DNA from: Gemmatimonadaceae bacterium
GTDB lineage: Bacteria > Gemmatimonadota > Gemmatimonadetes > Gemmatimonadales > Gemmatimonadaceae
Assembly: GCA_025358925.1 (NCBI GenBank)
Contig: JANYHT010000017.1
Coordinates: 180,432 to 244,431 of the forward strand
Length of the DNA stretch: 64,000 nucleotides
Direction: 5' to 3'
The notes below the pieces were generated by a model. That model had not been told where the DNA came from. It did not search any database and saw only the letters and a list, made by a program, of their open reading frames with translations. Position 1 is the stretch's first letter; every line of letters begins with the position of its first letter. Shown here in pieces: positions 1 through 64,000 of the stretch. The position numbers were made by a program, and so were the translations under genes.

Positions 1-1614
1 CGCTATGCGAATTCGTGTGGCGACGTCTGCCGCGCTGCGGGCTGGCGATTGTGCTGCAGCGCCAACGAGTTGTTCGGCGAGTTGCGCTTTGTGCGTCAGT
101 CGATCCGAAAGTTTGAGAATGTGTGCGCTGCCCGTGGGTGGTCCGAGTTGGTACACGTGCACGACCTCGTGCAGCGACCCAATGCGCGCACAGCGTCCGA
201 CGCGTTGTTGACGCAGAGCATCGGTCCACGGGAGATCGCAGTGCAATACGATGCCTGCGTCTTGCAGATTGACGCCTTCGGCGAGGAGATCGGTGGTGAT
301 GAGGAGTGTGATGGCCTGATGCGGAGGGGGCGGGGGGCGACCTTGGGCGACAGGTGCGAAGTTGGCGAGTGCGTGCTGTCGAGAGATGGGTCCACTGGCG
401 ATGCGCGCTTGCGTGCCCGTGAGTGACCCAACGCCAGCGATGTCGGCAAGTGCGCGATGGAGTGCGTGAACGGTTTGTGCGAACTGAGAGAACGCGACGA
501 TTGGCACGTTCGGGTGCTGCGCTCGTATGTCGCGAATGGCCTGGGCGCGAATGACATCGCCGCGCGCGGTACGGCGATGGTGTTCGTCGAGCGCACGCAG
601 TGCAGCGAGGTGTTTCTCGAGGATTTCCAGCAGCGCGCCACTCTCTGTTTCGTGGCTCGCGAGTAACTCCGGAAACGCCAACTGCACTTCGTGGTCGCCG
701 ACCAGCCAACTGCGCAGTTCTGCGTGTGTTGGGTGTCGACCGGCGAGTAGTGCTTGTCGTAATGCTTCGCCGCGCGCCACTCGTTTTCGTACAGCGTGCG
801 TGAGCGCGGCGTCGCTTGAGCACCAGGTACGCAACAGTCCGAGTCTGATCAGCGCGCCGCTCACGGCACCGTCGTGCGCGGGCAGCGGGGCCGGAAGCGC
901 AAGAATAGCACTCAATGTGGCATGATCATGTGGGACATCATGCGGGGCGTGCGTACACACGCGCGGTCGTGATGCGTGAGGCGACGATTGTGTCCGTCGC
1001 ACGATGAGTTGTGCGAGTCGGTGTGGCGAGAGTAGATCTTCGCGTCCGCCGGCGAATAGTGCGAGCAGATGACGCAGCTCGCGCGCGTCGTTGTGCAACG
1101 GTGTAGCGCTCAACAGCAGGACATCGTGATCAGCGACAAACTGGGCGACTGCGGCGTAGCGTTTGGTTGCGCAGGTGCGGAGGTGATGTGCTTCGTCGAC
1201 AATCACGAAGTCATCCCCGTACAATGCGCGTGTGCTGATGGGTGGTAGTGCCGAAGAGAACGCGTGTAACGAGTGTAGTTGCACGTGTGTGCAGGCGGCA
1301 CGCGCAATGGCGTGTCGCCACATGGGCAGCAGCGCAGCAGGCGCAATCACATGTGCGGTGCGACGTTCGGCCGCGAGGGCGAGCGCGACGTAGGTTTTGC
1401 CGAGTCCGACGTCGTCGGCGAGGAGTGCGCCGTGGAATGTTTTAATGATGGAGCGTAAGCGTACGACGGCGTCTGCCTGGTGTGGGAGCAGTGTGACGTC
1501 GCCGACGATATGTGGCGCTGTTGGTGGGACAATGGCGTGTGCGATGTGTGCCTGAACGATGCTGGCTGGCGTGTTGGTGTAGTCGTGCGATGCACGCGTG
1601 TGGGAATGCGTCAT
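1..1614 (-). CDS. SNF2-family (SF2) helicase, 3' end off the window edge
   Basis: Hand translation gives an uninterrupted frame from ATG at 1614 (ATGA overlap with the MTase stop) to position 1. Motifs: GALLADDVGLGKTY (I), VIVDEAHH (II), LLLSATP (III), VAFSQF (IV), TTDLLAEGVNLQ (V), QRVGRCARIG (VI). Absent from the ORF track because no stop lies inside the window. Confidence 0.92.
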   Translation of the reverse strand, partial: MTHSHTRASHDYTNTPASIVQAHIAHAIVPPTAPHIVGDVTLLPHQADAVVRLRSIIKTFHGALLADDVGLGKTYVALALAAERRTAHVIAPAALLPMWRHAIARAACTHVQLHSLHAFSSALPPISTRALYGDDFVIVDEAHHLRTCATKRYAAVAQFVADHDVLLLSATPLHNDARELRHLLALFAGGREDLLSPHRLAQLIVRRTQSSPHASRPRVCTHAPHDVPHDHATLSAILALPAPLPAHDGAVSGALIRLGLLRTWCSSDAALTHAVRKRVARGEALRQALLAGRHPTHAELRSWLVGDHEVQLAFPELLASHETESGALLEILEKHLAALRALDEHHRRTARGDVIRAQAIRDIRAQHPNVPIVAFSQFAQTVHALHRALADIAGVGSLTGTQARIASGPISRQHALANFAPVAQGRPPPPPHQAITLLITTDLLAEGVNLQDAGIVLHCDLPWTDALRQQRVGRCARIGSLHEVVHVYQLGPPTGSAHILKLSDRLTHKAQLAEQLVGAAAQSPARSAADVATRIRIA

Positions 1615-4600
1615 CGGATATTCCAGTCGAGGAGCGGTTGCATTGACGCGACGGAAACGCCGTATGCGTCGGCGGTGGCGCTGATGTGGTCGTCGGTGGA
1701 GAGCGTGTGGCCGCTTGCGGTATACCGACTGATGTCGGCGAGTGCAATTCGCGCGGTGGTCCAATTCGGTGGGAGCGGCAGTGCGGCAACGGTCCAGCCC
1801 AAGAATCTTCGGAAGCCGCCGCGTGCGGGTTCGGCGATTGCGTTGAGCCAAGCGGCGACCAACGGCGATTCGAGTAGCGTGTGCAATGCGAGTGCGTCGT
1901 CGAGTGCGGGGGTGCGCATGACGTAGCAGCTGTTGAGCGGCACCGTGGGGTCGCCAGCGGCGAGCACGCGCGTGCGCAATTGTTTGCCGATGTCCGCCCA
2001 AACGAGTCGGGGTGCTTCGGCGTGTGCTGCGTCTGTACGAAAGAGCGACCACCATGGTGTGGATGTACGTGCGTCGCGTCGTGCGTCGAGGCGTGAACGC
2101 CAGTGCGCAAGCCAGCGTGCCGCGTGTGGTGGTAGCGCACGCAGCGGAGCGCCGTTGCTGTCGTGTGTCCAAATAATTCTGAGATCGCCGGCGTTTTTGT
2201 GCGGCGTGTTTTGTGCGTCGAGCGAGTGAATAGCTTCGCCGCGGAGTGCGGGTCGCAGCATGTGTCGTTCGATGAGTGCTGCGCGTGCGTCGGCGGTGAT
2301 GGTGGCGAGTTCGTCATCGTGTTCGGTGGCGTGCACGAGAAACGCGGCATTACACCCACATTTGGTGCCGAGTTGGGGGCGACCCAGGGGGGAGTCGCCG
2401 AGTGGTGGCGCGGTGCGTCGGAGTTTTTCGAAGGCTGTGCGGACGTGTGGTGGGAGGAGGATCCACGGTGCGGCGGGGTCGTTGTCGAGGGTGAGATGGT
2501 GTGCGGGGAGCGCGAATGTGTGTGTCGTTGTGTGTCGCGCGATGGCGACGTGGATGTGTGGAATGGGTGTGGGCGTCGCCGCGCCTGTTCGAAGTGTTCG
2601 TAGTGTTCGTTGTGCGACGATGAGTGACGGGTAAGTGGCCGCGTTGAAGAGTGCGGGTGCGTCGGACCAATCGCGGATGGTGTGGATGCGTGTCTGTTCG
2701 ACGAGGAGCTTTCGAATGCCGCCGCCGGCGAGTGCGCGCCAGAGTTTGGCGGGGACGAGCAGTGCGAGTGTGCCGTTCGGTGCGAGCAGTTGTGTGCTGC
2801 GTTCGACGAATGCGACGGCGAGGTCGGCTTGTGCGGCGAATCCTGCACTGGCGCCAGCGCGTTTTGCGCCGGCGGACCATGCGGCGAGTCGCATGGACGT
2901 GAAGGTGCGTTTGAGGAGTTGTCGTTCGCTGAGTGGAAGGGCGTGCGGGCGCACCCAGGGTGGGTTGCCGATGATGAGATGGAAGCCGGAGAGTGCGGCG
3001 ACGTCGGCGAAGTGGGCGGCGAATCGAAACGGGAGGGCGGCGCCGAGTTGGAGGTGGTGGCGTTGTCGGGTGAGTTGGTGGGTGCGTGTGCGGAGGTCGG
3101 TGAGTTGTGTGGTGTCGTTGCGTGTGCGGATGCGTCGATCGCCGAAGAGGTCGCGGGTGCGCAGTGATTCGATGAGGGCGGCGCGTTCGTGTGAGACCGC
3201 GTGGAGTTGTCGTGTGGTGTCGGCGATGGCGCGGTTGCGTTCTTCTTTGTGGAGGGCGCTGTCGAGTGTGGTTTTGCGGCGGCCGGTGGCGCGGGTGTAG
3301 CGGTCGCGCAGTTTGGTGAGTGTGCGTGCGCTGGGTGGAGCGAATGTGAAGTCGCCGCCGGCGAGTGAATCGCCGATGCGGATGTGGTGATCGAGATTGG
3401 GGAGTGGTGTGATGTGTGCAGCGCGTGTTTCTGGGCATTCGATGACGACGGAGAGCCAGAGTCGCAGTTCGCAGAGCCAGACGGCGATTGGGTTGCGGTC
3501 GACGCCGAAGATGGAGCGTGTGAGGGTGTCGCGTCTGATGACGTCGATGGCGCGTGGATCACCGCTGCGGGCGAGGAGGTTGGCGATGCATTCGAGCATG
3601 TGGACGAGGAATGCGCCGGATCCGCAGGCGGGGTCGAGGATGCGAAGGTTGGTGAGGGTGTTGCGTGTGTCGGGTGTGAGGTGGAGTGGTGTGTTGGGTT
3701 GTTCGAGTGCGTGTGGTGGGAGGTCGACGAGTGCTGAATGCAGTGCGTCTTTGACGACTTGGTCGACGAGCATTGGTGGTGTGTAGAACGAGCCGGTGCG
3801 ATGGCGTTCGGCGGCGTTCATGAGGCATTCGAAGGCGCGGCCCAGCATTTCTGGGTCGACGGCGGCTTCGGACCATGTGGTGGAGTCTTCGTGTGCGGTG
3901 AAGCGGTAGCGATCGAGGACATCGCCGATGAGAGCCGTGAGTGCGTCGTCGGTGAAGCGGAGGGTGCGGAGTTTTTGTTCGAGTGGTGTTGGTGCGAAGA
4001 GTCCGCCGTTGAGGAATGGGATGTCGCCGAAGGTGCGGGCGGCTGGTGCGCGTTGGCGGAGTGGGGTGTTGAGGGTGCCGAAGAAGAGTGGTTTGAGGAA
4101 GCGTTGGTGGAGGTGTCCGCCGGCTTCGAGTTGGTGAGCGGTTTGTTTGAGGAGGAAGTCGCGGTCGCCATTCAACCAACCTTTTGCCTGGAGGAAGGCG
4201 AGGAACAGGCAGCGTGATGCGCAGAGGAGGGCGATTTCGTGGCGTTCTTGTTTTGTTGCGGTGCCGGTGGCGGTGTTGGCGAGTGTGGTGACGGCGCGTT
4301 CGAGTGCGCGATAGAAGCGTGTGGAGAGGGCGTCTCTGCGGAGTATGTCGGTGAAGCGTGCGTGGCGAAGGTGATCGTTTGGTTCGGTGATGGTGGCGAG
4401 TGCGCGGAGTGTTTCGGCGTCGGAGTTGACGACGTGGTGTCGGTCGATGCGGAGGGCGGCGATGCGTGGGCCGTGTGGGGCGGGTGTGACGGTGGCGATG
4501 GTGAGGGTGTGGGTGTGATGATCGAGGGTGAGGGTGCACCAGTGTCGTGTTGGGGCGTGGTGTGCGAGGGTGGTGCAGAGTCGGCGGGTGAGTTCGCGTG

Positions 4601-4841
4601 CGTCGATGGTGGTGCAGCTGTTGGCGTGTGGTGTGAGTGTGGCGCAGAGGAGACGCATGGCGCCGGGACCGCGCGTGATGGTGGCGTTGGCGACGAGTGT
4701 GGCGATGCCGATGGTGCGGCTGGCGTGTGGTGTGACGGGGATCGGCGTGCTGAGGAAGCCGAGTGTGTGCGCGATGGGTTGGAGCGCGCGGAGGGAGTCG
4801 GCTTGGGTGAGCAGGTTGGCGGCGGCGCGGAGAGTGAGCAC
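1611..4841 (-). CDS. Large N6-adenine DNA methyltransferase (Eco57I/type IIG-like, TaqI-like C-terminal region)
   Basis: 1076 aa. DPEMLGRAFE and TGSFYTP (motif X region), ILDPACGSGAFL (motif I, SAM binding), IIGNPPWVR (motif IV). No clear PD-(D/E)xK nuclease motif seen in the N-terminus. Confidence 0.9.
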   Translation of the reverse strand: MLTLRAAANLLTQADSLRALQPIAHTLGFLSTPIPVTPHASRTIGIATLVANATITRGPGAMRLLCATLTPHANSCTTIDARELTRRLCTTLAHHAPTRHWCTLTLDHHTHTLTIATVTPAPHGPRIAALRIDRHHVVNSDAETLRALATITEPNDHLRHARFTDILRRDALSTRFYRALERAVTTLANTATGTATKQERHEIALLCASRCLFLAFLQAKGWLNGDRDFLLKQTAHQLEAGGHLHQRFLKPLFFGTLNTPLRQRAPAARTFGDIPFLNGGLFAPTPLEQKLRTLRFTDDALTALIGDVLDRYRFTAHEDSTTWSEAAVDPEMLGRAFECLMNAAERHRTGSFYTPPMLVDQVVKDALHSALVDLPPHALEQPNTPLHLTPDTRNTLTNLRILDPACGSGAFLVHMLECIANLLARSGDPRAIDVIRRDTLTRSIFGVDRNPIAVWLCELRLWLSVVIECPETRAAHITPLPNLDHHIRIGDSLAGGDFTFAPPSARTLTKLRDRYTRATGRRKTTLDSALHKEERNRAIADTTRQLHAVSHERAALIESLRTRDLFGDRRIRTRNDTTQLTDLRTRTHQLTRQRHHLQLGAALPFRFAAHFADVAALSGFHLIIGNPPWVRPHALPLSERQLLKRTFTSMRLAAWSAGAKRAGASAGFAAQADLAVAFVERSTQLLAPNGTLALLVPAKLWRALAGGGIRKLLVEQTRIHTIRDWSDAPALFNAATYPSLIVAQRTLRTLRTGAATPTPIPHIHVAIARHTTTHTFALPAHHLTLDNDPAAPWILLPPHVRTAFEKLRRTAPPLGDSPLGRPQLGTKCGCNAAFLVHATEHDDELATITADARAALIERHMLRPALRGEAIHSLDAQNTPHKNAGDLRIIWTHDSNGAPLRALPPHAARWLAHWRSRLDARRDARTSTPWWSLFRTDAAHAEAPRLVWADIGKQLRTRVLAAGDPTVPLNSCYVMRTPALDDALALHTLLESPLVAAWLNAIAEPARGGFRRFLGWTVAALPLPPNWTTARIALADISRYTASGHTLSTDDHISATADAYGVSVASMQPLLDWNIR

Positions 4842-4920
4842 GCGTGATGATGTGGTGTGTGCGGGCGTGGTCCGTCACCGAAGTGTTTGGGGTGGTGCCT
4901 TTTTACTGCAGGGACTAGGA

Positions 4921-4941
4921 AATAGGGAATAGGGAATAGGG
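4921..4941. repeat. Heptamer tandem repeat (AATAGGG)x3 with degenerate flanks
   Basis: aataggg aataggg aataggg read directly, about 80 bp upstream of the MTase start. Confidence 0.85.
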
Positions 4942-5314
4942 ATTAGCATTGTGTTGCGGTGTGGTGCGCTGGTCGGCAATTGGCCATCATTGGTCATCAT
5001 TACTCGGATGCGTGCGTCTCATTTCGGTTTCCGGTGCGCGCGCAAACGTTTGTCGAGCTCGGTGGAGGATGGAACTACGTTGCATCCGCTAGTTCCGCCG
5101 TTCGCTACAGCGCAGGCTCCAACATTCGTTCGCAACCGTGTGCGTCCTCCGGCTGCTCAGGGCCCGGCTACTCCAGTCTCCCGGCCATGCAGAACCGGTG
5201 GCAATGCCAAGCCAGTGCCTGTGCATGGGCTGGAAACCGCCTGCTCTGAGATTTTTAATAACGACATGACGGATCGGAACCTGTCAATGAAAATGAGACG
5301 AATGGGTTGAAAGT

Positions 5315-6556
5315 TTAGCGAGTAGCTCCGATGTACGCGGTCTGATCTTCGGCTTTGTTGATCCAGACTTCTGTGGGCAGTTGCGGGACGCGCGGTGGCC
5401 CGTTCACGAAGCGTTCGGGGTGCTGCTGATACGCGAGATCCATCGTCCGCTGTCGTTGGGCAAGGATGGTGGGCGCCTGTCCGTCATGCACGGTAGCGGG
5501 CGTGAGCCAGGCAATCCCTTCGTGTTTGTGCTCGTGGTTGTAGTGTTGAAAGACGGGACCACACCACGCGTTGGCGTGCGTGTAGCCGTCGAAGCGGTCG
5601 GGATACGTGGGAGCGTACTTGGTGGTTTTGAAGAGCGATTCCGAATACGGATTGTCGTTGCTGACGCGCGGGCGCGACAGCGAGCGCACGATCCCGAGGG
5701 TCTGATACAAATCGTGCAAATCTTTGGCGACTTGAATGCTGCCGCGATCCGAGTGCGTGGTGAGTTGATCACGGACGATGCCTTGGCGCGCGCACGCCGT
5801 GCGAATGAGGCGTTGCGCGAGCGTCGCCGATTCGTGGCGCGCCAGCATCCACGCGACGACATAGCGACTGAAGAGATCGAGTACGACATACAGTTTGTAG
5901 CGCTCGCCTTTGACCGGACCTTTGAGGTCGGTCACATCCCACGTCCACACTTGATTCGGTTGCGTGGCGACCAGACGCGGCACGGCGTACGGTGGGTGCG
6001 TGCGCTGTCGGCGCCGCGCGCGGACTTCGTGCGCGCTGGCCAGCCATCGGTAGAGCGTCCGCACACTGCACACGTACGTCCCTTCATCGAGCAGCGTCGC
6101 GTGCACCTGCGCGGGCGCACGATCGACAAAGCGGGGATCGCGCAAGTACGCCAGCACCTGCTCTTGTGCGGCCGGTGATAACGCGCGTGGTGACGGCGTG
6201 CGCACGACCATCGCGCCGTCGCGCTCGCGCGCTCGCGCTGGTGGTTTGCTCCATCGATACGCACTGGCCCGCGGCATGCCGAGCGCCGCACTCACGCGCG
6301 CCACGCCGAGCGTCTCGCCGTGCTGCTGCAAGGTTTCCGTCACGTGGGTTTTCCACTCGGCTCGCGACGTGGTCGCTCCAGCAGCACCGAGAGTTTTTTT
6401 TGGATGGAGATCAGTAACTCGGCGCGCGCGAGGTGGTCGCGCAGTTGCGCGTTCTCGCGTTGCACGCGTGCTAACTCGCTGGTATCGGCCTTCGGCTTGG
6501 GGCCACGTCGTTGCGCCAACGCGTGGCGCGCCCCCGCGTGATACTGCTTGCGCCAC
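5315..6556 (-). CDS. IS3-family transposase OrfB (rve/DDE), probably expressed as an OrfAB fusion
   Basis: PNQVWTWDVT, VVLDLFSRYVVAW, HSDRGS, SNDNPYSESLFKTTKY. The listed start is upstream of the frameshift site and is probably not used. Confidence 0.92.
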   Translation of the reverse strand: MAQAVSRGGAPRVGATTWPQAEGRYQRVSTRATRERATARPPRARRVTDLHPKKTLGAAGATTSRAEWKTHVTETLQQHGETLGVARVSAALGMPRASAYRWSKPPARARERDGAMVVRTPSPRALSPAAQEQVLAYLRDPRFVDRAPAQVHATLLDEGTYVCSVRTLYRWLASAHEVRARRRQRTHPPYAVPRLVATQPNQVWTWDVTDLKGPVKGERYKLYVVLDLFSRYVVAWMLARHESATLAQRLIRTACARQGIVRDQLTTHSDRGSIQVAKDLHDLYQTLGIVRSLSRPRVSNDNPYSESLFKTTKYAPTYPDRFDGYTHANAWCGPVFQHYNHEHKHEGIAWLTPATVHDGQAPTILAQRQRTMDLAYQQHPERFVNGPPRVPQLPTEVWINKAEDQTAYIGATR

Positions 6557-6738
6557 ATCGTTAACTGCGACGAGAACAAGCCTTCGCGTCGCAACAGACT
6601 GCCGATCTCACCCGCGGCGCGACACTGCGCGGCTTCCTGCACAATGCGCGTCTTGTACTCGACCGTGAAGCGGCGCCGCCGTCCGCTGGCGGGCACTGCT
6701 ACATCATCTTTCTCTGCCTTCCGGGATGGATTGGTCAT
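6340..6738 (-). CDS. IS3-family transposase OrfA (HTH)
   Basis: RRRFTVEYKTRIV...LLRREGLFSSQLTMWRKQY followed by a coiled coil, typical of IS3 OrfA. Confidence 0.9.
   Translation of the reverse strand: MTNPSRKAEKDDVAVPASGRRRRFTVEYKTRIVQEAAQCRAAGEIGSLLRREGLFSSQLTMWRKQYHAGARHALAQRRGPKPKADTSELARVQRENAQLRDHLARAELLISIQKKLSVLLERPRREPSGKPT
6394..6401 (-). promoter_or_regulatory. -1 programmed frameshift slippery site (A8) joining OrfA and OrfB
   Basis: Minus strand ATC CAA AAA AAA CTC in the OrfA frame. OrfB (CAT CCA AAA AAA ACT) is in the -1 frame. This is the established IS3 mechanism. Confidence 0.8.
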
Positions 6739-6811
6739 GCGGGTCGACCTCCTGCGCCCCCTGAGTGCCTCACTAATTATGCGAGGAGAATCGTCTCACA
6801 CCATATTGGCA

Positions 6812-9112
6812 GGGGGGGGCCAAGCCGACGGTCGAACGGAAAAACGTTTGTGGTGCGAGTTCAACGACATAGCGCAAGACCAAATCGGCACCACGTGTTT
6901 TCGTGTCGATTGCATTCGTAAAGTAGCGCGGTCGAATATCACCAATCACGTCGAAGTTCTGCGCCGGAAATGCGCGTACGGTTGCACCAACAAAATTCTC
7001 CGAGAGGACGATGCGATCTTTAATCGCAATGTCGAAGCAGTCAAACGTGGCCGAAAACCCAGGCATCGGCGCCCACGTCGCATCCGCACTGAAATTACGA
7101 GATTTTTCGGCCTGCAGAGGCTTGGCACCGAGGGCTCTGGCGATGGCGCTGTTGACGGGATAGGTCGCGACTTCGTTCGGTGTGGGCACGCCATTGACCG
7201 TCAGCACGTTGCTGGCGGTTGATGAGTATACGGACTGCGCAAGCGACGGTGCGCTAAATCCGGTGCTGCCCGCGGTGCGGAGCGAGAAACCGACGAGCAA
7301 TTGATAGCGCGCTGCCGCCTTCCCGATGGTTGCCGAACCGAAGTCACTGAAATGTTCAGCGCGACCTGCGAGGTCGAGCGAAAACGCATGCGTGAGGTTG
7401 GCTTCGATATCCACATAGCCCGCAGCCGACGTGCGCGACGTGTTCGTTTCATCTGTTGGCTTGAATCCATAAAACAATTGCGAACCAGGAGTGGCCGGTC
7501 TCCCGATACTTGGTCCGTCAAGTATGGCTACGCCACCATTCGTATATGACTCAACTTGTCCGCGCGTGATTTGATAGTCGTCGAGACGTGCTTCCGCACC
7601 GAATGCCACATTGATTGGCGTAGAAAGCCCCACCGAAACGGGACGTGCGATGTCGAGGTTGGTGGTGAGTTGCGATGAGTTGAGTTTGCCAGCGTAAAAG
7701 TCGCGCAAGCTATTCACGCCGTATGTAGGATTGTTCGTGTTACCGATATCAAAGCGAAAATTGTTGTTGCCATACGCAGCACTCAGATCGTAACTCCAGC
7801 CAACGGTTTTTCCCTTTACGCCGATGGCGGCACTGATGTCGTTGACCGTGCCGTCAATGTTGGGCAGAAAACCAGTTGGATACCGTGCGCGCACTACAAC
7901 GGGTTCACCGGGTCGGCGATTGAACCCCCACGAACGACCGACGCGATGCGTTGCTCCACCAAAGGCATAGAATTCGACGCCGCGTGCAGTGGTGGTGCCA
8001 ATGTTGAAGAATCCACCGGCGTCGCGCAGCTTCGCGTCGCCATACCATGACGCATTCCGTGTGGCGTTGAGCACGTCCGCCGTGATGCGTTGTCCGCCAA
8101 CGACCACATTCAATCCGGCGGTCATGCTGTCATCCTACGCTTTCGAGAAGTACTGCACGCGCGTATCCGTCTCTGATCGATTGGTCCGCGCACGATCGCG
8201 ATATTCGCCGCACAGCGTGATGTAGCCGCGGTCGCCGAGTGCATGACTCCAGCTCCCGCCGAGCTCTTTGACTTGTCCGTCGCCACGCGACGTCTCTCCG
8301 AGCGTGCTGGAAACGGTGAGTGGCGCATTTTGCTTGAGAATGATGTTGACTACGTCTGCGATGGCGTCGGATCCATACTGTGCCGCTGCACCGTCGCGTA
8401 GCACTTCGATACGATCAATCGCGGCCGACGGAATCGCATTCAAATCGACACCAGTGGAGCCGCGTCCCACGGAATTATTGACCGCGACAACGGCGCCCGC
8501 ATGTCGACGTTTGCCGTTGACTAGGACAAGTGCTTGATCGGGACCAAGACCGCGCAGAGTGAATGGCCGTTGCATGTCGACTCCGCCCGCAATGGATGAC
8601 CGCGGAAAATTGAGCGATGGTACAAGCGATTGGAGAATCTGCGTGATCTCCGTGCGACCCGTGAGTTTCATCTCTTCGCTGCTGACGACATCGATAGGCA
8701 CGGGTGCTTCGGTGACCGTGCGCTCGGTCGTGCGACGCGTGCCCGTGACGGACATGGCGGCCAATGACAGTGGCGCTTTCGTGAGCGTGAAGTCCGCCGT
8801 CGCATTTTGTCCGTCGACAACGGTGACGGTTGCGGTTGTCGTCGTGAACCCGATCAACCGCACGGTGAGCGTGGTCGACCCCGCAGGGGTAAGCAGGCGC
8901 TACGTGCCGTCGGCGCGTGTTTGCGTTCCGCGTTGCGTTCCGCGTTGCGTACCCGCGACGAAGACGGTCACTCCTTGAATTGGGCGTGCGGTACCCGCTT
9001 CCACCACGCGGCCACTGATGCCGCTTGCCGATTGCGCCGCGCTTGGTGAAGCGATAGCGATGCTCGCTACGAGTGTTGCGGAGAGAAGCGCGAGCATGGG
9101 TGTACAACGCAT
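6812..9112 (-). pseudogene. TonB-dependent receptor (CarboxypepD_reg + plug + partial barrel), inactivated
   Basis: ORFs 8900-9304, 8135-8863 and 6773-8125 share one frame, broken by in-frame TAGs at 8900-8902 and 8135-8137. Plug motif VDLNAIPSAAIDRIEVLRDGAAAQYGSDAI. C-terminal barrel strands are cut at the IS end. Confidence 0.88.
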
Positions 9113-9302
9113 GTGCAGGAGCGACGGAGATATCACGAAGGACCTCGGAGGGGGCGGACGAGACGAGGGTGCGCGGCGGCAGGACATTAGGGTAAAACTC
9201 TTTATCCAATGTCCACCGAAGCGCGGCGGTTCCCGGCCGAATTTTGGACTAGGTAGATTCTGCACATGATTGAAGACGTCATTCTTTGCGTAACGGGCCA
9301 AC

Positions 9303-10235
9303 ATGCCTCGCCGACTTTACTCCGCGACAATTCCGATTCTTGGCCTTATCGGATTGCTAGAGATTTCGCGGCATGCGGCGCGTGCCGTACCGACGAATCG
9401 TAGCTCGGACTCCCTACGCGTTGCGCCCGTCATGCACGTCGCACGCGCCGCGCATACGCTCACGTCCCTTCCCAGCGGCGACGCTCTGGTGGTCGGTGGA
9501 TTCACGACGAACGAAGGGCAGTCGGCGGCGCAGAATTGTTTTTGCACGGGCTCAATCGATTTGTCGCGACCGGTGCGCTGTCGACCGCGCGTGCTGGCCA
9601 CGAGGCGGTGTTACTCGCGGACGGTCGTGTGCTCATTGTTGGCGGTGTGGGACTTGAATGGTCGTTTCTTGCCAGCGCCGAGATTTACGATCCGCGCACA
9701 CAGCGCTTTACCACAACCGGCGCGATGCAGGAAGCGCGTGAGAGTCATGCGGCGATTCGATTGCGCGATGGACGGGTGTTGGTCGTAGGCGGACATCGCG
9801 GACGAGGCAGCGCTATCGTTATTTCGCGTACTGCGGAGATCTACGATGCAACAACGGGTCGCTTTTCGCCAACCAGTAGTATGAGCACGCGTCGCCACAA
9901 ACATGATGCCGTTGCGCTGCGTGATGGTCGAATACTGGTGACCGGCGGCGCCGATGAACGAGACAACGGCGGCGTGTACTCGAGCATCGAAATATTTGAT
10001 CCTGCCACAAGCCGATTTTGTGTTGCTTGCTGACGGTGCGACTGACGCCGAGGAGTACGACGTGAGTTCGCAACGGAGTGTTTCGGTGAGCAGCGATGTT
10101 CGCATGGCCGGCCAATTTTCTGCAGTGGCGTTGCTGCGCGATGGACGCGTGCTTATCACCGGCGGATACGGAGAGAACAGCCGGCCGAGAACAAGCGCTT
10201 GGATGTACGAACCGAACGCGCAGAGGCCGCAGTAA
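9303..10235 (+). pseudogene. Kelch-repeat beta-propeller protein, frameshifted and internally deleted
   Basis: Kelch repeats (ARAGHEAVLLADGRVLIVGG, RESHAAIRLRDGRVLVVGG, RHKHDAVALRDGRILVTGG) split over ORFs 9303-, 9536- and 9954-. Breaks near 9535 and 10020. Confidence 0.85.
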
Positions 10236-10319
10236 TGCCACGACGGAGTGTGCATGGAACCCGCGAAACAGAATTCGTCGCGGCCCGCCCATGTGATGAC
10301 AAGTTGGGCCGCGCGAGCC

Positions 10320-10688
10320 TTAGTCAATCCATTTCATACACCTTGATCGATGCGTCGCAAAGTTGGCACGAGTGACAAAAACCCGAAAATGGCTGCCACT
10401 GCAAGTAAGGCAGCACTGAGCATGCGAGATTCGGTTGGAAGGAGTGCGAATGCTAGAAGGTAGATTGCAGCAAGTGTAAGCAGTGCTTGTGTTCGCGCGC
10501 CACGCGTGGTCAAGGCGGACCACCTGACGAAAATGTGGATAGAACAAAACCCGAGGAAGGTGCCAGTCAGTGTCGTCGCGTACAGGGTGAGCAAGGTTGC
10601 AACGGTGAATGTTTGCGAGCGCGATCTCACAAACCACCAAACCAGAAAGAACACGGTTGGTATGGTGGAGATGCGCGCGATTGCCCAA
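10320..10688 (-). CDS. Small integral membrane protein (about 4 TM), unknown function
   Basis: 122 aa with several hydrophobic segments, filling an intergenic gap. Confidence 0.55.
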   Translation of the reverse strand: MGNRAHLHHTNRVLSGLVVCEIALANIHRCNLAHPVRDDTDWHLPRVLFYPHFRQVVRLDHAWRANTSTAYTCCNLPSSIRTPSNRISHAQCCLTCSGSHFRVFVTRANFATHRSRCMKWID

Positions 10689-10978
10689 TTGCGGATCATG
10701 GATGGCCGTCTGTAGGTGTTTGCAAATTATGTTTGTAGATTATGTGAAAAACTGACTGAATCGCCGCATTCGCAGCGCAGTGATACGTTGACCTGATGGC
10801 GTCACCGAAACGTCATTCGATTCGTTCCTACGGCCCAACGAGTGAACACGACTTTCAGCGCGTAACAGTCATTTTGACGCTATACTTGCATTAGTGCCCT
10901 CTGCATGCGCACCCGTGCAATGGTTCAATTTCTCAGACGTTCAGGAGAAAAATTTACGGACTCGTCGTCAGCGATTGC

Positions 10979-11638
10979 ATGATATCATCGTTTTCGTTGT
11001 TGCGCGCAAGTTTGGGGTGCACAATTGTCGCGCTTGCGATAGTGCTTGTAACGTCAATACCACACAATCAGTCCAGCCAACAACTGCATCAGTTGGAGTT
11101 CGACGTCCACCGTGCGGAGCGTCGATATGAACTTCGTGCGACGACACTTCCGCTGCTCCTTCAGGAATATGACGACCTGAAAGCCCGTTCAAGTGGGCCA
11201 AAGAGTTTCGGTCGCACGGACTGGAATTTCACAATAGTGCCCGCACCAATCGGTGGCCTTGCAACAACTTGTGCGAACGAGCGAGTGGCCATCAGCGTAC
11301 ACCTGCTTAACACGCTTCCGATTGCAGTAAATGCTGCTCGCTTTTCGGTCGAGGATTCGGTAAACTGGCGAGCGTTCCTGAGTGCGCTCGTGCGACACGA
11401 GGCACGACACGATAGTCTGGTGGTTGCAACCATGAGCGCATTTGTCAGAGATGTCACACCGCCAAGCGCTGGAATTGAACCTGTGCGCTCCATTGCAGAC
11501 TGTGTGTCCACGCTGGGTGCCCGATTGAAACGCGTCAACGATTCACTCGACCTCGTAACAAACGGTGGCACGTCGGAAGGTGTCGTTCTCCGCATCAACA
11601 TACGACATTCATATTTCCGCAAGCCAGGGCAGCCGTGA
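10979..11638 (+). CDS. DUF922-like putative Zn-dependent protease
   Basis: N-terminal hydrophobic anchor. WRAFLSALVRHEARHD (W..F...L..HExxH) pattern. Confidence 0.65.
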   Translation: MISSFSLLRASLGCTIVALAIVLVTSIPHNQSSQQLHQLEFDVHRAERRYELRATTLPLLLQEYDDLKARSSGPKSFGRTDWNFTIVPAPIGGLATTCANERVAISVHLLNTLPIAVNAARFSVEDSVNWRAFLSALVRHEARHDSLVVATMSAFVRDVTPPSAGIEPVRSIADCVSTLGARLKRVNDSLDLVTNGGTSEGVVLRINIRHSYFRKPGQP

Positions 11639-11692
11639 ATCGGCGTCCACTATCACTTGCGCCACCGCACCCACGCGACGCACGTTTGCCGG

Positions 11693-12556
11693 ATGCCTAC
11701 CTCTCCCTTTGCGCGCGCGCTGCGCTACGCCGTCACACTCATCGTCGTCCTCGCGGCATTTCCGCGCGCCGCACACGCGACGTGGTCCGTCATCGCCGTC
11801 GATATGGCGACCGGACGTATCGTCATCGCGTCAGCCACCTGCGTCAACAATAACGACGCGTTTCTGATGGGCGTTCAAGCCGTTGTGGTACCGGGCAAGG
11901 GCATAGCAGCGTGCCAAGCGGGCGTGGACGGAACGCACGCCAACCAGATGCTGGTCTACAACGAATTGCAAAAGGGCACCGACCCGGCGCGCATCATCGA
12001 ATTGCTGTCGATGGATCCGGCGTTTCAATCACGACAGTTTGGTATTGTGGATTTGCAAGGGCGTTCGGCTGGACACTCCGGGCTGACCAATGGATTTGTG
12101 TCGCAGGATATGCAAGGCCGAGTGCCGGGTACGCAAATTTACTATTCCATTCAGGGCAATATTTTGCGTCCCGGTGAAGTCGTGCCGAACGCGGTGAAAG
12201 CGTTCTTGTATACGAAAGGCGCATTGACCGATCGAGTGATGGCGGCGCTCGAAGCCGCCGATGCCTTCGGTGGTGACAGTCGTTGCTCGTGCCCCGCGCT
12301 GCCGGCCGATGGATCAAAGCCACTCATCCCGTGTGATGGCAAGAATGGACACGTCTCGTATATTCTGATGGCGGAAAAGAACGACACGAACGGTGATTCG
12401 CACAACAACGGGAAGTATGCGATGTACCTGACGGTGACACAGCCGGAGCAGCCTGGGGCGAACGTCATTAAGCCGGGCGAGAATTTGAATCCGGTCAAGA
12501 CGTTGCGTATTCGATATGATGCGTGGCGCAAAGTGCAATCGGCGTCATTCAAATGA
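11693..12556 (+). CDS. DUF1028 family (Ntn-hydrolase-like) secreted protein
   Basis: Signal peptide ending AHA, then TWSVIAVDMATG. RQFGIVDLQG, QGNIL, GGDSRC. Confidence 0.85.
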   Translation: MPTSPFARALRYAVTLIVVLAAFPRAAHATWSVIAVDMATGRIVIASATCVNNNDAFLMGVQAVVVPGKGIAACQAGVDGTHANQMLVYNELQKGTDPARIIELLSMDPAFQSRQFGIVDLQGRSAGHSGLTNGFVSQDMQGRVPGTQIYYSIQGNILRPGEVVPNAVKAFLYTKGALTDRVMAALEAADAFGGDSRCSCPALPADGSKPLIPCDGKNGHVSYILMAEKNDTNGDSHNNGKYAMYLTVTQPEQPGANVIKPGENLNPVKTLRIRYDAWRKVQSASFK

Positions 12557-13173
12557 GCGCCGTACTGCGTGCGACGATGGTCTCACTGTCGATGCTGTGC
12601 GCGAGTCTTTCATACGCGCAAACCCCACCGCCATCGCCGCCACCAACGCAGCCACGCGGTAACGCGCGCCCCGCGATACGTGTGATGACGCTCACGACAT
12701 CCGCGTTCGCTGACGGTGGGGCTATTCCAACGAAACATGCGCAGGCCGGACGCGATGTTTCACCCGCGTTATCATGGAGCGGAGCGCCCGATAGCACGCG
12801 CACGTTTGTACTCATCGTACATGATGCCGATGCAGCAATTGGTGATGGCACAGATGACCTGCTGCACTGGATGGTGTGGAATATTCCGGGCACCGCAACG
12901 TCGCTGCCGGAGGGAATACCACAGGGTGCGCAAAGCGCGAACGGTATGCGACAAATCAGCGGCACCGGTCCGTATTATCGCGGACCTGCAGCGCCGTCGT
13001 CAGGTCCAGCGCATCATTACCTATTCGAGTTGTACGCGCTCGATGCCATCGTGAACGTTTCGGCTGTCGGCATGGCAGTACCCGCCACACGCGCCGCCGT
13101 TATAGCCGCTATGGCCACGCACATTCGCGGTAAGGGCGTGTTGGCGGGATTGTATCGACGACCAGCGGCGTGA
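12553..13173 (+). CDS. YbhB/YbcL (PEBP/RKIP-like) protein, secreted
   Basis: SPALSWSGAP, LIVHDADA, HWMVWNIP, YRGPAAPSSGPAHHYLFELYALD. ATGA coupling to the upstream gene. Confidence 0.9.
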   Translation: MSAVLRATMVSLSMLCASLSYAQTPPPSPPPTQPRGNARPAIRVMTLTTSAFADGGAIPTKHAQAGRDVSPALSWSGAPDSTRTFVLIVHDADAAIGDGTDDLLHWMVWNIPGTATSLPEGIPQGAQSANGMRQISGTGPYYRGPAAPSSGPAHHYLFELYALDAIVNVSAVGMAVPATRAAVIAAMATHIRGKGVLAGLYRRPAA

Positions 13174-14168
13174 TCGACATCCCGAGCATCGACGCTATCC
13201 GCGCGAATCGCGCTCGCTTGGGCGATCTTGTTATTACGACGCCCGTGCGATTGCTGGTGGACGATGCATTGCCGCTCGCGGTTGGTGCCTCGACTCGCGT
13301 GTGGCTAAAAGAAGAACTATTTCAACGTACCGGAAGTTTTAAACCGCGTGGGGCGCTGTCGATCATGCTTGATCTTGACGCAGCGGCGTTGGCGCGCGGC
13401 GTGACCGGCGTCTCTGCGGGTAATCACGCAATTTCGCTCGCGTATTGCGCTCGCATTTTGGGCACTACGGCAACCGTAGTCATGCCGAAAAATGCGAATG
13501 CATTTCGTGTACAAGTGTGTCGCGAGATGGGTGCGACCGTCGAGTTGGTAGACAACGTACACGCGGCGTTTGCGCGCGTGAAAGACATTGAGGCCGCCGA
13601 AGGACGCACGTTCGTCCATCCATACGAAGGACCGAAAACCGCACTCGGCACAGCCTCCGTCGGCCTTGAATTTATTGACCAAGTCCGCGCGGCTGGCTCG
13701 TCGCTCGATGCGGTGATCGTTGCCGCCGGCGGAGGCGGACTCACGGGTGGTGTGGCCTGTGCGGTGAAGCAGCTGAGCCCAGAGACGTCTGTCTATGTGG
13801 TCGAACCTGAAGGCGCAGATACGATGTGTCGCAGTTTCAACGCAGGATCACCACAATCGATTGAAGCCGTGCGCACGATCGCCGATTCGCTCGGTGCCCC
13901 CCGATGCGAGCCGTACTCGTTTGCACTCAATCGTGCATTCGTTGACGAGGTTGTCCTGGTGAATGACGATCAGATCCGCGATGGGATGCGGCTGCTGTTT
14001 CGCGCAGCGAAGCTCGCGGTGGAGCCTGCCGGTGCAGCGGCGTTGGCCGCGTTGATGTACCCATTGCGCGATCGGCTGGACGGTCAGCGCGTCGGCGTCG
14101 TGGTATGCGGAGCAAATGTCGACATTGAGAGTTTCGTGACGCAGATTAGCACGTTTTCCAAGTCTTGA
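13170..14168 (+). CDS. PLP-dependent threonine/serine dehydratase family protein
   Basis: LKEELFQRTGSFKPRGA (PLP lysine), SAGNHA, AGGGGL, VEPAGAAALA. Confidence 0.9.
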   Translation: MIDIPSIDAIRANRARLGDLVITTPVRLLVDDALPLAVGASTRVWLKEELFQRTGSFKPRGALSIMLDLDAAALARGVTGVSAGNHAISLAYCARILGTTATVVMPKNANAFRVQVCREMGATVELVDNVHAAFARVKDIEAAEGRTFVHPYEGPKTALGTASVGLEFIDQVRAAGSSLDAVIVAAGGGGLTGGVACAVKQLSPETSVYVVEPEGADTMCRSFNAGSPQSIEAVRTIADSLGAPRCEPYSFALNRAFVDEVVLVNDDQIRDGMRLLFRAAKLAVEPAGAAALAALMYPLRDRLDGQRVGVVVCGANVDIESFVTQISTFSKS

Positions 14169-14187
14169 CTCACAACCTTCAACAGAC

Positions 14188-14625
14188 ATGGCATTCGACA
14201 CCGTCACCTTCCGCTCCACGATCGATCTCCCCATGACGTTGCTCCTCGGCGTTCCGCTCATGATTCTGCCCGTGTTTCTGTTTGTCGATCCAAAACTGAC
14301 GCACTCGCCGACCTCGCTCGCCGTTGCACTTGGCGCGCATGTATTCGCGATCCTCTCCATCGTCTATATGTTTCGTGTGACGCGCTATGTGTTTGAGCCG
14401 ACACGGCTGCGTGCGCAAACAGGACCGCTCAAATGGGATGTGCCGTACAACCTGCTGCGCACGGTACGACCATCACGCGATGTGTCCTCGGCGCCCGCGT
14501 TCGCTTTCAATCGATTGAAGTTGGAATACGGATCGGGACAGATACTGCTCGTGTCTCCAGCGCAACGAGCATTGTTTCTTGATGAAATTCGGAAGCGCGC
14601 GCCTCACGTAACCATCGTGCAATAA
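14188..14625 (+). CDS. Membrane protein with bacterial PH-like domain
   Basis: Two TM segments, then SSAPAFAFNRLKLEYG...LLVSPAQRALFLDEI, typical of bPH_5. Confidence 0.7.
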   Translation: MAFDTVTFRSTIDLPMTLLLGVPLMILPVFLFVDPKLTHSPTSLAVALGAHVFAILSIVYMFRVTRYVFEPTRLRAQTGPLKWDVPYNLLRTVRPSRDVSSAPAFAFNRLKLEYGSGQILLVSPAQRALFLDEIRKRAPHVTIVQ

Positions 14626-14746
14626 CGTTCGTTGCCGTTGAGGTTGCTCTCCATAAACGCAGAGCTCGGGCTTGCTTGTGCTCAATATTAAATCGATTTA
14701 TTTGCAAGTGTTCACGTTGATGCACATTTTTCCTCAGAGCACGTTG

Positions 14747-15433
14747 ATGCGACATCTATCAATTTCACCTGTGCTGCTTCTCGCGGCCGCTGTCACACTT
14801 GCGCCGTCCATGATGAGCGCGCAATTCACCACGTACAGCTCGTTGTCGAGTTTTACGGCGGCTCTGTCATCGACGGGCACGGACTCATTCAATAGTTTGC
14901 CGCAGCAAACCTTGACGCCCAGTCCGCTTGTCCGGACGGCGGGTACGTTTGGCTACACGGTCTCGGCAAGCACTTCCGGCTTCTTTCCCGTTGGCCCTGG
15001 TGGAGACGCATGGCTGTCCACGGACGAAGCAACGGCCATCATCACGTTCAATCACTTTCTGCCGAGCGTGCGCGGGATTGGCGGCTTCTTTTTTAGCACG
15101 GACTTTTCCGGCGCTTTCTTCCCCGGACAAACCATTATCGTGACAGCCACCGATGCCAACGGTGCGAGCACGAGGTCGCTTGTGAGCGCGACAAGTTCCA
15201 CATTTTTCGGTTTTGTGTCGGCGGGTACGATTACGTCGCTTACCGTTACTGCGGACCAGCCCGTTGATGTCTTCGCCTTCCCCACGGTGAACGATCTCGT
15301 ACTCGGCAGCGGGCGTCCGTCCACCACCGTACCCGAACCACACAGGTTTGCACTCGTTGCCGCAGGCCTCGCCGCCGCGCTCGTACTCTCGCGTCGGCGT
15401 CGCGCTCCTACGTTTGTGGCTCTAACCGAATAA
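14747..15433 (+). CDS. PEP-CTERM sorting domain-containing surface protein
   Basis: Signal peptide. C-terminus TTVPEP + hydrophobic helix + RRRR. Confidence 0.88.
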   Translation: MRHLSISPVLLLAAAVTLAPSMMSAQFTTYSSLSSFTAALSSTGTDSFNSLPQQTLTPSPLVRTAGTFGYTVSASTSGFFPVGPGGDAWLSTDEATAIITFNHFLPSVRGIGGFFFSTDFSGAFFPGQTIIVTATDANGASTRSLVSATSSTFFGFVSAGTITSLTVTADQPVDVFAFPTVNDLVLGSGRPSTTVPEPHRFALVAAGLAAALVLSRRRRAPTFVALTE

Positions 15434-16763
15434 CCATTCCCGGACCCGTCAATGGATCGCGGTCCAATCGCAATTCGAGAAACGTTGTTGTGAATGGATG
15501 AAAGAGTTGTGTCGCGCCGCCCGGCAGTGTGGTTGAGAGATTGAGCGTTCCGTACCACGTGCCGCCGTTATCCGGCGCTTCAACATCCGCGCGATCCGCA
15601 AGCACGCCCGTATACAGCACGCGTTTGGTACCAGTGCTCGCGTACAATTGCGCGGTGAGTTGTACGGGCGCGGATGGATCGGTCATCATTTTCTCGACTT
15701 GCTTCAAGTCGACGTGAAAGGCGCGGTAGCTCGCATCGCCCTTGTACACGTGGACATCCTGGCCGAATGGCGTCAACGATTGTCCGTCATCAAACGCTAA
15801 TTGCAAATTCCAATCGCGAATGCCGTCACCGCGTTCGTCGATGGCTCGTACAACAAACTGTTGCCAACGCGGCATCGCCGCTAACGTCCCCTCCGTCGCC
15901 GTATTCGCTTCCTCCAACCAACTCGCATACGTTGCACTGCTGTGGACCTGCAGCGCTTCGACCACAAGGTGTACCAGCTGTTTCGGTGGCTCAGACAGAA
16001 TACTGCCGTGATCAACATTCGCGATGGGATGCATGGGCACGTCGTCCTGCGTCCAATTCGCGAGCTGGACGCGATTATTTTCAGCGCAGTCTGCTGTGAG
16101 ATCGAGTACGATCTTGCGCGAGTTAAGCGCTGTCCCAGCCCAGCGTACCGTACCGTCGGTGCCCGGCTCGTTGGCAACCGAACTCAGCCCTCGATATCCG
16201 CGATCACCAACAAAGACAAACACATAGGGCGTTGTTCGCTTGTCATTGTAGAACTCCGTTTCTCCAAATAGGTCGCGATGCGCCAAGTCCCAACCAAAGC
16301 TCCCACCAAGTTCTAATGCGTCGAGTACCATGTCACCGGCTTCAAGAAAGTCAGGTCCAAACGCCTTGCGCCCTTTGACGAGTGCGCCGAGGAAGCTGCG
16401 TCCTTTGTGTGCGAGCGGTGAGCCGAATGTCGCGGGTGCGAGCGCAATGAGATGCTTGAGACGTTTCCGGCGATCATCGGCCACGCCCTGTCGTGTGAGC
16501 CATGAGCGCAGCACAAGCATCCCCGTGCTATGCACGATCGCATCGAACGGTTCGTCCTCGGTCAATTGCAAATTCTGTCGCAGCAATCGATCAAAGCCTT
16601 CGGCGATATCGCGGACTGACACTTCATTGGTGAGCGATTCGTAACTCACGGTGACAAGCTGCCCGCGCTTCCACCCGGCATCGACTAACGCATTGCGCCA
16701 CACGTTGAATGCTTCGCCATTCGCGCTATACCCGTGAATGAGAACGATTTTTCGGTCGGCCAT
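15408..16763 (-). CDS. Alpha/beta-fold hydrolase (lipase/esterase-like)
   Basis: VLIHGY oxyanion motif, AIVHSTG nucleophile elbow, LAPATFGSPLA, GTDGTV. Confidence 0.8.
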   Translation of the reverse strand: MADRKIVLIHGYSANGEAFNVWRNALVDAGWKRGQLVTVSYESLTNEVSVRDIAEGFDRLLRQNLQLTEDEPFDAIVHSTGMLVLRSWLTRQGVADDRRKRLKHLIALAPATFGSPLAHKGRSFLGALVKGRKAFGPDFLEAGDMVLDALELGGSFGWDLAHRDLFGETEFYNDKRTTPYVFVFVGDRGYRGLSSVANEPGTDGTVRWAGTALNSRKIVLDLTADCAENNRVQLANWTQDDVPMHPIANVDHGSILSEPPKQLVHLVVEALQVHSSATYASWLEEANTATEGTLAAMPRWQQFVVRAIDERGDGIRDWNLQLAFDDGQSLTPFGQDVHVYKGDASYRAFHVDLKQVEKMMTDPSAPVQLTAQLYASTGTKRVLYTGVLADRADVEAPDNGGTWYGTLNLSTTLPGGATQLFHPFTTTFLELRLDRDPLTGPGMVIRLEPQT

Positions 16764-16944
16764 TCGTGCTCCGGTCAGACGGATTCAAAACGCGGGGAGA
16801 TTGCCAGACTAATCCACCGATGTCAACGCGAGGTGCACACGCCCTACCGCTGAGTGCGCTTGTCAGCGTTTCGCCTACAAAGATGTACGGGTAACACTGT
16901 TTTTACTGCTACGCGACACCGCGCGCCTACCGTGGGCGTACCTT

Positions 16945-18294
16945 GTGATCATGCGCCTTGCACGCTTACTCGCAAAAATATCGCTCGCGGCTACCGTACT
17001 TTTGGTACTTGCTGCCACGCTTCATAGCGCCTCCGCGACCACAGCGCCGCGTGCGCGCGCTGATTCCACGTCAGTCCGAGATCCAGTCGCGCGCTTGCAA
17101 GCGCATCTCGATGCCGGAGACATCACACTCGTTCATGACTCCGTACTCGGCTATCTCCCGGCGGTACTTCGTGCATTCAACATCCCCACGTCATCCCAAA
17201 GTTTGGTGTTCTCTCGCACGAGCTTACGAACAGACTTGATTGCACCGTGGTCGCCGCGCGCGCTCTACTTCAACGATGATGTGTATGTTGGCTGGGTGCA
17301 GGGCAGTGAATTTCTAGAAATCGCTGCGGTCAATCCTACGACCGGCGCCGTATTCTACACAATGAGTCAGGAAGCAACGGCGCGACCACAGTTTGGGCGT
17401 GAGTCAACGACGTGCATGATGTGCCACAAATCTCGCGCAACCGGCGGCGTACCCGGGTTCCTCATGCTGTCAACAATCGCCGATCGACTCGGCTATCAGA
17501 TTGCGAGTGTGTACAGCGGTACCACGACTGATGAGACTCCAATCAAGGATCGGTTTGGTGGATGGTACGTCACCGGTACCCACGGCAAGGCGGGTCATTC
17601 CGGTAACGTGTATTCGTCAAAAGATTTCCATCAAGTCGACAAAGAGTTGTATCGCGGCCAGATCGACCTGACGGTGGAAAGCGCACGTACCGATCTCGCA
17701 GGAAAATTTGACTCGTCACCGTACCTCTCCCCGAACAGTGACATTGTCGCGTTAATGGTGTTGGTGCACCAAACGTCGGTACACAATCTGATTACGGCTA
17801 CCCATGAGGCCGCGAGAATTGCGTTGATTATGCACTACACGCCAAGCGATGCGACGGCGTTGGTTCCGTTGGCGGTGTCCGATGCGGGTCTCCATACTGC
17901 GGTGGAACGGTTAGTACGCGCCTTGTTGTTCGCCGATGAAGCGAAGTTCGACTCACCAATTCACGGCACCGGAAATTTCTCCACGGATTTCGCCCAGCGT
18001 GGACCACGCGACAAGCACGGGCGGTCGCTACGCGACTTCGACCTTGACCAACGCTTGTTCAAGTATCCGCTCAGTTTCTTGATCTACACTGAAGGATTTG
18101 ACGCGCTGCCAAACGTCGCGAAAGATGGCGTGTACCGACGACTCCGCGCGATCCTCAGCGGTGACGATAAAAGTCGGGCCTTCGAGCGGCTCAGTGAACG
18201 TGATCGACGCGCCATTCTTGAGATTCTGACCGCGACGAAGCCAGAGTTTGCTACCGGTGACCCTCACCCGCAACGGAGTTCTGATGCCCGATAG
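16945..18294 (+). CDS. Secreted hypothetical protein with a single CxxCH heme-binding motif
   Basis: Signal peptide. CMMCH motif. Overlaps the nirK start by 11 bp. Confidence 0.7.
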   Translation: MIMRLARLLAKISLAATVLLVLAATLHSASATTAPRARADSTSVRDPVARLQAHLDAGDITLVHDSVLGYLPAVLRAFNIPTSSQSLVFSRTSLRTDLIAPWSPRALYFNDDVYVGWVQGSEFLEIAAVNPTTGAVFYTMSQEATARPQFGRESTTCMMCHKSRATGGVPGFLMLSTIADRLGYQIASVYSGTTTDETPIKDRFGGWYVTGTHGKAGHSGNVYSSKDFHQVDKELYRGQIDLTVESARTDLAGKFDSSPYLSPNSDIVALMVLVHQTSVHNLITATHEAARIALIMHYTPSDATALVPLAVSDAGLHTAVERLVRALLFADEAKFDSPIHGTGNFSTDFAQRGPRDKHGRSLRDFDLDQRLFKYPLSFLIYTEGFDALPNVAKDGVYRRLRAILSGDDKSRAFERLSERDRRAILEILTATKPEFATGDPHPQRSSDAR

Positions 18295-19420
18295 CATTGA
18301 TACGAGCGATCTGGACACAAAAACCAATCGCCGCGTCTTCCTCTCTCGCGCTTCAGCAATCACGCTCGCCATCCCCGGACTTGGGCTCGTGTTGACTGGG
18401 TGCTCGACGGAATCGCCGGGCACGCTTGACAGCACGCAGCTGCGCGCGCCGTCGTCGAGCGGCAACACTCCACCGCCTCCGCTCAACTCGAACAGCAAAC
18501 TGGATTCAGCGGTGCTCAAAGGCGCGCCGCCCAGTAATCTTTCCACCGCCGTCGGCACTGTACACGGCGCATCGACAGCGCCATTTCAGCGATACGATCC
18601 CACACTCCCGCCACTGAATTCAACTGGCTCTGTACAACTGCATTGGCACAGTCGAGATGTACCGGTGCGCATCAATGCCTCGACGGTGGTCGCTGCTTGG
18701 ACGTTTGAAGGAACGCTTCCAGGTCCGATTGTACATTGCCGCGTTGGCGACACCGTAGAGTTCACGCTCACCAATGAGTCGGTCATGCCGCACTCAATGG
18801 ATTTTCACGCGGCGCAGATCAATCCAAAAACGGCATTCCGTTCTGTGGCAAAAGGCGAGTCAGTCACCTTCACATTCAAACCGAAGTGGGCCGGCGCATT
18901 CATGTACCATTGCGGCACCGCGCCAGTGCTTATGCACATCGGTTCGGGAATGTACGGCGCGCTGATTGTCTCACCTCGAGAGCCGTTACCGCCCGCGAAA
19001 GAATTCGTGCTGGTGCAGAGCGAATTTTATCTCGCGGACGCCGTCAATGGAGTGCGAGCGTTTGACTACGCCAAGATGTTGACCACAATGCCTGACTTTG
19101 TCGCGTTCAACGGACGCCCGGACCAGTACGTGACCGAGCCTATCCGCGTCAAGGTGGGCGATCGCGTACGCTTTTGGGTGGTGGACGCTGGGCCTACGCA
19201 TCCATGCCACTTTCACGTGGTCGGCGAACAGTTCGACACGGTGTATCTCGGCGCGCCGCCGGGTAATGCGATTCACGGCGTACAAACGTGGAGCGTTGCT
19301 GCTGGTGGCGGCATGTGTTTCGAATTGTTATGCGATGTTGTGGGTGACTTTCCGTTCGTCAACCACGGGTTCGGTCACGGACAAAAGGGCGCGATCGGAT
19401 TTTTAAGCGTTGAGCCCTAG
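18284..19420 (+). CDS. nirK: Copper-containing nitrite reductase-like multicopper protein with Tat/lipoprotein signal
   Basis: TNRRVFL Tat motif and LVLTGC lipobox. PHSMDFH, FMYHCGTAPVLMHIGSGMYG, HFHVVGEQFD, PFVNH match the type 1 and type 2 Cu ligands and the catalytic Asp/His positions of NirK. Confidence 0.8.
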   Translation: MPDSIDTSDLDTKTNRRVFLSRASAITLAIPGLGLVLTGCSTESPGTLDSTQLRAPSSSGNTPPPPLNSNSKLDSAVLKGAPPSNLSTAVGTVHGASTAPFQRYDPTLPPLNSTGSVQLHWHSRDVPVRINASTVVAAWTFEGTLPGPIVHCRVGDTVEFTLTNESVMPHSMDFHAAQINPKTAFRSVAKGESVTFTFKPKWAGAFMYHCGTAPVLMHIGSGMYGALIVSPREPLPPAKEFVLVQSEFYLADAVNGVRAFDYAKMLTTMPDFVAFNGRPDQYVTEPIRVKVGDRVRFWVVDAGPTHPCHFHVVGEQFDTVYLGAPPGNAIHGVQTWSVAAGGGMCFELLCDVVGDFPFVNHGFGHGQKGAIGFLSVEP

Positions 19421-19432
19421 CGTTCAGCCAAC

Positions 19433-20347
19433 GTGACACTCTCTATCGGTATTCTCGGGACCGGTCGCGTTGGTACGAGTATCGCCATTTCGCTGCTCCA
19501 TGGCGGCGTTGCAAATTCGCTTCTGCTGTCGGACCTGCGTGCCGATGTTGCAGAAGGTGAGGCGATGGATCTCGTGCAGGGCGCTGCGTTTTACCCGACG
19601 GCAAGCATACGCGCCGTGCCATTCGATGCGCTGCTTGCGACAGACGCGCTCGTGCTTTCGGCCGGCCGCAATGGCAAGCCGTCGGAGTCGCGTCTCGATC
19701 TGTTGCGGGACAATGCGCGTGTCATGAGCGACATTGGCGATCGATTGCGCGGCTATCGCGGGCTCGTTGTAGTGGTGTCCAATCCGGTGGATGTCCTCAC
19801 GCAAATCGTGATGGAGCGCTCGGGGTTACCCGCGGCGCGTGTGATTGGAACCGGCACGATGCTGGACACGGCTCGGTTGCGGCAAGCGATTGGCGAAGAG
19901 TTGCGGGTCGATCCGCGTTCTGTGCATGCGCACGTTGTTGGCGAGCATGGGGATTCCGAAGTGGTCCTGTGGTCGAGTGCGCAGGTTGGTGGTCTGGCGC
20001 TTCGCGAGTGGCGTGGATGGCGTCGTGACCGCGAAGCGGAAATTGCGGAGCACGTACGTCGTGCCGGGTACGAAATCATCAAACGCAAGGGCGCGACGAA
20101 TCACGCAATTGGATTGGTCACGGCGTCGCTGTTGCGCTCCATGTTGCGTAACGAACGTTGCGTGCAAACCGTGTCGCGCGTGCAAGTCGTATCCTCAGGC
20201 TTCGATGGGGTAGCGCTGTCGTTACCGACGATTCTTGATGTGGGGGGTGCTGTTACCGCGGTACCGATCGTGTTTGCACCAGAAGAGCAAGAGGCTCTCG
20301 AACGCTCGGCGGATGTCTTGCGTAGCGCTCGCCGTTCGGTGATGTGA
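19433..20347 (+). CDS. ldh: L-lactate dehydrogenase
   Basis: ILGTGRVG, SRLDLL..NA, VVSNPVDVLT, GTMLDTARLR, VGEHGDSEV, KGATNHAIG. Confidence 0.9.
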   Translation: MTLSIGILGTGRVGTSIAISLLHGGVANSLLLSDLRADVAEGEAMDLVQGAAFYPTASIRAVPFDALLATDALVLSAGRNGKPSESRLDLLRDNARVMSDIGDRLRGYRGLVVVVSNPVDVLTQIVMERSGLPAARVIGTGTMLDTARLRQAIGEELRVDPRSVHAHVVGEHGDSEVVLWSSAQVGGLALREWRGWRRDREAEIAEHVRRAGYEIIKRKGATNHAIGLVTASLLRSMLRNERCVQTVSRVQVVSSGFDGVALSLPTILDVGGAVTAVPIVFAPEEQEALERSADVLRSARRSVM

Positions 20348-20400
20348 GTAACGCGAATTGATTGAAGCAGCATGCTGTGGACTTCCACCAAACTGCCTGA

Positions 20401-20604
20401 CCGCGAATTTCGCGAATGACGCGAATTGAATCGGAACGTGTTACGAATGCCGGTCCGACGGTACCGTGTAGCAATTGAGAATGAATAGCAACTGAAGACT
20501 GTTCAGCGCATGAACGCGTCGATGCGCCTCCTCTGAAAAACCTGGAACGTTCCGCCAGCCCGCGATCACGCCGTGTAAATTCGCGTCATTCGCGTAATTC
20601 GCGG
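20401..20604. repeat. ~200 bp non-coding element with 27 bp terminal inverted repeats (copy A; REP-doublet/MITE-like)
   Basis: ccgcgaatttcgcgaatgacgcgaatt (20401-20427) matches the reverse complement of 20578-20604 at 26/27. Homologous to 55127-55310. Confidence 0.85.
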
Positions 20605-20711
20605 CCAGTGGCTCAATTTAAGCGGGTGCACAAATATTGCTGTCACCGCCATCGAAAAGAGCAAATATTTTTGTATCTCACCTGATCGTTAAACATTTTC
20701 CGGAGTTGCAA

Positions 20712-21122
20712 ATGTCTCGCATTGCCACGCTGCTCGTAATCCTCGTTGTCGGTACGCGCACATCGTTAAGCGCGCAGGCATGCCCTCCCGCGCCGCTGTC
20801 GACGATGCGCGACGGGACACCCGCACCGTGGTTCGATTTTCAAGTAGAAGTGCCAGCCCGATTCATTGGGGACAGCACCCGTATCCCGCGCCCAGATGTG
20901 GCGATTCGGGTTGCACGAGGGGATACCAACTCCGCGCTTGTACAATTTGTGGTGGATACGCTTGGCGTCTCAGTCGTCACGTCGCTCAAGATGCTGATCA
21001 CGCCATCCGCATTGACCAAAGACGTCGTCGATGCCGCCATCATCTCGTGGCGCTATACGCCAGCGATGTTGCGCGGATGTCGCGTGCCACAGCTGGTACA
21101 GACGCCCTTGCGCTGGAAGTAA
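20712..21122 (+). CDS. Small secreted TonB C-terminal domain protein
   Basis: LVQFVVDTLG...WRYTPAMLRGCRVPQLVQTP resembles TonB_C. Confidence 0.7.
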   Translation: MSRIATLLVILVVGTRTSLSAQACPPAPLSTMRDGTPAPWFDFQVEVPARFIGDSTRIPRPDVAIRVARGDTNSALVQFVVDTLGVSVVTSLKMLITPSALTKDVVDAAIISWRYTPAMLRGCRVPQLVQTPLRWK

Positions 21123-21133
21123 AAAACGACCGC

Positions 21134-22300
21134 CTAACGACGCGCCGGTTCCGAGCGAACAAAATCAATTCCACCAGCCTGCTGACCCACGTCGACACTC
21201 GCCACCTTCTTCAGTACGCCGAGATCGATGACATCAACAGTGCCGGGCTCCGACCCAATGCCTTCCACCGACACAAACGCGTAGCGATCATCGTCGGACA
21301 CGACCACGCCATGCACGACTTTGCGCGTGGTAGGAATCCGCGCGAGTTCTTTGCCAGTCTTCGCATCAAACACCGACAATGAAGCGTCACGCTTATTCGT
21401 CGCGAGGAGTCGTGTGCCGTCCTGCGACTCCGCCAAATTGTACACGCCCGGACCAGCGGGCAATCGACGCACGAGTGACCACGATTTCGTGTCGATCTCC
21501 ACAATGTCGCTGGACTTATTGCAGGCCACCCAGACCCGCGTGCCATCGCGAGAGGGTTGCGCCCACGTTGGCGAACACGAAACGTCACCGGGTTTGGGAG
21601 GCTCCATACCATGTCCGCCCATATCCTGCATCGCGCGCGCCGTTTGACCACGAACGGTTGGAGCACCGGTCATGCCCATTTCTTTGCCCGTCGTCAGAAA
21701 AAAATGTCGACTGACACTTAACGTTCGCGTGTCAATTTCAACAAGCTCCTCGTCCATCATGCACGCCGAATAATGCTTGGTGCCGTCGCTATTCAGGCGC
21801 GATCCGTGCGGCATTGTGCACGTCTTGATGCGCGCAATTTCTACCATTTCGGTCGCGGACACCACCGAGACATCGCTCGCCACCATGTCACCGTGCAAGT
21901 TGAAATTCACGACGAAAACATAAAACCCATCGGGTGACACCTGCGCGGTCGCCGGAAAGTCGCCGAGCAAGACGTTGCCTTCGGCGTCGTTCGTAGCGGT
22001 GTTGTACTTGGTCAGACGACCAAACGGTGTGCCGTGTGCCGTACTCACGTAGTAATGCAATTTGTCGGGCGACACCGCGACACCGTGCGGCCCTGCAACT
22101 TCCGTTGGCGTGAAACCCACGTAGCGCTCGCGTTCAACGCGTGCGCCGCCCGCACCAAAACGCACAAGCGCCACGCGATCGACCGACTCACTCGCAACCA
22201 GCACGAGGTAGTCACGCGTTGGCGCGGTTTGCGCGACAGCAACGGTAGGTGCGCACGCAATCAGTAGCGCGACACCACGCCAACGGGAGCCGAAACTCAC
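21134..22300 (-). CDS. YncE/YVTN-like beta-propeller protein
   Basis: Repeats PHGVAVSPD, PATAQVSPDG, PHGSRLNSDG, VHGVVVSDD. GTGA overlap with the upstream gene. Confidence 0.85.
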   Translation of the reverse strand: MSFGSRWRGVALLIACAPTVAVAQTAPTRDYLVLVASESVDRVALVRFGAGGARVERERYVGFTPTEVAGPHGVAVSPDKLHYYVSTAHGTPFGRLTKYNTATNDAEGNVLLGDFPATAQVSPDGFYVFVVNFNLHGDMVASDVSVVSATEMVEIARIKTCTMPHGSRLNSDGTKHYSACMMDEELVEIDTRTLSVSRHFFLTTGKEMGMTGAPTVRGQTARAMQDMGGHGMEPPKPGDVSCSPTWAQPSRDGTRVWVACNKSSDIVEIDTKSWSLVRRLPAGPGVYNLAESQDGTRLLATNKRDASLSVFDAKTGKELARIPTTRKVVHGVVVSDDDRYAFVSVEGIGSEPGTVDVIDLGVLKKVASVDVGQQAGGIDFVRSEPARR

Positions 22301-24303
22301 GGAACAATTTTCGTCACGGGCTTTGGTTCGATCTTGATGATCCACAAGCCATTATTGTCGTCGTTCACGTACGCGAGGTTGTCTTTCGGATTCACCACCA
22401 CACCCCACGTCATCGCAGAATTTTTCACGTGCCCTTCCATGTCAGCCGTGTTGAGATGACCGATCTCCCGACCTTGTGCGCGCAAATCACCGCGCAACTC
22501 ACCGGATATATCAAATACACGGAAGCCCGCGTTGTACGCACCCATGTAGAGCGTGTCACCAGCCACCCACACGTTGTGTACACCGCCGTATTCGGGCTCG
22601 TACCATGCGACAGGTTTCGGGTGCATGATATCCGATACGTCGAGCACTTGTAGGCGACCATACGCACGGCTCGCTGCCGCGTCCTTCGTCCCTTTCGGAT
22701 AGGCCGCAGGAAACACTTCGTCCGCAATAAAGACATAGTTTTTATGCCGCCACGCCGTGTGTGTGCCGCGAATGAACCCTGGCCCACCGTCGACTTCTAC
22801 TTGTTTATACATCGCATTGAGATCGTATTTGTACTGCGAGACCATCACGGGCTTGGACGGTGAACCACCCTTCACACCATTGCCAATGTCGAGTACCACC
22901 AGTCCATCATTCCAGTAACTGGCGTACAACAAGCCGTCACGAATGTCGATGTCGTGTAGGGACCGACCAGCGTCAGGACGCCCTTCCGTTTTCCAACGCG
23001 CCACTTCTTTTGGATGATACGGATCATTCACATCAAGCACGTGCAACGCACCTGTACCATCGTTGGTAAGATAGATGAACGTGCCATACTTGTCCTGCTT
23101 GTTCACAAATGCTGAATGCACGCCACCCGTAACGCCATCAGTAAATTCCGCAATGACTTTGGGATGTGCAGGGTCGTCGAGCGAACAAATCACGATGCCA
23201 TTTTTCCGATCACTCGCACCCTCGCGCGTAAACACCAAAAATTTGCCGTCGGGAAATGTCATCACATCATTCACGCGACGCGTATTCGAAATCACCGAAT
23301 CGGTCACGGTAGGATTGGCCGGATTACTGATGTCAATCGCATACAGCACGTCACCACCTGATCCCGAGCCGAGATACGCGTGCTTGCCATCAGGGTGAAT
23401 CCAGACTTCTTCGGTGCTGAATCTCGAACGCGAAAGGCGCCCGACAAGCGACAACGGGCGACGTACGTCACGGTCGACAAGCGTCACAGTGGATTGTACA
23501 CTACGTGTTCCAAACGAAGCGTTGATGGTGTACTCACCTGCTTCATACCCGACAAACGCACCATCATCATCGATCGTACCGTGTCCGGGCGAAAAACTCC
23601 ACGTCGGTGTCAGCCCAGTAACGGTCTGACCCGTCGCACTCCTTGCGCGTACGGAAAATCGCAGTACGTCGCCCGTTTTCGCAGTAACGTCACCGGGTGT
23701 CATGGTCAACGCACTCAGCGCGTCGGCCACCACCGTGACCGGCAGCATCTTCACGACGGCGCCGACCGATGCACGAACGGTCGTACTGCCACGACTAACC
23801 GCCGTGATAAGACCAACGTCATTGACCGTCGCCACTTTCGCGTTCGCGCTCGTCCACATCACGCGATCCGCGCGCTTGTCACCAGCGGCTGAAAAGACGC
23901 GCCCCGTTGCACGAAGAGTTTGACCGGCCACCAACGTCGCGGTGACCGGCGCGACGTCCAATGTTGCTGCAGCACCCGGCAACACACGAATGTCAATCGC
24001 CTCAAATTTCGGCCGTGCCGTTGCTGACGTTGCCGTTACCGTGATCGGCAGAATGCTCGTCGATCCAGCTGTGACGAGTCCTAACGAATCGACACGCCCT
24101 TCGAAGCGCGCCCCGCTGCCGAGTCGATAGCGAAAGGTCACGCCAGACATAATGTTGTTCTGCGCGTCACGCGCTTCCGCATATAGTCGCAACGTATCAC
24201 CGGCAACCATCGTGCGGCTGGCCGGCGTGACGACGATGCGCGCAATGTCCTGCGGTTGCGCGGGCGGTTGCTGGAACGCGAGCAAGGCGACGAGGATTCT
24301 CAT
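22297..24303 (-). CDS. Ig-like (Big_2) domains + LVIVD-repeat protein
   Basis: WTSANAKVATVNDVGLITAVSRG (Big_2). LYAIDISNPANP, LHVLDVNDPYHP, LQVLDVSD (LVIVD repeats). Confidence 0.85.
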   Translation of the reverse strand: MRILVALLAFQQPPAQPQDIARIVVTPASRTMVAGDTLRLYAEARDAQNNIMSGVTFRYRLGSGARFEGRVDSLGLVTAGSTSILPITVTATSATARPKFEAIDIRVLPGAAATLDVAPVTATLVAGQTLRATGRVFSAAGDKRADRVMWTSANAKVATVNDVGLITAVSRGSTTVRASVGAVVKMLPVTVVADALSALTMTPGDVTAKTGDVLRFSVRARSATGQTVTGLTPTWSFSPGHGTIDDDGAFVGYEAGEYTINASFGTRSVQSTVTLVDRDVRRPLSLVGRLSRSRFSTEEVWIHPDGKHAYLGSGSGGDVLYAIDISNPANPTVTDSVISNTRRVNDVMTFPDGKFLVFTREGASDRKNGIVICSLDDPAHPKVIAEFTDGVTGGVHSAFVNKQDKYGTFIYLTNDGTGALHVLDVNDPYHPKEVARWKTEGRPDAGRSLHDIDIRDGLLYASYWNDGLVVLDIGNGVKGGSPSKPVMVSQYKYDLNAMYKQVEVDGGPGFIRGTHTAWRHKNYVFIADEVFPAAYPKGTKDAAASRAYGRLQVLDVSDIMHPKPVAWYEPEYGGVHNVWVAGDTLYMGAYNAGFRVFDISGELRGDLRAQGREIGHLNTADMEGHVKNSAMTWGVVVNPKDNLAYVNDDNNGLWIIKIEPKPVTKIVP

Positions 24304-24371
24304 ATGCGGGCTGGCGGAAGAAAGAAAAGTGGATGTGCGATGTTGCTATGGGATGAGCATTCTGGCAAGGT

Positions 24372-24650
24372 TTGTCACACATCATCACTGCTTCACAACG
24401 CCGCTCAGGAGTCTATAGTGCCACCGAACACGCCAGCGCCTGTCCGAAGTGTCAGCACACCATGGAAGCCGGCTTTGTCGTAGACAATACGCATGGAGGG
24501 ACGCTCCAAAGCACGTGGGTCGACGGCGCACCTGTGCGCAGCATGTGGACGGGGCTCAAACTCAAAGGACATGAACGACTCCCAGTGACGACCTACCGAT
24601 GCACGCGTTGTGGTTATCTCGAATCGTACGCGCCGGACGCATCCAGTTAA
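24372..24650 (+). CDS. Small Zn-ribbon protein (PF20097/DUF6487-like); start uncertain
   Basis: CPKC..MEAGFV...W...YRCTRCGYLESYA. Confidence 0.75.
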   Translation: MSHIITASQRRSGVYSATEHASACPKCQHTMEAGFVVDNTHGGTLQSTWVDGAPVRSMWTGLKLKGHERLPVTTYRCTRCGYLESYAPDASS

Positions 24651-24753
24651 CACCACGACAAACGCCGCGTCTATCAAGGGGCGGTACACACGGCACCAGC
24701 CGACCGCGTCGACACTTTCTTCAAACGCTGTTAATTCATCCGAGGACCCGTTC

Positions 24754-25131
24754 ATGCGTTACAACTTGATTAGCATCGCAGCATTTACCGCCACTATGCT
24801 GGTCGTTTCGACTGCGAGTGCACAAGTAACCGCCAGCGCGCGCGGCCCGGCCGCTGCACAGGAACGTCGCGCCGACATGCGCGAGAAACTCAAGGCGATG
24901 ACGCCGGAAGAGCGAAAAGTCGCGATCGCCGCCGCCAAAGAAAAGCGCGAAGCACATAACGCCAATCTCACCGACGCGCAGAAGGCGTGGCAGAAATCGC
25001 TGAACGGTGAACAAAAAACCACGCACGCCGCTGTAAAAGCTGGAACGCTTACGAAAGAAACGGCCGCGCAACAGCTGAAGGCATGGCGTGCCGCAAACCC
25101 GCGTCCGAGTGGCGCTGGTAAGCAAAACTGA
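24754..25131 (+). CDS. Secreted helical protein with Spy/CpxP-like LTxxQ-type motifs
   Basis: Signal peptide ending ASA. MTPEER and LTDAQK motifs, Lys/Ala-rich. Confidence 0.6.
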   Translation: MRYNLISIAAFTATMLVVSTASAQVTASARGPAAAQERRADMREKLKAMTPEERKVAIAAAKEKREAHNANLTDAQKAWQKSLNGEQKTTHAAVKAGTLTKETAAQQLKAWRAANPRPSGAGKQN

Positions 25132-25139
25132 GCGCACCA

Positions 25140-26342
25140 GTGACAGTGCGGTGGCTGTGGTGGGTGACGGCGCTGTTGAGCATCGCAGCGCCGTTTGCGT
25201 CTGCACAAGTGGCGGTCCCGCTCGATGATGGTCGATCATCAGGTGTTCACCAAACACTCTCCGTCACCGCAACTGCACGTTCGTACAGTGTTGGCATGGT
25301 GGATGTCAACGAACGTGTCACACCATTCTCATGGCGTCTCACGTCGTCACAATTCGGATTCACAATAGCTGGCGAACCATTGCAGCTCGACGCGCCAGCA
25401 GAACATTTGCGTGCATGGACACCACTCACCGCGCGTGCCGATGTACTCCTGCGCGTTGGTGACACGTTGAGTGTGTACGGTCGCACCGGAAGCTCGCCGC
25501 TCACACTCGACACACTCGCCATTCGCGCTATTAACGCGGTCAACACGTCAGTACTCGATTTATCCAGTCAATCGCTCGGCGTTCCAGCGCGTGTTGGTGT
25601 GCGTGGTGTCTTCTCGTTTCCCGTTGTTGATGTCGTCTTGGGCTTGGCGGGCGCGCTCGAGCAGGAAGCGCGACCACGAGGATTTGGTGTGACGTATTGG
25701 CAGGGCACGACCGTGCGCGGTTCGGCAACAGTGAATGCGTTATTTGGGGAGCGACATCTCGCGGTCGCGCTCGACCTGAGTTACAGCAATGCGGACTCGC
25801 TCGGCGGTCGCAATCAGTTTGCCGGTGGCGGTACCGCGGGACTCAGTACGGATTTTTCCGGCGCGTTAGACGACGCGAACCGATGGTGGTTTATCGGTAA
25901 CGCGTTCTATTCACGCCCGTTTGACAACGTGCGCAGTGACCAGCCAACGCGATTGATTCCAAGCGGCACATTTGTTGGCCTGAGTGGTTCGTTGCTGACG
26001 CAAACAAATGCCGTGACGTGGACGCCAAGCGTGCAAATACTTCGTGAGTCAAGTAGCGCCGACGTGACAGTGTTGCAAGGCACGCAACGCACGCGCACGT
26101 CGCTGATGGCCAACGCGTATAGCGTTACGAGTAGCGTCAGCGTCGACATTCCGTTTGGGAAAATATTCACGTTCACTCCGGAAGTTGGGGCGGTGGGAGG
26201 TACCGTGTCGTCGTCATTGCGACAGAGCACCGGTCGCGTGATTGGACGACGAGGGCGGCCTGTCGGGCCTGGAAACACAGATGCGTTCAGTGATCCTGTC
26301 CGTGGGTGGTGGAGCGGTATTGGGCTCAGCGCACGATTTTAA
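25140..26342 (+). CDS. Putative outer-membrane beta-barrel protein
   Basis: Signal peptide, alternating hydrophobic strands, C-terminal GIGLSARF. Confidence 0.6.
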   Translation: MTVRWLWWVTALLSIAAPFASAQVAVPLDDGRSSGVHQTLSVTATARSYSVGMVDVNERVTPFSWRLTSSQFGFTIAGEPLQLDAPAEHLRAWTPLTARADVLLRVGDTLSVYGRTGSSPLTLDTLAIRAINAVNTSVLDLSSQSLGVPARVGVRGVFSFPVVDVVLGLAGALEQEARPRGFGVTYWQGTTVRGSATVNALFGERHLAVALDLSYSNADSLGGRNQFAGGGTAGLSTDFSGALDDANRWWFIGNAFYSRPFDNVRSDQPTRLIPSGTFVGLSGSLLTQTNAVTWTPSVQILRESSSADVTVLQGTQRTRTSLMANAYSVTSSVSVDIPFGKIFTFTPEVGAVGGTVSSSLRQSTGRVIGRRGRPVGPGNTDAFSDPVRGWWSGIGLSARF

Positions 26343-26437
26343 CCACGCGAGGCCGCGTCTCGGCAACCTTTCAAGGCCGTCCACGTACTTATTGCGTTAG
26401 ACTTGCTGCATTGACCCTCGCTCGTTGGAGAGCTGTT

Positions 26438-29400
26438 GTGAAAATTCGCCGTATCCTGTACGCCGCCGTGACGTTCAGTCTCGCGGCGGCCGCATTCGCC
26501 CCAACACTCTCGGCGCAACAAGGCTCAGACATCATTCGCGGTCGCATTATCGGCCCCGATAGCCAGCCAATTCCCAATGTGCAGGTGCGGGCAATTTCGT
26601 ATAGCGGCAGCGTCACCAAGGCTGCGAAGTCGGATCGCAATGGTCGCTTTACGATCATCTTCGTCAACGGAGAAGGCGACTATTGGCTCGAGTATGCGGC
26701 ACTCGGCTTCCTCCCAAAACGCTTCGAAATCAAAAAGATTGGCGAAGAAGAGGTGATGCTCGCTGATACAAAGCTGTCCTCGTCCATCGCGACGCTCGAT
26801 GCCGTCAACATCACGGCAAATGGCGCGCGCGCGTTGCCCAATCGCAACACCACGGGCACCGACGTTGGTGGCGGTGATCGATCACTCGTAAATGGTGCCG
26901 CAGTACCGCCCGATCAAGCAGGAAATCTTGCTGCCATGGCGTCGACGATACCCGGTATCCAACTCATTCCGGGTATGGACGGCGCCTCGGACATGTTTTC
27001 CGCGCTCGGCCTCTCTGGCGATCAAAACAACACCACGTTTAACGGTGTCGGATCGGGCATCAACGCGCTGCCACCAGATGCGCAGGTGCGACTCTCGTTC
27101 AATCAATTTCCGTGGGATGTATCGCGCGGTGGATTTAGCGGCGCACAGATTTCTATCTCGTCCATTCCCGGTTCGAACTATTCATTTCGTAATCAAAGCG
27201 GATACGGTACCGCACCGGAGCTGCAGTGGACTGATGAAAATGCAGATTCGACCGGTCAAAAGTCCACCACGTTGCGATACGGCGGAAGTGCGCGTGGTCC
27301 GCTCACGATGGATAAACGGTTTTACAATACGTCATATTCGCTGCAGCGTCGCTTCTCTGATGCGCTTACCTTACTCAACGCCAGTCCGCTTGGACTCGCC
27401 GCTGCCGGTGTGGCAAGTGATTCTGTCACGCGTTTACTCGGCATCTTGAACGGCAAGCGAGTTCCGGTATCGGTCGCCAATGCACCAAGTGTCAACGCGA
27501 CCGATCAGGTGAGTGTACAAGCCAATGTGGACTTGATGCCCAGTTCATCAGGCACCGGCCATTCGTTTACGGTGGGCACCAACGGCTTTTACAGTCACAC
27601 GCAACCCACGCTTGGTGGGTTCGGTGGCGGAAGTTTGCTCACGACTGTTCCCACGCGAACGAACAATAACGAGATCTATTTCGGCAGTGCCTCACTGATG
27701 CACTCCAATTATTTCTGGTTTGGTGTTCTCTCGCAGTCCACGTTGGGCGTGTCCGTGCAGCACGTCGCGAGCATTCCGTTTCTGCAATATCCGTCGGGTA
27801 GTGTTCGCGTGAATTCAATGTTGGATGACGGCACCTCGTCGATTCGCACGCTGTCATTTGGAGGCAGCCAGTCACCGGTATCGCAACTCACGGAAGCGGC
27901 CCAGCTGAGCAATCAACTCACGTGGTACAGCAACGACAGCAAGCATACGCTCAAGCTCACGTCCAATCTGTCTCGAGAGCACAACAGCAGCGCGGCCAAC
28001 GCTAATCTGCTCGGTTCCTTCACGTTTAATTCGCTCGCCGATCTCGATGCTGGACTCCCGGCGAGCTATTCGCGCACGCTCAAGAGTATCACGGGTGCGA
28101 CGGACCAAATTTCCGGCGGGCTCTCGCTCGGTGACGCTTGGCGTCCGTCGTCACGCGTGCAAGTGCAATTCGGCGTACGCCTCGACGGCAACCATTTTTT
28201 GTACAAGCCGCAGCACAATGCTGCGGTGCGAAGTGCGTTTGGCATCGACAACGACAACGTTCCCAACAAACTGTATGTCAGTCCGCGCGTGGGCCTACAG
28301 TGGACGTACGGGAACTCGCCACAGGTCGCGTTCGTTCCGGGCGCCGCTCGTCCGCCGCTCGCCGTCATTCATGCAGGCGCTGGTGTGTTTCAAAATGTTG
28401 GACCGGCCACGCTCATCAACGGCGCGGTGGTCAACACCGGACTGCCCAACTCCACACAAACCATTGCGTGTGTTGGTTTGGCGGCACCGACGCCCTTGTG
28501 GGACGCGTATCTTACCGATCCGGGGACATTGCCAACGCGCTGTGCCGACGGAACATCGGGTACGGTGTTCTCTACGGGTGCGCCAAGTGTGAATGCGTTT
28601 GACGCGCGGTACGAGCAGCCACGTTCTCTTCGTAGTGCCGTCGACTGGACCGCACCCGTGCTCGACAACCGCCTGGTGCTCGGCATTCAAGCCGTGTATT
28701 CGTGGAACATCAACCAAGGCAGTGCGGTGGACTTGAACCTCAATCCCACCACGCGTTTCACACTGGACAATGAATCGGGTCGCCCGGTGTTTGCGTTACC
28801 AAGCGCGATCGTGCCACTGACCGGTAGCATCGCGTCAGCAAGTACGCGAGTAAATACGGCGTTTCAACGCGTCACGCTGCAGTCGTCGGACTTGCGGTCG
28901 ACATCCAAAAACCTTGTGCTCAAGCTGGTACCGGTGACGGCCAACAAATATCTCAAATGGCAACTCACGTACTCGTTGCTCGACGTGCGCGATCAGTACA
29001 ACGGTTTTACGAGTACGGTTAGCAATCCGTTTACCAAAGAGTGGGGTGCACATTTAGCCAGTGGACGCCATCAACTGCTATTGAACTGGAGCAGTATTCC
29101 GCTGTTCGACTTTATGTACTTTAACATTGCCGTGATGGTAAAATCTGGTCAGCGATTTACGCCACTCATTGCGGGCGACGTAAATGGCGACGGCGGCTTT
29201 TTCAACGATCGCGCGTACGTGTTTGATCCGGCGTCCACGTCGGCACAGAATAGTGATCCCACGTTGCGCTCTAGCATGCAGACACTGCTGCAAAGCGGCG
29301 CGCCCGCAACCCGGGAATGTTTAAGCAAGCAGCTTAATCAGCTTGCGGCACGAGGCAGCTGCCAAGCGCCGTGGGTGACAACGACAAATTTGAACATCAA

Positions 29401-30160
29401 CTTCAATCCGCAAAAACTTGGGTTACCAAAGCGACTCACCATCAACTTGGCGTTCACGAACCCACTCGGCATTGCGGATCTCCTGGTGAACGGCAGCAAG
29501 AACGCGAAAGGGTGGGGTCAAGAAATTGCACCCGACCAAAGTCTGCTGTTTGTGCGCGGCTTCGACTCGGCAACGCAACGCTACAAATACGAGGTAAATC
29601 AACGCTTCGGTTCAACGCGACCGCAGCAATCAGTGAATCGCACACCGGCCTACGCGAGTTTGTCGTTCGGCTTTGACATTGGTGCACCGCGCGAACGTCA
29701 ACTTCTTACGCAACGACTTGACATGGGTCGCGGGCGACCAGGCTCCAAGCAGACTGCAGCCAATTTGAAGGCGCTCGGCTCGAGCTCAATTCCCAACCCC
29801 ATGACGCTCATTCTTACGCAGCAGGACTCGTTGAAACTTACGCGGAAGCAGGCCGATAGTCTGGCGTCGTTGAGCCGCAAGTTTACGCAGTTTGCGGATT
29901 CGGTGTGGACGCCGGTGTCGCGATATCTCGAAACCGTGCCGCAGCGATACAGCCACGACGAAGCGTATGATCGCTACGTGACCGCGCGGGAAGTCACCGT
30001 GGACTATCTCCTGAAAATTGTGCCCGACGTGAAGAAGCTGCTCACGTCGGCGCAGAAGCGAAAACTGCCGTCGCAGATCACCAACTATCTCGACACCCGC
30101 GTGCTCAAGTTTCTCCGCTCGTCCAGTTCGGGCGACATCAGCCCGTTCATGTTTCGCTAG
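26438..30160 (+). CDS. Oar-like TonB-dependent receptor with CarboxypepD_reg N-terminus and C-terminal helical extension
   Basis: GTG start after GGAG. IIRGRIIGPDSQPIPNVQV, NNTTFNG, SRGGFSGAQISI..GSN, GDVNGDG, barrel ending SFGFDIG, then about 150 helical residues. Confidence 0.75.
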   Translation: MKIRRILYAAVTFSLAAAAFAPTLSAQQGSDIIRGRIIGPDSQPIPNVQVRAISYSGSVTKAAKSDRNGRFTIIFVNGEGDYWLEYAALGFLPKRFEIKKIGEEEVMLADTKLSSSIATLDAVNITANGARALPNRNTTGTDVGGGDRSLVNGAAVPPDQAGNLAAMASTIPGIQLIPGMDGASDMFSALGLSGDQNNTTFNGVGSGINALPPDAQVRLSFNQFPWDVSRGGFSGAQISISSIPGSNYSFRNQSGYGTAPELQWTDENADSTGQKSTTLRYGGSARGPLTMDKRFYNTSYSLQRRFSDALTLLNASPLGLAAAGVASDSVTRLLGILNGKRVPVSVANAPSVNATDQVSVQANVDLMPSSSGTGHSFTVGTNGFYSHTQPTLGGFGGGSLLTTVPTRTNNNEIYFGSASLMHSNYFWFGVLSQSTLGVSVQHVASIPFLQYPSGSVRVNSMLDDGTSSIRTLSFGGSQSPVSQLTEAAQLSNQLTWYSNDSKHTLKLTSNLSREHNSSAANANLLGSFTFNSLADLDAGLPASYSRTLKSITGATDQISGGLSLGDAWRPSSRVQVQFGVRLDGNHFLYKPQHNAAVRSAFGIDNDNVPNKLYVSPRVGLQWTYGNSPQVAFVPGAARPPLAVIHAGAGVFQNVGPATLINGAVVNTGLPNSTQTIACVGLAAPTPLWDAYLTDPGTLPTRCADGTSGTVFSTGAPSVNAFDARYEQPRSLRSAVDWTAPVLDNRLVLGIQAVYSWNINQGSAVDLNLNPTTRFTLDNESGRPVFALPSAIVPLTGSIASASTRVNTAFQRVTLQSSDLRSTSKNLVLKLVPVTANKYLKWQLTYSLLDVRDQYNGFTSTVSNPFTKEWGAHLASGRHQLLLNWSSIPLFDFMYFNIAVMVKSGQRFTPLIAGDVNGDGGFFNDRAYVFDPASTSAQNSDPTLRSSMQTLLQSGAPATRECLSKQLNQLAARGSCQAPWVTTTNLNINFNPQKLGLPKRLTINLAFTNPLGIADLLVNGSKNAKGWGQEIAPDQSLLFVRGFDSATQRYKYEVNQRFGSTRPQQSVNRTPAYASLSFGFDIGAPRERQLLTQRLDMGRGRPGSKQTAANLKALGSSSIPNPMTLILTQQDSLKLTRKQADSLASLSRKFTQFADSVWTPVSRYLETVPQRYSHDEAYDRYVTAREVTVDYLLKIVPDVKKLLTSAQKRKLPSQITNYLDTRVLKFLRSSSSGDISPFMFR

Positions 30161-30270
30161 CGCGGAGTGGAGCAACCCTCCGTTCAGCCAGCGTGACAAA
30201 TTCACCACCACCGGCACCTGTACGTGTAGCAATCGTCCTTTCCCTGCTGATGACATCAACGAGACTAGTC

Positions 30271-31644
30271 ATGAAACGAGCTGCTCTGATCGCAACAGGT
30301 ATCGCGCTGGTGCTTGCCGCGAGGCCGACGATCGCGCAACAAAAGGTGCCGGTCATGGCGCTTGCACCATCGTCGGCAAAATCGCTCGAATCGTTCGGTG
30401 CCATTCTGGGCATTCGCCAACTGCCGAGTGGCGCGCTGTTGGTAAATGACGCGGGCCGTCGACGACTGGTGCTTCTCGACAAATCTTTCGCGACGTCGAC
30501 GGTGGTGATCGACTCCGCAGCTGGTGCGACGAACAGTTACGGACCGCGTCCCGCGCCACTCATCGCCTATCTTGGCGATTCGTCGCTCTTTGTGGATGCC
30601 GCGTCATCGTCCCTGCTGGTGATCGACCCAAGTGGCAAGGTGGCGCGCGTGATGGCCGCACCGAAGCCTGGAGACCTGCGGTTTCTCGGCGGCAGTCAGG
30701 CGTACGTCGACGATAAGGGACGGTTGCTGTATCGCGGCGTGCAAATGATGCGACAAAACGCCCCGCAGGTGCCGGGCGGTAAGTTAGCGCCCGTGCAACC
30801 ACCTGATTCTGCGCCAATTCTGCGCGCGGATTTTGATACGCGACAAGTCGATACCGTTGGTCGCGTGAAGTTGTCGAGCGGCACGCGGATGAATATGGAT
30901 CAAGGACCCGACGGCAAACTACAGATCAAGATGGTTGTCAATCCGTTGCAGACGATTGACGATTGGGCTGTACTATCTGACGGAACGCTCGCGTTCGTGC
31001 GCGGGCATGATTATCACGTCGATTTGTTCCACCCGAACGGTACGGTGTCCCAAGGATCCAAGCTGCCGTTTGATTGGAAACGATTGACCGACGAGAACAA
31101 GCAACAGCTTGTTGATTCTGCGCGCACAGCCATGGAAACGGCAATGAAGTCCACGGCGGCCAATGCAACGCCCGGAACGATGACGTTTGGCGACGGCGCG
31201 ATGGCGGCGGCCGCTGGAGGCGGTGGCGGCGCAATGACAATCGAGATTCATCGCGACGCTGGCGGTGGCATGGGCGGTGGCGGTGTGGTGATGGGCGGCG
31301 GCCCACCGGGGCACGCCATGGGCGCGCCGAAAATTGATTTTGTTCCGCTTAAGGAAATCGCGGACTATTATCCCGCGATTCGCGCTGGCGCGGCTCGCGC
31401 GGATCTCGACGGCAATCTGTGGATTCTTCCCACTACCTCAGCGCAATCACAGGGCGGGGAATTGGTCTACGACGTGGTGAACAAAAGCGGCGAACTATTC
31501 CAGCGCGTGCGTGTGCCGCAGGGGCGTTCGATCGCGGGCTTCGGCCGCAACGGCGTGCTGTATCTGGTGAGCGGAGATCGCACGAATGGGTTTTATCTCG
31601 AACGGTCGAGTATCATCGGCGGTGGGGCGCGCGCGACGCAGTAA
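30271..31644 (+). CDS. Secreted hypothetical protein (probable beta-propeller), paralog 1
   Basis: Signal peptide. Shares DSAPI.RADFDTR.VDT, D.WA..SDG..A.VR.HDYH.D, PFDWKRLTDE and P.GR..AGFG..GV.YL with 31789-33054. Gly/Met-rich linker. Confidence 0.75.
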   Translation: MKRAALIATGIALVLAARPTIAQQKVPVMALAPSSAKSLESFGAILGIRQLPSGALLVNDAGRRRLVLLDKSFATSTVVIDSAAGATNSYGPRPAPLIAYLGDSSLFVDAASSSLLVIDPSGKVARVMAAPKPGDLRFLGGSQAYVDDKGRLLYRGVQMMRQNAPQVPGGKLAPVQPPDSAPILRADFDTRQVDTVGRVKLSSGTRMNMDQGPDGKLQIKMVVNPLQTIDDWAVLSDGTLAFVRGHDYHVDLFHPNGTVSQGSKLPFDWKRLTDENKQQLVDSARTAMETAMKSTAANATPGTMTFGDGAMAAAAGGGGGAMTIEIHRDAGGGMGGGGVVMGGGPPGHAMGAPKIDFVPLKEIADYYPAIRAGAARADLDGNLWILPTTSAQSQGGELVYDVVNKSGELFQRVRVPQGRSIAGFGRNGVLYLVSGDRTNGFYLERSSIIGGGARATQ

Positions 31645-31680
31645 GCACCACGCATAGGTTGTCAAAAGCTTAACGCGACA

Positions 31681-31707
31681 GAACGGCGCTCTCAGGGGGC
31701 GCCGTTC
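31681..31707. terminator. GC-rich stem-loop between the paralogs (terminator or mRNA-stabilising hairpin)
   Basis: gaacggcgc-N9-gcgccgttc. No clear U-tract. Confidence 0.45.
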
Positions 31708-31788
31708 ATGCGTAAAAACTCAGCAAGTGGATATCCCTGTATATTTCATTCCGAGCATGCGCGACTGACCTGTTTTGGAGCACGCGAA

Positions 31789-33054
31789 ATGATGCTGAGC
31801 CGTTGCAAGTCCCTGTTTCTTATGTCTAGTGTTGCGTGCGCCGCGATGGCCAATCCCGCATTGGCACAACAAAAAGTGGTGACACGACCACTCGGCACCA
31901 TCACTGCTGTTTCAACAGATTCGCTCGGGCCACGCGTCGCGATTCGTGCATTGTCAACCGGCAAAGTGCTCGTAAACGACATCGTGCGGCATCGTGTATT
32001 GCTCTTCGACGAATCGCTCAAGTCGTACCGAGTCGTGATGGACTCAGCGGGCAACGGCGGCGCAAATGCCGCAGTTCCTGTTTCCCTCCCGTCCGCGCAG
32101 CTCATCACCTACACCGGCGACTCAACGTTGTATGTCGACATGTCGTCGATGTCACTGCTAGTGCTCGACCAGACAGGAAAAGTGGCGCATGTAATGGCGT
32201 TGCCCAAGCCGCGCGATGCGATTTTCCTTGGCGGCGGCATCGCCTTCGGCACCCCAGCAATGGATGCCAAAGGGCGACTCGTGTACCGCGGCGTGATCGT
32301 CAACTTGCCCAAACCGCCCGAGCCGGGAGCGACGCCAACATTCTCGCTGCCAGAGCAACCCGATTCTGCGCCGATTGTTCGCGCGGATTTTGATACGCGC
32401 AAAGTCGACACGCTGATCACAATGAAAGTGCTCAAGCCCGGCTCGATGAACATGGTCACGGATAAAGAAGGAAACATGACGATGAAAATCACCATGAATC
32501 CAGTTGATACCGGCGACGAATGGGCAATGATCTCCGATGGATCAATCGCGATTGTGCGCGCGCATGACTATCACATTGATTGGCTCGACGGCGATGGCAC
32601 GCGTCGCTCCACACCCAAGATGCCATTCGACTGGAAACGTCTGACTGATGAACGCAAGCAGTTCATGATCGATTCTATTCGCCCGGAATTGGAAAAGCAG
32701 TTGGCTACGACGAGTGCGAATTTGCCAATGATTCCCACGGCGAACGGCATGCGACGATTAAAAATCGCCTTTGATTTTCTCCCTCCAGCGAAGATGGCGG
32801 ACTACGAGCCGTCTGTTTCGCCTGGCTCGGTGCGCGCAGATCTCGACAACAACGTGTGGATCCTACCGCGCACGGCAGCGGGGACCGGATCGGGCGGCGT
32901 CGTCTACGATATCGTCAATCGCAAAGGCGAAGTGACGGAACGCGTGCAATTACCGAAGGGTCGCGCGTTGGCGGGCTTTGGCGCGGGCGGTGTCGTGTAT
33001 TTGCTGAACACCGATGGAAAAAGTGCGCTGCTCGAGCGCGCGCGGTTACGTTGA
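31789..33054 (+). CDS. Secreted hypothetical protein (probable beta-propeller), paralog 2
   Basis: Same conserved blocks as 30271-31644. Confidence 0.75.
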   Translation: MMLSRCKSLFLMSSVACAAMANPALAQQKVVTRPLGTITAVSTDSLGPRVAIRALSTGKVLVNDIVRHRVLLFDESLKSYRVVMDSAGNGGANAAVPVSLPSAQLITYTGDSTLYVDMSSMSLLVLDQTGKVAHVMALPKPRDAIFLGGGIAFGTPAMDAKGRLVYRGVIVNLPKPPEPGATPTFSLPEQPDSAPIVRADFDTRKVDTLITMKVLKPGSMNMVTDKEGNMTMKITMNPVDTGDEWAMISDGSIAIVRAHDYHIDWLDGDGTRRSTPKMPFDWKRLTDERKQFMIDSIRPELEKQLATTSANLPMIPTANGMRRLKIAFDFLPPAKMADYEPSVSPGSVRADLDNNVWILPRTAAGTGSGGVVYDIVNRKGEVTERVQLPKGRALAGFGAGGVVYLLNTDGKSALLERARLR

Positions 33055-33101
33055 CTCGGCTTACTTTCGACGATCTTTACGGAGAGGAGACCGCAAATTA
33101 G

Positions 33102-33287
33102 ATGCGTCTCATGCCGCAAGAACGCTGGGCGGAGACAGTCCGTTCAGCTGCTTGGTTCCACGCGCTCGAAGGCACCAGTGATCCCGACCCAGATCCTTCG
33201 AGTCCTTTCCACGATCCAGACGTTCGACGTTCCCGCCCTGTTGATGGGCGGGCAGGCCTGCGTGTTATACGGCGCGGCCGAGTATAG
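33102..33287 (+). CDS. Small hypothetical protein overlapping a nucleotidyltransferase remnant
   Basis: 61 aa, WFHALEGTSDPDPDP, RBS GGAG upstream. I recall such small ORFs preceding this NTase family, but this is unverified. Confidence 0.4.
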   Translation: MRLMPQERWAETVRSAAWFHALEGTSDPDPDPSSPFHDPDVRRSRPVDGRAGLRVIRRGRV

Positions 33288-33303
33288 TCGCGATCTCGAC
33301 CTG
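33178..33303 (+). pseudogene. N-terminal fragment of a Pol-beta-type nucleotidyltransferase
   Basis: LLMGGQACVLYGAAEYSRDLD (GG.A...YG...S.D.D). Similarity stops immediately after the DxD. Confidence 0.7.
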
Positions 33304-33827
33304 CCTCCGCTTGGAGCACTGGCGTCTTTCGCGCCACCAGGCATCGAGCTCGATTCAGGCATTTCCCCTTTCACTACTGCGAGCATAGCCACCGTATCTG
33401 AATGCGCGGCGCCGTTGACCATAAATGACCGCATCCAAATGTGTGCGTCCACCGTCGGCAGAGCGAGTATTGTAAAAGTATAACGGGCCTTCCTTGTCAA
33501 CAGCGAAGGGCAAATCGTTCACGCGTTTGCCGTCGCTGAATTCCCGGCGCAAGTACCGAGCGAGCTTGCGCATCCGTATCGATGTAGAGCATGCGCCGGT
33601 TCATCGGATCGACCAACAGCGTGCTGAAATCAATGCGCTGCACCACACGTTCACGACGATCACTGGCGATCACGCGTCCATCGCGCAGTTCTCGGATACT
33701 CGTAACGTCAGTAAACGGCGAAGTGAATTCCGCATCGGGCTTGCCGAGTGATTTGGCCGCGGGTTGCTGCGCGGAGGGAGCGGACATGACAAGCAGAAGA
33801 CATGAGTACCAACAAAATGGGTATCAT
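33304..33827 (-). pseudogene. Remnant of a third member of the 30271/31789 secreted family
   Basis: FTDVTSIRELRDGRVIASDRRERVV, FAVDKEGPLYF and HSDTVAML occur in different frames and parallel the paralogs. Deleted and frameshifted. Confidence 0.6.
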
Positions 33828-33890
33828 GCCGTAACGTGCCGATACTTACCGTCGGTATCAATTCTCTCTCCATTCTTTGGCCTAAGGCCT

Positions 33891-35030
33891 ATGTCGCGCA
33901 CTCGCTCTGCGGCAATCCTCCTCCTCGCTATCACTGCATGCAGCACTGATGGTCTTGGTGGAGTGGACGGCACTTCGACAGGCCTGACGCCAACGCGCGC
34001 CGTGCCGTGGACACCCAGTGTGTTCACGCAGCCCGTGCCGAGTTGGGGATCACCGGTGCGATTGAACTTGCCAGTCGCGCTTGCTGACATCTTGCTTGGC
34101 CCCATCTACGGACTCGGTGCCTTCGGTGCGCATGAAGGCGGTCATGTGGAAGGACTGAATCATGTGTGGATTCCAACGCGGCAAGGTATTCCTGTGCGTA
34201 GTTGGGCCGCCGGCACCGTCACGAAAATTGAAGACATGGGCGCGCGTGGTACGGCAGATGGTCGCCACGAATATTTCATCACGATTGACTACGGACAAGG
34301 ACTCGTCGGCAAGCATCTCGACGTCGATGTGCCGCTGGTCAAATTCGGCGACAAGGTGAAAGAAGGGGATCCAGTTGGCTCGATGAGCGGGAGTGCGGAG
34401 TTCAATCTCATCGACAACAATCGCACAGACGGTGAGCGTACCGGCGGAATCACCGGTGCACCGGTGTCACCCTTTGACTACTTACGTGATGACGTGAAAG
34501 CAGCGCTCGTTGCACGACACGTTGCCGAAGTAGTCGAACCATATTTTCGGAAGGGCAACGTAGCTGGCAATGGTCGTCCGTGGGAGCCGTATCTGACAAA
34601 CCAAATGTTGTATCACGCCGACCATCGCGGCACGTTTGTTGGCGAATGGATATTGACGAATAAAAACTGGAAAACACCGGACGCCGTGTACTACGATGTG
34701 ATGGCGTTGTTTGATGTAACGAATGCGTACGGACACTTTCAACGCATTGAGTTGATGGACCACGACTGGTCCGCTCTCGGCAACAAAAACCACATTGTCG
34801 GCGCGTGGCTTACGACCGATGGGCCGGGCAAAGTGGTGCTCGCACTCGAGCGAGGTGCGCCGTGGTTTGCGCTGTACGCGGTAACTGAAAGCAATGGTCG
34901 CGCCGCCTTGACGATGGAATGGAAGCAAGGCAGCTATCCGGTGGCGATTACCGCGAATGCGGCGTTCTACAGCGAGCGTTCGGCGATCTACCTTGGCGGT
35001 GACGCGCGGGCGTTGGGACTCGCGAAGTAG
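33891..35030 (+). CDS. Lipoprotein with M23-peptidase-like fold features
   Basis: Lipobox LLAITAC. IPVRSWAAGTVTKI, GKHLDV, VKFGDKVKEGDPVG. Confidence 0.55.
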   Translation: MSRTRSAAILLLAITACSTDGLGGVDGTSTGLTPTRAVPWTPSVFTQPVPSWGSPVRLNLPVALADILLGPIYGLGAFGAHEGGHVEGLNHVWIPTRQGIPVRSWAAGTVTKIEDMGARGTADGRHEYFITIDYGQGLVGKHLDVDVPLVKFGDKVKEGDPVGSMSGSAEFNLIDNNRTDGERTGGITGAPVSPFDYLRDDVKAALVARHVAEVVEPYFRKGNVAGNGRPWEPYLTNQMLYHADHRGTFVGEWILTNKNWKTPDAVYYDVMALFDVTNAYGHFQRIELMDHDWSALGNKNHIVGAWLTTDGPGKVVLALERGAPWFALYAVTESNGRAALTMEWKQGSYPVAITANAAFYSERSAIYLGGDARALGLAK

Positions 35031-35104
35031 CCGCATTTGTACCGGCGCTGAAAACAACCCATCACAAATACGTGGCATCGCTCTCGTCTTCCACCGGAGT
35101 TTCC

Positions 35105-35461
35105 GTGTCTACTGCGGCTACGATTGTTGTTGCGCTGATTGGTGTTCTGCACGTCTACATCCTCGTGCTGGAAATGTTTTTGTGGGATAAGCCCGCTGGA
35201 CTTCGCGCGTTTCGACAGACGCAGGCGGCCGCAACGGCGTCCAAAGTTTTAGCTGCGAACCAAGGTCTCTACAACGGCTTTCTCGCGGCGGGATTGTTCT
35301 GGGGCGTACGGTTGGGCACGGCTGGACGCGACGTAAGCGTATTCTTCCTCCTCTGCGTGCTCGTTGCGGGCGTGTATGCAGCGGCGACTGCAAATAAAAA
35401 AATCTTATTCGTGCAGGCGGTACCAGCGGCAATAGGATTGGCACTGGTTTTGCTCGGGTAG
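35105..35461 (+). CDS. DUF1304 membrane protein
   Basis: LHVYILVLEMFLW, ANQGLYNGFLAAGL. Confidence 0.88.
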   Translation: MSTAATIVVALIGVLHVYILVLEMFLWDKPAGLRAFRQTQAAATASKVLAANQGLYNGFLAAGLFWGVRLGTAGRDVSVFFLLCVLVAGVYAAATANKKILFVQAVPAAIGLALVLLG

Positions 35462-35547
35462 GTATCGTACCAAACGGTACAATCATCTTTGGTTTAACTA
35501 CGTTGCCCGCTCTGTGGTGCCAACCTTCACTCTTAACGAGCAATGCC

Positions 35548-35952
35548 TTGGATCAACCAGAAGCAACCCCGACTATTCCGCTCCGCTTTGGCGTGTTCTA
35601 TCCGCAAGGCTCCGTCGTTCTCGCGTTTCCTGACGCCGCGACCGCCGAACATGTGCGCGTGAGTCTATTGGAGGGTGGTTATGACGACACGGAGGTACAA
35701 CTTTTTACGGCAGAATACGTCGCGAAAGCATCCGAGACCAACACCGAGCATGCCTCGGCACTCGCGAAGGTAGTCGGCGCAGAACTTGATGCCGTGGCGC
35801 GGCACCTCGAATTGGCGAAGGAAGGCAATGCCTTCTTGGTCGTGCCGGCACCATCTGATGCAGAAACCACACGAGTGTTGCGCGTTGCGCATCGACACAC
35901 ATTAACGTTAGCGCAGAAATACGACCGGTTTACGATCTCGGAACTGCTGTAG
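35548..35952 (+). CDS. Conserved hypothetical protein
   Basis: FGVFYPQGSVVLAF...AQKYDRFTISEL. Start uncertain. Confidence 0.65.
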   Translation: MDQPEATPTIPLRFGVFYPQGSVVLAFPDAATAEHVRVSLLEGGYDDTEVQLFTAEYVAKASETNTEHASALAKVVGAELDAVARHLELAKEGNAFLVVPAPSDAETTRVLRVAHRHTLTLAQKYDRFTISELL

Positions 35953-38136
35953 TCACGGACGCGCGATTGCGTCTCGCCACGGCGCGAAGTCGTCATACAA
36001 ACGACGCACGAACGAATCGCCAAGTTGAATGCGCGTGATGGCACCGTTGCGGGATGCATCGTGTACAAGCAATTCAATTTTTGGCAATGACCCATCGTCA
36101 CGCGGTAAGAAAGCCGTAGGCGGAATAGTTGCCACGAACGCATTCGGCACCGGCTTGCCAGCGGTCGCATGCGCCGCTGCGTTCACCAGCGCTGGTATGT
36201 GCGACGATGCGTCGAGTGCGACGGCCGCACCGTCTCGCAAAAGTTCGACCGCTGCAACATCGCCGCGCTTAATATCGAATATTTTTTCAGGAGCATACGA
36301 CGGCCACGGCACTTTGTCTGGCGTAACCTCTAGCACGTACACCGCACGTCGTGACGTCACAAGCGAGCTCCACGCACTCCACTGTTCGATCGGGTCCACC
36401 ATTTCGTATGCGCCACCAGAGGGCCTCGGGTTGGCATCTTTCCACGCACGCGCTTGTGCCGCGCGCCACGCAAATATCGGGGTGGGCATGATGGTCACGC
36501 GCACGTCGCCATTTCGCGCCATTCGCGATTTCGCATCAACGCCGCGTTCAAGTATCGCGAGCACTGCCGCGTCTGGATAACGCGCTCGCACGTTGTTCAC
36601 ACGCAGCGTGCTTTCGGCAGCCATTCGCGTCCGCCGCGCAAGTTCACGCTTCACTGAATCTTTCTGCGCGCGCTTAGCGCTGTCTGCTACGGCTTTTGCC
36701 GTAAGCGCTTTCGCTGAGTCTACGCTCGGCGTGACCGACACCACCGTCAAAGCCGGTACGCTTGATGGAACAACCACGACACGCGTCGCCGTGTCGGCAA
36801 TGGCGCGAGGCGGCGTCGCGTCAGTGTTGGACGGCGGCGATTCACGTGATTCGCGCGCAACAGCAAACCATAGCGCAGCCGCAACAGGCACAGCGCCCAG
36901 TACCAGCCATGGCCAAAGCGAACGCGCTGGCAGACGCGGCAACGGCCTCCCATCGGTCACCGCAGGTCCCCCGGTATCCGACGCGAGCGCATCGGTAGTC
37001 GTCACGCCCGTTGCAGACGCACGCGACACAACCGCGAGTGGCACTGGTGGTGTTGGTAAAGCGCTTAACACACCGCCGGTGATGCGCTGCGAATCGCCCG
37101 CGCTGTGCGGTGTGCGCGCCGCGACATTCGCCACGCGCGTATCAAGTGCGCGACGATAGAGTTCCGCCGTTTGCGTGGGCGTCATTGCACTAATCGCACC
37201 AGAAAATGCATGCGCAAAATCAGACACCGTTTCAAATCGTTCGTGCGGTTCCGGCGACAATGCCCGATCAAAAATCTCTTGGAGCGTTCCGTTCCATTCA
37301 ACATCGCGCTTGGCTTCCTGCAACGTGCGCGGGCGACTCGTGAGCCGCGCAATCAGCGATTCCTTTGACGACTCTGACGGGAACGCCTGCTTACCGGTAA
37401 GCGCAAAAAACGCTACCAAGGCCAGTGCATACTGATCACTTCGCGCATTGAGAGTGTCACCCGCTAACTGCTCTGGTGACATGTACTCGGGCGTGCCAAT
37501 GGCGAAGCCCGTACGCGTCACCCGCTGATCGCTCCCATCCATCGACCGCGCGATACCAAAGTCCACGAGCTTCACCATGTACGTGCCATCGCTGCGACGG
37601 CCGAGCATGATATTGTCGGGCTTGATGTCGCGATGCAGCATATTCAGATCGTGCGCTGCCTGTAGTGCATCCGCCGCTTGGCCGAGAATGTCAGCGGCCA
37701 CATCCGGATGCAACACACCATCGCGATCCAGCATCGCGCCCATCGATTGGCCATCCACATATTCCATCGCGAGATACACGACGCCTTCTGGCGTTTCGCC
37801 GAAATCGAAAATGGCCGCAATGTTGGGATGTGACAATTGACTCGCGTGTTCGGCCTCGCGCGTGAAGCGCTGCAGCGCATCAATATCGCCCACCAACGCG
37901 GGCCGCATGATTTTGATCGCGCTCTTGCGCTTCATTCGCACGTGTTCGGCCAGATACACCTGACCCATGCCGCCCTCGCCAATGCGCGACACAATCCGAT
38001 AGCGATCCGCGATTACCGTGCCCACGAGGTCGCCGAGCTGTCCACCGCGGATAAGCCGTGTGCCGTCCGTTGCGCAAAACGCGACGGCGTCATCATAGGT
38101 CGCACCGCATTGGGGACAGATTTTCGTCAGAGACAC
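35953..38136 (-). CDS. Hanks-type Ser/Thr protein kinase: N-terminal Zn ribbon, TM helix, novel C-terminal extracytoplasmic domain
   Basis: CPQC..CATDG, IGEGGMGQVY, AIK, HRDIKPDN, DFG, GTPEYMSPEQ. TM WPWLVLGAVPVAAALWFAV. Confidence 0.93.
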   Translation of the reverse strand: MSLTKICPQCGATYDDAVAFCATDGTRLIRGGQLGDLVGTVIADRYRIVSRIGEGGMGQVYLAEHVRMKRKSAIKIMRPALVGDIDALQRFTREAEHASQLSHPNIAAIFDFGETPEGVVYLAMEYVDGQSMGAMLDRDGVLHPDVAADILGQAADALQAAHDLNMLHRDIKPDNIMLGRRSDGTYMVKLVDFGIARSMDGSDQRVTRTGFAIGTPEYMSPEQLAGDTLNARSDQYALALVAFFALTGKQAFPSESSKESLIARLTSRPRTLQEAKRDVEWNGTLQEIFDRALSPEPHERFETVSDFAHAFSGAISAMTPTQTAELYRRALDTRVANVAARTPHSAGDSQRITGGVLSALPTPPVPLAVVSRASATGVTTTDALASDTGGPAVTDGRPLPRLPARSLWPWLVLGAVPVAAALWFAVARESRESPPSNTDATPPRAIADTATRVVVVPSSVPALTVVSVTPSVDSAKALTAKAVADSAKRAQKDSVKRELARRTRMAAESTLRVNNVRARYPDAAVLAILERGVDAKSRMARNGDVRVTIMPTPIFAWRAAQARAWKDANPRPSGGAYEMVDPIEQWSAWSSLVTSRRAVYVLEVTPDKVPWPSYAPEKIFDIKRGDVAAVELLRDGAAVALDASSHIPALVNAAAHATAGKPVPNAFVATIPPTAFLPRDDGSLPKIELLVHDASRNGAITRIQLGDSFVRRLYDDFAPWRDAIARP

Positions 38137-38760
38137 GCGGCGCGCGAAGGGAGGCAGGAAGGACAGAACATCGGGCAATACGTACGCGTAAAGTAGCGCG
38201 CGACCTGCCACGAGTGGCGATACTTACCTCGCCTGTTGCCCCGAGCGACAATGAACGCGCACGCCACTCTTCGGTTCAAAACAGCGACGACCCTCTCAGC
38301 CTGCGGTTGCATGGTCGCGAGGCCAGATGGTCCAACACGGCGCGATTGTTCCGTTACTCAGTTGTAACGGGTCCAAAACTGCGCGATCGAGCTCGCCATT
38401 GATCCCTGCAACGCGCCGAGTCCATGATCCGTTTGAACGCGAGAATTTCGAGTGATAGTGCGGGAGTGCGACTCACACCGCCGCGTTGGCGATAGCTCCA
38501 CGCAGAGTCGGGCGTTGGCGGGACGTGTCGAGGGACGAAAATCGACTGCTGGACGAGAATCGGAGCGTACAGTCGTCCCACGTGTCCAGCCGTAACGCCG
38601 CGACGATAGCTAGAAGGATTTTCGTGCGGCGCGATGTGAAGCGGATCATCACCCGCAACTTGCCGCGCGCGCAATTGACCCGGCAAGGTTGGCGATGAAC
38701 GGTTGCGTAGCGCAATATTTGCAGGCACGGTGCCGAACACGTTTTGTCCGGAGATAGCGC

Positions 38761-39636
38761 ATGACCGATCCAACGCCGACGCCGCAGCGACCTTCGATAC
38801 CGCCGACACTCCGACGCGCAGTCGATGGGCGTGAGCGTGTGATCCTCACCGTGTCGGGCTTTGGACTAGTCCTCGCGGGTGTGGCGTTGCTTACGCTACC
38901 GCCTCCGGATGCTCGTGGAAACGCCTCCTCCACGATGGTTGCCGTGTTGCCAGCACCTGCGCCGGTGGTGCCGCCGACCGTGACGGTGCCTGTCGCGCAG
39001 CCAGTGATAGTGCCAGTACCACAGCCATCTGCGCCGCCAGTGACGGTCGAGAAACCGGTACCGAAGCCGTCGCCGAAACTGTTGCCGAAATCACCAGAAA
39101 AAGTTCAATTAAAAAAGATCGAGAAGCCGACTGCGAAGGTCGTAGCGAAAGTTGCAACTAAGCCACCGACGCCCGTTCGTGGTCGCGTATCATTGTGCGA
39201 GCAATACGTCACTGCCGAAGCGTGGCATGACGCGTTCGCCTCGTGCACCGATGAGGCGCAAAACGGCAATGTGCCAGCGCAACGCCGATTGGCCATGATG
39301 TATCTCGACGGCCGTGGCACTGGTCGCGACGAATCACGCGCCGCGCGATGGTTTACTGATGCGGCCACGGCGGGCGACGTAGAGTCCATGTATCAACTCG
39401 CGGTATCGTACGAACGCGGACGTGGGATCAAGAAAGATCGTGATGCAGCGCTGCGATTCTACACGCAGGCTGCAGACGGTGGGTACGCCGCCGCGCAGTA
39501 TGCTGTCGGTGAGGCGTACGAGCACGGACGACTCGGAGCATCGAGGAATAAGAGCACGGCGATCGAGTGGTATCGAAAAGCAGCGGCGCAAAACTTTCGT
39601 GATGCCGCAGACAAAGTGCGCGGACTCTCGCGTTGA
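38761..39636 (+). CDS. Membrane-anchored Sel1-like repeat protein with Pro/Lys-rich linker
   Basis: AQRRLAMMYLDGRG, SMYQLAVSYERGRG, AQYAVGEAYEHG..WYRKAAAQ. Confidence 0.9.
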   Translation: MTDPTPTPQRPSIPPTLRRAVDGRERVILTVSGFGLVLAGVALLTLPPPDARGNASSTMVAVLPAPAPVVPPTVTVPVAQPVIVPVPQPSAPPVTVEKPVPKPSPKLLPKSPEKVQLKKIEKPTAKVVAKVATKPPTPVRGRVSLCEQYVTAEAWHDAFASCTDEAQNGNVPAQRRLAMMYLDGRGTGRDESRAARWFTDAATAGDVESMYQLAVSYERGRGIKKDRDAALRFYTQAADGGYAAAQYAVGEAYEHGRLGASRNKSTAIEWYRKAAAQNFRDAADKVRGLSR

Positions 39637-40469
39637 AGCACTCGACGCCACGCGCCTTTCCGCAGAGCGTGACTGCGGCCGCGATCGCAGGATGGATGGG
39701 CGGGTCGGTTGCGTGGGGCATAAGCAGCCGGTGGATGGACGCAACGTCATATCTGCGCACGAATGGCCGACTCGACCAACTCGTCGCACTGTTGTTGGGT
39801 GCAACTGCGGGTGCGTTTGTATTGGTGGTACGGGCGCGGCATCGACGCGAATCGCTCGTACCCGCACTCGGTGCCGGTGCGTTGCTCGGCGGTATTCCTG
39901 CGTTAATTGGTGCGACAATCTGCGTGTGGTTGCTCAGCGCTGATAGCGCCGGTCGCTTTGTTCTGATGCGAATGATCGCATGGGCGTTCAGTACCGCGCT
40001 TGCCGCGATGGGCCTGTCGCGTTTTACGCGCACGCCCACAACGCGTATCACGCTAGAGAGTCTCGCACTTGGCGCACTCGGCGGCGCGATCGCCGGTGCG
40101 ATATACAGCTTGCCAGGGCCGTCGGAGTTGTGGTTACCTGTTGCGATGGCGTGGACAGGTGCGGCCATTGGTGTCGCAGGCACCGGTCCACTGCTATGGT
40201 GCGCTGCTGTTACGGTGCATGTGTTGCCGCCGCGCGATGAACGGCGCACGATGTGGTCGCTGCACGAACGCGCCGTCGAGCGCGGGACATCGATGAAGTT
40301 GTCGGATGCGCAGGTCGCGTGCGTTGGTGATGTGGTGTATGTGTATCCGCCGCCGGGCGGGGCGGTGCTTGACGGATATCCACTATATCGCGCGGTGCCG
40401 CTCCAACGGGACGCGCTGTTGGCCGTTGGGCGTGCACGTTTTCGTCTTACGCTGGGGAAGCGCGGATGA
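39633..40469 (+). CDS. Multi-TM membrane protein with degenerate C-terminal FHA-like domain
   Basis: About 6 Gly/Ala-rich TM helices, then AVLDGYPLYRAVPLQRDALLAVGRARFRL, resembling the last FHA strands. Confidence 0.55.
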   Translation: MKHSTPRAFPQSVTAAAIAGWMGGSVAWGISSRWMDATSYLRTNGRLDQLVALLLGATAGAFVLVVRARHRRESLVPALGAGALLGGIPALIGATICVWLLSADSAGRFVLMRMIAWAFSTALAAMGLSRFTRTPTTRITLESLALGALGGAIAGAIYSLPGPSELWLPVAMAWTGAAIGVAGTGPLLWCAAVTVHVLPPRDERRTMWSLHERAVERGTSMKLSDAQVACVGDVVYVYPPPGGAVLDGYPLYRAVPLQRDALLAVGRARFRLTLGKRG

Positions 40470-41098
40470 ACGTTTTGCGGTATCGCGCGATGACGCGGTT
40501 GTTTGCGTCGATCGGCATCGTTGTTGCAAGTCAGCTTCGCGCGCAATCACCAACAGTGCCATTGCGGCTTGTGCGATGTGGACCGCAGTTGCGAGCGGCA
40601 TGTTTGTCGGCGCGATTTGTTATGAACGACGGCGTGCAAACGGCGGTGTTTGGCGTGCCAACGCTCCCGCTGTCCTCACTCGCGCGCGCGCCGTTGCAGC
40701 GCATACTCGCGGTGCAACGTGGCAGTGCCACCGTCGCGCGCCTGAATGTGTCGTGGCAGCCGCCATTGTTCGGCGCACCCCTAGCCTTCGGCGTGGCCGA
40801 CTCGCTCACCATGTCCGTGGCATTGCGGGAAGCGCTCGCGACCGGTGTGGATCCTGCCGGCGTGCGCTCGGTAATCGCGCTGCTCCTCGCGATTGTCAGC
40901 CTGCTCTTATTCGTGGGCGTTCCCCGCGTGCTGTGGTTCGAGCAACGCGAAACGGAAGACGATTTGGCACGGCAGCTCGCGGCAGCGCGCGCCGTGTTGT
41001 CGACGCAAGAGTTAGAGCAATGGCGCGGAAAACCTCCGCAGGATGGCAGTCCGCGACATCCGGAAGAGCCCACGCGGGAATCGGGGCGGTCTTCGTGA
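40466..41098 (+). CDS. Hypothetical secreted/membrane protein
   Basis: ATGA/GTGA coupling on both sides. N-terminal signal and C-terminal TM helix. Confidence 0.55.
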   Translation: MNVLRYRAMTRLFASIGIVVASQLRAQSPTVPLRLVRCGPQLRAACLSARFVMNDGVQTAVFGVPTLPLSSLARAPLQRILAVQRGSATVARLNVSWQPPLFGAPLAFGVADSLTMSVALREALATGVDPAGVRSVIALLLAIVSLLLFVGVPRVLWFEQRETEDDLARQLAAARAVLSTQELEQWRGKPPQDGSPRHPEEPTRESGRSS

Positions 41099-42048
41099 GC
41101 TGCGCTCAAGTGCAGAACGCGCTATTCGCGCTGTGCGCTGCGCTTGTGCTGCCGCAGGCGGCGCGCGCGCAGGCAGTGTCGGCGGTACCGCGCGCAACTG
41201 CGGAAGCGAAACAAGCGCAAGATCGCGCGACGCTCATGCGCTATTGCGATCGCATTGACTCTGTGTCAGCGTCAACATTGCAAGGCATCCGTGATCGTAG
41301 CGACTGTTGGAAGCGCATTCAATTGGAAGGGCTGGGGAGCGCGCTGGTTGAAGAACGGTATCAATCGGCAGTACGTGCGTACGACAGCATGGTGCAGGTC
41401 GATTCGTTCAAGCGTGCCGTCGTCGCACGTGAAGCGCGCGTCGATCAAGAGTTGCTTGCGGTGCAACAGTTTATCATCGCGCGCGACTTGGACGCGGCCA
41501 TGAGTGCGGTGAACAGCGTCTTAAGCGTGCAGTCGCAAAATCCGCGCGCGCAGGCGTTTCGAGAGCGCATCTTTGCATTGCGCCAGGCGCAACAGTTGCG
41601 TGTTGCCGTATACGTCGCCTCCGGATTGGTGCTGCTTACGGCGCTCATTTTGGTGCTGTCGGCATGGTTCGTGGCGCTACGACAATCGCGTGCAAATCGT
41701 GCCGAGCGTGAGAAGGCAGCGCTGCGGAGGGCAATGGTGAAAATTACGGATGGTATTGGACGCGGAAAAATGTATACGATTGATGGCGCGTTGTTTCGTA
41801 TTGGGTCGGCGCTCTCCGATCGGCCGGAGGAGAAAAATGACTTGGTGCTCAGTGACGAGACGGCGTACGTGTCTCGGTATCACTGTGCGATTTTGCGGAA
41901 AGATGGGAACTATTATCTGATTGATTCGTCGCTCAATGGCACGTACCTCAATGAGGATATGGTGGATCGCGGTGAACCGTATTTGATCGAAGACGGGGAT
42001 GAACTTTCGGTGGCAGGGATGGCTCGACTCAAATTCTTGCTGGTTTGA
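41095..42048 (+). CDS. Signal peptide + TPR-like helical domain + TM + cytoplasmic FHA domain
   Basis: GTG start overlaps the previous TGA. FRIGS...NDLVL..VSRYHC..YYLIDSSLNGTYLN...IEDGDELSV. Confidence 0.85.
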   Translation: MSCAQVQNALFALCAALVLPQAARAQAVSAVPRATAEAKQAQDRATLMRYCDRIDSVSASTLQGIRDRSDCWKRIQLEGLGSALVEERYQSAVRAYDSMVQVDSFKRAVVAREARVDQELLAVQQFIIARDLDAAMSAVNSVLSVQSQNPRAQAFRERIFALRQAQQLRVAVYVASGLVLLTALILVLSAWFVALRQSRANRAEREKAALRRAMVKITDGIGRGKMYTIDGALFRIGSALSDRPEEKNDLVLSDETAYVSRYHCAILRKDGNYYLIDSSLNGTYLNEDMVDRGEPYLIEDGDELSVAGMARLKFLLV

Positions 42049-43205
42049 GTGCGAAACGGGAGCGCGCCGATGGTCCATCGATCGCGGCGGTCAGCAAATC
42101 GATCAATGTGTAAATGCAGGCCAGTGCCTGCGCGGTCAGATAGACCCGCATTGATCGCGGCGTGCACTTGGCGCTGCAATATGGAATCCTGCGAAAAATC
42201 TTTGACACGAATCCCGTACGTGTGACATTGGGTCACCACAAACGCGACCTGTTCGTTGGTCATGATCTTACTGCGCAAGTCTAAGGCGCCACCTGGTCCG
42301 TATAGCGCGAGATGCTCGGGATGATCGCGCCCAACGACAATGATGTTGGTGTGATACCGCAATCGAAACGCAGCGGAGACCAAATCAAACGTGTACGCAA
42401 ACTGTTCACGCGTGAGCGATGCTGCGCGCATTTGATCGGCGCTCGTGCCGGCGCGCGCATTGACGTATGCGTCAGGCACGGCTAAACGATGCGATCGATA
42501 GATCGTCGCTACCGAATTCTCGAGCGCGGCGATACGCGGTTTGACCTGCGGGTGATTGCGCAGTGGGCTCAGGGCCAGCGTATTGATGCCACGCGCAAAT
42601 TCTTGCGCGGCTTCGTCGGCAATGCCGAGTTCCAACAATGAATTGGCGCGTTCAAGATGATCGTACGCGACAATAAGGAGTGAGTCGAGGCGAGCGGCCT
42701 GTTGATCTGAGAGTACTGAAAGTGCACTGTCGGAAGTGCGCGGTCCGTACCGTATGACGGCGTACGCCGCGCCGAACAGCACGCAGGCGACCCCGAACAT
42801 CGAGAGCGCTTTCCACGCAAACGGACGGTCGGGCTTTTTGAAGTCGACGTTGCGTCGACGGCGTGGTGGCGCGGGCACGGCTGACTGCAACGGCAGCTCG
42901 CGCGTTCGTGTCTCGCCACTGACAAATTCCCAACGGTGTTGCGGTGTGAGTTCAATAACGTCGCGGTCAAACAACCGCGTCGGACCGGACACCAGCATCC
43001 CGTTCACGCGCAGCGCTGCGACGCCATCGGCGATGAACCATCGGCCATCGGCCTGTTCAAGCACTACGTGGCGAGCGGCAATGCCATCGCCTTCGAGGTA
43101 TGCGTCGCAGGATGCATCGCTGCCCATCACGAGACGCGCGCGCCCCGTGATGGAGATCGCGTCTCCTTCAGTGGGGATCACCGGCCTGAGCGATGCGGAA
43201 ACCAT
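41913..43205 (-). CDS. Degenerate FHA + TM + C-terminal M15/Hedgehog-like (LAS) metallopeptidase-like domain
   Basis: N-terminus VMGSDASCDAYL..IAARHVVL..LRVNG..LFDRDVIEL. C-terminus DHPEH....GGALDLRS...LHLHID. Confidence 0.6.
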   Translation of the reverse strand: MVSASLRPVIPTEGDAISITGRARLVMGSDASCDAYLEGDGIAARHVVLEQADGRWFIADGVAALRVNGMLVSGPTRLFDRDVIELTPQHRWEFVSGETRTRELPLQSAVPAPPRRRRNVDFKKPDRPFAWKALSMFGVACVLFGAAYAVIRYGPRTSDSALSVLSDQQAARLDSLLIVAYDHLERANSLLELGIADEAAQEFARGINTLALSPLRNHPQVKPRIAALENSVATIYRSHRLAVPDAYVNARAGTSADQMRAASLTREQFAYTFDLVSAAFRLRYHTNIIVVGRDHPEHLALYGPGGALDLRSKIMTNEQVAFVVTQCHTYGIRVKDFSQDSILQRQVHAAINAGLSDRAGTGLHLHIDRFADRRDRWTIGALPFRTQTSKNLSRAIPATESSSPSSIKYGSPRSTISSLRYVPLSDESIR

Positions 43206-43529
43206 GCCGCGAAGATGCCTGTTGGTGTAGGTCGATGGCAACGACGCAACGTGAACACCGCGCAGCCTCGCTAACCTACCACCGCTATGAGCACTGCCTC
43301 TCGACCATTGGCTCGCGGTGCCACGCGGCTACTCGCGCCCACGGCGTTGCCGTATGTCACCTGTGGCGTACTCGCGGTGCTTCTCGGCAGGTACGGGTGG
43401 CGCGCCGTGAGCCCACCATGACTTAGGCGATAACGGTCTGGACTGCCGCAATGCCGAGAAAAATTTCCGAAAACGGCAATACACGGTGACACGACATTGA
43501 CGAGGGCATCATGCGCAACCGACCTCGTG

Positions 43530-44180
43530 CGTGCATGACCTCCCGCCGTCGCGACGGTCGATGCGACAACGGGTTCAATAACCGCTGTCGGCGCGGGTGC
43601 AGCACAAATCGTGGCGACTTCGGCTGGCATCGACATTTCCGCCGAGCGCAACAACGCCAGTCATTCGGTGGGTCGAAACAGAGTGCTGCGCTATGATCCG
43701 TCGCAAAGTGGTACATCGTTAGTGCGACGAAGGAATGGAACCTGACCGCTGACTTACCGGTAACCGGTGCGAATCTTGGTGCCGAAGCCATCGCGTGGAT
43801 TCCCGACCGTGTGCTCGTTGCAAAGAAACTCGTCGAATCGTATCGCCACAATTGCCACCGGCTATCCGACGGGTGTGATGAATCTCAAATTCGACCGTGC
43901 GACCAATTATCTGCGGGCAGAGTGCGATGATGGTTGCGGTGGATTGCCGGGCATTCTTGAGATTGATTTGAATGCTGCGTCGGTCACGCTTGGAAGGTTC
44001 TTACCGTTGCGTCGATTTGCGCGACCCACATCGATGCCGAACATCAACAATGAAGGTTTCGCGTTATGCACGCAGGCGGAATGTGTGAATGGACTCAAGC
44101 CAGTGTTTCTGGGCGGATGACAGTGAGACTGGTGGACACTCCATACGCCGAACGTCGATTCGGCGTGGCCCGACTGCACC
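43530..44180 (+). pseudogene. Remnant of a large secreted protein (Big_2 + lamin-tail/SdiA-regulated-like propeller)
   Basis: Fragments in shifting frames: PAVATVDATTGSITAVGAG, ERNNAS..VLRYDP, EWNLTADLP.TGANLGAEAIAWIPD, NINNEGFA, FWADDSETGGHSIRR. Confidence 0.6.
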
Positions 44181-44420
44181 GGCGCTACCGCGCGTGTTGG
44201 AGCGGCGGTACGACCGAGGTAGTGCCGCCTCGCACCACAACAACCAAATGCGTTTTAACGGTTTGCTGCCTTCGCGAATTAAACAGACACTCGATGCGAA
44301 CGTATTGCGTCGACGTTCGCCACTTGAACCTTCTCATGGCGCGAATTGAACGATCGGCGGTCGTCAAGAAACGGCGTTATCTTTCCTGAACTCAACACCC
44401 TCACCTTCCCCGGAGCACAC

Positions 44421-45008
44421 ATGAACATGTACCGTCTGGCGATCGCCACATTTGCTCTGCCGGCCGCGCTCGTCGCGCAACAACCGTCGGCGGCGGCTCA
44501 GGCTAATCCGATTACGGCCGCATTTCGGTCGCGCATTTTCGCATCGCACCGCAACATCGCCCAAGCGTTCGATTCTATTCCCGCATCCAAGTTCGACTAC
44601 AAGCCAACGCCCAAGCAACTCACCGTCGGCTACATCGCGCAACATGTTGCTACCGACAGCTACCTGTTCTGCAACAACTTTGGCGCGATGAAGGCCACGC
44701 TGCCGGATAAGGACACCGCCACGCCGGACTCGGTGAAAGCGAAATGGCCCAAAGACGAATTGGTATCGAAACTCAAAGCGTCGTTTGCGTTCTGCGCGCA
44801 GGCGTTTGATCAACTCGAAGATGCGAAGCTCGCCGACCAAATCACGATGACGTTCAACGGCACATCACGGCCGACCACGCGGATCAACATGGTGCTTGGT
44901 CACGCGCTTGATCTGGCGGACCACTACAGCCAGCTGGCGAACTACATGCGACTCAATAACCTCATTCCGCCCTCAGCATTGCCAAGACCAGCACGCCCGA
45001 GCAACTAG
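44421..45008 (+). CDS. DinB-family protein, secreted
   Basis: IPASKFDYKPTP..TVGYIAQHVA, HYSQLANYMRLNNLIPPS. Confidence 0.85.
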   Translation: MNMYRLAIATFALPAALVAQQPSAAAQANPITAAFRSRIFASHRNIAQAFDSIPASKFDYKPTPKQLTVGYIAQHVATDSYLFCNNFGAMKATLPDKDTATPDSVKAKWPKDELVSKLKASFAFCAQAFDQLEDAKLADQITMTFNGTSRPTTRINMVLGHALDLADHYSQLANYMRLNNLIPPSALPRPARPSN

Positions 45009-45034
45009 AGCTCCGTCGTCTTAGTTTAACACCG

Positions 45035-45066
45035 AACGCCCGTCGAGCTCATATCGACGGGCGTTT
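45035..45066. terminator. Intrinsic terminator hairpin, probably bidirectional
   Basis: Perfect 12 bp stem aacgcccgtcga/tcgacgggcgtt between convergent genes. Confidence 0.8.
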
Positions 45067-45103
45067 GAGAGATGGCTGACGCACCTCCGAACGCGCGAAA
45101 CAC

Positions 45104-45682
45104 CTACGCGCCGTTGTCAATCTGCCATATGCGCTGCTGCGCCAAATTCCAGTCTACACTCGGCGCGACGCCCTGATCATCGAGCTCGAGCGATGCCTGC
45201 GCCCGCGCAAGCACCGGCGCACCAAGCTCGCGTGGCAACGACAATCCGAATGTGACCTCCGCTCGGCGACACAGCCGCTCCTCGTGCGCCATATCGCGAT
45301 CCATACGTCCGCCAAGCACCCGCTCTGTAAATGCGTGCACACGCGCATGCACACCCTCGTGCAAAATACTTGACGCCACCGGTGCCGCTGAAATGTCACG
45401 TCGCGCGAGGAACGTGAGTTCGGTGATAATCACGCCTTCGCTGGGCATAAACGCGCCGCGACAGGCATAACGCTCTACACGAATTGCGCGCACGTCTCGC
45501 TGCAAGTGCGCGAAGCGAATGGGCTGGTAATGCGCGATCATCGCCAGTGATTCGCCGAGGCGTTCGAGTACGCTATCGGTGTCGATATCTCTGCGGGTGT
45601 TCTGAACATCGACGTGAATGCCGAACAGTTGTAGCGACGGCGACTGCGCGGAACCAAGCAGTCGAGAGAGCCAGGAAGTCAT
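45104..45682 (-). CDS. Hypothetical protein with HExxH zincin motif
   Basis: ASSILHEGVHARV followed by HEERLC. Confidence 0.65.
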   Translation of the reverse strand: MTSWLSRLLGSAQSPSLQLFGIHVDVQNTRRDIDTDSVLERLGESLAMIAHYQPIRFAHLQRDVRAIRVERYACRGAFMPSEGVIITELTFLARRDISAAPVASSILHEGVHARVHAFTERVLGGRMDRDMAHEERLCRRAEVTFGLSLPRELGAPVLARAQASLELDDQGVAPSVDWNLAQQRIWQIDNGA

Positions 45683-45735
45683 CGCTGATATCAGCGATAC
45701 CCGCGCGTGAATTGCAAGTGCTGGCGCGGCCGCGT

Positions 45736-46182
45736 CTAGCGCTTGGTGACGCGAAACGTTGCGCGGTAGTTCGCCATCGGAATCGAATCGGTCGTGCGCT
45801 TACCCGGCGCCACAGCGACCAACTGGATAACGTATCGGTCAACCGTGATCATATCTTTCAATGGTTGCGTTTCGATCACAACATCTTGCCTGCCGTCAGT
45901 CGTCTTCACCGACAGTCCAAGCTGGACGCTGCCAGCCCACACACACTGAATGGCCATGTCGGTAGGACACCGCGAGTCGCCGGAAACTTTCACAAATGTC
46001 AGCGCAATTGCACTTTGGTTGATCAGCGTCGATTCGTTTGGTGCGAGCGAGAACGTGCTGCCAAGCGCCACCGAGCCTGACGGTGCGGATGGCAAGCTGG
46101 GCACCTCTTTCGAGGAAGCGCTGCAAGCGAATAGCAGGGCGGCGCTAAAAAAAAGACGACTGCCACACTGATGCCGATGCAT
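45736..46182 (-). CDS. Small lipoprotein (DSRCP...CVWAG family)
   Basis: Lipobox LLFAC. DSRCPTDMAIQCVWAG. Confidence 0.75.
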   Translation of the reverse strand: MHRHQCGSRLFFSAALLFACSASSKEVPSLPSAPSGSVALGSTFSLAPNESTLINQSAIALTFVKVSGDSRCPTDMAIQCVWAGSVQLGLSVKTTDGRQDVVIETQPLKDMITVDRYVIQLVAVAPGKRTTDSIPMANYRATFRVTKR

Positions 46183-46269
46183 CGCACAGTTGACTTGTCT
46201 TAAAGTGAAAACTTGTGAGCGATGCCGCACCTAGACGCAGCATCGTCCACAAGTTCACCCCCCAATTCC

Positions 46270-46740
46270 GCCGGGAGCATATCGAAACCGTCGGTCGCCA
46301 ATACGCGGGAAGGATCTCCAGTTGGGATGTGGCCAATCAAATGATCGATGACGACACCGGCGTTCTGCGCCAAAGGTTTTGGATCACGATTGTCGACCCG
46401 ACGTCATCGACTCTGCGTCTGTGTGGGCACATCGCAAAAACCCCGTCGTAAAATTGTATATGTGCGATCACAGTGTTGCAGCGATCAATCGCAAATCCGA
46501 CGCGTTGCTCACTTGGCCAAGCGACTGCGCGCGTAAGGCATGCAGATCGACGGTATTGGTATTCAAGTCATTCTTTCGTTGACGCCCGCGACACCCGCGC
46601 AGTTAACGGCCAACTTAGCGCGCTTTGCCGATTAGTGATCGCGGATTCCGAGTGCGTTCGCTGGGTTTGGTCGCGCGATACCCTTCCATCTAGCAGTATG
46701 TGCCGAAACCGGTAGGCGCGACCGACTACCTTTCAAAATG
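46270..46740 (+). pseudogene. GH10 endo-1,4-beta-xylanase remnant
   Basis: HIETVGRQYAGRISSWDVANQ, SASVWAH..P..KLYM.D, IDGIGIQ, LTANLARFA, IPSAFAGFGRAIPF, YVPKP. Multiple frameshifts, stops and a deletion. Confidence 0.75.
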
Positions 46741-46814
46741 CTGGTCTATTGTGCGCGTACTCGTGTAGACAGAAATGCGGGTACGAACAACGTGACCTTT
46801 TTTAAGAGAGCAAT

Positions 46815-47789
46815 ATGAGCAATCGAATCTTGGCTGTATCCATGGCAATACTGACAACGCTCTCGGGCGTCTCTGCCTGTCACGATGTGGGTGCGTCGAT
46901 CGCGAAGGTGTCCGCGTCGGTAGAAAGTTTGGCGAGCCGTTTTACGGAGCAACGCAATCTCAACTTTGAGCAACCGGATACAGGGCTCTTAGTGCGAGCG
47001 TCTGGTCTCGCTATTGCAAGCGATGGTCGCATCGCTGTCGGTGACGCGTCGGAAGACAACGTCAAGATCTATGCGCCCAATGGTCGCCTTCAAAAAATTC
47101 TCGGCCGAAAAGGTGACTTGCCAAATGAATTCCGCGCTCCACGATGGTTGCGCTTTGGAAACGCTGGAAACTTATATGTCGTCGATGCGCAACTCGGGCG
47201 TGTCGAGATTTATGACTCTGGGCTCAATTACGTTCGCCAAATCGTGCTCACTAATCTCGGTACGTTGCACTCATTTGCACTTACAAAGGCCAATGAGTGG
47301 GTAATTCTAGCTTCCGTTACAAATACGAAAGCAGTAATTCACCTACTCGACTCGCTCGGAGCACCTACCCGATCCTTTCTACCCATACGCGACGTTCGCC
47401 CGGTTGGGACGACGTCCTCAGCGTGGTTCAACAGCCTCGCAGATTTTCGGTTTGCCATTCGTGGAGACACCGCGTTCGTCGTCAGTACCGTCACGGATTC
47501 GTTATGGTGGGTTGACCTGCATTCAGGTGCACTAGGCGCCTTGCATATTCCAATTCCAGGTTATCGGCCGATGCGAGAACCGCAACCGAGCGATCACATC
47601 CCGCGAACACCTGCGGCCTTGTTCCAACACCTCAAGCAATTCGATGCAGCGGCGGCGATCGTCAAATTGCCCACGCAGATCGTGATCAGTTTCGTGCGCG
47701 GTGTTTTGAATTTTGGCGATCCTCAAACACTCGCAATTTTTCACGATGACGCAACGTGGACCATGGTGCAGGACGCTGGTCCGTTGTGA
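46815..47789 (+). CDS. Secreted NHL/6-bladed propeller-like protein; natural C-terminus may be frameshifted to 47875
   Basis: GLAIASDGRIAVGD, ILGRKGDLPNEFRAPRWL..GNLYVVD. An alternative frame continues SVANESLVTLKVTDQAPTGLRFFE. Confidence 0.65.
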   Translation: MSNRILAVSMAILTTLSGVSACHDVGASIAKVSASVESLASRFTEQRNLNFEQPDTGLLVRASGLAIASDGRIAVGDASEDNVKIYAPNGRLQKILGRKGDLPNEFRAPRWLRFGNAGNLYVVDAQLGRVEIYDSGLNYVRQIVLTNLGTLHSFALTKANEWVILASVTNTKAVIHLLDSLGAPTRSFLPIRDVRPVGTTSSAWFNSLADFRFAIRGDTAFVVSTVTDSLWWVDLHSGALGALHIPIPGYRPMREPQPSDHIPRTPAALFQHLKQFDAAAAIVKLPTQIVISFVRGVLNFGDPQTLAIFHDDATWTMVQDAGPL

Positions 47790-47945
47790 GTGTTGCCAAC
47801 GAGTCACTTGTCACGCTCAAAGTGACGGATCAGGCTCCGACGGGTTTGCGGTTTTTCGAGGAGAGACGTCGGTGAAGCGTATGGAGGCTACCTCACGCAT
47901 GCGGATCTCGGACTTCCATCATCGGTCTGATCTGAAGTACGTGCC

Positions 47946-48695
47946 TCAATGAGCGTCTACAACGTTGCGCGTGGTGTTGGGGCGGCCGTAGGCGAGGAAC
48001 TGCCAGAGATCTTCATTCACCGCTCCAGCCACCGCAGCGTAGTTGTGGTCTTGGTTTGACATTTCCACATAGCGAACAGCTATTCCATTCGCCTGCAACA
48101 GATCTCGAGTGCGACGTCCTTGTTGCAGCGAGAAGTACGGATCACGATCACCGAGATAGATCGCAATTCTGGTCGTGCCACGCGCCTGCGAGACAATCCG
48201 ATCGTACTCCGGTTGAATGACGGAAGCGAAAACACCAGCACCGGCAAAATAGTCTGCATTCAAGAGCGCAGCATCGTACACGAAATACCCACCGGCGGAG
48301 TAGCCGAAGAGGTATCGACGCGCTGGATCGATATTCCATTCTTTGCTCACTTCCTCCATCAACCGCGGAAAGATCACCGGCACCTGCGACTCGGACGCGG
48401 CACTCAGATCTAACGTCGGCGCGACCAGTATGATCCGCTTCTCTTCGGCAAACGTTTGCCAGGTCTCAACAAAATCTTCGCCATTCCCGCCAGCGCCGTG
48501 CACAAGCAAAACTGCGGGTAGCGCCGAACGCGGCTCGTAGCTCGTTGGCGCGAACACTACGAAAGGGTACGCACGTCCATTGTAGTGCATGACGCGTTGT
48601 ACCAGCACACCAGGACCACGTGGTGCGATGACGTGCACGCATCCAAGTGACAGCCCGCAGACAACAGCTCCAAGAGCGCGTGAAAACCGTGGCAT
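47946..48695 (-). CDS. Alpha/beta hydrolase (PHB depolymerase/phospholipase-like esterase), lipoprotein
   Basis: LLVHGAGG, YLFGYSAGG, YLGDRD, DHNY. Confidence 0.8.
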   Translation of the reverse strand: MPRFSRALGAVVCGLSLGCVHVIAPRGPGVLVQRVMHYNGRAYPFVVFAPTSYEPRSALPAVLLVHGAGGNGEDFVETWQTFAEEKRIILVAPTLDLSAASESQVPVIFPRLMEEVSKEWNIDPARRYLFGYSAGGYFVYDAALLNADYFAGAGVFASVIQPEYDRIVSQARGTTRIAIYLGDRDPYFSLQQGRRTRDLLQANGIAVRYVEMSNQDHNYAAVAGAVNEDLWQFLAYGRPNTTRNVVDAH

Positions 48696-48899
48696 CGAAA
48701 TGAGTCCAAAGGAGGGCGAATGAGCGAACGCGGAGGCGAACCACTTGCCACAGGAAACGAACGCCTCGTCCATCGACGAAGTCTGCACTTCATGTGACCC
48801 ATACCGTCGTTCACAGCATCGGTTCTGTTTGCTGACGTGGCGCGACTGCACTATGTGCGTTCACTGCAGCAGTTCATCATTCGGAAAGGTGTGAGTCTC

Positions 48900-49394
48900 A
48901 TGCAAAACGTTCTTTGGCAGGCCATGTTGACGATCATGCTGTCTACACGAGTCGCTGCCGATGTTCGACGAACGCCGAGTGACATCGGAGCACTCGGCGC
49001 ACTGGTGGGCGAATGGCAGAGCGACACCACCGCCGGTGTTTCAGCGCGCACATTCTGTGCATGGACACCACGACGTAGTAGCATGTTATGCGAGCTGCGC
49101 ATAGATGCTCCAGCAGGCCAAAGTACGGCGCTTAGCCTATTCTCGTCCGATTCTGCGTCCGGGCAATTCGTCTTGCATGTGCTCTCGCGCCCGGCTGACA
49201 CAATGCAGCCCGTAACACTCGTGATACGCGGCAACCTCTGGTACTATGGCGGTCAAACGGCGTCAGGTGATGGTCGCTTTTACCGCACTGTGAACGATTT
49301 CTCGCGCGCGGACGTGTACTATTGGCGACAAGAGTCATCCGTTGATGGACAGCAATGGACCGAGGGTATCCATGGACAATCACGACGGATTTGA
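48900..49394 (+). CDS. Small secreted beta-barrel protein (DUF1579-like)
   Basis: LGALVGEW..., YYWRQESSVDGQQWTE. Confidence 0.55.
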   Translation: MQNVLWQAMLTIMLSTRVAADVRRTPSDIGALGALVGEWQSDTTAGVSARTFCAWTPRRSSMLCELRIDAPAGQSTALSLFSSDSASGQFVLHVLSRPADTMQPVTLVIRGNLWYYGGQTASGDGRFYRTVNDFSRADVYYWRQESSVDGQQWTEGIHGQSRRI

Positions 49395-50538
49395 TGAACT
49401 CGGTGTTGACGAACATGATGCTGCGTCTGTTCGCCTACGTCCTGAACTGCTGCTTGCCGTGTGGTCTGTACCTGCACTGCTATCGTGCGTGCAGCAGTGG
49501 GCGTCGAGTGCGCTGAGCAATCACCCCACCTCCTTCTGGCGTATCGCCTCGGTAGAATGGCCGGGTTGGTATCTGTGGGCCGCCCTCACTCCGGGCATTT
49601 TCCACATCGCCCAACGGTTTCCGCTGCAACAACCATGGCGTGTACGCGTCCTTGCGGCACACGCGGTGACATGGAGCGCGTGCCTAATGGTGCATGCGCT
49701 GGTCACGAGCACGGTGCGACGTGTGGTCGACCCTGCAACATCCACTATCAATTTCGCACGATATGTTGAACTGTCCGCGGTCTCTTGGTTGCCAACAACG
49801 TTCCTGCTGTATGCGGCCACCGTCGGTGTTGCCATGTGGATGCGAGCGATCCAACGTGCCCAGACCCGCGAGCGTCAGCGCGCCATTCTCAGTGTCCAAC
49901 TCGCACGCGCGGAATTAAACGCCTTGCGAAGCCAACTCCATCCGCATTTTCTGTTCAATACCTTGAATACAATTGCGATTCTCATTCGCGAGCACGAAAC
50001 GCACACGGCGGCGCAACTCGTCACACAACTCGGAGAAATGTTACGTCACGTGCTTCAAGGCGCGCGCAGCCATGAGAGTGCCCTCGAGGAAGAGATTGCC
50101 CTCGTGTCCACGTACCTCGGCATTGAGCAAGTGCGTTTTGGGGACAGACTTCAGGTGCGCTGGACCGTCGCTGAGAATACGCGCGGTGCGACAGTGCCAG
50201 CATTAGTGCTGCAACCGCTGGTCGAAAATGCGTTGCAACATGGCGTGGCAACAATGGTTGGGGGCGGCATCGTAGAAATCGGCGCGCATCGTAACGCCGA
50301 CATGTTGACGCTCTGGATTTCCGACAACGGACCGGGTTTGCCAGCCAACGTGTTGGATCAATCGACCACTAGCAACGGCGTTGGGTTAATGAACACCCGT
50401 GAACGCCTCGTGCGATTATATCCTGGACAATCATCGTTGCGTCTCGTCAACAACCAGCACGGAGGCACGCGTGCTGAAGTACGTCTACCGTTTCGCCTTT
50501 GGCCTGCACAGGCGATCAGCGGGGCAACGCTCACGTGA
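49372..50538 (+). CDS. LytS/YehU-family sensor histidine kinase
   Basis: TM region. ALRSQLHPHFLFNTLNTI, LQPLVENALQHG, DNGPG, GVGLMN. Confidence 0.9.
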   Translation: MDNHDGFDELGVDEHDAASVRLRPELLLAVWSVPALLSCVQQWASSALSNHPTSFWRIASVEWPGWYLWAALTPGIFHIAQRFPLQQPWRVRVLAAHAVTWSACLMVHALVTSTVRRVVDPATSTINFARYVELSAVSWLPTTFLLYAATVGVAMWMRAIQRAQTRERQRAILSVQLARAELNALRSQLHPHFLFNTLNTIAILIREHETHTAAQLVTQLGEMLRHVLQGARSHESALEEEIALVSTYLGIEQVRFGDRLQVRWTVAENTRGATVPALVLQPLVENALQHGVATMVGGGIVEIGAHRNADMLTLWISDNGPGLPANVLDQSTTSNGVGLMNTRERLVRLYPGQSSLRLVNNQHGGTRAEVRLPFRLWPAQAISGATLT

Positions 50539-51383
50539 TCGATACCGCCAACTGCAACAACGCTGGGATATCGCCGCTATGGACCGTACGAACGCTCATT
50601 GTAGATGACGAGCCCATTGCTCGACGTGGATTGCGCAATGCGCTCCGCGAACGCTGCAACATCGAAATTGTTGGAGAATGCCAAAATGGAGAGGAAGCGG
50701 TTGACGTCATTCGTCAAGAGCACATTGATCTCGTATATCTCGACGTACAAATGCCCGGACTCGACGGTTTCGATGTTATCCGCACTATTGGTGCGCTCGC
50801 AATGCCGTGCGTGATTTTTGTCACCGCGTTTGATCAGCACGCTGTCAGAGCATTCGCCGTTGCGGCAACCGACTACGTGGTGAAGCCATTTTCTCCTGAG
50901 CGATTAGTCGAAGCTACCGATCGTGCTCTATGCCGCATTCGTGAACAGCGTGTGGTGGCGGCGCACGAGTTGTTACTTAAGGCGCTCGGAAATGTCGCGT
51001 CGCCCATGCGCGATGATGGTAACAGCCACATCGCGACGGATCGCTACGCGAGTCGACTGCTGGTATCGCTCGGCACGCGCAGCGTCGTCGTGCCATTGGA
51101 CGATGTGCGACTGATTGAAGCAGACGGGTACTATGTACGTGTTTTCGCCGGTGCCGCTCGCTACACGTTGCGCGAGTCGCTGAAAGATCTTGAGACTCGG
51201 CTGAACCCCGCAGAGTTCGTGCGCGTGCATCGGTCGGCCATCGTGCGCCTCTCTGACGTGAGAAGCGTTGAACGTCTGGATCACGAACGCCTCGAGTTGG
51301 TACTGTCGGATGGTGCACGGGTTCCGGTAAGCCGGACGCGACGCGAGTTCGTGATACGTACGCTTGGGAGCATTCGCGGGTAA
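50535..51383 (+). CDS. LytTR-family response regulator
   Basis: LIVDDEP, YLDVQMP, FVTAF, DYVVKP, FVRVHRSAIV. Confidence 0.92.
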   Translation: MIDTANCNNAGISPLWTVRTLIVDDEPIARRGLRNALRERCNIEIVGECQNGEEAVDVIRQEHIDLVYLDVQMPGLDGFDVIRTIGALAMPCVIFVTAFDQHAVRAFAVAATDYVVKPFSPERLVEATDRALCRIREQRVVAAHELLLKALGNVASPMRDDGNSHIATDRYASRLLVSLGTRSVVVPLDDVRLIEADGYYVRVFAGAARYTLRESLKDLETRLNPAEFVRVHRSAIVRLSDVRSVERLDHERLELVLSDGARVPVSRTRREFVIRTLGSIRG

Positions 51384-51423
51384 CGAATGCAGTGATCAGG
51401 TCAGCCGATCGCTCACAAACGCG

Positions 51424-51888
51424 CTACGCAATCAATCCGTGCTGTTTCGCCAGTTGCACGGCTTGCGTACGACGCTTTGCCTGCAGCTTCTCGAAGAGTC
51501 GACTCGAATGCGTCTTCACCGTATTCTCACTAATAAACAGACGCTCGGCGATTTCGCGGTTACTGAGTCCGCCCGCAATCAACGATAAGATTTCCCGTTC
51601 GCGCGGCGTAATGCCTAGCCGTTGAATTTCCTGCAGATTTTCTGTGAACGCGGTGGTCGCTGCCGCGACTGTCACCTCTCGCACCTCCACCTCGCGCACC
51701 ACGACGGGCGATGCTGGTCGCGTCATTGAAACACCAAGCCAAATCCCAAGCCCCGCAAACACCGCCGCGATAAGGCCACCGTAAATCTCGGTGGAATGTT
51801 CGATCACAAGATACCGGTACTCAATGACTTTGAGTATCGCGACGAGAATACCGCCGAGGAATCCGTACAGTAGCACATGTTTTTTCAT
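51424..51888 (-). CDS. Membrane-anchored LuxR/GerE HTH regulator (no receiver domain)
   Basis: Two N-terminal TM helices. ITPREREIL..GLSNREIAERLFISENTVKTH. Confidence 0.88.
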   Translation of the reverse strand: MKKHVLLYGFLGGILVAILKVIEYRYLVIEHSTEIYGGLIAAVFAGLGIWLGVSMTRPASPVVVREVEVREVTVAAATTAFTENLQEIQRLGITPREREILSLIAGGLSNREIAERLFISENTVKTHSSRLFEKLQAKRRTQAVQLAKQHGLIA

Positions 51889-51895
51889 GGCAACG

Positions 51896-52504
51896 CTAGA
51901 GCCCGCGGCACACGATCGTGACAGCAACACGCATGCGCTCTCGATATTCGGCGCGTGTCGACACGCGATGCTTGAGCCCGACCGAGGTTGCATACAACTG
52001 CTCCGCAAGATCCTTTGCTGAAATGCTCATGGTCTTCCACGTTGCCGCGACGCCACTACTGCGCAACAGCTTGGCGATCTCCGCATGAAAGGCGTGCTCC
52101 ATCTCGTCGACCACCCGACCGATCAGCTGCTCCGACGTCTCCAACAGGTCGGTCATGTTCTCCGCACCCGGACGACCAATGACGTGACCATGCATCGCTT
52201 CAAATGCGTCAAGCAAGCATTCCTGCACGTCCGGATCGTCACGCGTGATTGCGGCGCGGCCAGCATCGCGTGCGGCCACCAACACGCGCATCAACGTCGC
52301 TTTGAACAATTCTTCCTTTGATGCAAAGTGCAGATACAATCCCTGTCGTGAAAGGGACGCCGCCTGCGCGAGGTCGTCCATCGATGTCTTCTTAAAACCA
52401 TATCGCAAAAAGACACCAGCTGCGGCGTCGAGAATACCCTCTCGGTTACTCTCGCGACGCGCCGTCGCGACCAGGACGTGCTCAGCGGGCTTCATCGCGA
52501 ACAT
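51896..52504 (-). CDS. TetR/AcrR-family regulator
   Basis: ILDAAAGVFLRYGFKKTSMDDLAQAASLSRQGLYLHFASKEELF. Confidence 0.92.
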   Translation of the reverse strand: MFAMKPAEHVLVATARRESNREGILDAAAGVFLRYGFKKTSMDDLAQAASLSRQGLYLHFASKEELFKATLMRVLVAARDAGRAAITRDDPDVQECLLDAFEAMHGHVIGRPGAENMTDLLETSEQLIGRVVDEMEHAFHAEIAKLLRSSGVAATWKTMSISAKDLAEQLYATSVGLKHRVSTRAEYRERMRVAVTIVCRGL

Positions 52505-52581
52505 CTGGTGAAGGGTTGGCTGATACAGCGAACCACCAAAAACGTTTGCTGTTGTGGTATCCGTGCGTTTCCGTTGCATCG

Positions 52582-52654
52582 GTTCATATCCGTGTCCCTC
52601 GTTGTTGCTGTTGCCTACCAAAAACCAACCACAACAACGGACACGGATATGAAC
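52582..52654. repeat. Long intergenic inverted repeat (REP-like hairpin)
   Basis: Perfect 16 bp IR gttcatatccgtgtcc / ggacacggatatgaac, plus inner gttgttg/caacaac pairing. Confidence 0.75.
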
Positions 52655-52914
52655 AGAAACAGCGAATAACCAACGGTGCGGCGCGAATCTGCGCAATCGC
52701 GAGGCGTGCAGGTATATGTAGTACCGTACGATCAGTTAACGGAATGGACAAAATAGACAGTAACTGACGAATGTGTCAAAATAGCAAACAGTTCATGCAA
52801 CGTTCGCTCTTCCAGGCAATCGCCAGCGAGGTTGAGGATTCGGACGCCACGCATCAGGTTCACACGTGTCTAACCCAAAACACGACGAGCCGCGTGCAGC
52901 GGCGGGAGCCGGTT

Positions 52915-53820
52915 GTGCGCGCATCACCTACGCTGTTGCTGAGTATCTGCCTCATCGCCGCGCCGTTGCAGGCGCAGAGTACCGCGCACACGCATGAGGG
53001 CATGGCGGGCATGGAGCACTTACCCACGGTCTCTGCCGCCGCACAGCGCGAAGTGGATCGCGTTGCGAAAGCCTTGCTGCCGCTTGCCGTCGCGAACGCC
53101 GCGCAGTCGGCCGGATTTCAACCGGTACTCGGCTGGATTCCCACGATGGGCGTGCACTGGGTCAATCAAGAGCGCATGCTTGGGGGCAACCGTTTTGATA
53201 TGGTGGCGCCAAGTCAATTGATGTTTAGCAAGATCGATGGACGCGACTCGCTAGTCGGGGCCGCGTATTCGTACGTCGCGCCCGTAGCGGACACGGTGCG
53301 TCCTTCAAGCTTTGACGGCAATCCGTCGTGGCACGAGCATGCGGATCTTGCACCCACCGGCATGTCGTTAGTGATGCTGCATGTATGGTTTGTCGCATCG
53401 CCCGACGGTCCATTTGCGGGCACGAATCCCAATTTGCCGTTTTGGGCACTGGGATTGCCGGCGCCGGCCCCCGAACGTATGCGTGATAGCGCGTTTAACG
53501 CGCACGTGCGGCGTGCGGCACTCGCCTTAGCGGAAATCGCGGATACGCGGGGCGTTTTTCCCATGCTCGACCGACGTCCGGCCGTGCACGCCGCGCTCGC
53601 CGTACAGCGAGATTCGGTGCGGGCGTTAGTGCCGGAGTTGCGTGACGCGATGATGTCGAAGGACGCCGCCCGACTAGATCGCGTGGTCGAACGCGCTGCG
53701 TCACAATGGGACGCGATGTACGCGACCTACATGGCCAACGCGTACTCGGCTGCGAGCAAAAAACGTCTCGTAGACTACGCGGCGATGCTGATGGGCCACC
53801 ACGGCGAACATTCGCACTAA
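52915..53820 (+). CDS. Secreted hypothetical protein with His-rich motifs
   Basis: Signal peptide. MGVHW, WHEH, MLHVW, C-terminal HHGEHSH. Confidence 0.7.
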   Translation: MRASPTLLLSICLIAAPLQAQSTAHTHEGMAGMEHLPTVSAAAQREVDRVAKALLPLAVANAAQSAGFQPVLGWIPTMGVHWVNQERMLGGNRFDMVAPSQLMFSKIDGRDSLVGAAYSYVAPVADTVRPSSFDGNPSWHEHADLAPTGMSLVMLHVWFVASPDGPFAGTNPNLPFWALGLPAPAPERMRDSAFNAHVRRAALALAEIADTRGVFPMLDRRPAVHAALAVQRDSVRALVPELRDAMMSKDAARLDRVVERAASQWDAMYATYMANAYSAASKKRLVDYAAMLMGHHGEHSH

Positions 53821-53843
53821 ACATTCTGCAATCGGAGTTCGGC

Positions 53844-55049
53844 GTGCGCTCTTTGCTTTCTGCAATCGTGTCGGTCATCGCGTGTGCAACCTCGCTCCAC
53901 GCACAAACACCAGCACGTCAAACCGAATCGGACGCGTGGACGCGGTATGAGTTACTCGCACCCGGGTCGGCGAAATTTCGCATCGTCTATGAAGTCACTG
54001 CGTCGACGGCCGGCGCGATGTACTACTTCAATCCGATCCGCAAAGGCAGCGTCGCCACCGACGAGAGCGTCTTTGATCGCGCCACCGGTAAGCCCCTCGT
54101 GTTTGATGTAGTTGGCGCAGAGGTCGCGCGCACGGGCGGTGTGCGCAGCAACGACACGTCACAGACGTACATTCGCGTAAAACTCGCGCACGCTGTGCCG
54201 GCTGATGGCGGGGAAGGGCGCGTGCTGATTCTCAAAACGTATGAAGACGCCACAAGTTATTTCTCGCGCGGTGACACGATCGTGTTCACGCGACCACTGG
54301 GTATCAAACGAAACGCCGTGGTGTTGCCGAAAGGCTATGAGTTGGTGTCGTCGAGCTTTCCGTCGCAAGTCTTGCAGGAAGCGGATGGCCGCGTGGGTAT
54401 CAGTTTTTGGAATGACACGCCATCCGAAGCCGCTGTCACGATTCGAGCGATACCCAATCGGGCACTCGGCCCCAAGACATCAAGCATTGCAAAACGACTC
54501 GAAGATCGCGCCCATCAAAATCGCGAGATTGTGTACTACTTGCAGCAACCGGAAACGCACGCGTTCGACTTGTATCATGACTATACCGAAACGAAAGTCG
54601 GCACGAGCACCTACGTCAACATCGTGCGGGCCGGGAGTACCGTGTCCAATCCGCGCGCGATGAATCTCGATACGGGAGAACCCATTCCGCACGAGACACT
54701 TAAAGGCGCCGCGATCGCGAAAGCTGGTGTGACCGTTCCCGACGTCACGCCGCAAACAGAAGCGGTCGTGTTTCGTTTTGCACCTATCGCCGCCGGCACA
54801 TCGCTGCGACTACGCATGTATGAGACGTACACGGATAGCGTGCGCTACACGGTGATCGGTGATGAGCTTGTGTGGGATCGGAGCTTCGGTCGTCCAACCA
54901 ATGCCGTGGTGTTGCCCGCCGGTTGGACGCTCACCAATAGTGCTGCACCTGCGGTGGTGAGTACGTTGCCGGACGGTCGTGTGCGATTGGATTTTATCAA
55001 TCCGCGAACAGACGAGATTACCGCATTGGTGACGGCGCGACGTCGGTAA
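53844..55049 (+). CDS. Secreted hypothetical protein made of two homologous halves
   Basis: RNAVVLPKGY..DGRV vs TNAVVLPAGW..DGRV; KTYED vs ETYTD. Confidence 0.75.
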   Translation: MRSLLSAIVSVIACATSLHAQTPARQTESDAWTRYELLAPGSAKFRIVYEVTASTAGAMYYFNPIRKGSVATDESVFDRATGKPLVFDVVGAEVARTGGVRSNDTSQTYIRVKLAHAVPADGGEGRVLILKTYEDATSYFSRGDTIVFTRPLGIKRNAVVLPKGYELVSSSFPSQVLQEADGRVGISFWNDTPSEAAVTIRAIPNRALGPKTSSIAKRLEDRAHQNREIVYYLQQPETHAFDLYHDYTETKVGTSTYVNIVRAGSTVSNPRAMNLDTGEPIPHETLKGAAIAKAGVTVPDVTPQTEAVVFRFAPIAAGTSLRLRMYETYTDSVRYTVIGDELVWDRSFGRPTNAVVLPAGWTLTNSAAPAVVSTLPDGRVRLDFINPRTDEITALVTARRR

Positions 55050-55126
55050 ACCTTTAGTCGCGGCGAATATAGCGTCATGCGCGGTGAGCAGTTCTGCGGT
55101 CTAACAACGCTGCATAAACAACCGCA

Positions 55127-55310
55127 CCACGAATTTCGCGAATCACGCGAATTGACTGGAACGGTTCCACAGGAGCGGCGCGACAGAACCGAAAAAAGAA
55201 CTTTGAAATGCACAGCAACAGCACACTGCTCGCGCGTGCGGATCTGTCTGGTGCGCCCCCCTTCAAAAAGAGGGAGCGAGCCGCCAGCCGGTCATCACGC
55301 CGTCCAAATT
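55127..55310. repeat. Copy B of the ~200 bp non-coding element (right arm lost)
   Basis: Left arm 25/27 identical to copy A, with collinear internal blocks. Confidence 0.75.
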
Positions 55311-55374
55311 AGTTCAGATTCAACCGCACACATCCACGCACATGCGGCCAGCGTAACCCCGCGCGCACGCAGCA

Positions 55375-55584
55375 CTACGCACCACGCTCGTGCGAGACAA
55401 AGCCTACACGCTTGTTAATCGCGATCCGCTCTGCGCTCGTCATGTGGCGCCAGCGTGTGATTTCATCCACGGTCCGACCGCACCCGCGGCATTGCTGGTC
55501 TTCGTCGAGCAGGCACACCTTGATACACGGCGATTCTGTCGTGGTCGAGGCCGCTGTGTTTGTAACATGTGTCTTTGGAATCAT
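55375..55584 (-). CDS. DUF1289 family Cys-rich small protein
   Basis: SPCIKVC..C.GCGRT.DEI..W. Confidence 0.85.
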   Translation of the reverse strand: MIPKTHVTNTAASTTTESPCIKVCLLDEDQQCRGCGRTVDEITRWRHMTSAERIAINKRVGFVSHERGA

Positions 55585-55713
55585 CGTGTATGGAGTGTAA
55601 ACGAGCACCGAGCGCACGGCGACGACCTCATGCACGCACTTGGAACTATCGGGAAAGAATCGTGTTTTGGACACCACGTTCGCCATCGATCCTATCACTT
55701 TGGAGTGCACCCT

Positions 55714-56541
55714 ATGCCGTTTCTTACCACCACATCGTCGCCTGCGACGGAGTTGTATTACATCGACGTGGGCGCAGGGCAGCCGGTCGTACTCATTCAC
55801 GGATGGCCGCTCAGCCACGCCTCGTGGGAAAACCAGATCAATGCGCTGGTCGCCAATGGCTACCGCGCCATCGCGTACGACCGCCGCGGTTTCGGTGACT
55901 CGGGGAAACCCACGAGCGGCTACGACTACGATACGTTTGCGTCCGATCTCAATGATCTCATCACGTCACTCGATTTACACGACGCCGTCATTGCGGGCTT
56001 CTCGATGGGTGGCGGTGAAGTGGCGCGGTATATCGGACGCTACGGCACGAGTCGATTGTCCAAAGCCATGCTATTGGGAGCCGTGACGCCGTTTCTGCTA
56101 AAAACCGCCGACAATCCCGATGGTGCGCCCAAAGAACTCTTCGATGGCATGATCGCCGGCGTAACGAAAGATCGCATCGGTTTCCTCGACACGTTCTTCA
56201 CGAATTTCTATAACTGGGATCTGCCACACGATGGGGTAAGCGAAGACCTTATTCCATACAGCAAGTTTCTCGCGTGGCCGGCGACCGCGATCGCAACACA
56301 GCAATGCATCGTGGCGTTCGGCACCACAGATTTTCGCGCAGACGTAGCGAAAATTGATATTCCGACGCTCATCGTGCATGGCGATGCCGATCGCATCGTG
56401 CCATTCCCTATTTCCGGCAAGAAGTCGGCTGAGATGATTAAAGGCAGCCGACTCGAAGTGCTGAAGGGTGCGCCACACGGATTTGCTGCGACGCACCCGG
56501 CGCAACTCAATGCGCTGATGTTGGATTTTCTAAAGCGGTAG
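55714..56541 (+). CDS. Non-heme haloperoxidase/arylesterase-type alpha/beta hydrolase
   Basis: IHGWPLS, YDRRGFG, GFSMGGGE, HGDAD, APHG. Confidence 0.9.
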   Translation: MPFLTTTSSPATELYYIDVGAGQPVVLIHGWPLSHASWENQINALVANGYRAIAYDRRGFGDSGKPTSGYDYDTFASDLNDLITSLDLHDAVIAGFSMGGGEVARYIGRYGTSRLSKAMLLGAVTPFLLKTADNPDGAPKELFDGMIAGVTKDRIGFLDTFFTNFYNWDLPHDGVSEDLIPYSKFLAWPATAIATQQCIVAFGTTDFRADVAKIDIPTLIVHGDADRIVPFPISGKKSAEMIKGSRLEVLKGAPHGFAATHPAQLNALMLDFLKR

Positions 56542-56558
56542 CGTAGCTCGACCGGGCG

Positions 56559-57275
56559 TTAAAATCCGATGCCGAGCTGCACTGAAAACACGGTGTTTTT
56601 CGGAGACGAACCACCGGCGTCGGTAGAGATCTTGGAGAGGCCTTGCACGTATCGCAACGTCAGCGCGTAGGAACGTCCCAGCGCGCTGACGGACAGCCCT
56701 GCTCCGCCCACGGCGCTCACGTCGTATTTTTCGATCGGATCTTTCGACGTTGACGTTGTATTTTCTGTGCACGCTTTGCTCGAGTTCAAACTGCTGATGT
56801 TTGAGCTCACGTCGATGTTGCACGTAATGCGAAATGCGCCGCTGGCTCCGACAAATAATATCGGATGGATCGAAGATGCTTTCGAACCGATGTCTATTTT
56901 GAGCAGCACGGGCACCTCGACGTAGTCCAGCTTCAACCCAACCGTGGCAGATGTCGTTTGCGCATTCAGATTGGTGACCTCGTAACTCACGCCTTTTTGC
57001 GAATAGTGCGCTTCGGGTTGCAACGAGAACGCGCCCGGCAGCGGAATATTGGCATACACGCCGGCGTTCAATCCCACACGGCGTTTTGTGTTATACGCCG
57101 CGCCCACAACGGATTTCACGGCCTGAAACGTTTCGGAAACGGACGACAAATTGGAGCCAATGAGAATACCGTATCGAGATTGCGGCGCAGCACCTCGACT
57201 CAGTTGTGCGGAGAGTACAGACGGAACAGTGGCGAGTGCAAACGCGGTGGCTGATATCCAGAATCGCGTACGCAT
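56559..57275 (-). CDS. Outer-membrane beta-barrel (OMP_b-brl_2/porin-like)
   Basis: SLQPEAHYSQKG, LDYVEVPVLLK, C-terminal QLGIGF. Confidence 0.85.
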   Translation of the reverse strand: MRTRFWISATAFALATVPSVLSAQLSRGAAPQSRYGILIGSNLSSVSETFQAVKSVVGAAYNTKRRVGLNAGVYANIPLPGAFSLQPEAHYSQKGVSYEVTNLNAQTTSATVGLKLDYVEVPVLLKIDIGSKASSIHPILFVGASGAFRITCNIDVSSNISSLNSSKACTENTTSTSKDPIEKYDVSAVGGAGLSVSALGRSYALTLRYVQGLSKISTDAGGSSPKNTVFSVQLGIGF

Positions 57276-57437
57276 GCGGACCTCGGAGTCAAGTGGGAAA
57301 CACAGGGGAAATCCGACAACGGTGTGGCGTATCTCCATGATGTGGCGCCAAAAGTCGCCTAACGCAATATCGACCCGAACAAGACGGAATTTTGTGGCGG
57401 CGGCCTCGATTGCTCTGCGCGTCCGAAAGGGTCAGAC

Positions 57438-59134
57438 TTGAGCATGCGCTCTCCGCTCTTATTCTCGCTTCTCAGTGCGCTCGCGCTGAGCACAACGTCC
57501 GTGCGCGCCCAAGGCTTGTGCAACGGAAAAATCGTGTCGCAGGTAGTGATTCAACGCTCCGCACGCACGATCATGGACAAGGCGCACGCACCTCGTTGGA
57601 GTCGCGCCGTGCTGCAGCCGCTACTGGTGGGCGTACCAACGCGCGAGAGCGCGATTCGACCATTTTTGCAGCTGGCCGACGGCGAGCCGTGTACTGAGCA
57701 ACGTCGCGCCGAGTCGGAACGATTGCTTCGTCTGCAACCTTATCTTGCGGATGCAACGGTGACGGCCGTGGAAGAGTCGGACGGCCGAGTGCGCATCGAA
57801 ATCGAGACAATTGACGATCTGCGTCCGATCATCGGACTTGGTCTGCACGGCGCTCGCCCCACCAACGCCGAAATCGGTAACAGTAATATCGCGGGTACTG
57901 GGCATCTCGCTGCCGTTAGTTGGCGCGACGGTCGCGCGTTTCGCGACGGATTTGGTTTTCGTTATGCGGATTATCACCTGCTTGGTCGCCCAGCCGTGGC
58001 CAACCTCGCGCTCGTACGACAACCACTGGGATCATTTGTTTTGGCATCATTGGCGCGTCCGTTTTATACCGATCTACAACACAGCGCCGCGTACGTCGGA
58101 TATCTCCGCGACGATGGATACGTGCGTTTCTTGCGACCGCGGGCAGATGCACTCTCGCTCGGCACCGTGCGCGAGCGCGCCGACATGGGCGCAGCTTTTC
58201 GCCTTGGCATCTACGGCTCAACCAAAGTGTTACTCGGCGCACTCGCAAGTTTCGAGCGTCGCACCACGTCCACGCGTCCCGTCATCATTAGTGATTCTGG
58301 ATTTGTTTCGATCATGGATTCGACGTTGCGCAATCGATATCGTACGACCGATGCAACACGTCTTGGCATTGTGACCGGCGTGCGCGCACTCACGTTCGTG
58401 AAAGTGCAAGGCTTCGACGCACTCGAAGGCTTTCAAGACATTGGCCGCGGCATGCAGCTCGCCACCACCGTCGGCTCGACGGTAAGGGGTACGCAAAAAG
58501 GACCATTCGTCACAAGCGATTTTTACGCGGGCGTGGGTGATGTGCAGTCGTTCGTCGGACTCCGTACACAAATAGAATCGCGTCGCAACGATGGTGGGTG
58601 GAGCAACGTCGTTGGGAGCGGACGTATCGCGTGGTATTCGCGGCCCAATGACCGCCAGACGCGATTGTGGTCGTTGAATACGTCGGCGCGTGGCGTCAAG
58701 ACGTGCCGTATGAGCTCTCGATTGATGATCCACAAGGTGGTATTCGCGGCTACAATGGTTCGCATCTCGCCGGCGGGCAATTGCTCGTATTACGTGAGGA
58801 GCGACGGCGCGTGCTGCCCGGTATGTCGACGTATTTAGGTTGGGGCATGGCAGCATTTGGTGATGCCGCACAAATGTTTAAGGGCGACGTCCCCTTTGGA
58901 GCAACGGCAACGCGCGCCAGTGTTGGCCTTGGCATTTTGGCGGCAGTGCCGAGGGAATCACGGTCGTCAGCGCGTGTGGATTTTGCGTATCCGGTGGTGC
59001 CGGACAAAGATGCCAAGCACCTCGCGATCCGCTTTACGTACAGTCTGATTGGACGATCGTTTTGGCGTGAGACTGGCCAGCTTGCGCGTGCGCGCGTCGG
59101 AACGCCGGCGAGTGATATTTTTGCGTGGCCGTGA
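57438..59134 (+). pseudogene. Omp85/TamA-like POTRA + barrel protein with a single frameshift near 58675 (real or sequencing error)
   Basis: SERLLRLQPYLADA (POTRA). The frame switches at tgg tcg ttg aat / gtt gaa tac into EYVGAW..IRGY..FGDA..RVDFAYP. Confidence 0.7.
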
Positions 59135-61198
59135 TTACGGAGACGGCAGTGCAAACGCGACGTAGGTACCGCCGCTTGGTGCCCCGTTTTTTCCACCACC
59201 GCACGCGATGACGAGGTACTGCATACCGTTCACCATGTAGGTGGAAGGCGTGGCGTTACCGGCGGCGGGTAATGTCGCTTCCCACAACTGTTTGCCCGTG
59301 CTCTTGTCGTACGCGCGAATTTTGTTGTCGTACGTGGTCGCGGCGATGATCAACAAACCGTTTTCGGTCACGATGGCGCCGCCGTAGTTGTCCGTGCCGG
59401 TGTTTTTTATGCCTTTGGCCGCAAGTTTCGGATACGCACCAAACGGAATGGACCACCGAATTTTGCCAGCGTTCAAATCAATCGCGTTGAGTGTACCCCA
59501 TGGTGGTTTAATGCCGGGATACCCTTCGTGATCGGTGAAAATATCGAAGTATGCGGTGCGATATTTCAGTGCGTATGGACTGGTGCCAACTTTTGCTTTA
59601 GATGCGTCTTTGCCCGTGAGTAAATAGCTAACGACATCATTGATGGCGCCACCTTCCATCGCCGCTCCAAATGCCGGCATACGACCCGTGCCTTCGCGAA
59701 TAATTTGCGCGATCTGTTCGCGCGAACGACGGGCCACAATGTTTTCGAGTGACGGTCCAGCGGCAGATCCTTTGCGCTGTTCGCCGTGACAGCCAGCGCA
59801 GTTCGCCGCGTAGAGTGATTTGTCACTGCGTGGAACGAGTTTTAATAGCCACGCCATTTCATTGGAGTTCACGTACAGCAATCCAGTGGTCGGGTCGAAC
59901 GCCGGTCCGCCCCATTCACCGCCACCGTCAACTCCCGGAAAAATGATGGTGCCTTTGGTGTTGGGCGGTGAAAACGGATTGGGTGTTTTGTATTGATTGA
60001 ACGTTTTCAGTGCGGCGGCGTGTGCGGCGGGAGTGCGATTCGTGAGTTCGTTCAGCGTGAGACGTTGCCGCGCAAACGGCGGTGGTAACAATGGAAATGG
60101 TTGTGTTTTGGAGGTCTGTTCGCCTTCCAGCACGCCCACTGGCATCGCGCGTTGCTCCACCGGAAACATCGGGGTGCCTTTCTCGCGATCAAAGAGCCAG
60201 ACGTGTCCCGTCTTCGTGATTTGTGCGACTGCGTCGACAGGTTTGCCATCGCGCGTGACCGTCACCAATGCTGGCGCGGCCGGAAAATCGCGATCCCACA
60301 AGTCGTGATGCAGTCCCTGAAAATGCCAGATGCGTTCTCCCGTTCGCGCGTTGAGTGCAAGCACGGTGTTGGCAAACAAGTTGTCGCCGGTGCGATTGGC
60401 GCCATAAAAATCAAACGATGCCGAACCAGTCGCCGCGAACAGCATCGCGCGCTTCGTATCAATCGTGACACCCGCCCACGCGTTCGCGCCACCAGTAATT
60501 TTCCATGCATCCGCGGGCCAAGTTTCGTAGCCAAACTCGCCCGGATGCGGAATGGTGTGAAAGCTCCATCGCAGCGCACCAGTCTTCACATCGTACGCGC
60601 GAATGTCGCCGGGTGCGCTCGGCAACGCTTCGGGAACGGTGCTGCCAATGATGTATAAGTCTTCAAAGATCACGCCTGGTGTGCTCGCGCTGACCGACAA
60701 TCCCTCAACCGGTCGACCAAGTCCTGCGCGCAGGTCCACCCACCCGCTATCGCCAAACGTGGTGATTGGCGTACCGGTCTTCTTGTCGAGTGCGTATAAG
60801 CGATTACGATAGTTGAAAATGACGCGATCACCGGTCACCACCACGCCGCGATGTCGAAAGCGTGAGGTGGGTGGCAGTCCGTGATTGGGATCGAACCGCC
60901 AGAGTTGCTTGCCCGTTGCGGCGTCGAGCGCGAACACCTGCAGCTTGGGCGTGGTGGCATAAAGCACACCGTCGATGATGATCGGATTTGCCTGCATTTC
61001 CGATCCGGTAAACTCATCGTGCGTTTCGAACGTCCACGCGACTTTCAGTTTCGCGACATTCGCGGGCGTGATCTGCGCGAGCGTTGTGTAGTGCGTGTGA
61101 TCGTCGTTGCCGCCATACACGGGCCAGTTGGTGGTCTGGCTGTGGGCGATGGCTGGCATCGCGAGGCACAGCGTAACGACGATCGGAGGCAGGCGCAT
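59135..61198 (-). CDS. PQQ-dependent glucose/quinate-type dehydrogenase with internal cytochrome c domain
   Basis: ANPIIIDGVLY, HHDLWDRD, GGGEWGG, CAGCHG, KPPWGTL, ATPSTYMVNGMQYLVI. Confidence 0.9.
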   Translation of the reverse strand: MRLPPIVVTLCLAMPAIAHSQTTNWPVYGGNDDHTHYTTLAQITPANVAKLKVAWTFETHDEFTGSEMQANPIIIDGVLYATTPKLQVFALDAATGKQLWRFDPNHGLPPTSRFRHRGVVVTGDRVIFNYRNRLYALDKKTGTPITTFGDSGWVDLRAGLGRPVEGLSVSASTPGVIFEDLYIIGSTVPEALPSAPGDIRAYDVKTGALRWSFHTIPHPGEFGYETWPADAWKITGGANAWAGVTIDTKRAMLFAATGSASFDFYGANRTGDNLFANTVLALNARTGERIWHFQGLHHDLWDRDFPAAPALVTVTRDGKPVDAVAQITKTGHVWLFDREKGTPMFPVEQRAMPVGVLEGEQTSKTQPFPLLPPPFARQRLTLNELTNRTPAAHAAALKTFNQYKTPNPFSPPNTKGTIIFPGVDGGGEWGGPAFDPTTGLLYVNSNEMAWLLKLVPRSDKSLYAANCAGCHGEQRKGSAAGPSLENIVARRSREQIAQIIREGTGRMPAFGAAMEGGAINDVVSYLLTGKDASKAKVGTSPYALKYRTAYFDIFTDHEGYPGIKPPWGTLNAIDLNAGKIRWSIPFGAYPKLAAKGIKNTGTDNYGGAIVTENGLLIIAATTYDNKIRAYDKSTGKQLWEATLPAAGNATPSTYMVNGMQYLVIACGGGKNGAPSGGTYVAFALPSP

Positions 61199-61299
61199 TG
61201 GGGGCGTGTGACGGGATCGAGTGAACAGGGGACCGTCGGAATGAAGCCGCGCGCGTGGAATTTCGCGACTGGCCCGCAGGCCGCGCTGTACGTTGAAAT

Positions 61300-62100
61300 A
61301 TGCGACAACATTTCGATCAGCCGCACCATAACCTTGCAATCAGCCGCACAATAAACTTGCGCGCAGCCGCGTTGGCCGATCCCACCGGCTTTGTGGATGG
61401 TCTGTCCGAGCGAACGATTATTGACGAGGTGCAACGAGTACCGGAGCTGTTTCTCGCGATCAAAGTGGCCGTGGATCGCCGAGTGCCGGGTCGATTTCTG
61501 CTCACCGGGTCGGCGAATGTGCTCTTCGTGCCAACACTCGCCGATTCACTCGCGGGTCGGATGCAAGCGCTGCGACTGCACCCACTCGCGCAGTGCGAAC
61601 TGGAATCACACGTGCCGCACTTCATCGATGCGTTGTTCACCAACGGATTTCATCTCAAACGCACAGATCGCCTGGGCGACGAACTCGCTCGGCGAATTGC
61701 CGAGGGCGGTTTTCCCGCCGCGATTACGCGACCTGACGGACGGCGTCGCGCGACCTGGTACTGCTCGAAACATTTGTGTTCCAAGAACTGCGACGACAGG
61801 CAAGTTGGCGCGATGAGCAACTCACTTTTTCTCATGTTCGCGACAAGGTTGGCGTGGAAGTGGACATCGTCATTGAACGTGGCACGCTCGCGATCGCAGG
61901 CGTAGACGTAAAAGCATCAGCCACTGTGACCGTCGCTGATTTTCGTGGTTTGCGAAAACTCAAAAATGCAACCGGCAAACGGTGTGCCGGTGGTGTGGTG
62001 TTGTATATTGGCGAAACCACCGTGCGCTTCAGCGAAGGACGGTACGCGGTACCGATTCGCGCATTGTGGGGCCGCGTGTACCTGAGCGAGCTAGTCGCCC
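61300..62100 (+). pseudogene. AAA_14 + DUF4143 ATP-binding protein remnant
   Basis: IIDEVQRVPEL, FLLTGSAN, GGFP, then directly LLETFVFQEL..EVDIVIE...VKAS. Walker A and a middle segment are missing. Confidence 0.85.
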
Positions 62101-63275
62101 GGCAGCATGGCCCACAACGCCGGTCGCCCCACGTTGCAATGCACGGCACGTGAAATCGGTGTGAGCGAACCCCAGCTCAACCACAATGCGTGTCGCGCCA
62201 CATGATGCGCATGCAAAATATTTACTGGCGCGTTGCTGATTGGCACGTTGAGTTTTTCAAGCCGAGTAAAGCGCGCCGGTACAGGGTGAAAAATTGTCTC
62301 GATCACGCGCGGTCGCCACGGTTCATCATCCTGCCACCGATCCAGCAATGCGACGGCATCACGCACCGACTCGGCGCCAACGCGCGTGGCCGCTACGCGA
62401 TCAATCGCGAATACGGCTGTTCGCGACAACGTGGGCAGCACCAACACACCAATGAACGCCCACAACGTCATTGCGCACGCCACCGTAAGCACACCAGCGG
62501 CCGTTGCGAGTGCAGCGTTGGGTAACAGCAGCGCGGCAGCAACCCCCGCACAATTGAAAATGATAGCGCCGAGTACGCCGCGGAGGTGCGCGCCGGTGTC
62601 GGCAATGATGCGACGTCGGGTGAGTGCCGCGATGAGCGCGGGCTCGGGCAATTGCGCCCAGCGCAACGGGACCAACAACATGCGTGCACGAATACCGGTC
62701 CATCCACCAACAAACCCTTCGTCGGGCGTGTCAACGACGTCGATCTGATTTAAGTCGATGCCCGCACGTTGTGCTGCGCTGCGCAATACGTCGGGCATGA
62801 TGCCGTCGGGCATGGGGGCAATGATGCGCGTCATGCTTCCGCGCATCGCAGCAAGCACCAGTTGCAGTGCAGCGAAGACCCCGAGTGCACCGATCGGTCC
62901 AAACAATCGCGCTGCTCCAAGTAACGCGGCAATGGTGACGAGCCAGACGAGCGCTTGCACGGCAATGCCGCGTATCCAGCCCGCGTACCACTCACCCGCG
63001 CTCACGCGATGGCGGACCAGCATGGCACCGCCGATCACGTCGAAGAACATGAAGGCTACGGTACTGACTAAAAGTGTAAGCCACGCTGACGTGATCGCAA
63101 CGACCAGCGGTTGTTGCGCGGACGTTGAAAGGATGCGTGACGGAATATCGAACACCAGCATCGTGGTGGCGACGACGACGGCCGTGCCAACGCCACTGAT
63201 GCCGAGGTAGAGGCGCGCGCGTGCGTAGCGCAGGGAGCGGGTGGCGGTGCGATGGGAGAGCGGGAAAGATGTCAT
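62091..63275 (-). CDS. Multi-TM hypothetical membrane protein (M48-like layout, no HExxH)
   Basis: About 7 hydrophobic helices. C-terminal SRAVHCNVGRPALW. Confidence 0.7.
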   Translation of the reverse strand: MTSFPLSHRTATRSLRYARARLYLGISGVGTAVVVATTMLVFDIPSRILSTSAQQPLVVAITSAWLTLLVSTVAFMFFDVIGGAMLVRHRVSAGEWYAGWIRGIAVQALVWLVTIAALLGAARLFGPIGALGVFAALQLVLAAMRGSMTRIIAPMPDGIMPDVLRSAAQRAGIDLNQIDVVDTPDEGFVGGWTGIRARMLLVPLRWAQLPEPALIAALTRRRIIADTGAHLRGVLGAIIFNCAGVAAALLLPNAALATAAGVLTVACAMTLWAFIGVLVLPTLSRTAVFAIDRVAATRVGAESVRDAVALLDRWQDDEPWRPRVIETIFHPVPARFTRLEKLNVPISNAPVNILHAHHVARHALWLSWGSLTPISRAVHCNVGRPALWAMLPGD

Positions 63276-63668
63276 GCCCGGCGAACGAATGAGGTGCGCG
63301 TTTAGTGCGCGCCAATGTCTCGTGCATTTGGAAGTTCGCTGCGGAATGCCCTTGGTGTCGATTCGGCACTAGTAAGACAAAGCTGATTGAAAAGTCTATT
63401 TCAGTCGAGGAGTCTGTGGAACCTTGTGATCATGCTCGAGTACTTCCCCTGCATCGCGAGTGACATGTTTCGGCATCGCTTGATGTATTGTCGATAGACG
63501 AGGATAATGGGATAGACCAGCGTGTCCTGATCGCAATGTCGCTCGTCGATGTGTGACACCATTCCATTATTTGTATGCCCGAAGGCATGGCACAGTGTTT
63601 CGAGTTCACCAATCTTGAAAGGTCGAAATGTCTTCACCATCATTGCGCCGAGCGAATAATACGGACGA

Positions 63669-63850
63669 TCACTCGTCCTCGAGAGTTGCTGGAAGGTCCC
63701 GCGCAGTATGAACAACGCGAACGACTCGTACCTCCGTGTCAGAAGGACAGAAATAATGCAACCGTATCTGCGGAAAGTCCTTTAACGGTCAAGAACGAAG
63801 GTCGCGCAGTGAGGGAGCACCCGGATGCGGTTTTTGTGCGACGGACGCCG
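63669..63850 (-). pseudogene. ParE/RelE toxin C-terminal remnant
   Basis: Hand translation: PSLRDLRS*PLKDFPQIRLHYF..VRVVRVVHTARDLPATLE. In-frame TGA at 63789-63791 where Trp is expected. Confidence 0.65.
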
Positions 63851-64000
63851 TTGCTGCTTCATCTGTGCGGACTGTCTGGGAGGGAAGCGAGGTTGGTCAT
63901 TCTGTATTCACCCGTCCTTGGTCACGCGACCGCGATATGAGGCTTGCGGAGTGATACGGTAGCTACGTATATTGTACGTATACACGCGTTTTCTACGTAT

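Follow-up and report, generated by a model that had tools for sequence, protein, structure and literature searches.

A conserved adenine methyltransferase–SNF2 ATPase pair in Gemmatimonadales, a candidate nuclease-less descendant of a mobile restriction-like module

Main

The left end of the window (the whole 64,000-nucleotide stretch of Gemmatimonadaceae DNA analyzed here) carries a two-gene operon on the minus strand, encoding a large adenine DNA methyltransferase and a SNF2-family ATPase, within a zone of strong strand asymmetry and near an IS element. The features are as follows.

1-1614, minus: SNF2-family ATPase, first 538 codons of 765 aa, without a PLD/HKD domain
1611-1614, minus: ATGA overlap of the methyltransferase stop and the helicase start, translational coupling
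1611-4841, minus: Eco57I/MmeI-like gamma-class N6-adenine DNA methyltransferase gene, 1076 aa, GTG start
4362-4841, minus: methyltransferase N-terminal alpha/beta domain, aa 1-160, without a nuclease catalytic motif
3852-4361, minus: helical spacer domain, aa 161-330, MmeI_hel/DUF7814-like, all-helical in the AlphaFold2 model
2592-3851, minus: methyltransferase catalytic domain, aa 331-750, with motifs I and IV
1614-2591, minus: C-terminal target-recognition region (TRD), aa 751-1076, TaqI/BseCI-like by profile match
4491-4860, minus: 370-bp segment, methyltransferase codons 1-117 plus 19 bp upstream, duplicated at C20:2232-2601
1-4950, no strand assigned: zone of extreme strand asymmetry, plus strand G/T-rich, coding strand C/A-rich, GC skew to +0.5
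4910-4946, no strand assigned: 37-bp dispersed repeat, present on four other contigs; metagenome contigs break there
5275-6818, minus: IS element with an rve-family transposase ORF (5315-6556), absent from related strain X5

The initial annotation had described a 1076-aa NPPW methyltransferase that is ATGA-coupled to a SNF2 helicase, and both the open reading frame and the overlap lie where it placed them. An overlap of 4-8 bp between the two genes is likewise seen in three other loci (L006, L007 and L008). The helicase had been noted as missing from the list of open reading frames; the sole cause is that the gene runs past the left edge of the window and the list was closed-end. The full gene occupies C50:179748-182045, of which 684 bp extend left of the window. 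Its Pfam matches are SNF2-rel_dom and Helicase_C, and motifs I, II (DExH), III and VI together with a SNF2-related N-lobe place it in the SNF2 family. The motifs previously reported as intact are all retained (Walker A GLGKT, DEAH, SAT and QRVGRCAR), are invariant among 41 homologues and are found in loci whose DNA covers them. The helicase start is backed by the family alignment, in which M1 is near-invariant. Walker A lies at about residue 70, and ~60-120 residues after the open-frame start in loci with a clean upstream stop, which is so near the frame start that the motor has no space for a PLD domain; Pfam gives no PLDc_2 match in the helicase.

In Pfam, the methyltransferase matches Eco57I (1.6e-19) and N6_Mtase (3.2e-13) and, weakly, DUF7814 and MmeI_hel over aa 206-298; the near-invariant L2 and T3 of the family alignment back its GTG start. 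Motif I (DPACGSG, aa 403-409) and motif IV (NPPW, aa 626-629) are invariant throughout the aligned family, and a coiled-coil insert lies at about aa 500-600. Profile matches to MmeI (5hr4) cover the spacer region over query 209-463, while that to M.BseCI (7qw5) spans query 621-1063; 75 of the 326 TRD columns do not vary within the family. Both genes are under purifying selection, with dN/dS against the nearest relative of 0.14 (methyltransferase) and 0.17 (helicase).

Search for a nuclease

The view that the methyltransferase N-terminus has no nuclease motif is borne out, given that no conserved D...(D/E)xK occurs in aa 1-200 among 48 aligned homologues and that a Foldseek search with the AlphaFold2 model of the N-domain (a confident model, pLDDT 86, mostly >85) returns no PDB match below E 0.08. 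Its top fold matches, weak at E values of at least 0.08, are PD-(D/E)xK-type nucleases. For the helicase C-domain (aa 520-765), also confidently modeled by AlphaFold2, Foldseek gives no PDB match below E 1.1, and the alignments contain no conserved acidic/lysine catalytic constellation in either domain. With confident models and no significant PDB neighbour, we reject a recognizable nuclease in the N-domain or the helicase C-domain. A divergent nuclease could hide in methyltransferase aa 1-160 or helicase aa 520-765, and in related BREX-related helicases a degenerate REase fold is described downstream of the SNF2 core (bioRxiv 10.1101/2025.10.09.681413). The methyltransferase N-terminal domain (aa 1-160) probably serves as an adaptor.

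Genomic neighbourhood

The initial annotation had allowed that further genes of the system might lie left of the window. What lies there is the rest of the helicase, followed over the 20 kb examined by a HAD phosphatase, an ECF sigma/anti-sigma pair and DUF4097 genes, that is, housekeeping genes alone, so partner genes on that side are rejected. Another gene near the pair is a transposase. The pair has no DrmA, DrmB, PLD-type (DrmC) or DUF3780-type (MtsB) gene beside it. A search of the whole genome gave no DUF1998 (DrmB), which was detected in control genomes, no DUF499 (PF04465; the MtsA AAA+ ATPase) and no BREX-type PglZ; the sole PglZ is a response-regulator–PglZ (PorX-like) protein on contig C32, among unrelated genes. 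DISARM, BREX or MANTIS partners elsewhere in the genome are rejected on these grounds. No further nuclease or loader ATPase partner is encoded, whether near the pair or farther away. The findings that the initial annotation had held to count against it, drmA/B/C or BREX genes next door or a clear PD-(D/E)xK domain, are thus absent, and the genes are also absent elsewhere in the genome.

Distribution and inheritance

Of 138 sampled Gemmatimonadales genomes, 126 (~91%) carry the pair: 37/39 in the same family and 89/99 in the order's other families. Outside the order, 3 of 63 genomes sampled from the phylum have it. The pair is single-copy, the helicase lies directly downstream of the methyltransferase in 48/50 loci, and the gene order methyltransferase–SNF2–HAD–ECF sigma is kept in Gemmatimonas aurantiaca T-27 and two other genomes. 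The methyltransferase tree tracks genera, and the 80 loci kept from a scan of contigs for the motor are all titled Gemmatimonadota, bar two odd MAG labels. The pair is syntenic and vertically inherited in the ~91% of sampled Gemmatimonadales that have it. Given that some nine in ten genomes sampled from the order retain it, it is probably no longer an ordinary patchy phage-defence island, and the earlier framing as a defence island does not fit this distribution.

Related strain X5 carries the operon at 98-98.6% identity, whereas the flanks are only about 90% identical, which points to recent operon exchange by recombination. Defence genes behave in this way more often than housekeeping genes do. 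The 5' end of the methyltransferase gene is duplicated by rearrangement, the copy at C20:2232-2601 being 91% identical to the operon segment.

Strand asymmetry of the operon

The strand asymmetry of the operon is the most extreme in the genome, recurs across the clade and is graded 5'-to-3' along the operon. Over the initial 1.8 kb of the methyltransferase gene, C takes up about 70% and G 4% of third codon positions. The skew is not a universal property of the operon or module: most other genera and family f2 show almost none, and the plasmid relatives described below have none. Simple hypermutation is not supported, given that the synonymous divergence of the methyltransferase from the nearest relative is 0.29, lower than the 0.43-0.62 of flanking genes; polarized substitution counts are too small to be informative. 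The higher 5'-end divergence from strain X5 does not amount to a mutation gradient, as it is largely mosaic in the last 565 bp, with 19 of 28 variable sites there agreeing with the other copy of the segment, on C20. G-quadruplexes (no G3 motifs) and replication strand (essentially no replication skew on the contig) were rejected as causes. The second most skewed region, on C7, consists of ordinary genes with a G/T-rich coding strand. The asymmetry of the operon is a separate puzzle of mutation or selection at a single locus.

Mobile relatives with a PLD nuclease

The nearest annotated relatives of the methyltransferase are plasmid-borne enzymes from archaea, Deinococcota, cyanobacteria and Bacillota. 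A co-oriented helicase gene adjoins the methyltransferase in all seven plasmid relatives inspected, and the three plasmid helicases tested are all PLD-nuclease–SNF2 fusions (PLDc_2); two of these are best matched by the PADLOC model 'HKD+Snf2', and the third scores best on DrmD models. Aligned with hhalign, the Gemmatimonadales methyltransferase matches that of a Microcystis plasmid with probability 100 and E 5.9e-44 (query 14-749, template 14-788). The homology includes the N-terminal domain (~165 aa), which aligns with the N-domain of the Microcystis enzyme, whose partner is a PLD-SNF2 protein, and places the two methyltransferases in the same family. The best-scoring PADLOC model for the methyltransferase, PDLC03601, is strong on the plasmid methyltransferases too.

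The motor matches the Microcystis PLD-SNF2 protein with probability 99.8 and E 2e-27 (query 34-519, template 232-810), and the first 231 residues of the latter have no counterpart in the Gemmatimonadales motor, which begins at the point where a PLD domain would finish. HKD-SNF2 models score no better on the motor in PADLOC than do DpdE, DrmD or BrxH models. Because these scores are undiscriminating, its descent from PLD-SNF2 proteins rests on the methyltransferase partnership and the hhalign match and not on a tree. The closest relative is not DISARM but the widespread methyltransferase plus PLD-SNF2 pair, compared with which the Gemmatimonadales version is without the nuclease.

Discussion

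Methylation-based defence systems are normally mobile, patchy and nuclease-armed. On balance, we lean towards the view that the Gemmatimonadales pair is a nuclease-less, chromosomally fixed descendant of a mobile methyltransferase plus PLD-SNF2 restriction-like module. Its best reading is a "disarmed" methylation-plus-motor module, not DISARM, BREX or a type IIG enzyme; the initial annotation, too, had seen no clean match of the two-gene unit to DISARM class 1, BREX or type IIG, and its suggestion of a variant system holds in that the pair is a variant of a restriction-like methyltransferase-plus-SNF2 architecture. We infer that the change was loss of the PLD domain, not its gain in the mobile versions, because many phyla and archaea have the PLD version and one order has the PLD-less version.

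In such a disarmed module, the methyltransferase would read a short asymmetric site via its C-terminal TRD and methylate one adenine, like MmeI, PglX and MtsC. The SNF2 partner, probably docked on the N-terminal adaptor domain, would hydrolyze ATP and translocate on, or remodel, double-stranded DNA. A complex without the PLD domain should be unable to cut DNA, so the pair would be retained for a host function, as methylation assisted by a motor, and not as classical restriction. As far as can be read from the sequence, that function could be epigenetic marking, or a non-cutting exclusion or scanning of unmodified DNA. BREX is a methyltransferase-centred system able to exclude phage without a recognizable nuclease.

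It is unlikely, but deserves weight, that the pair continues to act as a restriction system against phages or plasmids, in which the methyltransferase marks self and the SNF2 protein, with a cryptic nuclease, destroys unmodified DNA. That nuclease would be the methyltransferase N-domain, the helicase C-domain or a host nuclease acting in trans, and the restriction-like architecture and homologues, the two folded domains without an assigned function, the nuclease folds among the weak N-domain matches and the recent operon exchange between lineages are all consistent with it. However, neither domain has a conserved acidic/lysine constellation or a significant fold match, the PLD domain that is the cutter in the relatives is absent, and vertical inheritance in ~91% of the order with a conserved TRD is unlike known restriction systems. 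A pair that does not cut might also work as a two-protein BREX-like exclusion system, the methyltransferase recognizing unmethylated sites and the SNF2 protein blocking replication or stripping replication proteins. We regard this as improbable: the methyltransferase is PglX-like, the pair has no nuclease and BREX type 3 pairs a methyltransferase with a SNF2-type helicase (bioRxiv 10.1101/2025.10.09.681413), but the PglX, BREX-2 and BREX-6 models match far below their cut-offs, with BREX-family NCBIfam scores all 10-20 times under them, the genome has neither BrxC/DUF499 nor a BREX PglZ, and the distribution is that of a core gene.

Hardly credible is a fragment of DISARM class 1 (drmMI plus drmD), or an ordinary type IIG enzyme beside an unrelated helicase. 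Partial PADLOC matches to DrmMI (5.9e-32), DrmD (2.3e-19) and REase_MTase_IIG (3.8e-38) would favour it, but NCBIfam DISARM_DrmD reaches 71 bits where its cut-off is 610, the methyltransferase has no PD-(D/E)xK motif, and the helicase is not a chance neighbour because it is ATGA-coupled and adjacent in nearly all loci. Together with the DrmA-, DrmB- and DrmC-less neighbourhood and the DUF1998-free genome, this refutes the alternative for practical purposes. A long shot, at the other extreme, is that the pair has become a domesticated epigenetic machine with a housekeeping role in Gemmatimonadales, and that the strand asymmetry is the footprint of its acting preferentially in cis on its own locus; the pair would then be a bacterial counterpart of eukaryotic SNF2-remodeller-assisted DNA methylation of the DDM1/LSH type. 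The footprint could alternatively stem from an expression-linked DNA transaction in cis, for example a template strand persistently exposed as single-stranded DNA.

If the pair is indeed a disarmed descendant, its nuclease has been lost, yet it is intact, under purifying selection and in the same place throughout a bacterial order. It is thus a natural test case for what the methyltransferase-plus-motor core of MANTIS-, DISARM- or BREX-like systems does alone, be it ATP-assisted methylation, scanning or non-cutting exclusion, and for the domestication of defence genes into host functions. G. aurantiaca T-27 is cultivable and has the same operon, which makes the question experimentally addressable.

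Comparison with known systems

Neither a Gemmatimonas methylome nor a description of a core methyltransferase–SNF2 pair turned up in the literature searched. As in DISARM, a SNF2-type ATPase gene adjoins a large N6-adenine methyltransferase gene, but the HMM matches are partial (PADLOC DrmMI aligns over methyltransferase aa 340-495 only), the gene order is reversed, and DrmA/DrmB (DUF1998) and the DrmC/ArmC effector are lacking. PglX models score 16-44 bits against cut-offs of 400-900, and the BrxC-type ATPase and PglZ that mark BREX do not accompany the pair. Hma, a type-1 BREX-related system, consists of a SNF2 protein with a C-terminal PD-(D/E)xK domain (HmaA), a methyltransferase (HmaB) and an ATPase (HmaC) (PMC11232893). 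It shares the SNF2 motor and methyltransferase with the Gemmatimonadales pair, which differs in having no third ATPase and no detectable nuclease in the helicase C-terminus; the HmaA match covers motifs V-VI only.

MmeI-type (type IIL/IIG) enzymes likewise combine a helical spacer, a gamma-methyltransferase (motif I before NPPW) and a TRD in one chain. Type ISP enzymes (LlaGI, LlaBIII) couple an ATP motor to a single-strand adenine methyltransferase reading an asymmetric site, and the pair follows that overall logic of ATP motor plus adenine methyltransferase. However, MmeI has an N-terminal PD-ExK nuclease and type ISP enzymes an Mrr nuclease, and the pair has neither: the conserved catalytic residues of a type IIG N-terminal PD-(D/E)xK endonuclease are absent from the 48 aligned homologues, with no significant fold match. 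In contrast to both enzyme types, the pair has its SNF2-family motor on a polypeptide of its own.

MANTIS (formerly Gao_RL, type-2 BREX-related; MtsA-MtsB-MtsC-MtsD; bioRxiv 10.64898/2026.09.23.753747) resembles the pair in joining an adenine methyltransferase, which hemimethylates asymmetric sites, to an SF2 motor partner. The DUF499 AAA+ loader MtsA is absent from the Gemmatimonadaceae genome, however, no MtsB lies beside the pair, and MtsD carries a PLD nuclease that the Gemmatimonadales motor lacks.

The closest system is the unnamed methyltransferase plus PLD(HKD)-SNF2 module, which is itself related to MANTIS MtsC/MtsD. PADLOC names its parts 'REase_MTase_IIG' and 'C3a139 HKD+Snf2', and NCBI annotates them as 'DNA methyltransferase' and 'helicase-related protein'. 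It shares with the Gemmatimonadales pair the methyltransferase homology over aa 14-749, the SNF2 core and the arrangement of co-oriented genes that are adjacent or nearly so. The Gemmatimonadales motor lacks the N-terminal PLD nuclease (roughly 230-300 aa) of the module, the C-terminal domains of the two do not align, and a HAD phosphatase often follows the Gemmatimonadales pair, unlike the module. Whereas the module is plasmid- or island-borne and patchy, the pair is chromosomal and vertically inherited across most of one order.

Methyltransferase and motor genes

The window occupies C50:180432-244431, C50 being one of 72 contigs (C-numbers) of the 4.0-Mb source genome. At its left end, the stop codon of a methyltransferase gene overlaps, as ATGA, the start of a gene for an SNF2-family ATPase (the motor). 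The first 538 codons of the motor gene lie inside the window, and DNA fetched from upstream completes it at 765 aa.

Window 1611-4841, minus strand: methyltransferase, 1076 aa (ORF translation)

The methyltransferase matches the Pfam families Eco57I and N6_Mtase, with a weak MmeI helical-spacer/DUF7814 match at aa 206-298, and carries motif I DPACGSG and motif IV NPPW. Walker A, DEAH, SAT and motif VI are present in the motor, and a Pfam search of the full gene found no further domain. Because ORF, Pfam matches, motifs, ATGA overlap and the complete 765-aa gene all agree, the initial annotation, which described a 1076-aa NPPW methyltransferase ATGA-coupled to an SNF2 helicase, was correct in every particular. 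Its view that the pair fits none of DISARM class I, BREX and type IIG R-M cleanly is also upheld. PADLOC ranks "type IIG REase-MTase" and DrmMI highest for the methyltransferase, and DpdE, DrmD and BrxH highest for the motor, every match being partial, and all the curated NCBIfam models for BREX, DISARM and MADS score far under their cut-offs.

Neighbourhood

The suggestion that further system genes might lie left of the window is not borne out by the DNA fetched there. A PpaX/Gph-like HAD phosphatase gene starts 10 bp downstream of the motor gene (6642-7307 in L004, a locus that includes this DNA), and beyond it are genes for an ECF sigma factor, a zf-HC2 anti-sigma factor, two DUF4097 proteins, a radical-SAM protein and a RecA-like protein. 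On the methyltransferase side are a 37-bp dispersed repeat, an insertion sequence (IS) encoding an rve transposase, and the gene for a TonB-dependent receptor. No DISARM (drmA, drmB, drmC), BREX or MANTIS partner genes adjoin the pair or, by genome-wide searches for DUF1998 (DrmB), DUF499 and PglZ, occur elsewhere in the source genome; DUF1998 and DUF499 are both absent. The sole PglZ (G000:C32:16033-17838; 9033-10838 in locus L060) is a PorX-type response-regulator-PglZ fusion surrounded by unrelated genes, and was rejected as a BREX component.

The HAD phosphatase gene follows the motor gene on the same strand in 14 of the 24 loci with flank available, distant families included; besides L004, it was seen in L006, L059 and several loci of families f2 and f3. 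In G. aurantiaca its overlap with the motor stop codon is 4 bp. The conserved unit may include this gene as a third member; in E. coli, gph lies in the dam operon. The TonB-dependent receptor adjoining the IS is split, with 9 bp between its separate Plug and barrel ORFs (window 6773-8125 and 8135-8863, minus strand), and could represent a frameshift, a pseudogene or a sequencing error.

Relatives and the search for a nuclease

Profile searches of the PDB returned M.BseCI and CamA for the catalytic/TRD half of the methyltransferase and MmeI for the spacer-plus-methyltransferase part. The nearest annotated relatives, from a plasmid collection, are 25-30% identical over aa 130-700 and come from Haloferax, Allomeiothermus, Thermus, Deinococcus, Microcystis, Nostoc and Lactiplantibacillus. 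All seven records opened have a co-oriented "helicase-related" or "SNF2-related" gene, which adjoins the methyltransferase or sits one to three small inserted genes away. Each of three such helicases scanned has an N-terminal PLDc_2 (HKD) nuclease domain before the SNF2 core (PLD-SNF2); the best PADLOC model is "HKD+Snf2" for two (E about 1e-60 to 1e-65) and DrmD for the third. Profile-profile comparison shows the Gemmatimonadaceae methyltransferase family to be homologous to the Microcystis plasmid methyltransferase over residues 14-749 (probability 100, E 6e-44), a stretch that takes in the N-terminal domain. For the motor family, the match to the Microcystis PLD-SNF2 protein covers residues 232-810 of the latter (probability 99.8, E 2e-27), so the PLD part has no counterpart in the motor. 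Where a locus has a clean stop upstream, only some 60-120 residues separate the beginning of the open frame from Walker A, too few for a PLD domain.

The N-terminal 330 residues of the methyltransferase have a confidently predicted fold (pLDDT 86), with an alpha/beta domain at aa 1-150 followed by helices. Foldseek against the PDB gave no match under E 0.08, and the weak top matches are PD-(D/E)xK-type nucleases with probabilities of at most 0.5. Across 48 homologues the conserved residues of this region are R82, W101 and S140-D141-A142, with no conserved D...(D/E)xK, in agreement with the initial annotation, which had seen no nuclease motif here. The C-terminal 246 residues of the motor also have a predicted fold (pLDDT 83.5) with few conserved residues, and no structural neighbour was found (E >=1.1). 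The search thus found no nuclease in the pair; because these two modelled domains have no assigned function, a cryptic one within them is possible.

Distribution and selection

Presence of the methyltransferase in 201 genomes spread over the phylum
Same family: 37/39 genomes
Other families of the order: 89/99 genomes
Rest of the phylum: 3/63 genomes

Copies are nearly always single and intact. In 48 of 50 loci the gene is directly followed by a co-oriented helicase homologue, NPPW is found in all 50, and Walker A, DExH and motif VI are seen in every locus whose fetched DNA covers them. In the synteny survey that the initial annotation had called for, the order methyltransferase-SNF2-HAD-ECF sigma-anti-sigma-two DUF4097 is common to the source genome, Gemmatimonas aurantiaca T-27 (AP009153.1) and two other genomes. 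Genera come out as clades in the maximum-likelihood methyltransferase tree. When conserved peptides of the motor were used to scan species-representative genomes, 80 loci were kept, all titled Gemmatimonadota save one "Kuenenia" label and one bare "bacterium" label. Comparison with the nearest relative, 92% identical in amino acids, gives dN/dS values of 0.14 (methyltransferase) and 0.17 (motor), and conservation of the C-terminal target-recognition region is about equal to that of the remainder of the methyltransferase. Judged by sequence comparison, the distribution, synteny, tree, single copy, dN/dS and conserved target-recognition region indicate that the pair is a core, vertically inherited and functional locus, with a profile that is not that of a defence island. 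Of the variant-defence reading first proposed, the non-canonical variant stands; the pair is neither a fragment with off-window partners nor a typical defence island.

Recent exchange and rearrangement

In a related strain from glacier metagenome run X5, the HAD-SNF2-methyltransferase segment is 98-98.6% identical (95-98.6% when taken as L004 6203-8000 and window 1-4944) and the adjoining genes only about 81-91% (L004 1559-5920). This difference indicates that the operon moved recently between lineages by homologous recombination, with a left boundary inside or next to the ECF sigma gene.

Window 4491-4860: duplicated 5' segment of the methyltransferase gene, 370 bp (codons 1-117 and 19 bp upstream); second copy at C20:2232-2601, 91% identical

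The C20 copy is flanked on one side by the genome's only copy of the ancestral upstream flank (class-IV aminotransferase, glycosyltransferase), with an (ATTAGGG)5 repeat between (G000:C20:2602-2636), and on the other by an ArdC anti-restriction gene of the type usual in conjugative elements. The intact gene on C50 has about 94 bp of native-like upstream sequence, then the 37-bp repeat, then the IS. Of 28 variable sites, the intact gene of the X5 strain agrees with the C20 copy at 19. In the draft assembly this is most simply read as the insertion of an element or rearrangement at the 5' end of the gene, bringing with it a substitute for that end.

Short tandem arrays of 3-8 copies of the heptamer ATTAGGG/CCCTAAT are scattered over eight genome sites (C20, C3, C16, C18, C38, twice on C62, and C71), and in the X5 strain the repeat turns up as a loose end. 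The 37-bp repeat (window 4910-4946) is also on C71, C31, C35 and C12; its word depth is up about 20-fold and metagenome contigs break at it.

Strand asymmetry

The operon (window 1-4950) is the most extreme GC-skew outlier of the source genome, at +0.44 on the plus strand (genome SD 0.063), its coding strand being rich in C and A. Over the initial 1.8 kb of the methyltransferase gene, C occupies 64-73% of third codon positions, A 18-26%, G 4-6% and T 4%, and the protein has more Thr and His and fewer Gly, Val and Glu than its homologues. The asymmetry sets in about 100 bp upstream of the methyltransferase start codon and fades over 5.5 kb. Across the Gemmatimonas clade (68 species-level loci) its strength varies continuously, with median sense-strand skews of -0.15 for the methyltransferase, -0.07 for the motor and -0.02 for the 3.3 kb downstream. 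It was also seen in L004, L007, L008, L059 and L069-L148, graded across the clade as methyltransferase > motor > downstream. Family f2 and most other genera have a skew near zero, and the mobile relatives lack it. G184, a genome of another genus, has a separate origin of asymmetry, which extends over >11 kb, takes in genes on both strands and is strongest, at -0.63, where the motor gene ends; this looks like a DNA-level rather than an mRNA-level cause.

Simple hypermutation is not supported, since the methyltransferase gene shows less synonymous divergence than its neighbours and G-to-C transversions are among the net differences from the nearest relative. On the sense strand, 97% of 78-nt windows have C/G above 1, a composition like that of Rho-utilisation regions, and no G3 quadruplex motifs were found on that strand of the operon. 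Candidate causes are exposure of the template strand as single-stranded DNA, through antisense transcription, R-loops or the stalling of head-on forks; selection for an unstructured mRNA poor in G and U; and an effect in cis of the proteins that the operon encodes. If the pair causes this locus-specific asymmetry, its interest grows. The second most skewed region, G000:C7:4000-7000, holds an MBL-fold hydrolase gene (+0.35) and a Crp/Fnr regulator gene (+0.24) with unusually G/T-rich coding strands.

Discussion

We lean towards reading the pair as a nuclease-less, chromosomally fixed descendant of a mobile methyltransferase plus PLD-SNF2 restriction-like module, with a host or non-cutting function. 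The sequence data establish the homology, the lack of a PLD domain and of partner genes, the coupling, the selection and the distribution. The methyltransferase would methylate one adenine in an asymmetric site, and the motor would act together with it, probably via the N-terminal adaptor domain. A complex unable to cut DNA would then serve either a host function, namely motor-assisted epigenetic marking, or non-cutting exclusion. Should the disarmed pair be a housekeeping methylation machine, its interest likewise grows.

A restriction system that remains active through a cryptic nuclease, or one acting in trans, would accommodate the two folded domains without assigned function and the defence-like exchange of the operon with the X5 lineage, but with no conserved D...(D/E)xK, no significant fold match and no PLD in the motor we consider it rather unlikely. 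A minimal BREX-like excluder that does not degrade DNA is less likely again, and a DISARM fragment or an ordinary type IIG enzyme very improbable: the DISARM and BREX readings face the lack of DUF1998, a sole PglZ of the PorX type and the low NCBIfam scores, and no clear PD-(D/E)xK domain was found that would make the methyltransferase a type IIG enzyme.

Systems of comparable logic have been published, namely DUF499-centred BREX-related systems (bioRxiv 10.1101/2025.10.09.681413), Hma (PMC11232893), and DISARM class 1 and ARMADA II (PMC13463889). MANTIS (formerly Gao_RL), another of these, comprises MtsA-D with the PLD-SF2 protein MtsD as effector (bioRxiv 10.64898/2026.09.23.753747). Whereas MtsD bears a PLD domain, the Gemmatimonadales motor does not.

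Follow-up and report, generated by a model that had tools for sequence, protein, structure and literature searches.

The window analysed here is a stretch of 64,000 nucleotides on contig C50 of the genome designated G000 in our comparison set, and its left end is occupied by the minus-strand MTase-SNF2 operon. The first gene encodes an Eco57I/N6_Mtase-type N6-adenine DNA methyltransferase (MTase) of 1,076 aa with an NPPW motif (1611..4841, −). Its stop codon overlaps the ATG (ATGA) of a SNF2-family helicase/translocase (1..1614, −), whose coding sequence continues 684 nt beyond the window start. Upstream of the MTase lies a leader/promoter region (4842..4935, −) that is colinear with the closest relative, G030, and carries a TTCGGTGAC-like box at approximately −40 that is conserved across the genus. 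A CCCTATT-type heptamer array (4910..4946, −), one of at least 85 dispersed in the genome, is followed by an insertion sequence (5275..6818, −; rve-integrase transposase at 5315-6556) that shows no skew and took the place of the ancestral upstream flank.

No other stretch of the 4.0 Mb genome is as strand-skewed as the one that the operon occupies, which covers 1..4950 and extends leftward out of the window by approximately 1.4 kb, to about C50:179000; its + strand is rich in G and T, most strongly at 2300-4950. In 500-nt windows the + strand GC skew climbs from approximately 0.1-0.2 near position 1 to 0.42-0.51 at 3000-5000, where the AT skew is −0.2 to −0.36, and drops to about 0 past position 5000. 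Elsewhere in the window it stays inside ±0.12. The AT skew follows the GC skew along the tract, window by window. The original prediction had described this profile (a peak at 3400-4900, weaker toward position 1 and not obvious past the insertion sequence), and its base counts were exact (27 G and 8 C in 4081-4140; 32 G and 6 C in 4501-4560). All top-ranked genome windows at scales of 1, 3 and 5 kb lie in the tract, which has a maximum of 0.466 per kb compared with a genome 99.9th percentile of 0.286. On the coding strand, the third-position skews of the MTase (GC3 −0.74, AT3 +0.58) are the extreme of 3,041 ORFs. The GC skew of the SNF2 gene is weaker (−0.15), and the leader has a keto skew of −0.30 to −0.36. 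Background skew on the chromosome is at most 0.1, against up to 0.74 at third positions over the 6-9 kb of the tract. The density of G4 motifs shows only a modest rise, of the kind that G-richness by itself would produce, and a promoter and terminator scan of the tract gave nothing exceeding chance. Other mildly outlying ORFs are a miscellany. A second skew tract was seen at C7:4500-6700, with the same polarity relative to its own sharp edge and the opposite gene direction.

At four-fold sites of the MTase the composition is C.63, A.24, G.09 and T.04, compared with C.32, G.37, A.15 and T.155 genome-wide, so that G and T are depleted by an equal factor. Codons ending in C or A make up 86-91% of the first three quarters of the gene, which bears out the near-exclusive use of such codons read earlier in its 5′ half. 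A single factor of approximately 7.5 in favour of A and C, relative to G and T, accounts for the codon usage of Ala, Pro, Thr, Arg and Ser, but GTA, CTA and GGA are rarer than this pure nucleotide model predicts. The bias acts at the nucleotide level, being present at all codon positions and in upstream non-coding DNA, where the ratio of A+C to G+T is approximately 2 versus 6.6 at four-fold sites. Because T and G are depleted, the two other sense frames of the MTase have just 2 and 3 stops in 3.2 kb, and stop-free shadow ORFs arise as a by-product (1442-3562, 2350-3438 and 3559-4878; span 1442..4878, −); their lengths of 706, 362 and 439 aa agree with the 360-700 aa originally given. The protein is likewise rich in His (2.4 times the genome mean), Thr (1.6 times) and Pro (1.3 times), as first described, and depleted in Val, Gly, Met and Tyr. 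The proposed remodelling of the proteins by the skew is upheld by comparison with low-skew orthologs, in which His makes up 2.6% and Thr 5.6% of residues, against 5.2% and 10.5% here, and by replacements in conserved columns, which are mostly of G->A types (R>H 5:0, D>N 5:0, V>I 5:0, R>K 4:0). With dN/dS at 0.1-0.2 and catalytic motifs intact despite the doubled His and Thr, the operon genes are under purifying selection and have kept their function.

The operon occupies a fixed site in the order NUDIX, LD-carboxypeptidase, class IV aminotransferase, ChrA, MTase, SNF2, HAD and two DUF4097 genes, found across the genus and in part across the order. The MTase-SNF2 pair occurs in 134 of 150 family genomes, at a site shared family-wide, and downstream of it synteny and colinearity with G030 are preserved (87% over 8.6 kb). 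In the MTase gene tree the sampled genomes grouped by their family and genus labels. Ortholog GC skew is −0.00 to −0.06 in two other families (f2 and f3) and −0.04 to −0.38 in the own genus; within the family k3 spans −0.02 to −0.69. The sign is constant, with no ortholog on the MTase tree above +0.05, and a single polarity without sign flips runs through 6 kb of the tract in all orthologs. Strong skew is found in the G000/G030/G024/G183 clade, in G036/G029 and in G182, a member of another genus whose sister genomes are unskewed, and mild skew in G084. In G183 the tract is a plateau that stops near the end of the helicase-HAD unit. In G000 it forms a gradient, and the process is further along there than in G030. 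These comparisons show that the skew arose in place at one inherited chromosomal site and intensified in at least three to four separate lineages.

Acquisition from a strongly skewed replicon, or an assembly chimera, had also been considered. A GC content of 63%, slightly over the window mean of 58%, the insertion sequence and rearrangement breakpoint at the 5′ edge of the tract, and an ArdC-like gene adjoining a partial copy on contig C20 would suit such an origin. However, foreign origin is refuted because synteny is fixed at one genomic site family-wide, the tree follows the labels, the downstream flank remains colinear with G030 and skew is graded among orthologs. The patchy distribution, variable context and conflict between tree and taxonomy of a horizontal island are not seen for the operon. 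Many independent assemblies, single-contig genomes included, carry the same tract, which excludes chimerism. We regard a foreign or artefactual tract as extremely improbable.

In each genome whose orientation could be judged, the operon is encoded on the lagging strand and faces replication head-on. In the complete genome G183 the skew sign switches at dnaA (1.2 Mb) and the operon sits at 5.085 Mb on the C-rich lagging strand; the same placement, with the G/T excess on the leading-sequence strand as in replication skew, holds for G031, G046, G101 (by dnaA position) and, weakly, G000. The + strand of the window is thus the lagging-strand template, and tract polarity equals that of the weak replication skew at 10-30 times its strength, without the small, arm-wide uniform size of the latter. 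Head-on orientation alone is insufficient, because orthologs in other families are head-on too, yet unskewed.

It is the DNA strand, and not the direction of the genes, that the skew tracks. Read in its own sense, the divergent S9 peptidase gene of G182 shows a third-position keto skew of +0.29, compared with background values between −0.10 and +0.09. In G183 and G024 the divergent chrA reaches approximately +0.5 over its first 600 nt, although this evidence is weakened because low-skew G005 has the same chrA pattern. The continuation into the G182 gene argues against selection on mRNA, by which the operon transcript would be kept A+C-rich (G/U-poor), for instance so as to remain unstructured, to serve as a strong Rho substrate that ties expression to translation, or to evade G/U-dependent RNases, making the skew an adaptive feature of the RNA. 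Such selection would explain why the skew is limited to one operon, keeps its sign relative to the transcript, recurs in separate lineages, affects genes under purifying selection and, in G183, ends close to where the helicase-HAD unit does. A keto/amino flux between G000 and G030 of approximately half the flank value is also what a fixation bias of S ~2 would give. However, the peptidase mRNA in G182, and likewise the 5′ portion of the G183 and G024 chrA, becomes G/U-rich, close relatives that all have the operon range from about 0 to −0.69, no known function needs such RNA, and the match to replication polarity would be a coincidence. Selection on the transcript is therefore unlikely.

Continuity into the divergent gene, where antisense and sense directions are the same, would also be expected if antisense transcripts ran along the + strand through the helicase and MTase genes, exposing that strand as the non-template to canonical deamination, with G-rich RNA favouring R-loops that reinforce the effect. 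The polarity is that of the canonical non-transcribed-strand bias and of third positions in the highly expressed ribosomal cluster. However, skew in G000 and G030 peaks where such a transcript would end, and falls off steeply there, the reverse of what decay from a promoter predicts. The sole consensus sigma-70-like + strand match in the tract (1196-1225) is equalled in number by shuffles, and the magnitude is far above that of the most highly expressed genes. We consider antisense transcription an improbable cause. Codon usage of highly expressed genes was rejected because the third-position bias of the ribosomal-protein/EF-Tu cluster runs opposite. Also rejected was the idea that telomere-like heptamer arrays, (CCCTAAT)n, form a G-quadruplex barrier where the tract ends: the 85 arrays genome-wide show no general skew after allowing for gene direction, and other skewed relatives have no array at this locus.

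On the stem of G000 and G030, reconstructed by parsimony with diverged outgroups, coding-strand changes are dominated by G->A (45 versus 4 A->G), followed by C->A (29 versus 5 reverse) and G->C (18 versus 10). Of the two excesses predicted for this strand, G->A is prominent and T->C modest (10 versus 18 in the reverse direction), amid frequent transversions. Between G000 and G030, four-fold sites diverge by 0.13-0.20 in the tract compared with 0.28-0.35 in the flanks, and the identity profile of the two is mosaic. Local hypermutation in the form of raised divergence was rejected, given that tract divergence is lower, with rate and coalescence time inseparable in this comparison. The lower divergence fits a selection-like bias or a younger coalescence better than plain equilibrium hypermutation, which predicts more.

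The most skewed segment has one other copy in the genome, 370 nt at 91% identity on C20, and the 200 nt of skewed DNA past the homology break there are without a match anywhere. As a neutral control, the truncated C20 copy offers lineage-specific changes that are few and balanced (keto-to-amino versus reverse, 3 versus 8 on C50 and 5 versus 6 on C20); the unpolarised comparison with G030 gives 21:1. This copy, the mosaic identity profile, the intense, correlated GC and TA skews and the recoded protein recall GRINS, which occur across phyla as duplicated segments of >500 bp at >80% identity, often flipping sign within 1 kb (2021, PMC8256042). The same paper mentions single-copy skewed regions and finds GRINS frequent in replication, recombination and repair genes (PMC8256042). 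Skews of the MTase (−0.38 and +0.22 over 3.2 kb) exceed the GRINS thresholds (mean |GC skew| and |TA skew| >0.15 over >500 bp). However, no duplicate of at least 500 bp exists in the genome, the 370-nt copy is on another contig rather than in the same cluster, there is no abrupt change or sign flip within about 1 kb, and attachment to one syntenic operon with replication polarity is unreported for GRINS. GRINS are hence the nearest published relative of the tract, short of the repeats that define them. A GRINS-type process, perhaps tied to recombination or gene conversion and error-prone synthesis, is a rather doubtful explanation, if a conceivable one.

The skew most likely stems from strand-specific mutation. 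Our best reading, held tentatively and at a little short of an even chance, is that the lagging-strand template suffers chronic damage within a zone that has the head-on MTase-SNF2 operon at its centre. On this reading, a vertically inherited operon facing replication has undergone a strong DNA-strand-specific substitution bias in place. The lagging-strand template (the + strand of the window) loses C and A and gains G and T, giving G->A, T->C and G->C on the coding strand, and the polarity is that of ordinary replication skew, amplified 10-30 fold over the 6-9 kb around the MTase gene. The data show the in-place origin, the polarity, the nucleotide-level action, the recurrence in separate lineages and the intact function, whereas single-strand exposure and its local character are inferred. 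The + strand may be exposed as single-stranded DNA unusually often or long, leading to deamination and oxidation, and a likely reason for the local exposure is that the head-on operon, or something bound at it, slows the forks. The lagging-strand template is a known exposed target of cytosine deamination at forks (PMC7672425), a finding also attributed to Bhagwat 2016 as cited in PMC7451550. The original prediction of damage on an exposed single strand is consistent with the polarity, the G->A excess and the spread into the divergent gene, but is unproven and is not accompanied by a raised substitution rate. Against the damage reading count the lower tract divergence, the less skewed upstream non-coding DNA, the under-use of GTA, CTA and GGA, and the finding in E. 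coli and B. subtilis that head-on transcription does not raise base substitutions in coding regions (PMC7451550, PMC8510543). A further possibility, which we consider less likely than not by a clear distance, is that the operon is a heritable site of chronic replication trouble, at which forks, or a complex of the operon products on nearby DNA, expose the lagging-strand template, writing a mitochondrion-grade asymmetry and recoding the proteins. If so, local skew tracts would be fossil maps of fork pausing, and fork exposure would suggest how GRINS-like skews arise in single copy.

In bacteria, strand skew is usually regarded as a weak side effect of replication that spans the whole chromosome. 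In this genome, one conserved operon reaches −0.74 at third positions, a skew that evolved in place repeatedly, with protein composition changed and function kept. Neighbouring genes on one strand can hence differ by about an order of magnitude in the mutation pressure, or the unknown selective force, that acts on them. This affects codon-usage models, composition-based detection of horizontal gene transfer, gene finders (through long shadow ORFs) and the inference of inversions from skew. The operon is also a simpler, single-copy and phylogenetically resolved case for the unexplained GRINS phenomenon, and its ortholog series, from unskewed to extreme, includes complete genomes in which the mechanism is testable.

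No published mechanism accounts for an extreme skew limited to one operon, but several known asymmetries share parts of it. Replication-associated skew (leading strand G>C, T>A) has the polarity and the proposed exposed-template damage chemistry in common with the tract, although its genome-wide GC3 component here is at most 0.1, and the tract exceeds it 10-30 fold within only 6-9 kb. The heavy-strand asymmetry of vertebrate mitochondria is similar in four-fold magnitude, in the A+C-rich coding strand, in the gradient seen in G000 and in the inferred G->A excess. Vertebrate mtDNA depletes G more than T, whereas the tract, on a bacterial chromosome, has lost both equally, shows prominent G->C and C->A transversions and forms a plateau in G183. 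Transcription-associated asymmetry, known in E. coli as C->T on the non-transcribed strand, shares the operon-scale extent and the onset near a promoter, but the tract has the opposite sign (the coding strand loses G and T) and crosses into a divergent gene. GRINS share kilobase-scale, intense and correlated GC and TA skews in bacterial coding DNA, with the protein recoded and function kept; unlike them, the tract is single-copy, uniform over 6 kb and tied to one vertically inherited operon, with replication polarity and graded orthologs.

The G/T-rich plus-strand tract at 1-4950 is the most skewed DNA in the 4.0-Mb, 72-contig assembly of this Gemmatimonadota genome (G000): for window sizes of 1, 3 and 5 kb alike, the strongest skew genome-wide lies in it, and its maximum of 0.466 per kb compares with a genome 99.9th percentile of 0.286. 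The base counts behind the original prediction of an extreme local skew are exact on recount, and the observation is confirmed. In 500-nt windows, plus-strand GC skew climbs from approximately 0.1-0.2 near position 1 to 0.42-0.51 at 3000-5000, toward the 5' end of the adenine methyltransferase (MTase) gene, with AT skew of -0.2 to -0.36 at the peak, and is about 0 past position 5000; over the remaining 59 kb of the window, skew stays inside ±0.12. The window spans C50:180432-244431, and the tract reaches approximately 1.4 kb past its left edge. In G000 and its closest relative, G030, it begins about 100-200 nt or less upstream of the start codon, peaks in the first 2.5 kb and declines across the helicase gene and the HAD gene. 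The complete genome G183 instead has a plateau that extends from about -750 to +5500. The second-strongest tract of G000 (C7:4500-6700; plus-strand GC skew -0.36, AT skew +0.32) spans a Crp/Fnr regulator and an MBL-fold hydrolase, both encoded on the minus strand, and its end adjoins tyrosine-recombinase fragments.

Both genes of the operon are on the minus strand: an Eco57I/N6_Mtase-type MTase of 1076 aa with an NPPW motif (1611-4841) and an SNF2 helicase that starts at an ATG overlapping the MTase stop and extends off the window. The MTase is the extreme of 3041 long ORFs in GC3 skew (-0.74; ORF mean 0.02, s.d. 0.13) and AT3 skew (+0.58; mean -0.12, s.d. 0.13). Its four-fold sites are C.63, A.24, G.09 and T.04, against C.32, G.37, A.15 and T.155 genome-wide; GAA encodes 33 of 33 Glu, AAA 94% of Lys and CAA 92% of Gln. 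G and T are lost and A and C gained by about equal factors, and one multiplier of approximately 7.5, computed from codon counts, fits the Ala, Pro, Thr, Arg and Ser families, with GTA, CTA and GGA under-used relative to this model. Codon positions 1 and 2 are likewise shifted. Long stop-free shadow ORFs, noticed at the outset, do exist because T and G are scarce: the two other sense frames have just 2 and 3 stops over 3.2 kb. Approximately 40 nt 5' of the GTG start (window 4842-4880 and orthologous sites), a TTCGGTGAC-like box, which may be a promoter or operator element, is conserved genus-wide. Directly left of the window (C50:178392-179738; L009:10392-11738), a HAD hydrolase and an ECF sigma factor form a single 448-aa ORF in G000, unlike in relatives, where the HAD gene is its own ORF of approximately 220 aa.

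The MTase-helicase pair is present in 57 of 61 relatives spanning three families. Within its own family, 134 of 150 genomes have it, a tally that takes in one unpublished genome, G067, which underlies no other result. Gene order is kept genus-wide and partly order-wide, with NUDIX, LD-carboxypeptidase, class IV aminotransferase and chromate transporter genes upstream and a HAD hydrolase and two DUF4097 genes downstream, and G000 and G030 are colinear at 87% nt identity from 94 nt 5' of the MTase start to 8.6 kb downstream. The operon is thus vertically inherited at a fixed site, which excludes the proposed acquisition from a skewed replicon as well as assembly chimerism, and foreign origin or artefact is extremely improbable as a source of the skew. 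Elsewhere in G000, a 91% nt copy of the first approximately 117 MTase codons (C20:2214-2582) adjoins an ArdC-like ORF and the class IV aminotransferase and LD-carboxypeptidase genes of the ancestral upstream flank, which at the full operon on C50 is displaced by an IS; either a rearrangement that duplicated part of the operon or a strain mixture in the MAG accounts for this arrangement. A TonB-dependent receptor (window 6773-8863) is split into adjacent Plug (8135-8863) and beta-barrel (6773-8125) ORFs, probably by a stop or frameshift. At least 85 telomere-like heptamer arrays (CCCTAAT/CCCTATT/CCCTAAC, 3-11 units; for example window 4910-4946, C50:179049-179076, C1:92374-92450 and C18:96176-96224) are dispersed genome-wide, mostly intergenic, many as inverted pairs 40-80 bp apart and several at contig ends; this pattern suggests a dispersed, unnamed repeat family in this genome.

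GC skew is -0.04 to -0.38 across genus orthologs and -0.00 to -0.06 in orthologs of two other families. On the MTase tree, one clade unites G000 (third-position keto skew -0.69), G030 (-0.57), G183 (-0.58) and G024 (-0.50). G036 and G029 have keto skews of -0.49 and -0.34, their next relative (G005) has -0.09, and G084 has -0.29; G182, of a different genus with unskewed sisters around it, has a keto skew of -0.46. No ortholog on the tree exceeds +0.05. The skew is therefore labile, recurrent and one-signed.

Its sign matches the replication skew. In G183, GC skew is negative before dnaA (1.2 Mb), positive from there to near 3 Mb and then negative again, which places the operon (5.085 Mb, plus strand) on the C-rich lagging strand. 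It is likewise lagging in two genomes of another family (G031 and G046, 200 kb flanking sequence each), in G101 by dnaA position and, with a weak signal, in G000, a genome with very weak replication skew. The local skew is thus 10-30 times as large as the replication skew and of the same sign. The operon is head-on to replication, an orientation that is insufficient by itself because unskewed orthologs are also head-on.

Expression-linked codon usage is rejected, given that third positions are biased the opposite way in the highly expressed ribosomal-protein/EF-Tu cluster. In G182, the gene 5' of the MTase is a genuine, divergently transcribed S9 peptidase by Pfam, with a third-position keto skew of +0.29 in its own sense, the DNA-strand polarity of the MTase, against -0.10 to +0.09 in 15 background genes of that contig. 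The divergent chrA of G183 and G024 reaches approximately +0.5 in its first 600 nt, although this evidence is weakened by a similar pattern in low-skew G005 and by wide variation among G183 genes. Taken together, this speaks more for a process acting on the DNA strand than for mRNA selection or a process coupled to sense transcription. Selection for a G/U-poor transcript is accordingly quite unlikely, and we give about the same low weight to antisense transcription, which would expose the same DNA strand. Also in G182, two co-oriented genes 4-5 kb 3' of the helicase (L080; C43:16726-18473) have third-position keto skews of -0.26 to -0.28, beyond intervening genes that are less skewed.

Across sites that ten genus outgroups conserve, coding-strand changes on the G000+G030 stem are dominated by G->A (45 vs 4 A->G) and C->A (29 vs 5), followed by G->C (18 vs 10). 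G->A is thus in the predicted excess, and T->C, also predicted, is modest (10 vs 18 C->T). On the plus strand, G->A and C->A read as C->T and G->T, which are classic lesions of exposed DNA, and G->C reads as C->G. Differences between G000 and G030 within the tract mostly have the A/C state in G000. The two suggestions, that the proteins were remodelled and that a single strand was damaged, are each partly supported. Compared with low-skew orthologs, His and Thr content is twice as high and Val, Gly and Arg are reduced, and G->A types predominate among replacements at conserved columns. A dN/dS of 0.11-0.19 against the closest relative shows purifying selection on both proteins. Four-fold divergence between G000 and G030 is 0.13-0.20 in the tract and 0.28-0.35 in the flanks, and keto/amino flux in a two-state model is approximately half the flank value, more in line with a fixation-type bias (S about 2) or younger segment coalescence than with stationary hypermutation. 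Skew in upstream non-coding DNA is also below that at four-fold sites. The low divergence, the halved flux and this weaker non-coding skew weigh most against a simple mutational explanation.

The best-supported account, which we hold tentatively, is that strand-specific mutation pressure acts on the lagging-strand template in a zone that would be centred on the head-on operon; it is the 'persistently single-stranded strand' of the original prediction with a concrete replication geometry. Deamination at forks is established to prefer this template (PMC7672425; also Bhagwat et al. 2016, as cited in PMC7451550). No precedent is known for the local amplification: reporters and mutation accumulation in E. 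coli and B. subtilis show no effect of head-on transcription on coding-region base substitutions (PMC7451550, PMC8510543). The closest published phenomenon is GRINS, a so far unexplained recoding of bacterial genes by GC and TA skews that are intense and correlated (PMC8256042). A GRINS-type process is an unlikely origin of the tract: the tract does not have the repeats that define GRINS or their abrupt sign flips, and its fixed syntenic locus, graded orthologs and match to replication polarity are unreported for GRINS, but in intensity and in the correlation of its skews it resembles them.

Follow-up and report, generated by a model that had tools for sequence, protein, structure and literature searches.

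The locus discussed here spans positions 35953-43205 of the window, by which we mean the whole 64,000-nucleotide stretch of DNA that was analysed, and it contains a kinase gene (A) and five further genes (B to F), whose open reading frames were verified at the coordinates that follow. Gene A (35953-38136, minus strand) encodes a Hanks Ser/Thr kinase of 727 residues, which we treat as a neighbour of the module formed by B to F and not as a member. It is separated from the module by the remnant of a TIR-TM gene (38236-38680, minus strand), located by tblastn with the intact gene of a related locus (L021). On the plus strand lie B (38761-39636), the first gene of the module, which encodes a Sel1 protein of 291 residues; C (39633-40469), for a polytopic membrane protein of no known family; D (40466-41098), for a bitopic protein that is a truncated paralogue of a vWA-TM-tail protein of type VI secretion system (T6SS) loci; and E (41095-42048), for a TM-FHA protein of 317 residues. 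The signature gene of the module, F (41913-43205, minus strand), is convergent to E and encodes a 430-residue protein of FHA-TM-X architecture. Genes B, C, D and E form an operon with translational coupling through overlaps of 4 nt (B/C, 39633-39636; C/D, 40466-40469; D/E, 41095-41098); the last of these reads GTGA, such that the GTG start of E overlaps the stop codon of D. These coordinates agree with the description, in an earlier note on this DNA, of a coupled four-gene operon closed by a convergent gene. At their 3' ends, E and F overlap by about 135 nt according to the ORF coordinates (41913-42048), and an overlap of about 129 nt recurs in loci L036, L037, L038 and L040; there is therefore no room between E and F for the short kinase that accompanies some of their relatives.

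At least one hydrophobic TM segment was predicted in each product of the locus, as the earlier note had claimed. Its statement that the locus lacks PASTA, PP2C and T6SS genes also stands: no PASTA or PP2C match was obtained for the locus proteins in Pfam or NCBIfam (nor PP2C in the flanks), and T6SS core genes (TssBC, VgrG, TssFGK, ClpV) were not found among the ORFs scanned between 30.2 and 47.8 kb of the window. On the other hand, the proposed triple set of FHA domains is reduced to two, those of E and F, out of five FHA domains in the whole genome.

The product of B has an N-terminal TM helix (segment 27-45), a Pro-rich linker and Sel1 repeats (Pfam Sel1, E=3.6e-28) that are predicted to be periplasmic. 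The C protein is Gly/Ala-rich, with at least four TM segments and a conserved C-terminal soluble domain of about 85 residues. It had been called FHA-like, a label that is not upheld: C has no match in Pfam or NCBIfam, FHA included, and the hhalign probability for its C-terminal domain against the FHA domain of E is 0.1%. The 25 homologues of C are all unnamed or annotated as hypothetical, and homologues of C adjoin F in Gemmatimonadota loci. The D protein comprises a signal peptide, a short periplasmic part, a TM helix and a cytoplasmic tail with an acidic-Thr motif (PEEPTRES), which takes the form [DE][DE]xT[HRK] in 8/8 homologues inspected. By blastp, D matches residues 301-430 of one T6SS-locus paralogue (L2_u436) and residues 335-403 of another (c25_VWA479); the vWA domain is found in the embedded paralogue (D') only and has been lost from D.

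E consists of a signal/TM segment, a helical periplasmic domain, a TM helix and a C-terminal cytoplasmic FHA domain (Pfam E=5.6e-15); the suggestion that it is TPR-like gained no significant family or fold support. E matches the TagH-like model TIGR03354 with E=8e-14, below the model's cut-off, and it weakly matches FhaB (E=4e-7). Its FHA domain keeps the S-R-Y-H and N-G motifs, and G-R is replaced by G-S/A, so that the phosphate-binding Arg is absent. F begins in the cytoplasm with an N-terminal FHA domain and then crosses the membrane through a TM helix; its periplasmic part is made up of a three-helix region and, after it, a conserved alpha/beta domain. Some 50 disordered residues complete the protein, and their codons lie antisense to E. 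The FHA domain of F (Pfam E=4.5e-7; Yop-YscD_cpl E=4e-5, at 24 bits against a family cut-off of 33) is non-canonical, without the Arg and the Ser, as in YscD. YscD and PscD are also among the FHA domains that constitute the top Foldseek matches to an AF2 model of F (mean pLDDT 77). Bearing in mind that the module has no kinase of its own, and that neither FHA domain has the phosphate-binding Arg, we consider phospho-signalling, as originally proposed for this locus, to be doubtful in that form.

The periplasmic domain of F merits separate consideration, since the protein had been described as peptidase-like. Residues H295, E297, H298, D309, H364, H366 and D368 are invariant, and the arrangements H298-x10-D309 and H364-x-H366 are maintained in 61 F sequences, with a spacing longer than the norm for the LAS/M15 family; the AF2 prediction was confident in 1/5 runs only. 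The motifs GRDHxEHxxLYG, GGALDL, YGIRVKDF and GLHLHID can be aligned by eye to the VanY domain of a related genome. Nevertheless, the domain matches nothing in Pfam at E<=1, its hhalign probability against the VanY domain is 0.25%, and Foldseek against the PDB returned a best E of 0.17, with none below E=0.1. Its best matches among viral structures (BFVD) are M15-type endolysins, at non-significant values only (E=0.06-0.28). We therefore do not assign F to the M15/LAS peptidases, for which Pfam, hhalign and Foldseek gave no significant match and whose fold is thus not statistically supported for F; a hydrolase function is suggested by the invariant residues and the motif resemblance only.

A key observation to emerge from comparison with the rest of the source genome is that B, C, D, E and F each have a paralogue (blastp/tblastn) in a Gemmatimonadota-type T6SS locus on another contig (C25), and in the corresponding loci of relatives, with identity to locus L002 being higher. 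Relative to C25, the identities are 35% for B (to a Zn-ribbon-Sel1 protein), 27% for C (c25_287), 33% for D, 38% for E and 43% for F. The T6SS operon runs [Zn-ribbon/Sel1]-C'-D'(vWA)-TssB-TssC-...-VgrG-TssF-TssG-TssK-ClpV-E'(TM-FHA)-short kinase, with F' convergent; this gene order is identical in five further T6SS loci from four genera, and every T6SS locus examined has E' after ClpV. The module in the window thus reproduces the T6SS accessory frame in the same order and orientation, minus the tail/baseplate/ClpV block and the short kinase. The latter is a soluble, minimal Hanks domain of 243-265 residues, which is present on C25 and lacking in roughly half the E/F pairs, that of the window included. 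In view of this paralogy, one outcome that the earlier note had named as fatal to its proposal, that the locus maps onto a described T6SS accessory cluster, holds in part: the module is a paralogue of T6SS accessory genes, but neither it nor the accessory set is described in the literature that we searched.

The parent T6SS is itself unusual in its composition. Its sheath protein matches the T6SS-iii-type TssC model (PF17541) and not VipB; TssM (PF06761) is absent from 7/7 T6SS-positive Gemmatimonadota genomes (an E. coli control was positive); and no family match to TssJ, TssL or TssNQOPR was found among the proteins of the T6SS locus. These absences make the parent accessory set a candidate for a third kind of T6SS membrane complex.

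We also surveyed the neighbourhoods of F, of which 71 copies occur in 66 species-level loci: 27 are arranged F-E-ClpV, five are embedded in a T6SS in permuted order, 16 have the tail-less order F-E-D-C-Sel1, and the remaining copies are truncated. None of the surveyed loci places F in an unrelated context, and F and the T6SS sheath gene occur in the same 7 of 201 genomes of the phylum (chance ~4e-13). The five-gene module is conserved in 16/48 informative Gemmatimonadota loci, which answers affirmatively whether B to F co-occur elsewhere. In the F tree, 14/16 tail-less copies group together as a clade (support 100/99), and this group is nested in a larger clade next to the embedded copies from double-locus genomes; most tail-less copies descend from one duplication, and some Gemmatimonadales still have the tandem form. 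Against two congeners, B to F show dN/dS values of 0.08-0.17 at dS of ~0.8-1.2. Judged by gene order, phylogeny and substitution rates, B to F (38761-43205) are one conserved, co-inherited five-gene unit of membrane proteins under purifying selection. Among the 15 tail-less genomes tested, which are MAGs of unchecked completeness, 14 have no Gemmatimonadota-type TssC, in eight neither type of sheath gene was found, and 12-13 carry a single copy of F; a canonical T6SS-i is present in six, and some form of T6SS in seven.

We favour the interpretation that B to F, a tail-less copy of genes that bracket a T6SS, probably work on their own now, in a putative role outlined below. Since we found no account of the T6SS accessory set in the published work searched, and most tail-less copies are found without the parent T6SS, the earlier proposal of an undescribed envelope apparatus stands in altered form, shorn of its kinase.

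It is possible, albeit rather unlikely, that the module is instead a second membrane-complex or assembly-control set that acts in trans with the T6SS tail encoded on C25, sharing its short kinase. The source genome and its closest relative (G252) do hold both a tail-less module and a parent-type T6SS. Furthermore, in the double loci arranged in tandem (L045, L051 and L053) the short kinase accompanies one of the two E/F pairs only, and in the source genome it is found with the embedded pair only, which suggests that one kinase serves both pairs. The presence of some T6SS in close to half of the tail-less genomes could be read in the same way, but the cognate sheath gene is missing from all except one of them, just over half have no sheath gene at all, and the T6SS-i of one (G253) has its own TssM. 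Moreover, the two F copies of the source genome sit on different branches of the tree, and D has dispensed with the vWA domain of its embedded counterpart.

The model put forward in the earlier note, in which kinase A and B to F constitute one kinase-centred, trans-envelope phospho-signalling system, now seems very improbable. Kinase A is intact: its Pkinase domain (Pfam E=1e-43) retains the catalytic motifs HRDIK, DFG and SPE, it is under purifying selection (dN/dS 0.10), and the module has no kinase of its own. The kinase domain is preceded by a Zn-ribbon that is weak and degenerate (E=0.046), and is followed by a TM helix and a 300-residue periplasmic domain. Of the architecture previously given for this protein, the kinase, the TM helix and a novel C-terminal domain (no PDB relative was found) are upheld, the Zn-ribbon only in degenerate form. 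The PknB_PASTA model is matched in its catalytic part only (residues 2-303 of 563; 265 bits against a cut-off of 450). The two sets of genes are adjacent here and also in L021, the closest relative, where a TIR gene intervenes. However, the periplasmic domain of kinase A occurs in 14/61 genomes of the family, and 12 of the other 13 have no F; no module lies within 7 kb of the closest orthologue, that of G211; related tail-less modules are without kinase A, being flanked by a 623-residue protein and a TIR gene or by nothing similar; and the source genome encodes many Hanks kinases. The TIR remnant, which is frameshifted and has lost the TIR domain and the TM helix by deletion, retains ~32 N-terminal and ~95 C-terminal codons that match the intact 390-residue L021 protein with 80-86% identity in separate frames (tblastn). 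The direct adjacency of kinase and operon is thus the result of the decay of this gene, and their divergent pairing, to which the earlier note drew attention, is secondary. The distribution of its orthologues marks kinase A as a chance neighbour of the B to F unit.

We regard as equally improbable that the module is a membrane conflict or defence system partnered by the TIR-TM protein next to it and, among relatives, by the 623-residue multi-TM protein. A TIR-TM gene does border the module at its Sel1 end in L006, L007, L021, L037, L040, L041 and L042, as its remnant does here, and these TIR domains weakly match ThsB. Yet PADLOC returned no match for B to F, there is no TIR gene in the other tail-less subclade or in the embedded loci, and the association, confined to one clade, may be inherited synteny; in the window, the TIR gene has decayed and B to F are still under selection. 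That the locus is a decaying, functionless remnant of a T6SS locus, as the missing core genes and short kinase, the truncated D and the neighbouring TIR pseudogene might imply, is scarcely credible for five intact, translationally coupled ORFs that are kept as a unit across a deep clade, with dN/dS ratios that contradict it.

Returning to the preferred interpretation, that of a tail-less T6SS-derived module which functions independently, we envisage an inner-membrane/periplasmic complex built from all five proteins, to which E and F would each contribute an FHA domain as a cytoplasmic docking module. E might bind the acidic-Thr tail of D after its phosphorylation by a kinase in trans, such as the short kinase of C25, and the FHA domain of F would probably be phospho-independent, like that of SctD/YscD. 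The cell wall may be the substrate or binding partner of the periplasmic domain of F, with its His/Asp/Glu cluster, and of the Sel1 protein. Ancestrally, the set would have anchored the T6SS and let it through, as the counterpart of a membrane complex in which one part, TagX-like, opens the wall; the tail-less copy would most likely now be an envelope-remodelling or sensing complex. We further propose, tentatively and as a possibility that falls short of probable, that Sel1, C, D, E and F make up a membrane complex which anchors the T6SS in a third, undescribed way, unlike TssJLM and TssNQOPR, with the copy in the window being free-living. If so, the complex has built-in FHA docking domains and a wall-opening domain, and the persistence of the tail-less copy under selection in T6SS-free genomes would offer insight into the co-option or release of such complexes and into their activity when no tail is present.

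One precedent is the T6SS-iii complex TssNQOPR of Bacteroidota (PMC10781749), which shares with the Gemmatimonadota T6SS the lack of TssJLM and the use of lineage-specific membrane proteins of similar kinds. By described architecture, TssN resembles C and C' (polytopic with a soluble domain), TssR resembles D' (a vWA-domain protein), and TssQ and TssO resemble E and F (bitopic with a helical periplasmic domain). In contrast, the Gemmatimonadota set includes two FHA domains, Sel1 repeats and a minimal Hanks kinase; neither B to F nor the T6SS-locus proteins have a Pfam or NCBIfam match to TssN-R; and tail-less copies exist here, often without a T6SS. Bongiovanni et al. 2024 (PMC10781749) reported finding T6SS-iii in Bacteroidota only, and homologues of its membrane complex nowhere but in T6SS loci; stand-alone relatives were sought in Bacteroidota and none were found.

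The T6SS threonine phosphorylation pathway (PpkA/TagE, PppA/TagG, Fha1/TagH and TagQRST; PMC13584744) likewise encodes a Hanks kinase and an FHA protein together with a T6SS; the match of E to the TagH model and the conserved Thr in the tail of D are further points of likeness. It differs in that no PP2C and no TagQRST were found in our locus, in that the FHA proteins of the module are membrane-anchored and without the phosphate-binding Arg, and in that the Gemmatimonadota kinase is small, soluble and frequently missing. The actinobacterial PknB/FhaA/FhaB (FipA) system of cell-wall control also ties membrane-linked FHA proteins and Hanks kinases to envelope functions, whereas the module, in a diderm, has neither PASTA domains nor partners of the MviN or FtsZ-linked type, and its genomic surroundings do not tie it to genes for division or the cell wall. 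Two other comparisons concern F. TagX, a membrane-anchored L,D-endopeptidase of the VanY superfamily that is needed for the Acinetobacter T6SS (PMC5061870, PMC13584744), shares with F an N-terminal anchor and a C-terminal periplasmic domain, and F has invariant His and Asp residues; Pfam, hhalign and Foldseek did not confirm homology or a common fold, and TagX has no FHA domain. The periplasmic region of F has none of the ring-building (BON-like) domains of SctD/YscD, a protein of the type III secretion (T3SS) inner-membrane ring, and no other T3SS gene is present; nonetheless, F repeats the SctD/YscD order of an N-terminal cytoplasmic FHA domain without phospho-binding residues, a TM helix and a periplasmic domain.

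The ORF listing and family scans bear out six genes at this locus. Gene A encodes a single-TM Hanks kinase with a degenerate Zn-ribbon and a C-terminal domain of 300 aa; its longest ORF spans 35953-38211, and comparison with the 727-aa orthologue in the closest relative's locus (L021) places the start at 38136. Beyond it lies a module of five membrane-protein genes: B (38761-39636; Sel1 repeats joined to a TM helix by a Pro-rich linker), C (39633-40469; a polytopic membrane protein, rich in Gly/Ala, whose C-terminal ~85 aa form a soluble domain), D (40466-41098; signal peptide, TM helix and cytoplasmic tail), E (41095-42048, with a GTG start; signal/TM segment, helical periplasmic part, TM helix and FHA domain) and, on the minus strand, F (41913-43205; a TM helix between an FHA domain and a conserved C-terminal domain). 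The B/C, C/D and D/E junctions each overlap by 4 nt, and E and F converge so as to share about 135 nt (41913-42048). Scanned for promoters and terminators, the locus scored no better than shuffled sequence. The earlier note had described a triple-FHA locus; because C gives no FHA signal by Pfam, NCBIfam or hhalign, there are two such domains instead, of five in the whole genome, and we have dropped an FHA-like domain in C. A profile search of the C family against the PDB returned only noise.

The neighbourhoods of F homologues place the module in a wider setting: there, the same five genes and a 243-aa kinase directly adjoin ClpV, TssG, TssF and VgrG. The window's own genome carries such a T6SS at the end of another contig, C25. 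It opens with a Zn-ribbon protein, C' (287 aa), D' (479 aa, with a vWA domain), TssB, TssC (PF17541) and two small ORFs, and continues with VgrG, a TssF-like protein, TssG, TssK, ClpV, E' (TM-FHA) and a short kinase. F', which is convergent, and a Zn-ribbon-Sel1 protein come last. The short kinase (265 aa), which sits after E', has the HRDIK, DFG and APE motifs. Every protein from B to F has a matching counterpart on C25, and four genera supply five further T6SS loci with this gene order. Judged by gene content and order, the window locus is the frame of a T6SS locus minus the kinase and the stretch from TssB to ClpV. F and this type of TssC matched the identical seven of 201 Gemmatimonadota genomes; TssM was found in none of those seven, and no TssJ, TssL or TssN-R family was detected among the T6SS locus proteins. 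The C25 locus itself (C25:149000-174968, outside the window; L004, L005) is a complete divergent T6SS locus that reaches the contig end, with a PF17541-type TssC and no TssM; its flanks hold a 593-aa OmpA/PG-binding protein, a family-less 942-aa protein and a CsgG-like gene. The only mention of a Gemmatimonadota T6SS that we found in the literature is a T6SS-i (i4b) on a Gemmatimonadaceae plasmid, and our literature searches returned nothing on the accessory set (Sel1/C/D/E/F).

A scan of GTDB species representatives yielded 66 loci with F. Among the 71 F copies, 27 have the arrangement F-E-ClpV, five are embedded in a T6SS in permuted order (Longimicrobia), and 16 are tail-less, that is, F-E-D-C-Sel1 modules without T6SS core genes; the remainder lie on contigs too short for classing. 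All 66 loci are labelled Gemmatimonadota except those of a Bacillota MAG (L050) and an Acidimicrobiales MAG (L092), both with Gemmatimonadota-type T6SS loci; these are probably mis-binned, which we consider likelier than transfer, and in the F tree the Bacillota-labelled copy is nested in a Gemmatimonadales clade. The gap between F and E is bimodal: either at most about 90 nt or overlapping, with no kinase, or 585-1000 nt, with the short kinase. In three tandem double loci the short kinase is found in the tail-less copy only, and in the window's genome in the embedded copy only.

In a maximum-likelihood tree of 67 F copies, a single clade (support 100/99) unites 14 of the 16 tail-less copies with four unclassified ones. 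It nests in a larger clade (100/97), where its neighbours are embedded copies, lacking the kinase, from the double-locus genomes; a further tail-less clade, a small one, has an independent origin. F' falls on another branch, so the two copies in the window's genome differ in history. The module is not decaying: against two congeners (L021 and L008), dN/dS for B-F is 0.08-0.17 at dS of about 0.8-1.2.

We then have two readings of the tail-less module: it may be a part that serves a T6SS in trans, or it may function on its own. Fifteen genomes with tail-less modules, all of them MAGs and possibly incomplete, bear on this choice. A canonical T6SS-i sheath gene occurs in six; in one of these cases, G253, the T6SS-i has its own TssM, TssA, TssF, TssG and TssK and lies on a separate contig from the tail-less module (C7; L102, L103). 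Gemmatimonadota-type TssC was present in just one MAG, that of the closest relative (G252), and neither type of sheath gene was found in eight; 12-13 have a single F copy. Even allowing that the MAGs may be incomplete, absence of the parent-type TssC from 14 of the 15 weighs against a role in trans, and an absence of this extent is hard to ascribe to incompleteness. Because those 14 are without the parent system, we lean towards autonomy, and regard the trans-acting role as the less likely, although still substantial, alternative. The module is T6SS-derived, and probably an autonomous, putative envelope complex. A known defence system can be set aside, since the only PADLOC matches were to generic models of kinases and, weakly, to a ThsB-like TIR.

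Another key point concerns kinase A, which the earlier note had counted in a phospho-signalling or envelope-remodelling apparatus. In L021 the order is M23-like, DUF1304, 134 aa, kinase (-), a 390-aa TIR-TM gene (-), then Sel1 (+), C, D and E, and F (-), with 89% identity to the window for C and 87% for the kinase. In the window the TIR-TM gene is a pseudogene (38236-38680, minus strand) that has lost the parts for its TIR domain and TM helix. What survives is about 32 codons from its start and about 95 from its end, in different frames and with 80-86% identity to the intact copy in L021. The divergent kinase-operon pair, which had been taken as a unit, is hence a secondary arrangement, brought about by decay of the gene between. 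Upstream of the kinase (33591-35952), a gene for an M23-like peptidase, which scores under the Pfam cut-off, is joined by a DUF1304 gene and an ORF of 134-149 aa, all syntenic with L021, so the kinase belongs to the resident neighbourhood. Among 61 genomes in the family, 14 have its type of periplasmic domain, and 12 of the 13 other than the window's own lack F; no B-F gene lies within 7 kb of the kinase's closest orthologue, in G211 (71% across the kinase domain). On this patchy co-occurrence, the lack of the module near the G211 kinase and the decayed TIR gene, we reject kinase A as a member of the system: it is a neighbour. What the earlier note observed is largely real and its kinase-centred interpretation is wrong; the corrected annotation leaves the kinase outside the system and counts two FHA domains rather than three. 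The C-terminal domain of A has no family and no PDB relative that we could find.

The flanks of other tail-less modules hold a multi-TM protein of 623-640 aa and a TIR protein, or unrelated genes. The former pair, its TIR protein being of the TIR-TM kind, lies on the Sel1 side in a Gemmatimonadaceae subclade (L006:14833-17892, L007:14653-17790; L037, L040, L041, L042), and may be a partner system or mere inherited synteny. In the 623-640-aa protein, which may be SLOG/SLATT-like, 3-5 TM helices accompany an N-terminal soluble domain.

The route across the envelope taken by a T6SS without TssJLM has been solved for Bacteroidota only, in 2024: TssNQOPR includes TssN, which is polytopic and has a cytoplasmic domain, TssR, which contains vWA, and TssQ and TssO, both bitopic and helical (PMC10781749). 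It is the nearest analogue of the Gemmatimonadota set, with a parts list of the same kind and no family-level match found. That study found no T6SS-iii beyond the Bacteroidota, nor any homologue of the membrane complex away from T6SS loci (PMC10781749), whereas complete tail-less copies exist in Gemmatimonadota. The T6SS threonine phosphorylation pathway, TagX, SctD and PknB/FhaA modules each have single features in common with the module, and each came out negative on defining tests. The Gemmatimonadota T6SS has a different, FHA-bearing membrane-protein set, of which these bacteria also hold intact, selected tail-less copies. This amounts to a natural experiment, in which the same proteins are available for study with and without a secretion tail; the stand-alone module may show an ancestral or derived activity of a T6SS membrane complex, and the finding bears on how membrane complexes arise by co-option.

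At the protein level, the FHA domain of F lacks both the phosphate-binding Arg and Ser; F scores on the YscD cytoplasmic-domain model, and YscD and PscD are among the best FHA structure matches of its AF2 model. The FHA domain of E retains S-R-Y-H and N-G, with G-R replaced by G-S/A. Since the full-length F model drew only FHA matches in Foldseek, its C-terminal domain was modelled separately: the modelled core is a beta-alpha repeat, and H295, E297, H298, D309, H364, H366 and D368 are invariant. We rejected an M15/LAS peptidase identity for this periplasmic domain, as nothing was significant by Pfam, by PDB profile search, by Foldseek of the AF2 model against PDB and BFVD, or by hhalign against a relative's VanY domain. 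M15/LAS stays a weak lead, since M15-type endolysins are the best viral fold matches, themselves not significant, and the order of motifs can be aligned by eye with the VanY domain. The disordered C-terminal ~50 residues of F are antisense to the FHA domain of E; the tail ends ESIR and is kept in relatives, probably through antisense constraint alone. The vWA domain present in the paralogues of D is gone from D itself, which has kept a cytoplasmic tail; this tail bears an acidic-Thr motif, [DE][DE]xT[HRK], which lies within ~20 residues of the C-terminus in all D homologues inspected, vWA-less ones included (PEEPTRES in the window, PEDITHQT in L002, FDITKD on C25; L001 was also inspected).
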